From Tubulanus polymorphus (taxonomy: Eukaryota > Animalia > Nemertea), in assembly GCF_964204645.1 (NCBI RefSeq), contig NC_134030.1:18188210-18252209 (forward strand): a stretch of DNA of 64,000 nt, read 5' to 3'. Below, piece after piece: positions 1-64,000 of the stretch; the first letter of the stretch is position 1, and each line of letters opens with the position of its first letter. A model generated the notes under the pieces. It made no database searches and had not been told where the DNA came from. It saw only the letters and a program-made list of their open reading frames with translations. Both the position numbers and the translations under genes were made by a program.

Positions 1-3000
1 AAAATCATGTGTTCTGCTTTAACAAAAGCACTGTTTTATCTAAAAATATTATTTGACCCGAGTGCCTCAATCAGGGCTACATCAACAGTCCATCTCACTG
101 ATTACTTCATCACAAATAATCACCAGCCATTGAAATGTTTAATCCTCATACAATACAATACAATTATCTCAAATCTAAATTTTATGAGATAAATGCTCCT
201 AGATTTCATAGGTTTTATTCCAACTGTTGCGACAGTCATATCAAAACTGGACTATTCATATCAATAGACGTTAAACTGGACTGTTAATATATGAAAAGTA
301 TTTAAGGCCATATCATATATCTAAAGTGCGCTATGTTTTGCCTTGCAGTAATAATTTGATTTGTCACATGATTACTCCATATCTTCATATAATTTCCAAA
401 TAAACGAATACATTTCCATTGTTATGTTAAATGACATCAGCAAAAGCAAATAGACACAAACTACTAAACTACTGTGTTTAGGATGGTTTAAGAGATTGGA
501 CGCCGATTGATACGAAAACTAGATTTCATGCAATCATTTTCTTTCTTTAAAATCGATGCGAATTAACGCGCGAGTGTTCGACTCTAGACGAACGGTTAAT
601 GGAATTTTATCGGGTTAGTCTTTCTATAGCCGACTAGCTATTGAATACCAGTGATTAAGCCATAAGTAAATAAAGAAGTTACTTGGGATGTTTAATTAAT
701 TGATGACAATGTACAAGTAAAACCAGGCCTATGAGACACCCGTAATGTAAAATGATATCATGCAAGATATTCATATAAGCGTATTTTAGTCCTGATTTGA
801 ATGAATGTACCCACATTTTAGGCAATGAATCGAGACTTGGTTTTATCCCATAGCGTCAGCGCTAGTATATGCTTGAGATGAGATTGTTGGTTTATATTTT
901 GAACTCTGTAAAGAAGTTTTGTACATTTAAGCGTGAATGACGCACTGTGATGAACTACTGTACGAAATAACATATTAAATTCAATGAAAGAATCTTAATG
1001 TTCCAAAAGAAATATAAGTGTAGTTAAGATTAATAGTTGTTTTTTTTTAAATGAAAACCGATGATATAAAATAATTTAGGTTATTATCCCCAAAGTAAAA
1101 ATCCCCCGGTAAAATATTCCCAATATTTGATTTAACTAACATAAAATCAACACAATTTATTATGTTAAAAAAAACTCAACTCATAGATTCTAGATTTTAT
1201 TGCACTTCTATTAACTGAAGATGATAGTAATGATGTATAGATGTATAATATGATGACCGAACGTTTGATGAGGAATAACTACTGTGGTTAGATACAATTC
1301 TCATTCTTAGGATACGAATCGGTTGATTGAATTCGGTCATTTAAACTACTGGCTAATTTATAGTGGTCACTATTGAAACGATTAATTGAAGTGCCCTTGA
1401 AATCAAGATAGATTCCTGTTGCGTAAATTAACTAATTTTCAAGCGACCACCTTCTATTGTCGGTATTCGGTTAGCCAGAAGTTTTACCATAAAGACTCAG
1501 ACTAGATGATTGAATTAAATCTTTGAATCAAAATATTGTCACTGGAGTAAATATATATTTTACCGAGGGGATTTCTACCTACCACCATCTAAAATGCCCC
1601 AGGCCCTAAATCCAGTAGGTTTATGGCGAAAGGTTAAGATTAGGAATGTATTAGCAATATAATTTTTTGAAACAGTATTTTGTCTCCCGATGATTTGATT
1701 TGCAGGTCAGACTTATTGTTGACCAAAGTTCTTAAAGTGAATTGCTTTAAAGTAATAAATATCAATGAAACTATATCATAAATTCTGAAGTGAGTTATTT
1801 TGTAATAATCCAATTTAAGTGCACTCCGATGCATGCTAAATTCTTATAAATTCATTTATAAATTTAATTTATACATTTTCCCTCCTCACGTATTCATTCT
1901 ATATTAGTTTTACTAATGAACATAACAGTGGCTTCTGCCTAATGTCAATAAGCAGCGATTGGGTGCCGCCTCTCTGTGTTAATCTATCACGAAAGATTTA
2001 ACTCGATAAGAGCCGCTGAAAACGTATTTCTTTGCAGCCTAGAGTTTATGCATACATGTTCTAAATCAAGACAATATGCTCTATATCAGAGCCTATACTA
2101 AAGTATGCACTCATAATTCGTTTAAGAGTCCGAGGCTTAATTGTGAGAGTTGTTATACAATGAGTAATTAAATGGTGGGATTACAATGGGAGAGATCATT
2201 TCATCAGCCACATCGTTGCCCCAGGGAGTTAGTTATATTCGTTATAGCCAAAATACCTTGACCATGGACTCTAAAACGTCCATGACTTGACAGAATATAG
2301 AAATTTGCCCAGAAAAAGTTATGCATATTCCAACAAAAAAAGAATCAATAAAGACTCATGTTATTAGAATTTAAATGAAGAGACGAGTAGTACTTTAAAG
2401 GTTAACTATTTATTTCGACGCACGAGCTTTCGCTTCTAATGTATAGAAGCTTCAATGAGTGAATTATTAGAATTGGTACATTTAGTAAATTCCGGAAACA
2501 AAACCTAGTCTTAAGAACTACCATTAACCAAGTTTCAAAGAATTTTGTTCCCTTATGATATTGAATGGTGTGAAATTGAAGTGTCCCTAATGATATATCT
2601 TTATGTAAGTTCAACTAACTTACCCAGTTAGTGATGATAGTTGAATAATTAACAAAATAATAGTTGGAATATCGTTTAGGACAAATTAGGATTTTACCGG
2701 GTAAGTTTTTTTCCTAATAGGCTACCTTTTTTAAGAGCATGCATCCTGAGATACGTATACAAAAATTCGTTTGACGCTAAATGCAGAGTTTTCACGGTAG
2801 AACATATTTGGACATCAATTAATCACGTGAAGGGGATGAAATGACAATTTGTCACTGCTGAGCTTATTTTCCTTCACTGAACTTTTTCTAAGTTTTTTCA
2901 ATATTCTCTAATCCGACAGTATATACGCTGCGTACTAACTGTACACAATTATATATTTTAGAACACGATCGATTTCACTGAATTTAGCCTCATCATGTAG

Positions 3001-6000
3001 GATAAAATGAACTTCTGTTGATATTGCGATTGTGCTGTCGTTAGCTGTCGCATAGCTTATTCGAATCGCTATCGAAAGTAATCAAACAATGGTCACATGT
3101 GTCAATGAACTTATCGCTTTCCGATTGCTTAATCGCCAAATTTGCATTCGAAATATTAAGCCAATCTATTCTAATTCATACCTAGTCGTGTTATAAGCAA
3201 TTCAAGCGTTTAGTTTGTACTTTAAAATAGAATGAAATAGATTGATTGATGAAATACAAAACAAGTCAAACAAACTCAACTAACTGACTACTGCTGTGTT
3301 ATTTATATTTGATGAAAGAACATCTAGTTACTGACATTGGCTCGCGCCTTGATTATTGTCTAAGTTGTACTATAACTTACATGCCAATGGATGTTTACAT
3401 GCGCCTCTCTGATTGGCTAGAATCCTTGCATTCGATAGAAACTGACGGCATCAGTGAACTGACGGGGAAATTAGAATTGTATGTTTGTCCACGGATTCTT
3501 CGTTTTTGAGTCCATGGTTTTGGCTCTGGTTTTATCGTGAGTTTGATTAACGTACATTGTAGAGAACAATGGTGGGGATTCGAATAACGTGCATCTTTTA
3601 TTCAGAAAGAGTATCATTACGTATATACATGTAGAAATTAATACAATAACTCTAATCAGAATTATCTCATCACGCAGAACCAGTGAAATAGCCGTTGTAA
3701 AGCCGCAAAGTAAATTGAATGAAATTGACATAATGTCAACGTCTTACGGTCAACAAATGAAACATATTGTACAATAATGAACGAATCAATGAGTAGTGCT
3801 CACGCATTTGTTTCCATTTCATAAGAATCAATTCCAAACAGATGGTTCAGATTCGAATTTTTGCTTCTTCGTTATGCAAAGTTTTTTTTTTATACCAGGG
3901 ACTCTTAATCGATTTAGGTTTTAGAGTCCATGGTTATATGAATATCTTATGATTTCTCAACTTTCATCAAATACTTAGGAATGCCATTGAAAGATTTTCA
4001 AACCATTAAACGTTTGGGTAAAAAGTTCTGCTAAATTTGATTACCATCGGCTTTTTAGATAATCTCCACGAAGGTCACAATTTTAGTGATTTGACCTTGG
4101 GAGGTTTAAACCTCCCGAATCCAATTTGCGAAATATCGGTCCTCTTTGTCGGCGGTAATGAAAGAATACATAGAGCGAAGTTTCTATTGTGCGCCGGCCG
4201 CATTTTGTTCACGAATAGCTTACGTAATAAATTGAAAGTCGAGATCACAGGCGGATATAGCGCTCTATGGCCCACGCTCAATTCATAAACTGGTCCGCAA
4301 ATAAAGTGTTTAGAAGTATAATTGACACGTTTGTACGATTTTGCGCTGTAAATTTACCATTTTTCAGGACTCAAGGACCAGAAATTGGCAATATTTTTGA
4401 TACAAACTGAGAAAGTATCAAAACATTTGGGAACGTGTTAGTTGCCTATAAGGGCATGCGAGACTAAAATCTGAATTTCAGTAATAGCAGCGGCGGCCAC
4501 ATTAAAAACAACCAACGTATATTGAATAACAACAATTTTATATGATAGTTTGACTGTGATTTAGTTGGTAAAGACAATGGTTTTACAAGCCTACGTTACG
4601 TGGTTGCAAAATTGGGCTTGAAAATGTGATATTCGTGCAGTAATGTTCACCAAGAATCTGATGGTTACACAGGATCGTAGAGCTACATTGATATACATAG
4701 AATTTATTATTTTGAAACCACAACGTTTCGGCTGTTGACAAACAGCCATCATCAGTAATGACGATGGTGGTCATATTGAAAAACCGCTATATAATGTAAG
4801 GGGTGATCTCGATTTAATCTATGGATTTACTTTTTCCGTTGGCCCAAAGGGGACCATGCCAAAGGGAACCTCCAAAATTGGTGTTTATTTGACAGATTCG
4901 ATGAATGGGCTCCGTCATCAGAAGATATGGGGTAAAATCATTGTGAACGATTTTGGAATTTTCATAATTCAAGAAATATATTGATACGGTTTTAAGTAAA
5001 TACTTCCTCGATTTATCCGCTGATTATGTGTCAAGAATGCGGGCAAGCTAATGACGCAATTAGCGGAAATTACTGTATTTATTCGTGATGATTTATCTTG
5101 CACTTAGCTAGCTGTTAGAAATATCCAAAGTCTATTTTGTCATTTGAAACAAATACGGGTCCGGTGATAAACTCTGAAAAGATATCGCCATATCTCCTCC
5201 AATGACTTATAACTTTATTAAGTGCAAAAATCCTCTAGTTAAGGCAATAGATTCTTCTCTCCTCACCAATACTGCTTATCTTTTGCTATAGTTTCACTAC
5301 CTGTGGCCTCCACCGAGCACGGGACATGTTAAGTAAGCGAAAGACTGGTGTTTGAACTCCCTGAAAGACCCGAAATCCCGTCAATCACAGATTTACTACA
5401 AATTCTAAAACATAATTCTATAGGCGATTGGAGTTCAGTGGCCGGCTGGTCTAATAGTCGTATTTTCATTAACGAGTCTTACAATGCTTGGATCAGGGAA
5501 GTGTGATGAGATGGAATACGGACGCTTTTAATTGCCGGATGTAGGCTATTCAATTCAGCCCGTACATCAAAGGTTACCGCAACAGCAGTAAGCTACGCTT
5601 ATCGAGTGTGTGTTACCAGCTGAACACCAGTCAACATCAACTTTGATTCGGTCGCAGAACAACCCGCAATAGTTTTAGCCCGATAAATGTTCTGCGATCG
5701 ATACTACGCATGCGCACTGCAGTTCATTGAACAACGTGGAAGTGGCTGTGTATGCACATATTTTTCTTTAGAAAATCGGTTGAAATTCACCAATTTATCG
5801 TAAAATTTGTCCAAAAAGGTATGTATTTTTATTCTTCTATATCTCCGAAACCCGGTATCGGAACAATAAGTATTTATATTGTGATTAAAGTCTGTTTTTA
5901 TGTGTTAAACATATGTTTTTGCCAGTTCGTTCCGATTCCGGGTTTAGCGTTATTTGGGCCTTGAAGATGTCAAATATTTCGGCCCAGACTCGCGCAGCTT

Positions 6001-6184
6001 TCGTTTCTGACGTCATGTTGCTATGTTACGACACAAACATATACACGAAGTATGATCTTTAAAATGTGTATTTACTACATAATAACGTTTACATTAGGCC
6101 TACAAATTATTGTCCCCCATATAAACCAAGTTGCCTAAATAGCATCAGCAATCTCATTTAATTAACCTTTTCTTGTTTTTAGGC

Positions 6185-9112
6185 ATGGATCTTTGTCGAT
6201 TGTGTGGAAAAAATTCGAAACCTCCGGATCGTCGTCCTATCGATAAAAATAATTTCCAAAGCCATGTGAAGGAGTTGTTCAACATTGATTTTGATGATGA
6301 TACTGAACAGTACCCGATATATATCTGCAATATGTGTCGTGTAAAATTACAAAAATGGCGTAAGAACAAAAACGTTAAAAAAACTGTCCCTGTGACTATC
6401 AAATTAAAACAATGGACATTCGATTTATGTTGTGACTCACCCCTGCGTAAACTATGTGATGCAGCAGCACAGAAGACAAATTTTAAGAACATCAGCTCTC
6501 CGAACAGCCCTGTGAATACGTACGCTTTTTCCGATAAAGGCATACTGCGGCAAGCAATTTTAGAGGCTGATCAGACGTTGCGTTTATTCATTTCAAATAT
6601 TGAGGTTACATCATGCATTAATGGTAGTGTGGATGAGAAGTTTGTGTTTTTGCTCACTGCAGGAACCTGCCCCGGTAATCCCGATTTTAAAGATGTTTGT
6701 GAGAAACGCTGCAAGGATGGAAAAACACAGTTTTATGATCAGGCCGGAGCAATTATTGCTCAAGATATTTCAAGATGTGTCCAGTGGCGTGGTGAAATGT
6801 ATGATAGGACTGTTAGTCACTTGCATTGCATTCTTGCTTCATCAGATTTAGAAATTAATCAACAGTGTGCAGCATGTAAAGATTTCCGAAAATCTTTGCT
6901 CGTGATGAGGAAACGTCACGTAACCAATAATTCAAGAACTGATGTGTCAAGTACAACTAGATTGGATTATTTGACACATAGTGAAGCTATAAAACGTTTG
7001 CGAAATACACAGAGTGATCGACAAAAAGTTCTGCGTACAAATGCTGCTCTGGAAAAGAAAATATCGAAACTTTACAGAAGAGAATCAGTCTTATTAACTG
7101 AAAAACATTCCAGTCTTTTTCATAACATCATCCAGCAAAATCAGGACAAATTCCAGTCAGATTTTCCTACGGGCTCAGTCCAAGAATTACTCTGGAAGCA
7201 GCAAGTTCAACAGTGTAAAGGACCCACAACACAAATGCGATGGCACCCATTAATAATCAAGTGGTGTATCGCCCTACAAAAGAAAAGTCGTGGGACTTAT
7301 GATTTTATCAGAAATTCCGGTTTCATCAAATTACCTCATCCATCAACTTTAGACGACTACATAAAATTCACAAAACCGAATCCCGGCATCAATTTTGACC
7401 TTATTGAACGTGGACTACAGAATATTGGATTTGATAAACTCGAAGATTTTCAGAAAAACGTTGCGCTATTGTTCGATGAAATGAAAGTTAAAAGTGATCT
7501 TGTGTATTCGAAAAGCAGTGGTGAACTTATAGGATTTTTTGACATGGGTCCCGTCAACAACATTATGGAGACCTATAAAAGATCACTTTCCAACAAGAAA
7601 GAACCAGAACTAGCTACACATGTTTGTGTATTCATGATCCGTGGCCTGTTCAGTAATTTGAAGATGCCCATTGCATATTTTCCTTGTCAAGGATTCAATT
7701 CGCACAACTTATACCCCTGCGTTTGGGAAGCAGTCGAAACATTGGAATGCATTGGATTCTACGTAAGGGCATTTGTGAGTGACGGGGCAACACCTAACAG
7801 GAAATTTTACCGTATACATGGGCAAAATAAAAATGGTGAGCTGACCTACTTTACCACTAACAAATATGACTTTTCGAGGAAAATTTTCTTTGTGTGTGAC
7901 GTGCCTCATCTGCTGAAAACGACTAGGAACAACTTGGAAAATTCTGGATATGGAAAGAAAACTCGCAATTTTGTGGTAAGTACTAACATAATGAATATGA
8001 ATAGTAATTCTACACTAAATATGTAAATTAAGTATCATGCAATATTTCTTTATATTTTTCAGTACCAGCATAAACCACTGAAATGGACGCAGGTTATGTC
8101 ACTAGTAGAGAACGAATATGGCTTAAATCGGGCTGCACCAGGTTTAAGGCGTCTGCATAAGTTAAGACATGAACATGTCCATTTAACACCAGCAACTAGA
8201 ATGCGAGTAAATCTTGCTGTACAGGTTGGTATAAAACAAATTTTTACTTTTCATTTTTTGTCCTTACATCTTTGTTTTATTTAAATTGGCTTCTCTTTAC
8301 TGACTTTTAGGTCTTGAGTAATTCTGTTGCAGTGGCTCTCGAAATGCAGAATAATCCTGAAAATGAATCACTCGTACTCTTCATTAAAAATATGAATAAA
8401 TTCTTTGACTGTTTGAACGTCACCACCATTAATGATGCAGCTCGAACAAAGAACAGAAATTTAGAGAAATACACCTCAGCATATGATACAAGGGTTGAGG
8501 TAAGAAATTGTTAATTCCATTGAATAAATGGTAATGGATTGAGAATAAAAATTCTTAATTAATATTGACATTTTTTTCATTTCAGTGGCTAACTGAGGAA
8601 TTTATTCCTTTTCTTGATGATTGGCAGGGCGAATCTGCACATTATGAAAATCTCAACAAAAAGGAAAGATCGCAGAAATGCATGAGCTGGGAAACCCTCG
8701 AAGGATTGTGAATTACCGGTAAAGGCGCATTATTTAAGTAGCCGTGCATAAAGTATGTACATCTACGAAAAGTATATACCATGACTCATGAGCTTTTAAT
8801 TTTTCAGTTTGTTCTTTCGCCGAGTTGCTGAAAGTTGTGTTTAGAATCCCAGGAGTAAAATACTTTCTCAGTGAAAAACTCTGTCAGGATCCCTTGGAAG
8901 AACATTTTTCAAAACAGCGGGGATGTGGAGGTGCTCATGACAATCCTACTGTGCATGCATATGGACACAATGAAATATCTTTGTTTGTCGCCAGCGAGTG
9001 CGCTAAAGCCTCTCCTTCAGGAAATTTTAGAGGAAAACGGCAGGAACACCAACAGATAGATGCAGTTGATGACACACCAATTCCTCGAAAAAGAAAACGG
9101 GTGGAGTTCTGA
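6185..9112 (+). pseudogene. P-element/THAP9-family transposase, 5 exons, one premature stop
   Basis: Exons 6185-7975, 8063-8224, 8311-8499, 8586-8718, 8808-9112 (GT-AG, phases consistent). P-type motifs: RWHPLIIKWC...KLPHPSTL, LLFDEM (D), FVSDGATPN (D), CDVPHLLKTTRNN, RMRVNLAVQVLS, FFDCLN, QDPLEEHF (E)...DNPT. In-frame TGA at 8709-8711 (LEGL*IT, probably CGA>TGA). Confidence 0.92.
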
Positions 9113-9244
9113 GTGATAAGTGAAAAGACGATTAATTGCAAGACGTAAATTTTTATTTATTATACACTGACATACATGTTCATGAGTATGATTGTAATAT
9201 ATCGCACACAATTTTGTATATACAATTGGTAGTGTCACCATGTT

Positions 9245-10459
9245 TTAACTGTTGGTGTTTTCATTCAGAGTTGCTAGCGCCTTTCGAAGTGCCTTTTCAC
9301 CTTTGCGTGACACTTTAGTGGATTTGTCCTGTTTTTTAATGAATATGTATGCATCTTTGAATGCATTGATGCGTATGTCGACCCAGTAGCACAAAACACG
9401 ATGCAGGAGACTTTGGCACAAATCGTCATTGTCGACTTTACGCACTAAACATTGCCACAAATAATTTACAGTTATACTTTTTTCCAACTGATCTACTAGC
9501 TTGGAACGTACGTTGGCTCCAATCAATCTATCTACCTGTTTAATTTGCAATTCTGGTCGTATAATATTCTCAACAGTTTTGAAAAATATGAACACATCAT
9601 CACGAATGGTAAACAATCCGCCACGATTAATTTTTTCCACCCAATGACTCGTATATTCAAAATAGCTTTTAGCTTCGATTTTTGAATCATGTTTTATCCG
9701 CCAGGTTTCTAGTAGACTGATGAACGATTTGGCGGTTAAATTCTTCGGGAATTTCTGATAATGTTTTACGAGTGCATATGGTATATAACCTGCAGTGTAT
9801 CGCAGCGCCTGCTCCTCCTCGATCGTTAATTTCGCGATTGTTCGGCCATTTGTTCGGTCATGGTGAAATTGGTCCTCGATCATGTACTGAAAGAGGATCT
9901 TCATAGTAAATTGCAAAAATATGTTAACGGCTCTTTCATTTACTTTGTCAATTTTACATTTACTGAATATCTCCATCGTATAATATAATAGTTCGATTTC
10001 AGTTGTCGCAACATGAAACTTTGCCCACATTTTATCCAAATCTTTCGCAGTGCTTAAGTGAATGGCGGAACATAATGTATCTTGAATTTTTGTAAACCAC
10101 TGATTAATTCCAAGTCTGGACGGCGACGTATTTGTAGACAAAATTTTATCGATCGATTTTCCATAATGTACTGCTGCCATTCCATTTGAACTGAATTTAA
10201 ATACTCGATGGTTAATCACTTCAGTCATAGCCTTTTCCAAATATATAGTGTTCCTGCGAAAATAATAATAATGATTATTATTTTAACATGTACTTATCTG
10301 GATTTTTATATTATGTTTATATATTATTTTCTGTATTCGTTTATTATTTTATAACCTAAAAGGATTGTATTGATTATAAAAATAAATGTAAAAAATACCT
10401 GTATGTGTGTTTTCTCGTGTTCAGATCGCAGTCTCTGGTCAGCTGAGCCTGAGAAGTAC
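9245..10459 (-). CDS. Second gene of the P element, resembling the P-transposase C-terminal domain
   Basis: Main exon 10253-9245 plus a phase-compatible exon 10459-10399; the 5' end near 10550-10685 is uncertain. Motifs EQALRYTAGYI, WVEKINRGGL, YWVDIRI and a basic tail. Confidence 0.8.
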
Positions 10460-10850
10460 CTACATGAAAAAGAAAAGGAAAGAATAAAGTGCCTGCAATT
10501 AGGTGGAAACTATTCCGATATTTCATTGATTCAAAAGGAATAACACTCACTAGAATCGGCCGAATTAGTTGATCCTGATCCAGAGGATTCCCGTAATATT
10601 TCCGTATCGATCTGAACCAATTCGTCACTATCAAAGAATAGATCGTCAAAATCGTCATCATTAATAATTTGACAACCGTTGCCATTTTAATACAGCGTAA
10701 AGAACCGATATCACGATTGATAAAACACTATATCCGTCTGAAGCGATGTAGAGAGACTCCCACAATGATAACGAAAAAGTCCAAAAATGAAATAATGAAT
10801 ACTACAGAAAATTATGAGATATATATATACAATCCAGAGACAAAGAGACT

Positions 10851-11133
10851 AATCAAAGTTAATCAGAGATGATACAAACTAAAGGAAAATTAACGTAGAA
10901 ACAGTTACACGCTAAAACAGATTAAAGAGAAGCAGTTAAGAGACAAACTAGGGGGCACTTAAATTTAAGACAATTGTGAATACAAGTTGACCGAATCAAA
11001 GTTAATCAGAGATGATACAAACTAAAGGAAAATTAACGTAGAAACAGTTACACGCTAAAACAGATTAAAGAGAAGCAGTTACAGAGACAAACTAGGGGAC
11101 ACTTAAATTTAAGACAATTGTGAATACAAGTTG
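10851..11133. repeat. Tandem duplication (~143-bp unit, 2 copies) in the P-element right arm
   Basis: AATCAAAGTTAATCAGAGATGATAC...GAATACAAGTTGA at 10851-10990 and 10994-11133, near identical. Confidence 0.9.
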
Positions 11134-11637
11134 ATCGACTAAAATTGATGAGGGGAAATCAGGTGTTGAGTTTAACCAGTTTACAGAGGAATTTTTATAT
11201 AAGTTTATTATGGGATGAAAAACCGATATTCGGAAACAACTGAATTATTACGGAGATTCCCGATCTCGCTGGTTATCGCTTATCGGCGCGTTACGTAACA
11301 AAGCGCTCGCCGACGAACCGTTATCGGCTTTAGGGCAATTACAACGCACATTCGACAAGAGCTGCACAATAGCGTCCGTATTCCATCTCATCACACTTCC
11401 CTGTTTAAACATAAGGCGGACGTTGCATCCAATTTATTGTCTCCTTGTTTTTGTGAAACTCTTTGGAAAATTGATCTGAACAAATTTAAACACAGTCTGA
11501 TCTTTATAACCATGATACAGCTTTAACTATGAACAATTTTTTCATATAAATTTAAAGATATTTATCATCATTACTTAAGTTGAAATATAAAACCAGTAAC
11601 TGAATGATTGACATAATCAGAATATGTTTATTTACAG

Positions 11638-14600
11638 ACGTTCGCCCAGTGATAACTGATGCAGCGGGGAATCATTTAATGAATTATGAGGTGAAATTGA
11701 ATGAAGGAGAATCAAAAACTTACACGTGTAAACACGATAAAGGGAGAATAAACTGGAAATATCTATTAGAAAATGATGATAGGTGGAAACATTATTCATC
11801 CGGGAAACGATTAATAATCCGTGGAAATATGACACTCAACAACTCACAGTTCAGATGTTTCTACAATATCGGAAATTCCGTGAAAACGTTAGCAAATTTT
11901 TTAAAAGTAACAGTTATTCCCAAACCTAAAACTACACCGGGTGACCCTACTGGTAAGTGTAAAAGGCGGGATAGCAGTTTATAGATCCCCCTATGACGTC
12001 ATTAACACGATTAAGCATGTTTAAATGTATCATGTTTCTAGGCGCGGCTCGGAGCTGGAGGCGAGTAAACGACACGACTGTTTATATATACAATTACGAT
12101 GTGAAAACAACTGTCTCGTGTAAATGTGGTGACGATGACGCAATACATGCTATTAGACTAACCGGAAACACGTGGTCTATTCAGATCCCCGATAAAACCT
12201 GCACGTATAAATGCACTGATGACTTAAATATAGACATCGAAAACAAAGGTTTGTACATGATTATTATTCTGAATATATAGTTCTCGAATGGCCGCTAGGA
12301 GTGCTGATTTGTTTATGTTTTCAGATGATACTGGTCGATATTTCAAAAACTGGCGAGTTGAAGGTCGAGTGGTGAAATGGACCGCGCAACAACCTGGAAT
12401 CATGTTCAATGTTGCCCATCGTTTTAAAGCTAACAATCGATTCCTCAGCGACGGAAATGTCGTGAGCGAAGCTGTTAACGATCAAATGAGTTTAAATTTG
12501 ACGTTTCCGACAAATATGACCGGAAAAGTGGCAGTCATTGTGAAATTCACGTGGAAACATGGCGCAACAACCCGCAGCATGGAAAGAGAATTTACCTTTA
12601 AAATCGGTAAAGATGGCAGCACTGTCGTGGAAAATAGCGAAACAGGTAGGAGTAAGAGTTAGAATGCTGGGCACTAGGGGGAACTAGTACCTATCTACTA
12701 ACAGTTAAAAGTTGCGGTAGTTGAACAACCATTAAAGCGTAAAACACAAAATTTAGCATCATTTTTCATCATCAGGTATAAAACAAGGACTGCTTTGATA
12801 TGACTATTTCTATTTCAATCACCACATGTCATAATACACTTTTTTTCAACTGGCCCGAACGTCCTAGTGATGTCACAGCCTTTACGGCTCTGTTCAGGTC
12901 CCTATAATCGAACTAATAGTGGTAGAATTGTCAACTGTTAGACGTGAGGTTCAGAGATCGAAGCCTGAATTCTTTTTCATTTTTCGTTTCAGACAAAGCA
13001 AATACTGATCCACCAAAGGTGAGTATCTAGTTGTTTTATTCTATAGATAGTCAAGTTGGATGTCAATTTATTTAGTTGTTTTTTTTTAAATTATTTTGCA
13101 TTACATGCATTTCAAGTTTATATTGTATACTGCGGCCGCATTGTATACAGACTTTCTTGTCAGTGACAATGCGATATTTACCATAAAAGCAATTTGAAAC
13201 TTAATTTCAATTCATTTGTTTTTATTTTGCATAACATGTATTACAAGTTTAGTATAGAATCTTACTTTGGGAGATATCCGTGAAATATCAAACTTCATTA
13301 TCCTATCACTTTTAAGCTTTCAAGCCTCCAATACCGACCAGAATGGCCTAAAATTGTCTTTAATTCCTACCATTTTCCGGGGTAGGTCCCCAAAACCCCT
13401 GTCAATGGCTAACGCGCTCGTGAGGCATGGATACAGTTCACCCAGCTCTGGCTAGGGTTGCCTCCACAAAAATCCCCGTCGCTCTACGATCTTAGTCTAA
13501 CATCAGACACTCGGTGAAGGATAAAGCAGCCCGTAATATTGAGTGCCCTTATGCGATTTGGAACACTCTTGATCCACGCCTAATCCTGTCGTTATTTAAA
13601 CACAGTATATAAGCTATTTGCATATAGGATACAACGTTTTAAATCATTACGGGTTGAATATTGTTGATGATCGCAGTAACAAATATGCGATTAAATGGTC
13701 GTTCGTGATAGTAATTTAATCATTGTTATATCTTTCAGACTACATCGGACCCCAATCACTGGATTGTTATCGGCCTCATATTCTCATACATCGTTGGTGG
13801 AGCGGCTGGATACTTTTTGATCGTTGTTATCGCTGTTATTACTATTCGCAGGTATGAACTCGACATACCCTCCCTCCTCCCGGTATGAACTCGACATACC
13901 CTCCCCCCTCCCGGTATGAACTCGACATACCCCCCCCCCCGTGTTGATAGGAAAAACCCACAGTTGTTATACTTTGACGGTTTCGAAGTGTTGACTAAAC
14001 TTCAGCTAGATCTAAGTCAATCTCCTTCTTTCGCCATCGATATATATTTAACTACAACATCGAATTCGTTATAAGTTGAAGATGAAAAGTCAGTAAGTCT
14101 GGATGATGATAAAAATCAAACCGACCGGTGGGTTAATTTAAACAGTTAACGATGTTTACTTTTAAAAATAAATGCCGGGATCGCGAGATCAGGACTCGAA
14201 CCTAATGTGCACAACGAGTTTTATCGAAGAGAGTCTTGTGTCTGTGTCAAGACTTTTATGAAAATCAGAGCTTAAAAGAGAGCACTCAACGTAATACCAT
14301 TTGTCCTTAAAATGTTTGGTTGTACGTTTGGCACCAATTGTGGAATTGTGCAAAATCGGTACTAGATTTCTGTTATTTTGCAGTTCACAACCTTTTCGAA
14401 ATACGTTGAAATAAACTGTAAAAAATGCTGCATAAATTACACATTTCAGATGCAGACGACGTTCGTCCGGTGAAGGTCATGTGGATACTTCAACACAACC
14501 GCAACAGCTTGAAACCGGTGAAGGTCATGTGGACACTTCAAAACAACCGCAACAGCTTGAAACAACAAATGACGAGTTGAACATCTACGAAGACCCGGAC

Positions 14601-14897
14601 GACGACAGAAATCTCGAGAATGTTTCAAAAAGAAAAATTTTGAGAAATACTGGATTACAACAAAGTCATAAAGCCATGAGAGCCGAGAAGGAAAACGATA
14701 CAACTCCTCACATGGCTATGGAAGCCGGGAGGGGCAAAGATACAACTCCTTATATGGATATGGGAGCTGGGATAGAAGAGGACACGTACATGAGTACTGA
14801 AGGCGCGATAGACGTGACAACTCCTAGCGCCGGTGGAGGCACAGACACAGATCAATACATGAATCCTGAAGCCTTGAAGACGACGACGTATCCTTAG
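11638..14897 (+). CDS. Ig-domain type I membrane receptor with Tyr-motif cytoplasmic tail (5' exon not found)
   Basis: Exons 11638-11952 (Ig: TYTC...INW...QFRC), 12042-12248, 12325-12606 (or to 12645), 12993-13018, 13739-13851 (TM: WIVIGLIFSYIVGGAAGYFLIVVIAVITI, then RRCRRR), 14450-14897 (YEDP, YMDM, YMST, YMNP). Phases chain correctly. Confidence 0.8.
13851..13940. repeat. 30-bp tandem repeat x3 starting at a splice donor
   Basis: GGTATGAACTCGACATACCC(TCCC...) occurs three times. Confidence 0.85.
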
Positions 14898-16102
14898 TTG
14901 GTGGAAGATACCGATGAACCTGTGGAAGATGATATTCAACTTTATTCGACGTATGCTTCTGTGCAATATACAACTCCATATATGGATATGAAAGCCGGGA
15001 AGGGAAAAGACACAAACCCTTAATAGATATGGAAGAATTGTATTTTAAACCGTAAATAGAAAATGTAAATCTGCACAGATTTAACCTTTTAAATTGTTAG
15101 ATTTAATTGTGCGAAGACAAATAGTAATGTGTGGGTTTTTATTCAAATAGATTTTATTTTTTGTTTTTGTTTTTTGTAAGTATAACGAGCTTTCGGGTGA
15201 AATCTCGTAATGATTATTGAGTTCATTAGGAATAGATAAGATAGGATTCTCAACTTTAGGATGGTTTGTAAATAGGTTTAATTGTATTAGGTATATATAC
15301 CTAATGCTGGGAAAACGCCCTTAACATCGCAATCGGCACTAAACTATGTATAAGGATTATTTTGAATTGATCAGATAGGATTCTTAACTTTATAGGTCTT
15401 TAACCTTTAAAATTGTTTTACTTTAATGGGTAAGCGCGAAGACAAATAGTAATATGTTGGTTAATTAGATTTTTTTGTACAAGCTTAAGTCATTTATAGC
15501 AAATAACTAGATTCTTTTTTGTAAGTACTCGTGAGATTTTTAGAGAAAAGGGAGTTATAAGGATTGTTTTGAAGAGATCAGATAGGATTCGTAATTTTAG
15601 AACAGTTTGTGAATAGATTTGTCAAAGGAATATAAACCTCTAGTGCTGGAACAACACCGTGAACATCACAATCGACACAACGACGAAGATGAAGCTGATA
15701 AATTATTGAATTATTGATTCTCAACTTGTCACAAACACGTAACACCTTTTAGAATGTTTGGACTCCAATTATATGATGTTCACAGGAGCAGCAGGGTCCG
15801 ACGTTTTAAATATAGGCGATATTTGTAAAGAGATCGGTATTTTTACTTCGCGCTCCGAGCGAAAGACTAAATAAAATAATATTCTATAACTATATTCTGC
15901 AGCTTTGTTTGTATTATTTCAGAATTATAGATTTTTTCAGCGACGTTTTATAAGTTAACATATTACAATAATTCCTTTTGGTGAATAATGGATTGATTTT
16001 TAGTACTAGAGACCCACAGTTTAAAGAGCGAAGATCGATTAATACCAGTTAGACATGATACTGTGTCCAGAGTCCGATGGTAGGCACAGGATGGTGCATC
16101 AT

Positions 16103-16943
16103 TTGTTTTATATCTGATGATGGAAAATGATGCTAAAATTTGTGTTTTACGCTATTATGTTTGTTCAACTACCGCAACTTTTAACTGTTAGTAGATAGGT
16201 ACTAGTTACCCCTAGTGGCCAGCATTCTTACTCTTACTCCTATCTGTTTCGCTATTTTCCACGACATGAGTGCTGACATCTTTGCCGATATTAAAGGTAA
16301 ACTCTTTTTCCATGTTGCGGGTTTCTGCGCTAAGTTTCCACGTAAATTTCACAATAACTGCCACTTCTCCCGCCATATTTGTCGGAAACGTCAAATTTAA
16401 ACTCATTTGATCGTTAACAGCTTCGCTCGCGACATTTCCGTCGCTGAGGAATCGATTGTTAGCTTTAAAACGATGGGCAACAGTGAACATGATTCCAGGT
16501 TGTTGCGCGGTCCATTTCACCACTCGACCTTCAACTCGCCAGTTTTTGAAATATCGACCAGTATCATCTGAAAACATAAACAAATCAGCACTCCTAGCGG
16601 CCATTCGAGAACTATATATTCAGAATAATAATCATGTACAAACCTTTGTTTTCGATGTCTATATTAAAGTCATCAGTGCATTTATACGTGCAAGTTTTAT
16701 CAGGGATCTGAATAGACCACGTGTTTCCGGTTAGTCTAGTAGCATGTATTGCGTCATCGTTACCACATTTACACGAGACAGTTGTTTTCACATCGTAATT
16801 GTATATATGAACTGTCGTGTCGTTTACTCGACTCCAGCTCCGAGCCGCGCCTAGAAACATGATACACTTAAACATGCATAATCGTGTTGATGACGTCATA
16901 GGGGGATCTATTAACTGCTCTCCCGCGTTTTGCACTTACCAGT
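16103..16943 (-). pseudogene. Truncated inverted paralog of the Ig receptor gene (two exons plus introns)
   Basis: Reverse-complement match to about 11949-12786 with scattered substitutions. Both candidate donors of the second exon are altered (GT>GC, GT>AT). Cut at 16943 by the transposon end. Confidence 0.9.
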
Positions 16944-17264
16944 TATGGAACGCGATTCATGCAATAAACATGACCATTGTTACGACGTAGGATAATTGCT
17001 GCGCCGTAGTATATTTGCGTCGGTGTATATTTTCTCCGACGTAGGATAATTGCTGCACCGTAGTATATTTGCGACGTGTCTACTTTTCATCGCATCTATT
17101 TCGCTGCGACGTGGGTAGTTTGTAACGACGTAGCTTATTTACGTGAAGGTTCCATAGTTCACCGTATGGTGGCGCCACGGTATTATATATTCAATAAAGT
17201 TAGAATTTAATTGAATCATATCGCTCTTTTCGACGCAACATAGTACGCCACAATCCGAAACTTT

Positions 17265-20200
17265 ACGGATGCAATTCTTTCCGAGTTGAAACTTGATGAA
17301 GTAATAGAAACATTCCGGAGGGAAAATGTAAGGATAACTATTCAATATAAGGACAATAAGCCCATCCATCCACATATATACATAGGCCTACCACTTACCA
17401 CCAGTGTCGAGTGCCGCCGCCGGCGGACGATACGTTGATGGATCTGGATGGATGGATCGTCGATATGGAGAAGATCCAGACCATATCGTCGCCCGGCACG
17501 TGCACCCACTCCCGGACGATCGTCTCCTGTTGATGGAAATGAATTGTGATATGTTAAGATCATTTTATTATTATAATGACTAATGACAGGCTAGGCAGCT
17601 TTACAAGCCTGAAGTAATGTCTTGTGACGTGTAATAAGGATGTAAACTAAGTGCTCTTCTGGCTCTGGTATTTCTCAATAACCGGGAGCAACATTTTTCC
17701 AGGCGCAGAGTCTAGGCCTACTCTCTCGAAGCGGTAACATAATTGGGCTCACAGCACAAGCGAGATAATGTGTTTTGCAGAATATTTTCATTATCTTATT
17801 CAGGTAACTCCAGCAGCTGTCGTAGCAATGCTCGACACTGACCTCACCTCCATGGGAGTAACAAGAATGGGCGATCGAGCACTCCTGAAAGTGAAATGTC
17901 GGCACTTTATATCATCAACTAGTGTTAATCGTCCAAGTGAGTAAATGGGAATTTACAATCATAAGTTGTAATAACGAGTACCAGTACTAAACCTATGCTT
18001 TAAATTTTTAGCTGTACCTATTCCGTCCTATGACATAGGCAAGGAGAGGAAAACTTTATTTACATCAAAAAAAAAGGATCCGAAAAACAAGTCGGCTATG
18101 ATGAAATAAACTTTCTTTTGTCTAGGCAATCCTGACTGTGTAAGTTATAGATTTTCATTCATATACCAGCAGTTCAGACATTGAAAAGTTAATAGGCCTA
18201 TTGTAAAGCTGTTTTGATTAAAAAATACCAAAGTAACTGTACATTGTATAACTCAAGTTAATAACTTGCTTTTGCAGAAGTTATCTTCGAATTATCACTA
18301 ATACGATCTGTTTCAATAATGATTTTATTTCATTGCTTCCAGATGGTTATTCCGCATGACAGGGAAAGTAGACTTAGCCTGATACAGTCAGGATTGGGCG
18401 AGAAAACATTGGAAATAGAAAAAGATTCAACATTCATAGAACTTCGAGGTAAATTGTTCGAAGTGTTTCCACAGTTGTCCACCGGTGGTGGTTTCGAGTT
18501 TCTTGCTGCCACGGCAAATAAAATGTTGGAGCTGCTTGACATTGAAAGCAGCTCCATCACACCGTATGCCTTGAAGAGCCTTGTGGCTCGAGGAAAAATC
18601 TATATTCGCCCCATACAAAGAGAGATATTGTCGCAAACTACTCCAAAGGTGAGTCAATGAACTATTTTCTGCTGTTCTTATAAATGATCTTAAGTATGAA
18701 TAAAATTTGTTTCTGGTTGTAGGCGGAATCAGTGAAAGAAAAGTGCTTGAAATGCGATCAGGAATTTCCACTCTCTTTGTTGAGGGAACACACTGAAAGC
18801 TGTGACGGGTATATATTTTTTCTTATTACAACGAACTTCACAGGACCAGAAAATCAGAACCCAGTTCCACAGTTGTGAGTTAAGATTTGACTCTGAGTTA
18901 AAACATTGAAAATGAACTAATTTTAACTCTAACTCACTACTGTGGAACCGGGTCCTGTTGGTTAAAACCAGTATAAAATAAATTTGTCTTACTTGGGTCG
19001 CAATTCTATATACATGTATGTTATCCGTATCTGATGAATTGATTTATTGTTTGTTATGATGAGGATTCCACTCTACAGATGAGAGGAATTAAATTTTTAA
19101 ATATTATTCTTAAATCGCTAGTTTGATCGATGATCTACCGAAGATTTCAAATGCTGCTGCTGCTGCTGTTGCTGCTGTTAAGAGGAGCATTTCGTCTGTA
19201 TGTATAGCTTGTAATACACACGTACATTGTAACAAGATGTTTCAGATTGCAGGCAATAACAGTTTATTATGTTTGTTGTATCTGCTGAATTAAAAAGTAC
19301 ACTCACTAAATATTTTATCAGTGATAAGTTTTCTATAATGGACCTAAGGATTATTATTATTATGGATTACAGACAAATGATGCAGAAACAAATCCTAAAC
19401 AAGTTCGGCCTAATTCAGCCTACAATTTCCACAGGTACGTTTCTTCAGCAGCTATATTCCACATTCGCTGTATATGGTGATGTTGATGTATGTTTTACAA
19501 TTCATCATCAGGTGTCAATACTACCTACCATACATGTAAATGTAAGATATTTAATGCATTATTAGTTTCATAAAAAGCCGAGATGATTGTCTTAAATGGC
19601 TTGCTTCTTCCCAGCATCCTGGACACACCCTCTGATTCTTGTACTAAATTAGCTTATATAAAATGCATAATTGGTTTTATTTTAGGCACCAGGAGTTTAT
19701 TGATCTTACTACCGATTTAGATATGATGTTTCCAGATGATGACAGTGATGCAGATTTGAATCAGGCAATTGCTAACAGCTTAGCCGAGGTGGTGGAACCA
19801 CAATTGAAAGAGGAACGGTAAGCCACGGTCGTAAACTTTTCACTGTCAACGTGAATTGTATTAAACTCAGGAAATTGAAAAACTATATTTTCTTGCATTA
19901 ACATTCATAGACAATTTCCTATCAGCTTTTCACGATGCCACATTCACACTTGTCATGGATAATCCAAATTTATTTTACAGTTACGGCATCATTATCTAAA
20001 AGAACAAAGGTAGTAGCATGGATATATTTTTGTTACCCAGTCTATATTCAGGTCTCTGCTTTTTATATGTCTATGTGTACTTTCTTAGGCTATCGGTGTG
20101 TAGATTTATTATATATGGTACATGTACATGCTTTCCTTCTCAATGGGGAACCCACAACACCAGCTATCTATGGAACGCGATTCACCCACCAGATGGCGAC

Positions 20201-22431
20201 AGGTCTTCCGTTCTCAAAATCAGTTCATTGAATTTCATTGAACTGAATTTTTAGACTCGCGAATCCGTATACTATGCAAATATGCAATAAATTCATTCTT
20301 TTACTTAGGTATCGGAAAGATAAGAGAAAAATTCATTCAGATTTAATTAATCGAAATGTGGAAGAAATTGAACGCGGACGACCAACTATCTACCAGCGAA
20401 CCTGGCGGATCCTCGCCTGCCATGAGTGGAATCCTCGATTGCCGCAGTAGCGGTGTGTGGGTGCCCCATACACTCTAACCCTAACCAAAAAAAGTATTTG
20501 TTAACATTCACAAAAGCGACTGTAACCAAGTTTAAATCACATCATTATGTTGCACTTCATTAAGGTCTTTTCAATTTATTTTCAAAGGTTAAATATAGAA
20601 TGAAATATTTTCACTTTAGGGATGGCCGTTCTCTTGAGGTTATCGTAAAAGACCACGCTGCCAAGGTAGTTGAACAAGATTCCGAAGAGACATTGAGTTT
20701 CACGTGTAGAAGAAAGTTTATCTTTAAAGATGCCGTTGCTAAGCTGAAGAGGACGAATTCTTCAAAACTAACCAAGCCTGTTCAAGTGACCTTCTTGGGA
20801 GAGGCTGGAATTGACAATGGTGGTCCTCGAAGGGAATTCCTGGAATTAGTCATTTCAGAGGCTGCTAGATCTCCGCTTCTTGTTGGGCCAGAAAATTCGA
20901 GATCACTGAGTCATGACTTGGTAGCTCTGGATAACAGATCTTTTTTTCATTTTGGCCAGTTAATAGCTTTGAACCTTATTCATGGCGGGGCTGGGGCCCG
21001 CTTTTTTAATTCATTAATTGCCAAAATTATCCTGTACGAGAAGTATGATGCCAAAACAATCGTTGTCGAAGAAGTGCCTGATGTCGATTTACGCAAAAAA
21101 CTACAACAGGTGTAGTATTCATTGATTTTTTTAGCCCATTTGTACTGAAGTCCTAGTGGGCTGTTGCATTCACTTTTTAACCCACTTGGGCTATTGCTAA
21201 TTCCTCGACCTGTAGCTTCCTAATGAGTTTCAAGCTCATTGATTTGTATATGTTTACCATGATGTTGAATATTGAATTGTCAAATTGTCAAGCATTTCAC
21301 AAAGTAGGCATGGTTTCCCTGGACTCTCAGTTCAAGAGTTTGTATTCGGGTTCATTATAAGACAGTACTAATACACTTTTGATTGTTTCAACTTTCTTTT
21401 GCAGCTAAATGAGATTTGTGACGAAGCTGAATTGGTGAAATTTGTAGATGAAAATCTAGAATGTCGCTTTGAAATGGGCTTTACAAAACCCTCTATTTTC
21501 ATAAAATTGTCCGACAAACAAAAGATAGTAGAGTATCTGGCCTTGAACTCCCTGGTTCACCGTTCAAAATCAGAGCTAAACCAACTTCTAGAAGGTTAGT
21601 ATTTTACAGTTTAGCAGTAGAATTTGCGAATGCAGCTATATTACATTTCGGTCTCAGCTTGGGTTTAAGGTTGTTTTCTGTTCACGCAGAGAGCTCGGTA
21701 CGATTCTGTTCATTAGGGCTACAATGTTTGAATTCTTGTACATCTTATGTTATGCAGGCATGTCGACTCTCGGAGTTCTGGATCTCATCCGCAAATTCCC
21801 CTCATCATTCGAAAAGGTCTTTAGTGGGGCTCCAAGTCCAATGTCCGTAGACTACATGACACAGTTATTTCATGTTGATTACTCCCCTCCTGGATCAAAT
21901 AAGAGGGTAGAAGAAGAACAAATTATCATGAATTGGACGTTCTTACTCGAAGAATCATTTGGTAGGTTTAAGCACCTCCTGGTGTTATCATTTATACATC
22001 TACAGTCAAAATCCATTTTAAGGCTGCTATTCTTTTTAATTTCACTTTTATTTTTCACAGAACAAACTTATGTAACAAAATTATTATTTCTCTCCATTCT
22101 GAACGTGATAATTGAAACAAACAATGAGTTATTTTCATTAAATTCTGTTACAGAAGGCAATATCAAGGAAAAAACAGATGTTGGCGAGATGACCCTGTCC
22201 TTGGAGGATATTCACATGATTGTCACAGGATCTTCTCAGAAACCAATAATAGGTTTCCACCACAAGCCTAGGATCGAGTTCAATCATAGTGGTGATGGAT
22301 ACTTAGTACATGCCAATACTTGTGCCATGGTAATAAGACTTCCAGTGAATAAAAAGATGCTTGAGGTTAAAAGTTTTGTCAAGGAGATAACATTTTGTAT
22401 ATACAATTCCCCGGGATTTGGATGTATATAA
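17265..22431 (+). pseudogene. SAM - UBL-like - UBZ - UIM - HECT E3 ubiquitin ligase (G2E3-like HECT), ~715 codons, 12 exons
   Basis: Exons 17265-17327, 17804-17936, 18012-18139, 18343-18648, 18723-18808, 19122-19197, 19373-19434, 19686-19817, 20620-21109, 21405-21594, 21758-21961, 22154-22431; all phases consistent. SAM (DTDLTSMGVTRMGDRALL), CLKC...LREHTESC, UIM (DADLNQAIANSLAE), HECT (VTFLGEAGIDNGGPRREF, catalytic HANTC, terminal GFGCI). The start codon reads ACG and there is an in-frame TAA at 18107-18109. Confidence 0.88.
18858..18955. mobile_element. Palindromic MITE (same family as 52672-52780) in a HECT gene intron
   Basis: ACCCAGTTCCACAGTTGTGAGTTA...TAACTCACTACTGTGGAACCGGGT inverted ends. 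Confidence 0.7.
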
Positions 22432-22563
22432 AATGATTTTATACATGCATTCATTTTAAATGGATATTCGAAGTAAATCAACATGAAATCCTCATGACAC
22501 ACATCCCATTTGTTTGTATGTTTTATTTACTATGTATTAAGTCGGATAATAGTCCTAGAATCT

Positions 22564-22791
22564 TTACCCTTTAAAGCTCAAAGCACCCTTTTTGTCAATA
22601 GCTAGTATGACGGTGGTCGGGAATTGGGCCTGATCCCTCACGAATATAAATTCCGTCCCCGCCCAGCATACTGGTTGTTGACTCTTAAAAGTGCCCCCTC
22701 TTGGAATTTATCAAAGGCAGGTGATGGGAAATGTGCCATCATACACTCACCTTTGATATATCCCTAGAGTGGGCCAGGCTTTAAAGGGTAA
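22564..22791. mobile_element. Small MITE-like element
   Basis: 14-bp perfect inverted repeat TTACCCTTTAAAGC / GCTTTAAAGGGTAA. Confidence 0.5.
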
Positions 22792-23049
22792 CAGGTTCAA
22801 GGGAAAACCGGTCATTGAATTTGTCAGTCAAGGTTTCAGTTCAATCATATTGATATCGAAAGGCTTGTTGTGGATTGACAATTAACATTCCAGTTTATGA
22901 ACTTATGTTTTATTCATAAGACTACTTCGTTATTCATTTATTCAGTCCATTAAGTTTTTATATTTTTTGAACAAATAATACATAAAATTGGTGTTTCAGA
23001 TAAACGATTCAGCTGGTTTCTATCTATATACAGTCAAGTCTACAGTCGA

Positions 23050-23359
23050 CAGTCAACTCCTCTTAATCCGTAGAAGTGGGACCTGGCAAAATCATACGGA
23101 TTAACTGAAAATACAGATTATTTGAAAATTCTCAGAATATTAATACCTGGCCTAGTATAGGCAGGAAATAGCTCTTAAGGGGTGTATTATTAATTTTTTC
23201 ACTTGTAAATTGATTACTTCAGCATTAATACGGATTATTTCATACGGATTAACTGAATAATTTATTAAGGATTTGAACAAGAAAAAACGGGACTTTGAAA
23301 TGACTACGGAATAATTAAAAATCCGGATTAATGGGATCCGGATTAAGAGGAGTTGACTG
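23050..23359. mobile_element. Tc1/mariner (pogo/Tigger-type) MITE
   Basis: 21-bp perfect TIR CAGTCAACTCCTCTTAATCCG. TA follows the right end; the left flank shows a TACAGTC stutter. Internal CGGATTAA repeats. Confidence 0.8.
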
Positions 23360-23363
23360 TATA

Positions 23364-25928
23364 TTACAATAATAAATGCAGGAAAGCTTGTCGGATTTCA
23401 ATATAAGCATTTTTTCCTAAGTCATGTTCTGTTTCCATTGAACTTCTTGACAACTCTTGGAACACTGGTAGATCTGCTTCATCTATGGGACATGGAGTTA
23501 AGGGCACCATAACTCTCTCGTGATCATCCAAGTTAGCTGCCATTAGTTCCTAAATGAAAGAGAATATAATTGGCACACATCATTTTGAGCTCAAAACTTG
23601 TATTACCAATTTATACAGAATATGATTATAAATAAATTAACTGAAAAATTATTCTACTGAAAAAGTTGTGCATGTGTTTTTTTTTTCGCTTACCAAATGA
23701 TCACCAACAGGAGGGCTGCCTTGGTTTTCACCTCTTAACCATAATTGAAGCGGTGACTGACCCACTGTTCTGACCTTATGACATATCCAGGCATCAATAA
23801 AGCGATTAATGCTGTTTTGTAGGCGGGGTAGAAAAACCATGTGCAAAACATACAGGTCAACGTCATTGTCTGCTATCAGTAAACCTTCTTCTTCTAGTGA
23901 ATGAAATAAATTATAGAAGGTAGATGTGCAGAGAGAATACACATCGCGCCAAAGTCTTTCTATCCGTTGATTGTGGACACTGCAGCCAGTAATAAAATGC
24001 CCAGGGCCTCTGTCAGGATGTGCAATTATGTAATCAGCAATTAAGACATTTTCTCCACCGTGGTCTGATCTAACTTTCTGGGGTAGCCCATATCTTTCGA
24101 CTGCATTTTTGAAACTCCTAAAAACTGTATCTGCTCTATTGTTGTTGCTACATCTCATAAAGACAGGAATCCGAGAAAATCCATCAATTCCCCCATGAAT
24201 TACTATACGCCATCTGAAAATTCAATAAATGTTATCTTTCAATGATATTGTTCATACAATGTATTACTAATATCCATGTAACAATAATGCTTTCTTAATT
24301 ATTGTTTGAAATACACATGAACTTCTCGTCAAAGGCTAAATATCGTGAAATCATTTTGGATAGAATACTTCATTTTGATATTTTTCAAATACATCGAGGA
24401 AATATTAAGTGTAAGTGACAAAAATCTATACCTAATCAACTTATGATTGCCATCTACATGCCATATAAAATTTGGCCCTGGAACCCAATATTCTCTTCTC
24501 TTCAGTGTTTTCCGTTTCCTCTCATCGATTCCATCTGGGTCGACCCGTCTTAACGACTCCCTTATCCGGTCACGCTGAACTCTAAGGCCTAAACTTTGTA
24601 TGTGGCCAGCATGTAGCTTTTCTCCCCAATTAGGATGAATGGCTACAGCATCTGCCACGATGTCATCAAGAATATCATCTGCAAATAGAAAAATTATGCT
24701 TTATTTGCTAGTAAGAAATACAGTAGACTCCGCCTAAACCAGTACAGTTGGGACTTTAATTTTTTCCACCGAATTAGGCGTTTACCGGTTTAAAGAAATG
24801 CGAAAACCAATGTAGCTGTATTCAGATATCATAGGTGATTTACAAGACCTTACCCACCTGATAATTTATCTGACATATTAGAGACGCGAAGTCCAAATTC
24901 CATAACACGTTGAGCAATAGTTCTTTCACAAACATTGAACATAATGCCAATCTCTTTATAAGTGAATGTATGTAGAATAAGATATTCAAGACTTTGATAT
25001 GGTATCTCTCTTTTAGGTCTTCCACGAACCATTGCTGAAATTTAATTATCTAGCATCAGATTAATAGGAAGAGAAGACATACGAGTATGACTAAAGGGAG
25101 CATCTCAAAATTTCGATAGTTACTTCAATTAGAATAACTGTCTAATTCTTTCTAACCCCCCACCCCACCCTTTCAAAGTTGGAACTATTGATTTTCTAAT
25201 GAGAAACCACAGACAAAGATAAAACATTCTAACGAGTGTATTTCGCAATTATCACAACTTTTAATTGAAAAATAAAATAGCAAAATTACAAGTGAAAAAC
25301 CTATTAAAGCCTAATAGACTTTTATAAACAAAATAAAATACATCTAAAATATCAACAGCATCTAAACGAGAGACGGTTCAATTCAATGTTATCTTTATTG
25401 CACCACAATAAATCGATAGTTCGGCAGTGGTGATGAATCCGCGGGAGGCCTTTACCCCCCCCCCCATCCCCTTCCGCGAGTTATTCTAATTGAAGTAACT
25501 ATCAACATTTTGAGATGCTCCCTAACTGAATATAATCAAGCAATCTCATCTCATTATTGGCCATTGCCTCAAATTGTTGAGCAAGAAATAATTTCAATAT
25601 TATGACATACCAACTTCTCGTGGAACTGGATTTTTGCACTTGTCTATCAGTAAGACTCTGTCGCCAAGATTGTGGACTCCTAATTCCACAAGCTGTTCAT
25701 GAGAAATATGCTTTACGATATCAATATTTACCTACAACAAAATGGTTAAAAATAAAACAATACTTTTATCTAGCGGTAATATTATCATTTGAATTGGTAA
25801 TATCCCATGATCCAGGAACCCATACACTCTCTGATATTCGGACTACTACTACTACTACTACTTACATTTTCTTCTTGAAATCTTTCGATTAGATGGTGTA
25901 GATTAAGTTCTGAGAGTACGACATTCAT
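23364..25928 (-). CDS. SAM-HTH-integrase-core (rve) DDE transposase, 437 aa, intact
   Basis: Exons 25928-25866, 25731-25611, 25034-24858, 24678-24432, 24213-23694, 23549-23364 (1314 nt, no stops). GRP+HTH (KEIGIMFNVCERTI), WHVDGNHKL (D), HGGIDGFSR, VRSDHGGEN (D), NQRIERLWRD (E). Confidence 0.92.
25095..25523. mobile_element. MITE in transposase intron 2 (possibly Harbinger-like)
   Basis: ~45-bp TIR AGGGAGCATCTCAAAAT(T/G)T(C/T)GATAGTTACTTCAATTAGAATAACT at both ends. Confidence 0.75.
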
Positions 25929-28900
25929 TGTATTGGAATTTGCGCGGAATTTGCCATTTGAGCTCAGACCACTATTCCAAAATCTTCTATATCCTATAGT
26001 AAAAACAAGAAATTCAAACGTTTAGTTCACATATAAGCGCGTAAATTCAGGGGAAATCCTGCGTATGCCTCATAGGCCAGCATCTTAGCTACGCATTTAA
26101 GTGGTTTTCGCCCCATGTACCCAACCTAACTTTTGAAATAATCAAACCTTTAGAAAGGAGGGGTATCCCAGTACAGGTATGCCAGTACATCCGAGCCAAA
26201 TATCTAAGGGAATCCCCCACCGGGTTTGGTACCCTTACTCCAAGCAAAAAAAGTCCAGGGAATCCCTTATTTCATCATCAATCTGTCTCTCAGGACCAAT
26301 GGATTTCATACATATAACCGAAATTCGTTACCTATCCCATTTGCAGAATTATGGCAACATTTATGGAGGACCTCTTTTTCATTTTAGGTACCTAATTGTG
26401 GTCTGATGCCATTTGCTCAACAAGCAATGGGGAATGGACCATGGGGAATCCCTGAGTGTTGCGTCGAAAAGAGCGATATGATTCAATTAAATTCTAACTT
26501 TATTGAATATATAATACCGTGGCGCCACCATACGGTGAACTATGGAACCTTCACGTAAATAAGCTACGTCGTTACAAACTACCCACGTCGCAGCGAAATA
26601 GATGCGATGAAAAGTAGACACGTCGCAAATATACTACGGTGCAGCAATTATCCTACGTCGGAGAAAATATACACCGACGCAAATATACTACGGCGCAGCA
26701 ATTATCCTACGTCGTAACAATGGTCATGTTTATTGCATGAATCGCGTTCCATAACTTCTGTATATGGATTCTGACGGTGATGGTTCGAGGTACTATCATC
26801 ACCCCTCCCTTCCCATGATAGTAGACCGAGCTATGCCCGCCAATCTACGACCAAATTCGGTTTTTTGAAATATTATACAGTGTAATTGTGTAACTGAATT
26901 TAAGCCTAGATGAAATACAGTATAACTGAATTATAGTGTAGATGAAATACAGTGTAACTGAAGCTAAGTGTATCAATTTAAATTCAATTTCAATTTCAAT
27001 TTATTTCAGAGTAAAGCGTAGCATTGTAGAGATTAAAAACAGTGAAACTGAATTGGTGTACCGTAGTTGAAATATAATTTGTAACTATATCGAGCAGAAA
27101 TACATTCAGTGGTGTACATGTAATTACTTTTTGCAAAATTATCAGTGGTATTTCTTTCATCCCTTAATCTTACATTGTATCACTGTATTTTGATTAAAAT
27201 ACAATGTAACGAGTTAACAGTTTAACTATATAACAATATATCTTAAGTTAAAAAATGTGCTTTTTATTTCATTTGAAACAGTTTTGTAAAACAAAAGATT
27301 TTTGGACTTAAGGACCACTTTGGACCACTTTCGGACTGGCCCCAAGCTGGTAAAGATGTGCTGCTAGAAATTGCTAATAATGTAACGTGATTATTTTATT
27401 CGCTTAAATAAAAAGAATTTATCTATAGAGATGTTCTTGTGTTAACTGCAGCTGGGGTAAAATGAAGTGAACAGCGTTTTCTGGTGGAGGATAAGTCACA
27501 AATTAAAAACAACCTACAATTTCTTTTAGAAATATTTTTTAGAGTTGATTCCATATTTTTCTGAGTTTAAAAAATGGATAAATATTCTAATATATAAAGC
27601 ATTAGTATTCAATTCTCAAATCAATTTGATGGATTCAAAAAATTTATAAATTTTATGCATGGTGGAGAATGGATTGATTTTAGTAGAAACCCGCAGTTTA
27701 TAGAGGGAAGATTGACATATGTAATTCACTGATCTCAGTGAAACGCGACACTTGGTTGTTCGGCCATTATTGTCTTACGTGACGCTGTACCATTCACCAC
27801 GAAGTTACCGCAGTGTTGGTTACACTAGAATCTTAGAGCGCCGCAGATCTCTCTGTGGAGACAACCTCACTGCCAGGACTGGGTGTAGATTGTACCATAG
27901 ATCTGTTTTACCACCGGTACGTATATCTTCACATCTAGAGGTGTTTGTTCATCTTCTGCAAAATCAGACAAAATATCTATACTTACCCTTTGTGAATATG
28001 TAAGATCAACTAAATACAAGATGTAACTTGATAAAGGTGAGTTATTGAGGTTTTAATTTCTACTGCATGTGTTAGAAATATCCTCTCTTCTAGAAAGCGC
28101 TGCTACAAACACTCTGAAAATGTCTTATTCCAGGTAATTGTCACAGACTAGTTTTAGAAGTAAAGGCTATCTTAACATGAAAGTGAAACTCTGCATGATC
28201 AGGATTAGAGGGCGGTGATGAAATATCAAAATATGTCTGTCACAGGGATGGACAGAGACTGCTCATCTATTGGTTAAACACATTAGAAATGAACTACATT
28301 GTACATTGTAGGTATTGTACATACTACAATGTTCTTGTATCGAGTCAAATCCTGACGGCAATTTTTTCAGATGAGCTCTTCTTTCCTCAGGATCTGGATG
28401 CTGCCAATACGAGCTGACGAAACCAACCCGACCGGATAGATAGGTGGTGAGTAGATGACCAGATCATAAAGTGTTATATGTATCGAGTAAGATTAAAAGT
28501 TCTAATGGTGATCGTTACGTTTTTATTTCAGATCCAGCTCTTCTTCCTCAGGACCTGATTGCTGTCAATCAGTGCTGACTAAACCAACGGATACTAAATT
28601 AGTTGACTTCACACCTTCCTCACTTCTTCGGGACCTGATTGCTGTCATACTGGGCGTATTAACTGCAGTTTAAATGTGCACGGTCCGATAGAAGATGACT
28701 CCCGTGGAAAAGATAATCCAGAAACTGCTCACATTAATTCGGTGAGCAGACATTTTAACTGTTTGTGGTATATAGGAAACACTTCATCAATGATACAACG
28801 CAACTATTTGACTAGGTTTAAATCACGTTTCAACCACGTTTTTCAAAACGGTTGTTTATTTGATTCCCAGAGAAGCTTCAACTGTTTTCAAACGCTTAAG

Positions 28901-31732
28901 TTTGTAGGGAGCCGAAAGTCAGGATATCACCTACCTGAAGATGAGCAAGGTTTACTAAACACAAGCCAACGCAAATCAAGGCGTCCAGTGAGAAGTACGG
29001 ATATTAGAACGTGTGGTTTTATAACGCGCTTTGTGTCAAACTAGTTTGTTTATCGGTATTTTCAATACAATTCAGGTGAATATATATTTTATTTCTTGTG
29101 TTTAGAGGTTACATTTCAAATTATGAGCTACCTCAAGTAATTTGAATAATAAGGTAGAAAAAAGAATTATAGAATTCAAGCTTTGAATTCCAGGAGGTTA
29201 AGATAAGAATGAAAATAATTCTGTTATACTAATATTTGAATTGTACACCATTCGACCAATAATGAAATTATATTTAACTAATATGAAGAAGTAAAAATTT
29301 TGTGCCAGAATTTTTATCGTCCTCCAAAAATATCGCAAGTACATGTAATAAATTGATAAATCTATAGTGTAATAAATCGATAATATATAAGCGATTGCAG
29401 TCAATGTAATTTATCACTGACTGCTGTAACTGCCATAAACCTGACGTTTAGTGATGTAGGTTGATTCTTACCAGTTGTTGCCACAACAACAAGTTATGAA
29501 ATAATCTTTGAGAAAGTCTTAACGAGTTATTTTTTGTTGAATTCAAACAGAATGAGACGTGTTTGTCTCCACTGTTTTAGGCAGTATTTTCAGTGACGAT
29601 TCCATTCGATCTTTCATCAAGGTCGACAATATACATAGTTTGTATCAGTATGCTATACTTTCAATAAAATCAGTTAATTATAATTATAAATGTTATCTAT
29701 CTTACTTTTCTGTGGATGAATTTGTTTCGAAGGATATACGTAAATAAAATGATGAATGCGAGCGGAATCAATCAGATCTGAACCTTGTCATCTTTAAGGT
29801 ACGCGGATTACAAAGATAAGTGGGGTTCGAACCTATTGTCGCCGGATCAGAGAACATATCTAGACTCGCATCTAGACTGGTTACCGGTCTCTATCTTCAA
29901 TTCCATATTGAATCGTAGACTGGTCGCCTGTCCAATTCTGCGCCACCTGCATTCGCAGTCTAACTGAAGGTAAACTGGTCGCCTGTCCAATTCTGCGCCA
30001 CCTGCATTCGCAGTCAGAATAGGACAGGTTTAACCCGTCCGCCATCTTCCGCGGAATATACGGATCCAATCAGATTTCAGTATTTCATCACGTGAACAAT
30101 GTAAACATGGCCGCCTCCAGAGTGTCTCAATTTACGTTCCATGGACCGCTTTAAAGTCGATTTTTACACCAATGAAGAAAGAGACTCGACCAAAATTATC
30201 AGGTAACGCTTCTGCGAGCACCTGTACTACGTGTGGCTTCGAAAATATCGGTATACAATTCAAGATGTATCTGTTACAGCGCCGTCAAAATCTACCCTGC
30301 TCGAAGGAACGGTCGTCAATCGACAACAACAACGAACTTGAGATGGATGGAAAAACCAATCTCCACTGACTGACGTACTGAACTGAACCAGCCATGCAGC
30401 AGAGGCCACGACACCGGCAATTTGTCAGTTCACTTCTGATGATTGATTGATTATTCTGAATGTGACACTGGGCATTAGCAGTCAATTTCAGTGTGGGGAA
30501 AATATCATACGACAGGTAACTTCACTTACTTCACTTCAATGACAATGTCTTTTAAAACTTGTGAACAGTAAATGAATACTTATTTACAAATGTTCTGTTG
30601 ATTGTCTATTGTAGGTCATTGTGTGTGTTCTGATGAAGATTTTCTGAGATACAACTCAGAATTTCTTAAGAATTAGAAGTTATACGTATTAAATTGAATG
30701 GGCTCAACATGCACAGAATGAATTGTCGTTGTATCATGGTAAGTTTGAAAAATGGATGAGACCTGCATTGAAAAGTCAATCCAGGTTTAATTGTTGGTGA
30801 TATGTGTATTGATTCAATTTCAGAAAGTAACGTCAATCACGAATCAAAGAGATAAACGAATCCAGCACTAATCATCATGAAATTAGATTCCAAATAACGA
30901 TGAAACTCCTTGATTCTGATACAGTGATGAGGTTTCAAGAGCTGGAATTTATGAATAACTACACGAGTGAGCATGGATTTAGGCCTACTGTATGGTCAAA
31001 ACTTGGTCTTAATGATTCGAGTTAAGTTAGAGATATCAGTGTCATTCTGTTGTCACACAATTTGCAATGTCACAAAATACGTATCGTCTTGTCAGGCTGT
31101 CTGTATATTGAATTAGATTTTGTACTAGAAGTGGACAATAAATATAGAATGGCAGTAATAGAGGTTTTCTTGATGGATTTTATACTCAATTTCTAGCAAA
31201 GATCATGTTGGTCCATGAGGAGAGGAAAATATTGCGAATATCGAGATGATCTGCATTATTGGTCTTACCCAAGTCTGTCCCAACTCACTGTCTGTATCGA
31301 GAATATAATTGGGGATGCTGCGGTGGATTCAAATATCTGATCTCACAAAGCGCTGACAAGGAGTTCAACTATTCTAAACTTTATTCAGACTTTAGTGATT
31401 TTCACATCATAAACACAACAATTCACTGAATATATTCCACATACGGTTGATAAAGAAGGCATGACCCCCTTCGGCCAAGTTCCTTCAGAATGACTATCGC
31501 AGCTGAGCCCTTTTTCTTACCTACAAAATGAATAAGTATCAATTCAGTTGTCTGTTAGTGTTTGAATAGCACAGCGTTAGAGAGTTATTTTTAGCTACAT
31601 CTGTAAGCTAAAGGTCATCTGACCTCACTCATAAACCCGGAAGTCTAGCAAACAATCATGCCAGTCACTGTAGAATGAAGTAAACCTTATCGCATATACT
31701 TACAAAATAAGGTATTTTTGGTAATTTATATA

Positions 31733-33558
31733 ATGGGAAATGACAGAAATAAACTTTGTTGTTATGGATTGTGCAATAACGATGGTCGTTACCCAGACAG
31801 ACCAGCGATGCAAGGAGTTTTTTTCATAAACTTTCCGAAACCGAAAACTCAACTTGACAAATGCAAGCGATGGATACAGTGCTGTGGTCGACCTCATGAT
31901 CAGTTCAATGTGACTAAGATTTCAAAAAACACGTTCATATGCAGCAAACATTTTGTTGGGGGAGAGGGGCCAACTTCAGATCACCCTGATCCAATACCAG
32001 CAACAGCAACTACTGACCAGGTAAAGTACTCTTATTATTATGAAAATATAAGTACATAAACTGGGCCTCTATTGTTCTCATAAATGGCAAATGATAAGTA
32101 GAAATCGTTAGCAATGAATTCTTAACATTTCAAAAAAATAATAATTAACTTCTGATTATCATATTATTATTCAAGGTGGAAAAATTCTGTCGCAAACGTC
32201 GCAAGGCCCCTACACCTCGTGGATCAAGTACTCCGACGAGTAAAAGGAAACGACTAAATGATGAACGAGATGCTGCTTTAAGTCTCCTAGATTTGAGTTC
32301 TATTATAACAACCCAATCTGAAATTAATGACGCTGAAGTTTCAGCCCAAGAGTTTTTGGATTCATCGGTAAATTTCTAATATAGGGCCTATCCTATTTAC
32401 CTAAGTAACTTCATATGCATGACTGATTTTAATGGGCAAAAACTTTCTGAATTCCAGATTAAGACTGTGGGTGCGCAGACAGATCCTGTTTCATGCAGAC
32501 CTTGCGTTGAAAGGAATGAAATTGGAGTTCAGACTATTTATTCAAAATATGAACTGCAATCAAAAATTAGCACTATAGTTATGAAAAATAACCTCAATAT
32601 TTCTCAACCATCAAATTTATTTGTTGAGGATAATCAACCATCGTTGAGTCTTCAAAAACTGAAAGAAGACGACAAGAAAATGAAATATTTCACTGGGCTG
32701 ACGTATCTTCAGTTTGAGGCTCTTTTCAACTTCCTTGGACCAAGCGTCAATAATCTCAGATACTGGAATCGCTCTTACAAATGTGACAAAAGTCCGATGA
32801 CTTCGATGCGCAGGACAAAACCTATGGACGAACTATTTATAACATTAGTGCGATTACGACGAGGCTTTTACTTTCATACGATGTCATTCCTTTTCAAATT
32901 ATCCGAATTCAGCCTGCGGTCAATATTTACAACATGGTTACAATTTCTTTACTGTCATTTTAATGATATGCGTTCTGTTATGTTTCCTGACCGTACCGTT
33001 CTCCGTCGTTTTCTACCAAAATCGTTTAAGGGATTCAAGAATGTAAGATGCAGTGTCGACTGTACTGAATTCTTCTGTGAAATGCCTCGAGACTTCACTA
33101 GACAAGGAAATTTATATTCCAACTACAAGCACCATCACACATTTAAGTGTCTTATTGCTGTGGCCCCAAATGGAACAGCTGTATTTGTTTCCAAGTTATT
33201 TGAAGGCGCAGTGAGCGATCGAGAAATATTTGAAAAATGTGGGATTCTTGATTATTTAAATCCGGGTGATCTCCTCTTGGTGGATAGGGGATTCACTGTA
33301 CAGGATCTATTGCTCTCTAGACAAGTTGATATGAATATCCCACCATTTTTACAGGGTAGAGATAAACTGACACCACAGGAAGAATTGTTGACAAGAAAAA
33401 TAGCAAAATCTAGGATTCATGTTGAACGGTTCAATGAAAGAATGAAAAAATTTAGATTAATATCCGGTGTTATGCCACTTAGTATGACACCCTAAGCCAC
33501 CCAAGCTGTATTTGTTGCCTGTTGTCTTGTCAATTTCCAAGAACAGCTAGCAATATAG
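31733..33558 (+). pseudogene. THAP + HTH + DDE_Tnp_4 (Harbinger/ISL2EU) transposase
   Basis: Exons 31733-32020 (THAP: CCYGLC...FP...W...ICSKHF), 32176-32367, 32458-33558 (VDCTE, YSNYK, VDRGF, RIHVER). TAA at 33493-33495 precedes a conserved-looking tail ATQAVFVACCLVNFQ that ends at TAG 33556-33558. Confidence 0.88.
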
Positions 33559-33729
33559 AAATTGTACAATATAAATATGTATATATCACGTAAAATTTTT
33601 ATTTCATACATTTTAATGCAATTAACAAATCTGAAATACATGTATATTCAAAATATAAATGTACAATATATGTTGAGAATATACAAAATGAAATTATTAT
33701 ATGAATACATGCATTTATGTTCATTTATT

Positions 33730-35788
33730 TCAGCTCAGGATAAATGGGATTAGATTTCTAGGCACTCTCATTTCAAATATTTCTGGAGCAATGACAACAT
33801 TCCATAATTTCAAATTTTTTTCCATGATATCATTAATCAATTGGATATCGGGATAAATCTTTTCAACTGATGGTGGTCCTTTTGATGACCAGAGAACAAA
33901 ATCACACCATTTGAATCCAGTAACACCTAACTGATACTGGATTTGATGGTAATATTGATGGGAGTGTTTTAGCATTAACTTATCATTTTGGATTTTAAAA
34001 CACGCTGACTGAAGAATCTTACTCTTGATGCTTCCATTCTCGTAATTCCTAACAAGATCTTCTACAGAAATACTTTCCAGAATCTTGAGGATCTTTATTT
34101 CGATTAACCCATAATTATTATTTTGTGAATCATAAACTAACCCGTCGGGACTACAGGCTAGTTGAGGGTAAGTGCCGGATACCCATAGCCCTGTCTTTGA
34201 GACCACGTAATGAGGATTAACGGAAGCGTAATCCAATCTGGCTTGATCTTCGAAGTCAATGCCTCTTTGCATGTAGCTAGTTGTTATCTGATCCAAATTC
34301 CAAATTTTCTTTTTGATGAAATTTGATACCCGTCGCAAGACAGCAGAAGACCAGCCACAGTGCGTGCTTGCGTCCCATATCATGACCGCTTCTTTGGCCG
34401 TCGAAGCTGTCATTCTCATATATCTATGGGAAATCCATGTTTCGGTAACTGATTGGTCCTCTGTATTGTCTATCATTATGGAATGTAAATTTTCTAATTT
34501 TCCTGAGGGGGACAGGTTGTACTTCAATTGGCACAATAACTGGTGAAGTGTGTCTCGCCTGTCATCTGTCAAAAGGTAATCATTGTACTTATGAATAAGT
34601 ACAGTTTCCCACATACATTTGACATTTTTAGCCTGATTTGCCTTTTGTAAATCGCGCAGAAATCCGTTAATTGCTTCATCCGAAACAATCCGTTGATTTA
34701 GAGGGCGTGGATCGAAGTTAATGACCGCATTTTTGCGAGTTGATTTCGTCGACTTATAAATGGCTTCATTAATACAAGATGGTCGTTTTTTTCTGCCTTT
34801 TTTCCACTGACATGGTAGGTCAGTACACGCCGGGCTGTTTTGTCCAACATAATCCGTAAGATTAAGTAGTAATGCAGCAATATGACTGCACCTACTTGAA
34901 GCTGATGCTTTACAGTGACAACTGGCATCACGGACAGCCCCACTTGCCATTGATAAGGTCACAGTAACACTATATTCAATGTCTTTCATTGATGCCTGTA
35001 TAGTGGCTTTATAATGACAAACATCGCCTGATACCTTCACTTTGATCGGACTCACATTGTCTGATGACACATACTGACGTCCCCTTCGTAGTGACTTTTC
35101 AGTCACAATCCCTGTAAGGTTGCCATCATCATCATCATCCCCATCATCGCAAACACCAGTAACAGACAATGTTGGCATGGATTCCACTAACCAGTGGTAA
35201 GTATGTCCATAATTGAATAGTGGTGGAAGTTCTAAATTAAAATCTTTCCATCCAGTAATCGGCAGAATCGTAAAATGTCGCATTGGAGTCTGTTGACTCG
35301 TTAAATCACTCAATTTTTTTCGTACCATTTTCCTTTGTCTATCTTGACATCAATTTCAACCCCCATGGCTAACGCTTCTTTGCACCTGAAAACAGAAGAT
35401 ATCAAAAACAAGTTTTAACAACCGTTTTATATTTCATTTATGAATGTGTAAAATATTTTGGAAGGAAATTTGTTCAAAATGTTTCTAATCAGTGGATGCT
35501 CTGAATGAATATTTCAGTATAGGCCTATACCTCCTATCACTCCAAACTAAGTTATAAAACCCATCACTTTCTTCAAGTGTGATGGAATAGATAATAATGA
35601 GATATATCATCAAAATATGTAAAAAGTACTTACCGCTGGATAAGGTCTGCTCTTCTACCACTCAATCTGAGGCCTCTACATTCTAACCAGCGTTTTAACT
35701 GAACATTGGTGTGTTGCTCTATCTCTGCAGATAGTTTAGCACCCGGTACGTCATCTTCAGTTAATTTGATAATTTGAATTGAAGCCAT
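33730..35788 (-). pseudogene. SAP - SWIM - YqaJ (lambda-exonuclease-like) accessory protein
   Basis: Exon 35788-35634 is a SAP domain (QLKRWLECRGLRLSGRRADLIQR). Exon from 35385 needs a +1 shift in the A7 run at 35314-35320 to join the 532-aa ORF. SWIM (CHCKAS...CSHIAALL); YqaJ (RMTAS, GIDFE, SPDGL, IEIK, YYHQIQ). Confidence 0.87.
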
Positions 35789-36177
35789 TTTTAGTAATTA
35801 AATCGATTGTTCGTATGTGTACACTATAGAAATACTATGTCTTGCAGTGAAAGTTTGCCAGACATCCGGGAACTGCAACACACGTGTGTACTTTAGCACT
35901 GGGTAGTGACGTAGCTCTAACGCTGCGCTATTGTAAAATTCCATTGAACTTAAGATGAGATATTTTAGATATTTTGCAAGATTAACTGAAAGTGTATTTC
36001 CTTGCCAAATGAAATTGAAGATGCTGAAATTCTAAAATTTCTGACTTAAACATTTTTAAAGTATTATAGAAATTAATCTTTTTTTTTTGTTTTTTTCACA
36101 GTTATCAAAGAGGATAAAATGAAGAGTGAAAGTATTGATGATTTTAATTTAAATCGAAGATATTTCTGCGATACTAC

Positions 36178-36535
36178 AAGGCCTGCAGTTAGTTTGATTT
36201 AATGAGTTAATTATTTTCTTCTACCTAAAACAACTAACAGTTAACAGCCATTTTAATTCAAAATATCATAGATAATAAACTTTAATAAATTCTTATCGAA
36301 ATTTATAATTGATAAATAATTCCAATAAACTTAAAAAATATTTCAGAGCATGTAGTTTTAGCGAACTCAAATTTTTCTGAATTTAAATTTGAAAACTTTA
36401 TTATTTCTAAATCAATTGAGATGATAACTAATTCAAATCAAATAATTATTAAATCAAACTGGGGGTTTTGAACTTTTAATATTGTTTGAATAATTTAAAG
36501 AATAATTAACTTAAATCAAACTTACTGCAGGCCTT
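36178..36535. mobile_element. AT-rich MITE
   Basis: ~25-bp TIR AAGGCCTGCAGT(T/A)AGTTTGATTTAA. Confidence 0.65.
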
Positions 36536-36984
36536 ATCGCGGCAATATCGTTCATAACTTCATGAAAGGGACTATCGCCTATAGGGCTGCTACGGTCAGC
36601 TCAGAAAGGTCCGACACTTTTTTCATCAAATGTTTTTACTTTTCGCTTCCTCCGTTTGCACGCGGATATATTAAACATTATCATCTAAATAATCTGTTAA
36701 ACTTCCTCAACCAGAGCGAGTGTTTTAGATGTGAACCAATCCTTTCGATATCACGATGACGAGGACAAGTTTGTTCTTAATAATCTGCACGGTTTTATTT
36801 CTACTGGGGAATTTATACATTACAGAAACATCTGGAGCTATAAGTAAGTAACTGCGGCTGTCATTACTCGTCTTAGTAATTATATTTCTATCGGATTTGC
36901 GAATTCAACCGATGACGTCAGATTCAGTGCAGTAGATGATAGATTTACTACAGGCCCTTTCACATGTTATTGACAACAGATCAG

Positions 36985-37235
36985 GGGCTAATTTTATAGA
37001 CTGGTATTAAATTTAACTCGGGGTTCAATTCCAATTCATTTTCAATTAATTTAACCCAGGGGTTTAAGTTAATACCAGTCTATAAAGCAGGGCCCTGGGG
37101 CCAGTTGCGCAGTCATGACTTAAGTCCAAAAGTGGTCTTAAATCTTAAGACTGGTCTTTAGTTGTTAGATTAGCTATAGAACGAAGTTGGTCTTAGACTG
37201 GTCTTAAGTCTAAGCCATGACTATGCAACTGGCCC
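36985..37235. mobile_element. Two abutting CWG-target MITEs (36985-37094 and 37098-37235)
   Basis: Second: TIR GGGCCAGTTGC with CTG on both sides; a partial copy lies at ~52385-52498. First: TTTATAGACTGGTATTAA inverted ends, flanked by CAG/CTG. Confidence 0.75.
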
Positions 37236-37462
37236 CTGGAGATTTACAAAGTATTCGAGTCTGTCTGTCATACTTTATTTCACATGAAGTATGTATATCT
37301 TGATGTCTGGTTGAATAAACACGAGTCTTCTAGCTCGAATCGATTACATTAATTGCTTTCCAGTTAATTACTTAATTACTTAATTAATTACCAGTGACTT
37401 TTCGGAAATGAATCCGAAACGGTTAAAATTTGCAATACATACATATATATGTATTTTTTCAG

Positions 37463-37792
37463 TAATTCATTCGATGCCTGTCCCTGATCCTGATGGAGGA
37501 CCCGACATAAAAAAGGAAGAGGAGCTGATTGAATATACTTGTATAACAACAAGTGTCGGAAATTCTTCTACTGTTATATTCCAACAGAAGAGAAGAGGTT
37601 CTGAACAATGGGAAACAATTCCAGACGAAAAGCTTAACAGAACTCAAGACCTAAAGAATGTTAATTCCGTTAAGCTAGAATTCAAAGCTGATTTCACACT
37701 GCACAATGGTACAACATTTAGATGTCTAATAAAGGAAAACCAAACAGATCCAGAACCTATTCAATTTGATCTAATCGTAGTTCATCGATCTG
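37463..37792 (+). CDS. Isolated phase-1 Ig-like domain exon
   Basis: TTTTTTCAG acceptor and GTAAGT donor; IEYTC...W...HNGTTFRC...FDLIVV. No partner exons found. Confidence 0.6.
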
Positions 37793-37816
37793 GTAAGTAG
37801 CAGTTTGTGTAGCTTA

Positions 37817-38398
37817 TTGAAATGTCTAATGTCTGGTGTTTGTAGTTCATTTTCAATTGAAAATGTCTCAGGTGAAGCACTGAACACATGTGAAGAGTGG
37901 ACGACCAGTTTTTGAAAGTGTTCTGATAAAATGTCTAATGTCTGGTGTTTGTAGTTCATTTTCAATTGAAAATGTCTCAGGTGAAGAACTGAACACATGT
38001 GAAGTGTGGACGATCAGTTTGTGAAAGTGTGCTGATAAAATGTCTAATATCTGGTGTTTGTAGTTCATTTTCAATTAAAAATGTCTCAGGTGAAGCACTG
38101 AACACATGTGAAGTGTGGACGATCAGTTTTTGAAAGTGTGCTGATAAAATGTCTAATATCAGGTGTTTGTAGTTCATTTTCAATTGAAAATGTCTCAGGT
38201 GAAGCACTGAACACATGTGAAGTGTGGACGATCAGTTTTTAAAAGTGCGCTGGTAAAATGTCTAATGTCTGGTGTTTGTAGTTCATGTCTCAGGTGAAGC
38301 ACTGAACACATGTGAAGTGTGGACGATCAGTTTTTGAAAGTGCGCTGGTAAAATGTCTAATGTCTGGTGTTTGTAGTTCATTTTCAATTAAAAATGTG
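37817..38398 (+). repeat. 109-bp tandem repeat, ~5.4 copies
   Basis: Units start at 37821, 37930, 38039, 38148, 38257 and 38351 (one unit has a 15-bp deletion). Confidence 0.95.
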
Positions 38399-38933
38399 AA
38401 GTTCTGAAGTAGTGATTTGCATATCAGTAGGTTATTTAAAAGAGGTAAACCAATTCAGATACATTTCAATGCATTCTTGAATTTATAAAAATATCCTCAA
38501 ATTGGCAGCCCTACGATTCAATGTCAAATTAATATCTCTGTTTAACGGATGATTATAGCTGGTTTAATTTGGTGTAGCTTCCTCCTTGATATGCGTATTT
38601 ATTTATCCATCTATCTATTTCATCTCGGTACAAAAAAATATCTTGTGTCAACTATTTTACAAAGATATCTAGTTTAAACAAATTGCCCTCTCCAATTCAA
38701 GGTCGTTGGTTTTTGATTCGGTATATTTGATACGCTGGTAACATTCCGGTCGATATAATGCTTCATTCATCACCAATCTCATCTTTTATTTATCTTTCTT
38801 CTATTTCTGTTGTTTATCCAAAATTATGCAATTTAAAAATCGGCTACTTTGCATGCATTCTCCATACGTTATTAGATAACCACCAATCAAGACGAAATGA
38901 ATGGAAAATTCATTTTACGTAGCAAAATGAGAA

Positions 38934-39137
38934 GGTCTCGCGCAATGGCCGAGTGGTTTAAGCCACCAGTCGCTGGTCTCGTCAATCCAGGGTTTGAACC
39001 CTCAAACCCTGGTGGCGACAGAGTTTCTTGGTCGGAGGTTCTTCTCTGGTCCCCTCTCCCTCAATTGGGAAAAAGAAACATCGAACCCGCTAATAATGCC
39101 CTGCGTGGCGCCTAGCGGGCTGTAGGTGTAAAAAAAC
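38934..39137 (+). mobile_element. tRNA-derived SINE
   Basis: A box TGGCCGAGTGG, B box GGTTTGAACCC, A-rich tail. Confidence 0.65.
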
Positions 39138-40105
39138 TGTATTTTTTACTGGGTATTACAGGAAGTATTGCGATTATTTTCATTCATTGTCTCAATATTT
39201 CATTCATTCATTCAATTCTCATCGACAGTTCTGTGCGTTACTTTTCATTTTTTGTCGTTGTTGATTTCATGCAAATAGTTTTTAAACCTCCGGTTCGCAG
39301 ATCAGATATTTTGAATTTAGAATCAGGAAATTTCTTGACACATTTATCGAACAGGTGATGGAGTAATCCCGAAATCGATTTGTGTCTTGTTATGTCTAAT
39401 TTAGAAATTGCTACCGAAGATTTTACTGTAGTTTTTGTCGTATAAAAATGTTTTCCGATTGAACCAGTAAACAACACAAATTTCTTTCTAGTTCCGTGAT
39501 ATAAATTTATCTCTGAATATTCCTAAATTTTGCACTATATCTACTATCGAAAGTCCATTTCAAGAATGTTTAGCTTCCTCATTGCCCCGATTATGTTTGA
39601 GAATAGAGAATTGAAATTACTAAAAGAACATACAAATAATTGTGTTTCAGCATTTAATATTAATGATAAAATTGAAATATATAACAGAACTGTATATATA
39701 TAATTATAATATATTGATGATATATAATACAACTATTGAGTAGTATTCATGTTTATGTTATCTATTGACCTATTTGGGCACCCCATCATTTAGTAGGGTC
39801 TTCAAATAGACTCGGGGTGCACTCTCAATAAATTCAATGTGCTCAGTGTTCTATATGGTAATCATGTACGCACTTAGAAATCAAATCAATTCATTCAAAG
39901 GCAATTTGACAATTCCGCTAAAATCCGAAACAGAAGTATATATTCATATTGCATCACGAAGGTCGCCGATATACCAACGAAAGAAGAAGGCGTGGACGTT
40001 TGTGAAATATATATATATATACATATGTATATTCATATAGCTCTCAACATACAAGTAGTTTCAATAAATTGTCAACCGTAATTAGAGTTAGAGTTTGATT
40101 GGTCG

Positions 40106-41059
40106 ATGCTGGCTGCACCTTCAGTACCCCGCAACCGCACAAACCCCACTAATCTTTACACAGCCATCGTACTGGCTCCAACTACGATAAACGGAACTTA
40201 TCTATGGTTTTACCTCGTATTCGCCGGTCTGTGTTTTATTCTCGGACTCGTCGGTAATCTCCTCATCGTGATAGTTTTGCGGCGACGTAAATTATGGCGA
40301 CGTTCTTTTAGTCGTATGTTCGTTCAACTAGCGGTCTGCGACACTCAGGTTCTCGGCTGTTACTTCATGAAATACATCAACGTTATATCTTATACATTTC
40401 ACGGAAGGATACTGGTCAAACCGTCAACACGTATGCAATGTATACTCTTTGGTTATTTTATATCAGGTGGACTCTCGTGCAGTCCGTGGACGCTGGTCCT
40501 CGTAGCCACCGAGCGAATGTGTGTCGTTCGTTTTCCGTTTAGAGGTCCTCGTTTCTGGAGCACGGATACCGCTTCTAAACTCTGTGTCTCCGTAATATGC
40601 TTCGTAGCGCTGGGCTTTAGCTATTTACTTGTAACTATCGATGTTAGTGACAATGGTTGTGTCTATATAGATATGCCCCTGCTTACGTCCATCCTTGCCT
40701 CGATAGGTCCGTTTATGCTGTTAACCATCATGTCCGCGATAACATCTATCACGTTATTCAGAAAAAAAGGTGGCACATCGGAAACAACTCGAGCATCGAA
40801 ATACTCGAACCAGGTAACCGTGTTGGTTCTGTTACTGTGCGTCTTTTTCATGGTTACAACATTCCCGACTTTTATCATCAACCCTTTTGTCCTGAAAAAT
40901 CCAGAACTAAAAAACATCTTCGCCGTCCTCAACGATATTTTAATGATGAATTATTCGTTTAATCTCTACTTGTATCTAATGACGGGAAAAGAAATCAGAA
41001 AAGAATTGTGGAACATGATTTTCAGAAAGAAACGCAACGTATGTCAAATCTTAGTTTAA
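40106..41059 (+). CDS. Intronless rhodopsin-family (class A) GPCR, peptide-receptor/chemoreceptor-like
   Basis: 317-aa ORF with seven hydrophobic segments. TM1 GN, TM2 LAVCD, TM3 ERM (DRY variant) followed by VRFP, TM6 TTFP, TM7 NYSFNLYLY; N-terminal N-glycosylation sites. Confidence 0.9.
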   Translation: MLAAPSVPRNRTNPTNLYTAIVLAPTTINGTYLWFYLVFAGLCFILGLVGNLLIVIVLRRRKLWRRSFSRMFVQLAVCDTQVLGCYFMKYINVISYTFHGRILVKPSTRMQCILFGYFISGGLSCSPWTLVLVATERMCVVRFPFRGPRFWSTDTASKLCVSVICFVALGFSYLLVTIDVSDNGCVYIDMPLLTSILASIGPFMLLTIMSAITSITLFRKKGGTSETTRASKYSNQVTVLVLLLCVFFMVTTFPTFIINPFVLKNPELKNIFAVLNDILMMNYSFNLYLYLMTGKEIRKELWNMIFRKKRNVCQILV

Positions 41060-42529
41060 AGACACTCGAAGCACCATCGCGGAAACAATATCTATATCAG
41101 CACCGGCCATGTCTTCTATCTAATTAATTCAATTAAACAAGAAATCCGTATACGCTAAATTAGAACATTAACTCTACGTCTTTCTTTCCTCATTTCTAAT
41201 TTATCCAATTAAGTAAAAATGAATCTTATTCTAACTTTTTAATCATACGGAACATTTAATTAAAGACACACCGACAACTTCGAAAAATTTCCTCTCGTTC
41301 TCCGCCCTTGAACTATCAAACTGCTATCCGACGTACAACCGTCAGTCAGATGATGATAATATTCAAATAGAGCGTATTTGTTGAAAGTGTATTTAATTCA
41401 GTGACGAATTTACCGAGGAAAAATCTATCTTTAAGAAAATCTGTGTCGAAATTCCAGTGTTTGCGATACCTAAAGTATCAATACTTCGTAGCAAATATAC
41501 AAATCTGATCCTGAAAATTAGGATGATGCTCCCTGGTATACAGTGAACCCACGATGTACCACCCTCCCATATACCGCCAGGTTCAGTCCATGCACCCCGC
41601 TTTACCGCCATACCCTCTAAACCACCAAAATCGTTTTGCACCGATATGGGAGGTATATCTGGGGTCGATCGTATTGATAAGAATGAGCATGTCCGCAACT
41701 GTTAATGGCAAATCGTCTACAGTACCTACGAAATAGATTTTTCTGTTTACGATGTCCTCAGATTGTTTTCGTCGAGTTAGAAACCAAGTCTGGCTCTATA
41801 GCTCTGCTCAAAGCAGCCATGCACCACTCCAGTTTATATATCCTCATCGAATCGTTTACAACAACGAAATACATTAGAAAAAAAAACATTCAAATTTTTT
41901 GAAAATCTATTCGTTTGACAAGATATACATTTACACAATTCTCACATCTTCCAGAATATTTGGGGTGAAAATTGTATGTCTTTCTCCAAAAATTTTGCCT
42001 GAAATCAAGTAAGTTTGGAAGCATACGAATATTTTGAACATAAGCAAATGAAAATGTTTTGCCAATGAATGAAACTTATGAAATCGTGGTTCAAATTTTC
42101 TTAAGGTGGTCATCTGGGTGGAACTTCGTTGAGTGTTCCGATTTACCTTACACAATGCCGTACTATTTTGGACTGAGGAAATAAAGCAATTCAGTGGGAA
42201 ACTGAGTTAATCAAGACATGAACTTTCTGTCCATACATGCTATTATATACAAATGTGATTGTCACCTAAACAATGCAACGACATGTAAAATATACATATA
42301 CATACATTTATCATTACTTTCATCATGCATGCAGCATTGATTTACATTTTTCCCAGACAGACACAGGTTGACGGTAAGATTATCCGGACGTTCGGTAGAA
42401 GTAAGCCTCTTAAAACCGTATGAAAATCATTGCGCTAAACACGCCCGATTTACCCTCTGTTCATCGACATTCTTTAAAAAGCAGGAATGTATTTGACACG
42501 CGAGCTTTGAATCTTATCACTCAACAAAC

Positions 42530-43602
42530 ATGAAGGTTTGTACCACGAATATCAACAGGAATCAGAATTATTAGAACTGTTAGTAAACTGTAGGTCTGTG
42601 TTGTATACATTGTTCGAAAATTGGTCATTTTTACAGATCTTCGTTTTGGTTGTCGCAGTCGTTTTACTCATTTCAGGAGTAGTTTCCACCGAAGGTAAGC
42701 GAATTAGATCTTATTTGGATCCTCGTGATTTAATCATAAAATGATAAAAACTAATTGTATCGAATCCGATATGTACATGTATCTCATAAATAACCAACCA
42801 AACTCTCGGTTTTCATTCCATTCTTACCGATAATTGATTATGTTGATAATAACGATAATCAAACAATTACTAGAAAATGGCATAACGTCAAGCGTGTCAT
42901 CACGATAAATTAAAAGTTAAGTTTTTCCTTTGAAGAGTGTGAGAGCTAACAAAAATCAAGATTTCCGCTTGTGGCCATGAGCGAGAAAGCTGCAGTAAAT
43001 CATGTACCTATCCATAACTCAAGCCGGGTTTAAAAGGAAATCGCAGGTCATTCGATGTGTGTAGACCGCTAACAGCTGACTGACGCGAGGACTGAGACGT
43101 GCATGATTCACTAATGAATGAATAGTAAATTGTGATTTTAGAGAAAAATATGTGGTGGTGAAATGGACTAGGTGATACTAAAACAAAGTATCATTATCGT
43201 CAATTAAATCATCGGAGGATGTCATAGGTGACTATAGCGCTCTACACACATCAAATAATGCCCATTTCATTAAACTTGGTACGGGGTACGAGGTCACTGA
43301 ATGATATGATTTGATATTGTGCCGGTGTGGTTAATATCGCTTGTTCCCGTCATTCCGCTACAGTACAACGCCCGGTTAAAAAACCGTTTTCCAAAACAAT
43401 GATCGAGTTAGCACAATTTGAAAACGATACTGTTTTTTTCTATCTTTCAGAATTATCTTCTCATAGAACCAAAAGGCGTTTTCCGTGTACGTGCGCTGAC
43501 GGTAAACGAGGTGTAAGATTCTATGAGGTCGGTTGCGGCGATGGATACCACAAATGTGGTTATAGATCGTACTATAACCCGACAACTTGTTGCTCCAAAT
43601 AA
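42530..43602 (+). CDS. Secreted 6-Cys peptide precursor, sea-anemone toxin/beta-defensin-like
   Basis: Exons 42530-42535, 42637-42694, 43451-43602 give MKIFVLVVAVVLLISGVVSTEELSSHRTKR-RFPCTCADGKRGVRFYEVGCGDGYHKCGYRSYYNPTTCCSK. Signal peptide, furin site, AATAAA at ~43641. Confidence 0.87.
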
Positions 43603-44352
43603 GGGATCTGTTATGAGTCGATAATTCGACGATTCTAATGAATAAAGGATATCATTTCAATGCAATTGATTATCGGTCTGTTTTTTCGTTGATTTTCCTG
43701 GTTGATATACGTAGTCGCTAAAATATCGAAAGTTTGCTGCTGTTCTAGAATGAACTAACCGATGTTTCGGTTGGTCTGATACAGCGGCAAACTGTGCCGA
43801 TGATTGTTTTGCCTGCAGGTGCGATGGGAAGCCGCAACGCTATTGTGGCAATCGATGATTCCTCATGTTGCAAGCAAATATCCGCCGGGTGTCGCTAGTG
43901 TAGATGATAAATCAATCTCGTATATGTACGACGTTCGGAAGCTTTCTCGGTTAATGAAGACATAAATCTGAATTGCTTATTTACAAGTATCGACATCTTT
44001 AAAATTTCTCTATTCTGCATCGGAATGCAGAGCTTAACTAGAAAATGACGTCGATAGGATGCTCTTCATTATAACTATTGTTGAATAGTTTATCGTTTCC
44101 AAATGAACGCGTTGTTTTCTGTAAGATCGTGAATTCGATTCAAAGCGCACGAGATACTGTAGAAAATGTTATTGTTGCAACCAGCGTAGTTAGGTTTATA
44201 TTTTGTAGCAGATTATACTGCTGCTGCCTGGCAGTAACATATTGAGGTCAGCTAATCATTTGGCAACGCGGAAATCTGCGTTAACTTATTGTTTTTAATA
44301 GTGCGTGGATATTTTGGTGGAAAAGTATCGACTTTCTAATCTCCAACACGTA

Positions 44353-47350
44353 TCCAGCTAGCACAGCGACGTTGGAATGACGTCAGATGATCGTCGCCGA
44401 CTGACCCTACCGACGTCGGAATTTCAACATCAACTAGACGTCAATTCACCAGCTCATATCGACCTTTTTTTCAAAATTTATGAGCATTTTACATTTTGAA
44501 AGCACTGTTGCATTGTGTGTTAAATAAAATTGAGATTGTGTGCCAATTTGCGATTCTATAATTTTTTTCTCTATACGTCATCATTTGCGACGTTGGACAG
44601 TCGTCTGAAAATGACGCCATTCCGATGCTGGGGTCATGACATTGAATGAAGAGTCACTCTAACTTCTTTTGCAGATGTTACGTCTAATCAACTTTTAAAG
44701 ACTTCAATTTGTTTAAAAAACGAAAATAAACTTTAAATCGTTTCGGAAGTCGCGTGAATTTTATTTGTAGCGCGCGTGGGATTCGACTCTACAATGGTGA
44801 ATACTTGACGGTCTCGAACGGTTGCGAACTAGTACAAACCATTAGCGAAAGTAGAAACCGGCACGCCGTGAGAAATTCTTTTGTCGTATTGTATGGTAAA
44901 TTTTCGCATTCATAATCTTCTTCCATCCGCGCAAGCATTGAAGAGACCGACAATAATAAGGGGTAATAGCTAACAATTGTTTACGGAGAATCTTTATATC
45001 GCTAATAGTTAGAGAAAATCACAGTATTTTAAAGCAGTAGGCCTATCACCAAAATAAATCCGGGCCACGGCTCGTATTCGTAATTACCTTTTTAATAGGC
45101 CTAACCCTCTTCCCGAGTCTAAGCCACGTTTTAATCGTAAAATAACTTCTTTCAAAACTCTTGGTTAATTGGTGAACAGAAAGATTAGATCTGTTGAGAC
45201 CTCCTTATATGGGCTAGGCCTAAAAGCCTTGTTTGTTTTTCCCGTTCACGTTAAAATAATTCCATCTCATCTGGCTTTTCTTGCTTCGCTCTGCTGAAAT
45301 GTCATTTGAAAGAAAAAAAAAATGACACTACTGTGTCTTCTTGGACAAAGCGCCGGCAAATATTGGCTGAGGTTAATCAAATAATGCAGTCATTTACAGA
45401 TGATGAGAGTAGACCTAACAACAATGGTTCTGTTTTAAATGAAAACCAGAGTAATGAACTCTACCTCATCACAGCCCATCACACCTGAAATGAACTCAAA
45501 TGAGATTCCTGACCAAAGTGGCTGCGATGAAATTTATTTCACGATGTTCGACAATAGTATTGATGACACTGACAATGTCAGTAGCGGTGATACACCTAAT
45601 CCAGGCCTACTGTATTCCAGTGGTGATGAATCCGATTCCCGTCGTTCTAATAAAACTGATGATCACAGTTTACAAGATAGGTTAAAGGAGTGGGCTGTCA
45701 AAAACTCTATTTCGCATGTTTCAATGTCAGAACTTCTGTCCTTATTACAGCCATATCACCCTTATTTACCTCGCGATTCTCGCACCCTTCTAAAAACGGC
45801 TCGTTCCAATTCATACGAAATATTATCTCTCTCCGGTGGGTCATATTTTCATTTTGGTCTACAGAGGTCACTTTGTCTTTTGATTGAAAATCTAGCCACC
45901 CGGTTTGTAGTATCATGTGAGCTAAAATTACTAGTTAATGTTGATGGCAACCCTCTTTTTGAAAGTAGCAAAGCATTTTGGCCTGTTTTATGAAGCTGAT
46001 TCTTCGGAACAATTTAGAAGGAACAAAAATTTTCATTGCTGGCTTATACTTTGCACGCAACAAGCCTACCGATACTAAATTCCTGGACCCATTTATTAAT
46101 GAGATGGTCGACCTTGAGCGGAATGGCTTTTTGTACGATGAAATGCGATATACAGTATCTTTATCCGCAGTGATATGTGATGCACCTGCACTTGCATTTG
46201 TCAAACATATCAAAGGCCACAATGGTTATTATGGATGCAGCGAGTGTAGCATACCAGGTACCTGGGATACTAAAATGATATTCAACAATAGCAATTATCC
46301 ATTACGTACCGATACCAATTTTAGATAAATGTCTGATCAGGACCACCATATTCAAGGGGTTTCTCCTTTTACACGCCTCCCTATAGATGTGATTACGCAT
46401 TTTCCTCTGGATTATATGCATTTGGTTTGTCTTGGAGTTGTGAAACGGCTGATTAAGTTTTGGTTGAATGGTCCTTTAAACTGCAGGATGCCATCTCACA
46501 TCATTGCGAGTATTTCTCAAAAAATTATACAGTTGTCGAAATTTGTGCCATCAGAATTCAATAGAAAAGGCCGGTCGTTCTCTGAATTAGCTTACTGGAA
46601 AGCAACAGAATAAAGATTGTTTCTTCTGTATACTGGAATTGTGGCACTAAAATCTCAGCTGCCTGAAGAGTTATATAGGAATTTTCTAATCCTTAGTGTT
46701 GCTATTTGGTGCTTATGTCACCCTACTATGTATTTGTCTCATTCTGATTATGCCAACAGCCTCCTTTACTTATTTGTGGATAGTTACTCAACAATCTATG
46801 GAAATAAGGCTATGGTTTATAATGTTCACAACCTGATTCATATTTCTGATGATGTAAAAAAACATGGAAATCTTGATGATTATTCAGCATTTCCATTTGA
46901 AAGCTATTTAGGACGCATTAGAACAATGTTAAGAAGTGGAACCGATCCTCTTCAGTAGGTCATAAGGCGCATACTTGAACGAGATGGGTCAGCTGACAAG
47001 TCTACTCATTCTTCCAGCATTCGTCCCCTGTCTGACGTCATAGTGGGCCCTTACCCATAAATAGAGGTGATTTAAATGTGGTCTTAACACAGTTAAAAAA
47101 ACTGAAGATCAATGGATATGAACTGAAAACCTCAGTTCCATCCAGACAATTGTATTCAAATTGGAAATGAAATTGCTCTTGTGAGAAATATACTCGAAAA
47201 TAATGACAACATGTATATGGTGTATGAAAGATTCTGTCAGTATACTGACTGTTTTTCCTATCCATTGTCATCTGCTCACCTTGGTATTCATTTGGTCAGC
47301 AAGTTAGCTGGATTCGTATCATACACTCCTCTGTCAAATTTTACAGTTAC
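44353..47350 (+). mobile_element. Decayed CMC (CACTA/EnSpm/Mirage-like) transposon with fragmented transposase
   Basis: Putative left end TCCAGCTAGCACAGCGACG with GACGT subterminal motifs. ORF fragments 45439-46958 carry NVDGNPLF, FWPVL, CDAPALAF...GHNGYYGCSEC, DYMHLVCLGV, WKATE, YNVHNLIH and SAFPFESYL, with several stops and frameshifts. Right end not found. Confidence 0.82.
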
Positions 47351-47619
47351 AGATAACAGCCGTTTAGCTGGTAAAACACAGGCTCGAGGGACCAAATGTC
47401 CTGACGGGTAAACCATATATGAACTACGAAGAACGTGTTTCAGTGAGCAATATAGTATGAGTGGACACTCAGATTAATTCTGTACATAATTTATAGTTGA
47501 TCAGTTTCATGGTAGGATAAGTACTGACAGGTACTAATATTCATTCGTGATTTGTACTGTAGAAACATAATACATGTGTTGATTACCATGGATTACTGAT
47601 AATAATAATACTCGCGACA

Positions 47620-47822
47620 ATTTGATACACTTGATTTGATATGTGATGCACTCGGTTTGATATTTGATTTGATACACTTGGTTTGATATTTGATTCGATG
47701 CACTCGGTTTGATATTTGATTTGATGCACTCGATTTGATATTTAATTTGATACACTTGATTTGATATTTGATTTGATACACTCGATTTGATATTTAATTT
47801 GATACACTTGATTTGATGCCCG
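47620..47822. repeat. Minisatellite, ~26-bp unit TTTGAT(A/G)CACT(C/T)G(A/G)TTTGATATTTGA
   Basis: About 8 degenerate copies. Confidence 0.85.
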
Positions 47823-48346
47823 ATTGGATATGAATACATTACATTAACTCGGTAACTACCAGGATAGATCATAAATTGATTTCCATTTCACGTATTGTAC
47901 AAATTGTGTATTCGAATTTTCCTAGGTCGTTTTGTTATTTCTGGACATTTCGACTAAAAGAACTCTATTTAGAATCGCTCTTCCCCAGCGTATGATTTTA
48001 CTTACCCGCTCTGTCAGCAGTTTCGTGATGAATGTATGAATAATATGGCCGGAATAATATAGAAATTGCATCGATTTTTCGTAAAAAAACATGTTTTGAC
48101 GGCAAATATGAATGAAGCGTTTTAGCACTTAATTTTAACAAATATTCCATAGGTGCGGTTGGGTGGAGGACTGTTAACATAATTGTTACGTATGAAAGCC
48201 CCGAGGTATGGAAGCCCTAAACGACCGATTGCGACATCACCACTTATGTTTTACGAAATTTATGTTTGAAGACATTACGGGTTACGATTTGGACGTTTAA
48301 CGATTGGCCACTACAACAGTTCGGTTGTTCAGAACTTCATCAGAGA

Positions 48347-48762
48347 TATTTTCAAAAAAGAAACTGATCATCCACGTTCACATGTGTTCAGAACCTCACC
48401 TGAGACATTTTTAATTGAAAATTAACTACAAACACCAGATATTAGACATTTTATCAGCACACTTTCAAAAACTGACGGTCCACACTTCGCGTTCGCGTTG
48501 TGTTCAGTGTTTCGCCTGAGACATTTTTAATTGAAAATGAACTACAAACACCAGATATTAGACATTTTATCAGCACACTTTCAAAAACTGATGGTCCACA
48601 CTTCACATGTGTTCAGTGCTTCATCTGAGACATTTTTAATTGAAAATGAACTACAAACACCATACATTAGACATTTTATCATCGCATTCAAAAACTGATC
48701 ATCCACCCTTCACATGTGTTCAGTACTTCACGTCTGACATTTTCAAATGGAAATTAACTGCA
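48347..48762 (-). repeat. Inverted, more diverged array of the 109-bp repeat (~3.5 copies)
   Basis: Reverse complement of the 37817-38398 unit. Confidence 0.9.
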
Positions 48763-49028
48763 AGCACAGGAACAAAAAAAGCCTCATATATTTGCATGGA
48801 ACATCTATCCAGAATACAAACAATATTTCGAGTTTAATCAACTATCGAGTTTAATCAACTATCTTTTGCGAGAAATCAATAAACCTCGTTAATAATTTTA
48901 ATGCCTACGGAAGGACACTCCTATTGTAAAACTGACAATCATGGATTTATTCTTTATCTATCTTATTTAGAAGGGACAACACGAAACTGCGTGCCGCATC
49001 GTACCCGCTACCGGAACCGACAATAGAA

Positions 49029-49350
49029 TCCTCCCTCGGCAGGGATTCGAACCAGATGGCATCGAGAATGCCACGGTACGAAACCCTGCCACACTAGACC
49101 GAGTGCGTGACTTAGATGTTGTCATTATCAGCCAATCAGGAATCACGTCTTATTCTAGCTCAGGTTTTCCCATATATGGTTCATCCGTGTAATTTATCTA
49201 AGTGATTATACAACAAGCAAACTGATTGGTGCCTCAGGTTTTCGTGCGGCAAAGCGGCGCATGTACCTGCGCACCGGTCTATTGTGGCAGGGGTTCGTGC
49301 CTCAGCAGTGTAGCGATGCCATCAGGTTCGAATCCCTGCCGTGGGAGGAT
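49029..49350. mobile_element. Head-to-head pair of tRNA-derived SINE-like heads
   Basis: 49029-49107 (-) and 49270-49350 (+) share CGCAC..GGTCTA.TGTGGCAGGG...GATGCCATC.GGTTCGAATCCCTGCCG.GGGAGGA, which includes a B box. Confidence 0.6.
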
Positions 49351-52300
49351 GCGGGAATGGCTGTACATTATCTTTCTGAATATCACGAATTAACAGAAAA
49401 TGAATAGATTGGTTATCATCAGGTAAATGACTTCGATATCAACAAATACAAGTTAATGAAAAAATATCCCGAGTTAGAATTGCGCCCTACCGCCACCACA
49501 AATTAGTAGGTAATTTTCCGAGACTTGTGTCAATGTATGTTCGTGAAACGACGCGGATTGCGGCTAACTCTTAACATTGCTTAAAAATTCTTACCTTTAT
49601 TTTCAGAAACTAGTTGCCATCATTGGTCGAATTTCAAAGGGGCTTCATATGGACGCCCATTGCCTAGATAGGTTTTGCAAAATCGGAAAATCTAAAATTA
49701 TCAAATAGTCAAGATTGGTAGTCATTGTGTATGGGCTAAAAAGATACCATGTTTTTCAAGGGTCTGAGGTCCAAAATGGACCCAGCCAACCGATATCTTT
49801 TCGCTATCTTAACACAAAAAAAGGAAATTGTTGGTAGGTTGAAATTGACTCGCCATAAGGTGGACCGTTGTTGTTTTTTTTTACTTAAGAAATGAATACC
49901 ATTACCAGAAAATGATGCACATATGAGACCTGTGGTTTTTCCCTGGATTCTTCGCCGATTTATTTTTCTCTTTTAGAAAAACATTGGAAATTGGCGCTAG
50001 TATGAAATTGACACGCCAAGTACACAGATGAGCTGCAGCCCGTCCGCCCAAGAAATAATAGCCTTATTCTATTTGATTACATTTTCAAAAGTGTTTATCA
50101 TCAGCTAGCTCTGAGCTGTCGCAATTGTTGAGTTTTGAAGTGCCGGTTGAATCCCATAGTTATCGTACCAGTTTCAGGTTAGAATACAGTCCGCTGGAAA
50201 AACTAACTTTGTCCAATCATCCGACCGTGCAAGAACGAAACAAGCCTCTGAGTGATCGAGTGATTTTTAGAGAATTAAACTTCAAACAACTTCAGAAGTC
50301 TATCATAAGTCATAAGACGACCGTATTGCCGCGACAGAATAGATTTATTTTCGATACCGAACAAAATGTGAACTTGCAAGATGTTCATATCACCCTCGTT
50401 CAATTTTATTGACAATCCTTCGAACACATAGCTGGTTTCATATTGACGCATATAACATCGTTCCATTTACCATTACGTCGATACATTTCAACGCAACGTT
50501 CGACCATAGGACGACCGAACAACCATCCGGCTACACTCGGCTCTCCGGGGGCCCAATTTCTGAAATCCTGCAAGCAGGTAATGAAACAATTTCCTTATGA
50601 TTCAAATCTGAAGGGGTCGACCTTGATATTGGAATGGACACTCAATTCGAAAAAGGGCAGGCTCAAGAGTGCGGGCTGTGAGCGAAACATTGGTAGGAGT
50701 TCTGGTGGGTCTCCAACAGAAAATTTATCAAGACAAACAGTCGTTGTTTTTGGCATTAATAAGGACTATTTGGATTAATTTGTAGTCTTTTTTAAATTCC
50801 CTTTGCAAATAATCTTTTCCGGTCTTATTCAAGAGTGCATTCAAATTTTGAAGGAATGGAGCCGGCCCTCGTATACGTCAAGATGTTTTCCCTTGTGTCA
50901 AAGAGCGGTCGCAAGCACGCCGGCCAAAACAAAAGGCACCCATTAACAGTTGATGTGACTGACCTACTGCCTTCATTGTCCGCTAGATGGCAAGCTAGTC
51001 GAAGTTGGCTGCACTAACTGTACTATGGCATGATTTAAAACCGCCTTACCGTCGTTGAAATAAAACAATAACTGCCCTAACACGATAGATCGTGGAACTT
51101 TTTGAAACATTTTCTTTCGCAAAAAATCCCCCATGTCTCGAGCAAATTAGGTTCTTTATTCGCCGACGAAAGGGTTGATCGAAGCTTCTTTGATGTGTAT
51201 TTTAACGGTACAATGTCATATAGGGCAATGTTATTCCTAGAAACGACGAATTTATCGTAGCGAAGTTAAATGATGAGGCTTGTTTCCTAAATCCAAGCCA
51301 AACAGACGGCACGTCAGCGGGTATTAGACTTAAAATGACGACAGCATCGTGTAAGTTAAACCATGGTCGCCTCTCCCCGTACGAAACAGCATATCAGGCG
51401 CCGATCCAGGATGTTTTCCAGGTTGGGGTTCATAAAAATGTTAATATAACACTGCCGACAAAAATTTCTAATGATAGGGGGCCTATACGGCATAATATTG
51501 TTTGGCCGAACATAAGATGCTATGGTACCGATTATGTAGTACTGTTGGCCCGTTTTGTCTCAGGTACATTCCTTTAAACGATTAAAAATTCCGATTAAAA
51601 CGATTAAAAATTTCGATTAAAACGATTAAAAACGTTTTTGGTAGCCTGCATATTTCGACATGTACATACTCTGAGCTACATCATTTTCCTCCAAGCTATC
51701 AATTTTGGCCAGTGCCGAAGACAATGGGAGCGTTGCACCGAATTTCCCGGAAAAAACTTGAAGCATTTCGTATTTCCAGCCGGGCTCCAACCGTCATCAC
51801 AAACACACGCTGAAACTAGATGGATCGAGAAGATATACATTATCATCCGTGTAAGATGGATGACGAGATAAAAGTCGTGCACTGATTCAGTCAACACTAT
51901 CAGCCACCGTCAGTACCCCTGATGATGGATTATAGTATTTAGCCGAAACGTTGCTCAAAATAAAGTCTCATCTATCCAAGAATTTTTCATTTTCATCTTT
52001 GACTGAATCATTGTGAGATTTCTCTCGTCACGCTCACATTTTATTCATTACGACGCAACGATTAGCGATGACTTATCAGCAAATCATCAGCAATCCAAAA
52101 TGTCCCGCTCTCATCTGCTATTCCCTCCTCTTTTTTTAAATGCACTCATCAAAAAGACCCTTTTTCTCGTTTAAATGTTAATCAATAAGGCCACACAAAG
52201 AGTTACCCTTGTTTCACATCAGCCCCTTTTTGGAAAAGTGACGAGGACGGCGCGTAATCATTTTTGTTTCCCTTTTTTAAAAAGAAAATATAGAGGAAGT

Positions 52301-52671
52301 TCCAAAGGTGATGAGGGCGAATTTTTCTATTTTTTAAATGGGGAATTTTTTTGCGTTAGCGACCGTGAAGAAAACATAAAAGAGTGTCCCAAAGTGGTCT
52401 TAAATCTGAAAACTGGTCTAAAGTTGTTAGATTGGCTATAGAACTAAGATGGCCTTAGACTGGTCTTGAGTCTAAGCCATGACTATGCAACCGGTCCCAG
52501 GTAATTAAGTCCAAACCTCAAACAATGTAGACACTGAAGGCCCAATCTTATTCTTCCGCTCCTTCGGTTGTGAAATACGAGCTCGAAAGGTTGAATAAAC
52601 TCGAAATTCAGTCTATTTTAGTCCATTAGTCTTCGGCCAGGGTATCGATAATCCCTAGACCAGACTACCTG

Positions 52672-52780
52672 GGACCCAGTTCCAAAGTTGTGAGTTAGAG
52701 TTAACTCTGAGTTAAAATTAGTTCATTTTTAATGAGTTAACTCAGGGTCAAATCTTAACTCCGAACTGTGGAACTGGACC
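52672..52780. mobile_element. Palindromic MITE with CTG target duplication
   Basis: GGACCCAGTTCC...GGAACTGGACC flanked by CTG/CTG; related to 18858-18955. Confidence 0.72.
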
Positions 52781-54887
52781 CTGATACGTATCTCTCATTT
52801 TAGTAGTTATCGCCAAAAGTCCAGCGGTCTCAAACTAAGTATAGTTTGACGTCGACAATAGTAGCTCAACAGACAGTGAAATAGAAATTATTCTGAATTC
52901 AAGAGTATATATTTCGATAATTTTGGAAAACATCAGTAATCGAGCTATTAAGAAATATACGAAAATATTCCCAAATGGTTATCGTAGATCAGGAGCCTTT
53001 CGCCTTAGTTTTCCAATCAAAAGACAAAATTCATTATATTCCTCTGTCATGCTTTTTTTTCATTTGAGAGCTTCGCTCGATTAAATAATTTTCAGGAAGT
53101 TTTCAAACATAAATGATGGATTGTGTCCCTAAAACGCCGTTATCTCTGCCTCACGGTTATATAAGTGACAATTATATTTGTAAATTTTCCTGCCGTTGTA
53201 GAACAGACCAGAAATAAAGTCGATATTATCAGCTTCATATTCGACGAGATTTTTTCTTATGTAATCTGAAACTGAAGGCATGGACATTTTTTAGCTATTC
53301 TACTTAAAAACATTGTTAACAAAAATATATATGAAAAATATAGGTCTTATGGATGTTGGGTGCGAACAATGAATATTGAGTCGATAATCAATCAGGGAGC
53401 TACGGAAAATCATCGTGATAATTACTTCTACGGATTTGTCCATATCTCGCAAAGCTCCCACGTATAGTTAATTAGCATTTTTTTGAGAGTCAGTCGCGCG
53501 CATAGATTTGGAATTAATTTTATCGATATATGATTCATTGCAAGTGCTAGCTTTTAATGAGGCATCCTTGGGACGAAGTCATCTTTCTTTCCAATTTCCT
53601 GAAATAAATCACAAAATCAAATTTCGATTCTGTATCTAATCATATGTTGTTTTTTTTTCGACCGGCGGCCAGTTATATCCGACTTTCTATCGCGAAATTA
53701 AAAGCTAACATAGCTAGCACCTAGTTTCTAATTTCTGCCTAGTGTTGTAAGTTGACCCGGCCGTCCGCCTATACATGTGTAAGAACCGTAGCTAACCATA
53801 ACAGTTATTGATATGAACTACTTGCAAATTGTATTGCGGCTTAAAAAATGACCCGGTCGATCAGCAAAAAAAGGGATCATTTTTAGCCAAATACATTTTT
53901 CATTAAATGTTGATTATAACGAATCAGATTCAAACTATATTCAAAAACTTTTTGCTTGTAAAATCCTTTAACATCCAGTATAACTTACTTACCCGTTCGG
54001 TCAGCAGTTTCACGATATGTTAAATGATTATTGTTTAGTATCATGTATACACGCTTGGTAACGATTTTGCATTAAAAAAACATGTGCACTGAGCAAATAT
54101 TGGTGAGGAGGCTTTTTCGGCACTTGATTCGAGCAAATACGCGCTAATTTCCAAGAACAGTTCAGTTAGTTAGAATAGTTCAAAAATGCCATTTCCGCGC
54201 ACCGTGGCAGATTCGATTTTACACTTAACGTTCGATAAACTATTTTCTATGGAAGGCGAAAGCCACCAAAACATGGTTACATGTTATTCGATAATCAAAA
54301 GGTTTAATTAGATGATGAAAACATACAAAAAGATAGTGAAAACATATAAGACGGTGATGAAAACATGAAAAACTGTCAAAAGGTGATAAAAGGTCAATTG
54401 ATGGTATTTTATCATTTTTTCATATTTTAACACCTTTTCATCTTTTACCACCTTTTCATTATCTTTCAACGGTTGCCAATAGCAACCATTCGATGATACT
54501 ACTAACGCCATCTGTGCATATAGAGGCTATCAATCCATCTATTTCTGATAAATAGTAGATACGAGTTCCAATGTCTCTACTCCGCACTCTGTTGTCAGGC
54601 TATAAGCTTCGAATCCCAAACAAATTGAATATGATCACGTTCGAGTCCCTTATTATTTAATTAATCTTAACAAAAACTTTGCGTCAACAATTGTGATGCC
54701 CTACTTACTCTGGTGCGCCAAAATGAACTTTCAGAGAAAATTGGACGTTTTTTCGTTTTGGTGTTCTGGCGTTCTGGCGCCCTCATTTACATACCAGGAA
54801 TTTTACACTTCTACAAATTCGGATTTCATACAAATTTCCCGCGTCTAGTCCAGCGCCGGTCTTTTTCGAATAACATACCATGACCAC

Positions 54888-55190
54888 GAGGGAGGGAGGG
54901 AGGGAGGGAGGGAGGGAGGGAGGGAGGGAGGGAGGGAGGGAGGGAGGGAGGGAGGGAGGGAGGGAGGGAGGGAGGGAGGGAGGGAGGGAGGGAGGGAGGG
55001 AGGGAGGGAGGGAGGGAGGGAGGGAGGGAGGGAGGGAGGGAGGGAGGGAGGGAGGGAGGGAGGGAGGGAGGGAGGGAGGGAGGGAGGGAGGGAGGGAGGG
55101 AGGGAGGGAGGGAGGGAGGGAGGGAGGGAGGGAGGGAGGGAGGGAGGGAGGGAGGGAGGGAGGGAGGGAGGGAGGGAGGGAGGGAGGGAG
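54888..55190 (+). repeat. (GGGA)n microsatellite, ~75 perfect units
   Basis: Uninterrupted tract, read directly. Confidence 0.99.
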
Positions 55191-55695
55191 TTTTACGTAC
55201 ATCATATGCTGGTTAAGGAATGTCGTAACAATAGATTGAACGATTCAGTTTTATCTGTCCATGGAAATGAAAAGTCACCACGCGTGCGGCGTTTTCTAAA
55301 TGGTTGTTGGACATACGCTGCCGTTTTTTCCGTTGAAGCTGACGTAAGTTATCATTAGTTATCCGATGAATGACCGGCTTTTCCTAAATTCTAATCTTCT
55401 AAATCATATATTTTCATTTTCGCTCATATTTCCGTATATCAGGCGATCGTCTTTCCGAGAGACACTGGCGTATCGATTGGAGACACGTCCGACAGTGTTT
55501 ACAACCGTCTGGAAATACATTACGACAACCCGCACAGAAAATCCGGTGCGTAGAAGAATTAGTTTTCGAAATATTTATTTGTCGTGGGACGTCAATCAAC
55601 CTGCATTTAAGAAAAGCGTATAGTTCGGGGCTGGCCGGTTCATACTGTCGCGGGATCCTTTGATAAAGAAAAACAATAAAAAAGATAAAACATTT

Positions 55696-55767
55696 GGGCC
55701 TGTCCGGGATTTGAACCCGGGACCTCTCGCACCCAAAGCGAGAATCATACCCCTAGACCAACAGGCC
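55696..55767 (-). tRNA. tRNA-Pro (TGG)
   Basis: GGCCTGTTGGTCTAGGGGTATGATTCTCGCTTTGGGTGCGAGAGGTCCCGGGTTCAAATCCCGGACAGGCCC, 72 nt, full cloverleaf, downstream T-run terminator. Confidence 0.97.
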
Positions 55768-56155
55768 GCATTGATGGGTTAGATGCCGTTACAGTTAGTT
55801 GTTCTGATAAGATAGATCAACGCAGATCAATCTGTTACCATCAATCGATCAATCGATTATGGAAGCTTGTTTATCTGTGGGTTTTATCTCTATTAATACC
55901 AAAACATGTTAGATACTACATCAATACACATTATGAAATGACGACGTAAAACTTCGCAATGAATTGTGTGCAAGTAGAGTAAAATATAAGTCCCACAATC
56001 TCGAAATCGAAAAACGTAGATATCTTAATGTTAGAATTTATTAGAATTCAAATTTTCGATATTTCACTGAGAACCATCGTAAGGAATGACTATTATACAG
56101 CATATCAGAGTTCAAACAACTGGATAAATGATTATTATCGGATATGATATTGCAG

Positions 56156-56624
56156 GTTTATACGATACATCAGGGCTGCGATTTACATATACGTCGAAAC
56201 TGCGTAAATGCGACGTGGGTTTAATGACGGCTGGTATGGATTTTGCTGAGCCACTTTCTACAGTTATCCCTCCGCGCCAAGAAAAGTTTAAGTATCGTGG
56301 ATTTTGTCCACGAGGATGTATAGAAGGGGTGAGATAATAGTTGTTCTTTCGAATGTACTACAAAATGCACGTATTGCAAAGCGTTTTTTTTCAAATTCTA
56401 AAGAACGTAGTGAAAATGCAGTCACCTCCCTGATGCAGTAAAAAAAACAACGACAAAATCCAGTATTTGATGTTAGAAAATGAATTCATTGATTGCAGGC
56501 GTTTAAAGAGTACACCGGCGATGAAAAAGAAGTCAAGATTGTTTCAGTGTTCGGACATGCGCACTTAGCCGGAGTAGGAATTCGCATACGTCATTTCCGT
56601 GACGGTCTCGAGTTGCCATTCCAC
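56156..56624 (+). pseudogene. DBH-like/MOXD1 copper monooxygenase fragment (2 exons)
   Basis: Exons 56156-56328 (DTSGLRFTYTSKLR..DVG...IPP...F...GFC...C) and 56499-56624 (VFGHAHLAGVGIRIRHFRDGLELP, HxH copper motif). Flanking exons not found. Confidence 0.75.
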
Positions 56625-57548
56625 GTAAGTCAAAACTACAAGTCAACCGACTGACATCGGGTAAGCAATAACTTCAAAAACTGATCAAGTAAACTGACTG
56701 ATCTTGATCTTGGATTAGTGAATACTGCAAATGCAGTAAACCGACCGAGGTTACAATATTGTAGCCTCGGTCAGTGTATGCAGATAAATCCGCGCAAGTC
56801 AACCGACCTAGGTTACAATATTGTAGCCTCGGTCAGTGTTCCACTGATGAATCATATATTTGCCTCAACCTAGTCTGCCAGGTTACTTATTGCTTTGTCT
56901 TTATCCTGGCCCAATCATAATCGTATTTTTTTCAGCTTTACAACTGATTCCACGAATTTAATAATTCCATTTTCGAATAATAATGTGTTATACACATATT
57001 AATTGCAGCGTATTTTCTGCAGCAAGAAGACCTACATGAACTCACCGATTAAAATTCTAATCAAATCTTCTGACTTCTGTGCCAGATGCTTAAGTTTAAG
57101 TTACTAACTACACCGCGTACAACAATAGACCTCGGCTCTTGAAATTTAGCTTTTAGAATTAAATATCGTCGTCGGACGTCAGACACACTTCAAAATATGT
57201 TGTTTCTATTATTTTGCCATCTGTGATTTATTGATCGCCTCTAGCACTCGACAATTTTACTTTACATAATTGTTGAGACTACAATGGATACTTGATCATG
57301 CTTGTACTGTCTTGATAGGACAAAGGGAATTGCTCGACACGTGACGGCGACTATAAATTCTCCTTGCTTTAATCAGGGATTCAACTAAGGCATTGACTAC
57401 GTCGTAAGAGGTAAGTTCGGAAAAATTCCTTCGATTTTTCGATAAGATCGAATTAATTTCAACGAATCGAATGCAATGGTTTAATCATCGGCGTTCGTTT
57501 CGACTTTTGCAGATCTGTTCTTTGCTTGTTTGGTCAATATCTGAAAAA

Positions 57549-60500
57549 ATGAAAACGACTTCATTGATTCTTACTTTTCTAATCGCTGTCGTTCATAAAG
57601 GTAAAACTAACCTTGGAATAAAGTATATAAATAAAAAATCTTAATATATTCCTAAAAGAATCGAAACTTTCATATATACCAATTAATCGATTATATACGC
57701 GTTGTAAGTAAACCAGACATTGCACTTTTACTGTTTTCACATATATGGTCAGTGTCCCACACTCCATAACATTTATAGGTCCATCAAATTTGATAGTTGC
57801 TAATGGCCAAAAATTTCATTAATTTCCAGGGAACACGCATAACATATATCTATTTTCAAAATCTGAACGCATAATGCATCTTTTCTTCAAATATTTTCAT
57901 GTGTGAATAAAACATCAAAATAAGTTGCTGATAGATCACCAATAAAAACTAGTCCGTAAGCTATCATCTAAGCTACCTATCACCCTTTTAAGAATCAAAT
58001 CTTTATTTAAGCATGGTGTTGTGATGAACTTCCAAAGACTTGTATAGATGCCGGTGCCACTGCTTCGGGCTATTACACACTGTATCTTGGATCGAAGTCT
58101 GTACCAGTTACGATCTTCTGCAGCAGGTGTAGAAAAGAATATATCACACTGAAAGCGATAAACTACGGACAAGTCACGTGCGATCATCACAACATGGCAA
58201 ACTGCGGTAAAACTACTTGGCAAAAGATCCGCATAGACCCGCAGGTACGTCGCATAAAATTGACTTATAGAGATACGTTTAGACTTTCTATGATTCCAAC
58301 CAAGCACACGAGAGTACGATATCTAGCGACAGTGACAGTAATTCTAGTCTATCGAACCCTTAACCCCCCAGCCTTTGTCTCTTATCCTAACCATTTATCA
58401 GTCGAGCCTCCCTGAGTAGAAGAAACATCCGAGCAGCTGGAAGTCATCTATCAGACCAGGTACCCATTTTACTCCTGGACGTATCGGCCCCACTCCGCGT
58501 GGTTGCCCCACCGCGCGGGATTTACGAAGCAGCAAACACAAACATGGCCACTCTCTCAATTTTCAATGATAGAAATCGTGTGTGCATTTCAATTATTTCG
58601 GCCGTTAGGGTTTTAAGGCACAATATAAGTTGATGATGTGATATGGCGATGTTAATTAATGATAATTCCGCAGTGAAGCTAGTCACGAACGGTGCCGATT
58701 GAGTGTACAGCTGCTTAAAACACTGAAATGTGCGTAGTTGCGTAACTATTTGCAGTGAATTGCAGACGAAACATGAAGCCTTAACGGCCGTTTAAAAAAA
58801 TTTATACCAATCGTAATTGTAAAATAAAAATGAGATAGAACCTAAGTTAAAATTCTGGGCATTTCTAAAATGTTATTACTAATTTTTAGTCAGTGCCGAA
58901 CGTTTAGTTTTCCAACAATAATGAGGGGTGGTAGGTAGTCATGCAATTCAAGTCATCATTTATTACACGTTACTTCCGTGTTGTTGAAAATCTCGCGAGT
59001 CCTGGACCAAACCCCATTGAACAATGTGATCTGTGTGCTGGCCACAAATGCACACAGATCACACTACACTACCCATTACACACTCCAGTACCCACAACTT
59101 TCATATATCCATCCAAATATTTAGAGTGTCTTTCTTCCTGGGTGGAGAGAAGCAATGAGGATATGGGTCTTGCCCGGAGGCACAATGGTTATGCACGGGG
59201 TTCAACCTGGATTCCAAGAGTCGAACGCGTTAACCACTCGCCCACACCGAGTTAGATTATCGTCGTCAAGTTTGAAATTAATCATGCTCATATATTGCGA
59301 AATAGCGAAATTTAAAAACAATATAAAAATCTTGGAAATCAAAGAACCACCATCGGGAAAAAACTATTCTCAAGCGCACTCTACGAGGGTGTGGACGCGT
59401 AAAGTACTTAATCATTAGTAGTGTAACATGGATGTCCTGGATTACAGCTTCAGGTTCCAGACGCGCGTCTTCTGTTCATCATCATGATTTATAAATCTTG
59501 TATTATTTTGTGCTTTGACGATAGATACGAAAATTCATATGTCCAGTAAATCCTAAAAAGATTATGTATACAAGTATATATATTCACGTTTTTTTTTCAG
59601 ACTCTCCATGTAATAGGTAACGATTACACATATTCAACATCTACAGGACCAGTAAAAATTCCATTTGGTCAGGGAGGTGGTTGCGTTGGAGTTGGAAAAA
59701 TATCTGGTGGATTCGCATTAGATTTGACCGGAACTAGTTTCGAATTCGATACAATCGCGGTAAGTTATTTCGGTGCAGATACAGTCGGGTGATCGGCGGT
59801 CGAATTTTCAGAATTTTAGTTTAACTTGAAGTACACACGTAAACAATCTTCTAACCAGCCTGAATCGGCAAACCACAGATTGGGGTTGATGTTTGGCAGC
59901 CTAAGTTATCGGGATTGGGAAATAGCTATATAAAGGCTTTAAATGTATATTTCCATTTTTTGACGCCTTATAAAACGTTACCATTATGAAACCTAAACAA
60001 TGTTAACCATTCAGCGTCATTTTACAAACGACAACCGTAAATCGATGTGCAAAACGTCACAGGTCTTTATATACACATACAAGCTATTTGCAAAATATTA
60101 TTGACAAAGATGTAGAATGGCTTCCTGTGATTATATAATGACCTCTATTTGAACGTCAAAATGTTATATTGCATTGAATATCACGAGAAGATGTATTGTA
60201 ATAGTAAAGGATGTATGATTATATCAGAAGCGGCAGGCATATATAGAAATGATAAGTAAATCGGATCATTCGGTCAAATGGCGGATGTATACACGATTTG
60301 GAAGTCTGATATGAAAGTCAGACCCTGACATGGGGATGCTGGTGGAATGACGAAGCTATCTACGATCTGTGTAGGGCCGGCGTGAATTTCATCGGCGGCT
60401 ACAAGCGGTCAATATACAAAAGTGTAAACATATAAATTCAATATTCAAATGTTTTAGAAAATATGTTCGATATTAGGGGTATGCAGGTTTCATGAGATTA

Positions 60501-61746
60501 GCAATTTATAATAGCAAAGCTGTCATATACGGCTCCGCGTCCACTGATGGCATGTGTATTAGGTGACAATTCAATTCAATTCTTTATTGATAATTATTAC
60601 ATTGAAATTCCGGGATAAAATTCCCAAATTCAATAAAGTTACAACTTTTAGAAATAAGAAAATACAAAATACAAGACACACGGGTAATTCATACAGAATA
60701 ACATAAATAAGTTATTCAAATGACAATAACTACTTCATCCCAGACTCAAGACTAGGATATCGAGTGACAACCAAACCGGGCCCCGGGGACCGGGCCGCCG
60801 GCTGGTTACACGATATGCTCGAAGTCATGATGAAGCAGACATCAGAAGAGCTCTGTCTTCAACCATGGAGGCAATGTAGTTGCAGACAAGCTTAGAGGCA
60901 AAAGTGAATCGTAGTCGGCGCAAGATGACAATGTTTTTTAATTAGACCAGTCGAAGACCTGTATCATCTACCCAATCGCCCAATCTCATAATTCCCAAAT
61001 TTCTGAAAACTTCGATTTCAAATTTGCAATTCCACATTGCTTATCCCAGAAATTCTAAGTACATTTCTTTTTTCGCAGGCGTCAAATAATTTATTAAAAT
61101 TATTTTTCTTGTTATATTTTTACCCTCTCTAACCCTACCCTACCCTTCCCAAAGCTAAACTAAAACAACATTCACTCTCACGTTCACTAAAATAATATAT
61201 ATCCATATACATACATGTATCAAATGCATATTTTTGATACATCTAGTTGATAGGATTAACTTAAATTGAAAATCATTTAAAAACGACATGTTTGTTGATA
61301 ACTCAAAAATGTGTGAATATAGTTTTTTTTCGTTTTGACGTGAGTTGATTGGTGCAATCTTCTTGAAAGAAACACATTTCGATGTTCTGATATTGCAGTG
61401 TTTCCCCGTGGGAATAACAACTATCAACGCGCCGTTCAAAACCTCTGGAATAATAATGCAAAATCAAATCATTGAGTAGAAACGCACTTCGTTTTTTTAG
61501 CTGAGCAATTTCATAGTATAAGTCATGTACATAACAGTAAACAGTGTACGGATCTGTTGATAAGAATGCAGGTTTGGTAAAATTTCAACAATGATTTTTA
61601 TTTTGTAGACGAAATGGAAGGCAGCTGGTTGGCGTCCAATAAGTCAGGCTAGCATTAATGCTGACAATCGCAGGAAAGCATCTGGTAAATGTGGCGGGTA
61701 CTGCGGGATTTGTGAACCGGTTGGAAATATTACCCTGACTATCTAA
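57549..61746 (+). CDS. Stand-alone secreted GON-domain protein, 193 aa
   Basis: Exons 57549-57600 (signal peptide), 58012-58244, 59601-59759, 61609-61746, open and in phase. GON motifs: LPKTC, GYYTL, IFC...KEYITL, GKTTWQKIRID, IPFGQGGGC, GGFALDLTGT, GKCGGYCGIC. AATAAA at ~61756. Confidence 0.85.
59030..59250 (-). mobile_element. Degenerate CORE/Meta-like tRNA-derived SINE
   Basis: Minus strand starts GGTGTGGGCGAGTGGTTAACGCG (A box). Plus strand carries CCTGGGTGGAGAGAAGCAA...GTCTTGCCCGGAGGCACAA, typical of reverse-complemented invertebrate SINEs. Confidence 0.5.
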
Positions 61747-64000
61747 TTTCCATATAATAAAAAACAATTATTACATGAAGTAAAAAATATATAACTTTGT
61801 CTCATTATCTTTGTCTGACCATTTCTAATTTGCGTATAGTAATCTATTATGAATTAATCCCGCATAATTACCGGGTATAAACAGCGACAAGAATAACGCA
61901 AAGAATCCGTTGATAAAAGTGCACCCCGAAAGGCCTAAAACTTACCGCACGATCTTGAGTCAACCGTAAATCACGGAATCGGACTTAAAATTAGTCCGGA
62001 TTCGTCATTTCCCACGAACGATAACTACAGCTGGTGCGTAATAAGTGTCTTATGAATGAAACATGGCGGATGGTTGAAATCATTTTCGGCTTGAATTTAT
62101 CGCGAGTTTTAGGACCTTAATGAATTTCACGAAACCATGATCCTTAAAATGAGTCAATTGGTTAATTCTATTTGTAAATCAATTTACGTTGGCTACATTT
62201 CCTGAAGATTTCTGGCTCGATTCAACGTAATATGGACAGAAATGGTAAGAATCTTCATACTGAAATTTACTTCCGCGTTCACTCGACGACTCAGATCGAT
62301 GACAACGACAGCAGTTATTACGTAATTCAAGGTGAGAATCCGTTTACCAGGGAATGTTTTACATGATTTCTTTATAATATTAGTACATATGGTAGCAAAT
62401 GAGTACTCGGTGAAGCAATGATCATTGTTGGCTAGCTACTTAACCTAGCTTTTTTTGGGGGATACACCTAGAATAAGCCCTAAATGTAGTGAATAGAGAC
62501 AATGGAAAGCCTAAGTTGTTAGTAAGGGGCTGGTTTAGACTTATGTGTACGACTATCTATTTCGATTACTTTCTTTCCAGCTATAATTCGTGGAATGAAC
62601 TGGTCACTACGGTCTTCAATCCTTTGCCGATTCTTGCAGCTGGTGGAAATAAATTTAAACCACAGTGTGCAAGTGTACGTTCCAAATCAAGCTTTTTCGT
62701 CATTGTCGTAACTTAAGCGCAACTGTCTCAGATGCTGTAAGTACGTGACGTTTCATGTAATTGTTATTTTTTCAGTTGCCATGTTTACAATATTTGGATA
62801 AGTAATCAGTTATTATACTTTCTTTCACTCCTCTATGATATTATATAACCGAGTAATTATTACATTTCATTGCTTAATTACAGGTGGAAAGTGGTCAGAT
62901 GGCATGAAAATCGACTGTGGCTGACTAATTGGTGCGATTAGATCAGGTGTTGATGTTTCAAAAGGTGTAGCCAAAAAGCTTGTATCATCAGGGGTAGACA
63001 AATTATCCGTAGATAAATGAAAACTCCACCTTGTTGACTGTCAGTTGATTTAGCTGTAATTACTTCGTCTGGATCAATCGACACATAATTTATTTCAAAA
63101 TCTGTGTTCAGTAGAATTTCTTTCAATAAATTAAGAATCTATTTGAATAATTTTTTACTAATGTATTCAGGAGTGAATTTCAATTGATCTCAAAACCAGA
63201 GAAAGCATTCTTCAAAAATTTAGAAAATCCTAGACTCATAATCAAATTCTGTGAAGTCATTTAAGGTATTTTGCTCGAATCAAGCCAAGGGCTCAGGTGG
63301 CTAAAATTCAATTCCTCACGGTCCTGTAACGCTGAGTACGATGGAGTTTACACACTAAAAAACGTTGCGCTGTGTAAGTGCAATTTGGATAAGTCAGCAA
63401 TATAATGACGGCCCTGGCCCGCGCGCTCCATCTGAGACATAAACAGGTTGGACTGTATTGCTTCGATGCTTTGACAAATGGACTCCTAATATCCACATAT
63501 CCAGCATAATGTTGACACAGGTTGCGCTTCTTGGCAATAGTCATATGTTATGGGCTAGAATTATTTCGATGAAATCTTCGTACGCTACAAAAACAGAGGA
63601 AGAAGCCCGTTAGCAGAAACCCGTTATCGCTGCTATGCAGCTATATTTTTTCATTGTGTTTGAAATATCAGCTCACTGTCTTATGTTTAATTCTACCATC
63701 GTGTTATTTGTCCGATTTTCGTAACATCGTGAATTTCTAAAATCAGTTGAATTATTGTATGTAACGGACTGTGAATAAATATTATTAGATGTATCATTAT
63801 TCCTTAATATATTAATGACGTGATATAAATGTGATCGGTTCGCCATTCCAAACTTCCACTTCCACTATTGTCACTTGTTTGTGCGCCTGGGATTTGTACC
63901 ATCGCTTGTCCCGGCTTGTTCCAAACTTATTGGTTGATGAAAATTGATTGTGTTAACTTGTCCTCTGAATTGAGGTGCGCTAGGGGTGGAGCATTTGAAC

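Follow-up and report, generated by a model that had tools for sequence, protein, structure and literature searches.

A convergent partner gene with a predicted P-element C-terminal domain in a widespread lineage of animal P-superfamily transposons

A large and widespread lineage of animal P-superfamily transposons has, as a conserved trait, a split gene layout, in which the transposase gene stops short of the C-terminal domain (CTD) and a second gene on the opposite strand converges on it tail to tail. Structural models and profiles support the identification of this second gene as the P-element CTD. We describe the layout in an element of the nemertean Tubulanus polymorphus, located in a window of 64,000 nucleotides (NC_134030.1, positions 18,188,210 to 18,252,209), and in its relatives. 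To our knowledge, the P transposases described so far are single chains. Among the full-text papers open to searching, we came across none that reports a P transposase divided in two; in Repbase or the N-RAG-TP paper, the second open reading frame (ORF) may already be on record without its identity having been recognised, and the two-gene group is apparently undescribed.

The element and its transposase gene

Table 1. Features of the Tubulanus polymorphus element, in window positions
Feature	Position	Strand	Description
Whole P-superfamily DNA transposon	5494–11403	+	5910 bp, damaged copy
Left terminal inverted repeat (TIR)	5494–5529	+	36 bp; starts CAGGG; TIR pair 97% complementary
Transposase exon 1	6185–7975	+	RAG1-NZD/zf-AD-type zinc finger (no THAP), coiled coil, HTH, RNase H N-part, DxxH
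Catalytic D residues, exon 1	7475–7477 and 7781–7783	+	RNase H N-part
Transposase exon 2	8063–8224	+	GTP-binding insertion domain, first half; weak PF21788 match; splicing predicted
Transposase exon 3	8311–8499	+	GTP-binding domain, second half; FFDCLN motif
Transposase exon 4	8586–8718	+	Premature TGA at 8709–8711 in window copy
Transposase exon 5	8808–9112	+	RNase H C-part, catalytic E 8897–8899, 70-aa tail, basic PxPRKRKR end, no CTD
Gap between the two convergent stop codons	9113–9244		Exactly 132 bp
Gene 2 exon 3	9245–10253	-	Helical domain, P CTD (predicted), basic terminal helix
P-element CTD (predicted)	9326–9835	-	Exon residues 140–309, corresponding to Drosophila 617–734
All-helical domain	9836–10252	-	Residues 1–139, N-terminal to the CTD
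Gene 2 exon 2	10399–10459	-	61 nt, predicted
Gene 2 exon 1	10551–10685	-	ATG and acidic, Ser-rich N-terminus, predicted; frame lost in window copy
Tandem duplication	10851–11144		~143 bp; right subterminal region, upstream of gene 2
Right TIR	11368–11403	-	36 bp

The ends of the element read CAGGG..CCCTG, and its target-site duplication (TSD) is 7 bp long and variable in sequence. All 18 other copies examined have a 7-bp TSD, exact in 17 of them; the window copy has none at its ends. Elsewhere in the 268-Mb genome are two further long copies, more than 99% identical, and ~37 internally deleted copies of 2.2 kb. The latter are non-autonomous, fall into two deletion classes and retain window segments 5494–6419 and 10091–11403. 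The element is young, and the family has moved recently. The convergent layout is seen in all three long copies, and a single contig from an independent DNA run crosses the junction between the two genes (8101–9885); the element was found in none of the RNA runs.

Each of the three long copies is damaged, so the assembly holds no complete one, and an intact transposase is present in none of them. The premature TGA in transposase exon 4 occurs in the window copy only, where the sister copies read AGA. A 4-bp deletion near 10669, seen against all other copies compared, puts gene 2 exon 1 of the window copy out of frame. The second long copy (C8) has an intact-looking gene 2 and a 1-bp deletion in the transposase, and in the third (C4) 5 bp are deleted and a portion of gene 2 is missing.

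The five predicted exons of the transposase (gene 1) are joined by GT-AG introns, all in phase, and comprise 859 codons; the spliced models of both genes were searched exon by exon rather than as joined proteins. Pfam identifies a zf-AD-like finger, the P-type HTH, both RNase H parts and the GTP-binding insertion (PF21787, E = 2e-26; PF21789; PF12017; PF21788 on exons 2–3). The sole PDB match in the sequence search is the Drosophila P transposase (6p5a_A), which the gene 1 profile follows to residue ~565 (E = 2.5e-43). Gene 1 ends at the start of the flexible linker of the Drosophila enzyme, and the natural break falls inside this linker. In the profile alignment to 6p5a_A, the GTP-contact positions K385, V401, S409, F443, D444, N447 and D528 are kept and K400 is replaced by R; the D581-P-H584 motif is invariant in 67 relatives. 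With these contact residues present, the insertion domain of gene 1 is a putative GTP-binding module. The structure model was built for the transposase of a Patiria relative (P0154), not for gene 1 of the window, and Foldseek aligns it to 6P5A chain A with an E-value of 1e-23, versus 4e-5 for RAG1.

No THAP domain was found at the N-terminus of gene 1, which instead has a zf-AD or RAG1 NZD-like finger that matches the zinc finger at the N-terminus of RAG1 (21WB, E = 5.5e-8). At the other end, the initial annotation had described a transposase that stops shortly after the DNPT motif, faced by a gene on the opposite strand. This description is confirmed: gene 1 stops 70 aa past the E of QDPLE and 53 aa past DNPT, and 132 bp separate the two stop codons.

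The partner gene and its conservation

Gene 2 has three predicted exons in undamaged copies, which together encode 402 aa. The motifs quoted for it in the initial annotation are located in the minus-strand ORF at 9245–10240. The ORF and its convergent orientation stand, and the extent does not, as the first coding exon (10685–10551) lies beyond the end previously given to the gene. The initial annotation had also overlooked the TIRs at 5494 and 11403 and the damage to the window copy. The AlphaFold model of exon 3 is all-helical, with a pLDDT of 90.6. Residues 140–309 superimpose on 6P5A_B with a Z-score of 12.1 and an RMSD of 2.3 Å over 118 of 118 modelled residues (next match, Z 7.1), at 20% identity in an all-helical domain. 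6P5A_B is also the top Foldseek match of the whole exon model (probability 0.95, with an E-value of only 0.58). The top Atlas cluster for gene 2 carries THAP9_C, and the commonest weak Pfam match among gene 2 homologs is Tnp_P_element_C (10/140). Sequence-only searches with gene 2 returned nothing in Pfam, in the PDB or, by features, in the ESM Atlas, and its identity emerged through the profile and structure routes only. These matches support the proposal, made from the letters of the DNA, that gene 2 is a predicted P CTD carried by a separate gene on the opposite strand; the comparison with Drosophila P by structure and profile, set beforehand as the test on which this proposal could fail, left it standing.

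The helical domain preceding the CTD (residues 1–139) has no clear structural match (best Z 6.7, not significant). Protein 2 retains the basic terminal helix, and its N-terminus varies: 5 of 140 homologs have a PHD finger and 4 have C2H2 fingers, mostly in single-exon gene calls. The search with exon 3 returned 1,122 relatives at E ≤ 0.001, which accounts for over a thousand orphan protein clusters annotated as uncharacterised.

Truncation of the transposase is not peculiar to the window. The CTD is present in cis in none of 50 complete related transposases (23 + 27), so that its absence, first noted for gene 1, holds across the lineage; in most of these proteins, the catalytic E is followed by 55–75 aa, which close with a basic motif that is conserved. 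A survey for the convergent partner found it nearly always present. Searching metagenomes with the last transposase exon yielded 80 loci, 52 of them informative, with enough downstream DNA or a match, and there the partner is convergent in 43, on the same strand in 2 and undetected in 7. Grouped at 80% identity, the counts are 25, 1 and 3 of 29 groups, for a survey limited to its own clade because searches rank close relatives first. Convergent partners also occur at loci of Branchiostoma belcheri, B. floridae, Hydractinia, Mytilus and Patiria, which represent amphioxus, a hydrozoan, a mussel and a starfish. Both genes lie inside TIRs flanked by a 7-bp TSD in Hydractinia, Mytilus, B. floridae and two metagenomic loci, and a TSD of this length is found at the loci of four other hosts. 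Within the Tubulanus polymorphus genome, 11 of 13 diverged gene 2 matches sit tail to tail with a last transposase exon, a pairing that rests on coordinates and five short loci. No relatives were found in viral contigs or prokaryotic genomes.

The partners are annotated in RefSeq as separate genes, whose separate models have isoforms. Gene 2 is under purifying selection, with a dN/dS of 0.11–0.13 between species; in the sole pair in which the catalytic exon is unsaturated, its value is 0.12 versus 0.11 for gene 2. A THAP-bearing sub-group (P0285, P0291, P0293, P0294, P0296, P0300) has the same truncated transposase, and the similar loci L116 and L118 have a convergent partner, so that the split spans both N-terminal types. 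A Ptychodera locus (L057:8001–10313) has a PHD-bearing partner gene and no last transposase exon within 8 kb. Positions 7328–11943 of this locus are spanned by a TIR-like pair with a 7-bp TSD, and the locus is possibly an element carrying gene 2 alone.

The same-strand group consists of two near-identical loci from two metagenome assemblies, L101 and L102, whose host is probably a sponge. Here, the helical domain and CTD follow downstream on the transposase strand (L102:3022–4503); two GT-AG introns would preserve the frame, and in each locus a single in-frame stop directly precedes the basic motif. The L102 ORF aligns to gene 2 residues 67–330 (probability 99.7). Since residues 67–139 are thus present in both loci, half or more of the helical region also occurs outside the split form, and the earlier suggestion that this N-terminus arose after the split lacks support in that form. 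An inversion of the 3' part, directly past the basic tail motif, separates the two states. A quick, unrooted tree of 170 columns, built without a canonical P outgroup, places L102 among convergent elements with weak support (85–86). The L102-type element may be either the unsplit state or a re-inversion.

A candidate two-subunit transposase

In the Drosophila P complex, the CTD is tethered to the RNase H domain through a disordered linker and positioned between the RNase H and the GTP-binding domain of another subunit, where it binds the looped transposon strand and aims a basic helix at target DNA (PMC7776569). We infer, with good support, that the enzyme described here consists of two proteins. 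In its simplest reading, which we consider probable, protein 2 occupies the Drosophila CTD site in trans, and the transposase is encoded by two convergent genes. Each gene would be read inward from its own element end. Protein 2 would then dock at the CTD site of a complex like the Drosophila strand-transfer complex and bind the looped-out transposon strand, with its basic helix reaching target DNA, and the active transpososome would contain two kinds of subunit. More speculatively, the N-terminus of protein 2, which varies from acidic in this element to a PHD or C2H2 finger in several relatives, might direct the complex to chromatin; this targeting role is a guess.

As the main alternative, protein 2 could be derived from the CTD and serve as an accessory factor that tunes target choice or represses transposition, the core transposase being sufficient by itself. 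Such a role would suit the variable chromatin-reader N-termini (PHD in five and C2H2 in four homologs, mostly single-exon calls) and the separate regulation that separate promoters would permit, and accessory genes exist in other DNA transposons (PMC9587614). We regard it as unlikely, since losses of the partner are very rare in the lineage, constraint on gene 2 is similar to that on the catalytic exon in the single pair that is unsaturated, and protein 2 keeps the basic helix that in Drosophila aims at target DNA. It is highly improbable that trans-splicing joins the two convergent transcripts into an ordinary single-chain transposase: the spliceable, same-strand arrangement of L101 and L102 makes a joined protein plausible, but each gene has start and stop codons of its own, both the spacing from the catalytic E to the transposase stop and the basic end of the protein are conserved, and RefSeq keeps the gene models and their isoforms separate. 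A single internal inversion in a dead P element, or an error in its assembly, which the damage and missing TSD of the window copy might suggest, is refuted by the occurrence of the layout in three copies, independent sequencing contigs, several diverged families of this genome and several phyla, under purifying selection.

Returning to the enzyme encoded by two convergent genes, the natural split indicates that the CTD is apparently able to act in trans, and makes it possible to ask whether P transposition requires it for end pairing, for cleavage or for target capture. It offers a model for the passage from a one-gene to a two-gene transposon in which one subunit reads chromatin, a question that persists for RAG1/RAG2, and cautions that many invertebrate 'THAP9' genes may encode no more than half an enzyme. 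As a gene-transfer tool, a transposase in two parts could be switchable or retargetable. A broader proposal, which is a real possibility and which we advance tentatively, is that an old, animal-wide lineage has obligate two-subunit P transposases in which the freed CTD took on the part of a targeting subunit whose chromatin readers (PHD, C2H2, acidic tail) can be exchanged. If so, the RAG1-type finger and tail-to-tail layout would represent an independent arrival at a RAG1/RAG2-like design, and the lineage would be a possible further source of the RAG1 N-terminal finger.

Relation to known transposons and other features of the window

P-superfamily elements are characterised by a 7–8 bp TSD, a 17-nt staggered cleavage of their ends and GTP-dependent strand transfer. 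The element is a member of this superfamily by its core, GTP-binding domain, TIRs and TSD, and departs from it in having neither a THAP domain nor a single-chain transposase. It shares with Drosophila P (6P5A/6PE2), Galileo, 1360 and vertebrate THAP9 the DDE RNase H core with DxxH, the GTP-binding insertion, the HTH, the predicted fold of the CTD, TIRs starting with CA and the 7-bp TSD, whose palindromic bias is also found in Galileo (PMC4168063). In contrast to these elements, the CTD is encoded apart from the transposase, by a convergent gene that adds a helical domain and an N-terminus of variable type, and a RAG1-type zinc finger replaces THAP in the sub-group of the window.

RAGL/ProtoRAG elements (RAG1L-RAG2L) likewise have two convergent genes inside one TIR pair (PMC7204232), a RAG1 N-terminal zinc finger on the transposase and a partner in which an acidic stretch and a PHD finger can occur. 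The core here is P-type and not Transib, the partner is a piece of transposase and not a kelch propeller, and the PHD finger is N-terminal and optional. Membership in RAGL/Transib is ruled out by the P-type core, the all-helical partner and the 7-bp TSD (versus 5 bp and RSS-like ends). The initial annotation had called the arrangement RAG1/RAG2-like, which is upheld for the tail-to-tail layout and not for gene 2; because the fold of gene 2 is not RAG2-like, the comparison is an analogy of layout only, to which the common N-terminal finger and optional PHD add a resemblance. RAG1-like N-terminal zinc fingers are also found on the transposon proteins N-RAG-TP of Aplysia and Chapaev (PMC8355894; 10.64898/2026.01.24.700457), the latter with a CMC-type core, and a 2026 preprint ascribes the RAG1 finger, among transposases, consistently to Chapaev only (10.64898/2026.01.24.700457).

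Second genes inside TIRs occur in several superfamilies as unrelated accessory proteins, whereas gene 2 appears to be a domain cut from the element's own transposase. ISL2EU (YqaJ) and Harbinger (Myb/SANT) elements are examples, and Kolobok Kol0 has KolX (PMC9587614). Membership in Kolobok is ruled out by the CAGGG..CCCTG ends and 7-bp TSD (versus RR..YY and TTAA) and by a partner that is not the Cys-rich KolX.

The window contains further repeats and genes. At 32419–35328, a DDE_Tnp_4/HTH_Tnp_4 transposase (+) lies tail to tail with a YqaJ exonuclease gene (-) and looks ISL2EU-type, a known kind. A perfect 300-nt inverted repeat (16941–17240 and 26457–26756, 9.2 kb apart) with internal 19-nt repeats encloses an integrase-core ORF (rva_4, 23649–24158) and ORFs at 20600–22431 that appear HECT-like by eye; this unit is probably a young TIR element. 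An inverted duplication of ~840 nt (11949–12786 and 16103–16943, 94–95%), with coding exons that look Ig-like, stops where the 300-nt repeat starts. A single-exon rhodopsin-family GPCR at 40106–41059 is an ordinary host gene.

Follow-up and report, generated by a model that had tools for sequence, protein, structure and literature searches.

Proteases of the Ulp1 and OTU types are known to be borne by transposons. Zisupton/KDZ transposons with an F-box have been described (PMC12062965, citing Bohne, 2012). The IS3EU superfamily is established, although its structural side is unstudied according to PMC11934779, and in fungi its elements have been proposed to use TET/JBP genes for anti-silencing (PMC12730594). 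The IS3EU literature that we searched, including PMC10045372, PMC6839031, PMC12730594, and PMC11934779 and not covering Repbase entries, mentions neither SAM nor HECT. A first-pass annotation of the locus described here knew of no earlier account of a transposon with SAM domains on both a transposase and a HECT E3 ligase, and this search found none. The superfamily is known; the layout of a SAM-transposase with a SAM-HECT gene appears to be an unreported variant in that literature.

The window, the whole stretch of DNA that was analyzed, comprises 64,000 nucleotides of the Tubulanus polymorphus genome. Positions 16944-26753 are a young DNA transposon of the IS3EU/GingerRoot type, bounded by TIRs, with the following features.

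16944-17240, plus strand: left TIR, 297 bp, starting with TATGG and with subrepeats inside
17265-17327, plus strand: ligase exon 1, 63 nt, first half of the SAM, GT donor, phase 0
17804-17936, plus strand: ligase exon 2, second half of the SAM
18012-18139, plus strand: ligase exon 3, basic linker and start of the ubiquitin-like domain
18343-18648, plus strand: ligase exon 4, ubiquitin-like domain (beta-grasp), hhalign 97.8% to the ligase family
18723-18808, plus strand: ligase exon 5, C2HC/UBZ-type zinc finger, PF18574 E 1e-5
19122-19197, 19373-19434, and 19686-19817, plus strand: ligase linker exons, the last with a UIM-like motif
20620-21109, 21405-21594, 21758-21961, and 22154-22431, plus strand: HECT exons, stop at 22431
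24678-24432, 24213-23694, and 23549-23361, minus strand: transposase exons with the second helical domain and the DDE core, PF24764 E 9e-59
24858-25034, minus strand: transposase exon 3, helix-turn-helix, weak HTH matches and a match to the family profile
25611-25731, minus strand: transposase exon 2, second half of the SAM, ligase-type motif
25866-25928, minus strand: transposase exon 1, 63 nt, ATG and first half of the SAM
26457-26753, minus strand: right TIR, 297 bp, same sequence as the left TIR

The TIRs, put at about 297 bp by the first-pass annotation, are 297 nt long and 100% complementary, and the element termini read TATGG..CCATA, which is the TAYGG..CCRTA pattern of IS3EU/GingerRoot. 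Five near-full copies are present in the genome with 98-99% identity (the window copy and four siblings). The 6-bp TSD of these transposons is perfect at the siblings on C5 and C3, matches at 5/6 positions at C10a, and also occurs at three relatives (L071, L077, and L089). The DDE core is integrase-like, without HHCC, and has the D, D, E motifs (PF24764 E 9e-59). The termini, the TSD, and the predicted DDE core are thus those of IS3EU/GingerRoot.

The window copy has no TSD (ACCAGT vs. ACTTCT at its two flanks). On the left it abuts the end of an 840-bp inverted duplication of 11949-12786; on the right, the flanking DNA matches another locus from the element edge onward. Because the duplication ends on the left and the match to the other locus starts on the right, we place this copy at a rearrangement junction. 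The inverted duplication (11949-12786 and 16103-16943, ~95%) carries two paralogous ORFs of 124-130 aa, and one of its arms stops exactly at the left end of the element, where the TSD is absent.

Several other features were observed. A short segment within a ligase intron (20169-20270), also found in the siblings, has TAYGG..CCRTA-like ends and is possibly a related miniature element. High-copy repeats lie in introns and upstream of the transposase (20349-20452, 25095-25523, which bears inverted ends of its own, and 25960-26100), and a candidate exon (20309-20446) was dropped because it overlaps a very high-copy repeat. In the C3 copy (C3:12952233-12980344), a deletion has taken exon 2 of the transposase SAM along with part of exon 1, and ~18 kb of inserted DNA separates the transposase and ligase genes. 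Elsewhere in the window, inspection of the ORFs by eye revealed a P-element/THAP9-like transposase gene (6173-10240) and a convergent pair resembling ISL2EU, with a Harbinger-type DDE ORF and a SWIM/YqaJ-exonuclease ORF (32419-35328). An intronless ORF at 40106-41059 resembles a seven-transmembrane receptor.

The transposase model has six exons with predicted splicing (437 aa, GT-AG introns, no internal stop) in the order SAM, HTH, second helical domain, and PF24764 DDE core; when the exons were joined and the frame and stops counted, the frame of the window copy was intact. The convergent ligase has twelve exons, again with predicted splicing, and ~715 aa, ordered as SAM, basic linker, ubiquitin-like domain, C2HC/UBZ finger, linker with the UIM-like motif, and HECT. 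The N-terminal peptides given by the first-pass annotation were recovered for both proteins, as was its observation that each gene opens with a 63-nt exon, followed by a phase-0 intron that interrupts the SAM: in both, including transposase exon 1, the first exon ends at a GT donor, at SAM position 21. The UIM-like motif of exon 19686-19817 is absent from 120 relatives and has no Pfam match.

The assignment of the second gene to the HECT ligases, with a catalytic Cys, is borne out by matches to Rsp5/E6AP (E 2e-5 to 1e-4) and, on the last exon, to PF00632 (E 5e-4). The Cys codon lies at 22321-22323 and a Phe stands four residues from the protein end (-4 Phe); both residues are retained in the nine ligases compared (9/9). 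The model of a relative folds on the UBR5 HECT at Z 20.8, and that of a ligase-family member matches the TBK1 ULD and talin F0 (Z 7.2-7.7).

The gene models were searched exon by exon, not as joined exons, and in these single-exon Pfam searches SAM_2 on transposase exon 2 (E 6e-4) and SAM_1 on ligase exon 2 (E 0.09) both fell below the cut-off (20.3 bits vs. a cut-off of 20.5, and 13.5 vs. 23). The SAM exons of both genes scored clearly on SAM profiles built from relatives. For the uninterrupted relatives P0065 and P0336, SAM models with pLDDT >90 matched the tankyrase SAM at Z 8.8 and 10.0, and relatives' models matched the tankyrase, Shank3, and BICC1 SAMs at Z 8-10. The models of these relatives thus assign both N-termini to the five-helix SAM fold, in agreement with the original proposal. 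In one relative, the model places the SAM and helical domains upstream of the DDE core.

In its charge pattern, the ligase SAM is acidic in the mid-loop region and basic in the end-helix; the mid-loop and end-helix are the classic polymer surfaces of SAM domains. In the large clade of relatives described below, the key residues of both SAMs are invariant. In the SAM codons, pN is far below pS (0.03 vs. 0.16 and 0.15 vs. 0.54), and on this codon comparison the SAMs are under purifying selection.

The ligase of the window copy is damaged. The T with which its protein had been said to begin is a lesion: a private net deletion of 50 nt took the ATG, which is kept in 4/4 siblings. Codon 98 (18107-18109) is a private nonsense codon, and a sense codon in 4/4 siblings. 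Judged by these changes, this ligase is a recent pseudogene and cannot function. As had been expected, the four siblings checked keep the HECT gene. Every sibling bears a ligase frameshift and a transposase lesion particular to that copy, so that the ligase is broken in 5/5 copies and 0/5 have both genes intact; some of the indels lie within A-runs, where an assembly error is possible. In collapsed sequencing contigs, the HECT frame is open. Since most lesions are not the same from one copy to the next and these contigs show an open HECT frame, the data point to descent of the family from an intact, active ancestor. The ligase lesions, differing from copy to copy, would have arisen after insertion.

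To what extent does the layout recur? Among the 45 full-length transposase representatives nearest to the core of the window transposase, only P0065 has a SAM (1/45), and nearly all the others begin with an unrelated, apparently helical domain. In the P0065 clade, 112-114 of the 119 transposases among the homologues listed bear a SAM, including proteins of Hydractinia, Desmophyllum, Pinctada, Crassostrea, and Mizuhopecten. On the ligase side, a SAM is present in 51-57 of 81 close ligases. The SAM+SAM layout was found at five loci besides the window family (jellyfish-like, Desmophyllum, Crassostrea, and two metagenome contigs); a convergent gene with SAM, ubiquitin-like domain, and HECT is present at L071, L072, L077, and L089, and in part at L094. 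L071, L077, and L089 have TIRs with TATGGAACGC ends like those of the window copy, and perfect TSDs; in L071 and L077 the start codons lie ~0-30 nt from the inner TIR end. All SAM-transposase loci long enough to judge have a convergent SAM-ligase, save L076, a TIR-bounded, internally deleted copy without it. As controls, L105 and L107 have SAM-less transposases with convergent SAM-less HECT ligases, and none of the loci compared combined a SAM-transposase with a SAM-less ligase. This matched/unmatched comparison sets about two lineages against two, so the co-occurrence is not statistically independent.

The predicted SAM is on both proteins, and the layout is conserved across phyla. Its retention in worms, corals, jellyfish, and oysters suggests that the two proteins work as a pair. 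No relative was found in viral contigs. IS3EU elements L106-L118 came from bacterial and archaeal genome bins of sponge samples; these look like mis-binned contigs of the animal host.

Whether the two SAMs co-occur across metazoans was a question raised by the first-pass annotation. The paired layout does occur in other phyla, but in this genome roughly a dozen loci have a SAM-HECT gene opposed by a diverged IS3EU transposase for which no SAM exon was detected, a result that is a lower bound for SAMs in these families, which were mapped by coordinates. In some families, then, a SAM on the ligase goes without a detectable one on the transposase, so the two may not have to occur together. C8:3174596-3180019 with seven similar loci, and C2:9568076-9576586 with two, each have a SAM-HECT gene facing a diverged, intron-rich IS3EU-like transposase. 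The SAM-less ligases (L105, L107, and P0353-P0384) begin with a predicted amphipathic helix, and a helical domain opens their transposases; these may be an alternative docking pair.

We consider that the element encodes a two-protein machine, with co-expression from twin TIRs, SAM-SAM docking that brings the ligase to the transpososome, and ubiquitination there of the transposase product complex or of nearby chromatin factors, and we give this reading a probability of about 0.5. The family has TIRs, TSD-forming insertion, a predicted DDE transposase, and a convergent HECT gene model whose catalytic residues are intact. Because the start of each gene lies at the inner edge of a TIR, the identical TIRs are probably twin promoters that co-express transposase and ligase. 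The transposase HTH would bind the TIR subrepeats, and its SAM would dock head-to-tail on the ligase SAM and so bring the HECT to the transpososome. There, with the UBZ holding the ubiquitinated substrate, the ligase would modify nearby proteins, most likely product-bound transposase, or chromatin or silencing factors, and this local ubiquitination would let transposition complete. ClpX remodels MuA, and the ligase step would be a eukaryotic analogue. The two-component system proposed at the outset draws support from the SAM pair, the HECT gene of the siblings, and the recurrence of the layout. Against it stand the nonfunctional ligase of the window copy, which would have been dead since insertion, and the HECT cargo, which is not specific to SAM elements; the SAM-HECT loci without a detected transposase SAM, the L076 copy that lacks a SAM-ligase, and the finding that none of the five copies in this genome has both genes intact also weigh against it.

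The origin of the SAM pair bears on a second explanation. The large clade has two SAM subfamilies, old and distinct, one on the transposase and one on the ligase (about 46-52 bits apart). In the window copy, the transposase SAM is instead ligase-type (28.7 vs. 14.4 bits), and its two SAMs have in common an intron that is missing from the uninterrupted SAMs of relatives. Each of the two first exons is the near-best match of the other, the transposase first exon being closest to its partner's. In the tree of homologues, the core of the window transposase is placed outside the SAM clade; a single clade of SAM-transposases is not rejected (AU test, p 0.63). A separate origin of the window transposase SAM, by convergence, is offered as a lead only. 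The pattern fits a copying of 5' exons between two genes that both start at the TIR edge, and the pairing may have two origins, in one of which the ligase SAM exons were copied onto the transposase.

It is conceivable, at rather long odds, that each SAM oligomerises its own protein (for end synapsis in the transposase, for a polymer or condensate in the ligase), and that the two are alike only through TIR extension or 5' gene conversion that copied the first exons. The shared intron, the ligase-type SAM, the first exons, and the TIRs that extend to the start codons in relatives all agree with this. However, the second exons of the window are not especially close to each other, the copying route accounts for origin and not for retention, and the SAMs of the large clade have diverged into separate conserved types yet are still paired.

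HECT genes are also faced by the transposases of L100 and of several families of this genome, and related HECT genes adjoin hAT-like and other transposon genes (L103 and L104). By this distribution, HECT cargo occurs in animal IS3EU generally and is not special to the SAM elements. The ligase SAM could bind host SAM proteins (Polycomb Ph/Scm, L3MBTL, and SAMD1 types) for degradation as an anti-silencing effector, with the transposase SAM secondary. SAM-HECT genes are indeed commoner than transposase SAMs in this genome, and anti-silencing cargo has a precedent (PMC12730594). We think this unlikely, as it leaves unexplained why SAM-less transposases are paired with SAM-less ligases, and the closest solved SAMs are those of tankyrase, DGK, BICC1, and Shank, not Polycomb. 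That the ligase is a captured host gene without a role for the element is highly improbable: GingerRoot elements do capture gene fragments (PMC6839031) and none of the five copies in this genome has an intact ligase, but the lesions vary by copy, the transposases are broken equally often, and the recurrence of the layout, the conserved catalytic residues, and pN < pS largely refute it.

Extending the two-protein machine, we tentatively propose, as something somewhat doubtful, that animal IS3EU elements generally encode a dedicated E3 ligase coupled by matched N-terminal modules (SAM/SAM or helical/helical, depending on the lineage), that transposition needs its ubiquitination, and that the SAM pair may have arisen twice. 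A conserved design of transposase and E3 would be a testable handle on the remodelling of eukaryotic DDE transpososomes or on escape from silencing. On this view, many genes that are annotated in corals, molluscs, and worms as "uncharacterised HECT/SAM" would also be cargo of transposons and not expansions of host gene families.

The SAMs of these elements resemble the SAM polymers and heterodimers of tankyrase (PMC4980433) and of Eph-effector pairs (PMC5993539) in their five-helix fold (Z 8.8-10 to the tankyrase SAM in models of relatives) and differ in being part of a mobile element, with a putative interaction. The fungal TET+ IS3EU elements (PMC12730594) share the superfamily, the ends, and an enzyme gene facing the transposase, but their cargo is an alpha-kinase (on the opposite strand) and a dioxygenase, not a ligase, and no shared interaction domain is reported there. 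The Zisupton/KDZ F-box elements (PMC12062965) and the Ulp1/OTU transposons likewise place ubiquitin- or SUMO-system domains on DNA transposons; those domains either form one protein with the transposase or act as adaptors or proteases, whereas the window element has a full HECT ligase as a separate gene with a matching SAM. The IS3EU/GingerRoot elements (PMC10045372; PMC6839031) are alike in the TAYGG..CCRTA termini, the 6-bp TSD, and a PF24764 integrase-like DDE core that follows helical domains and not HHCC; unlike them, the window element has a SAM at the start of both proteins and an E3 ligase as its second gene.
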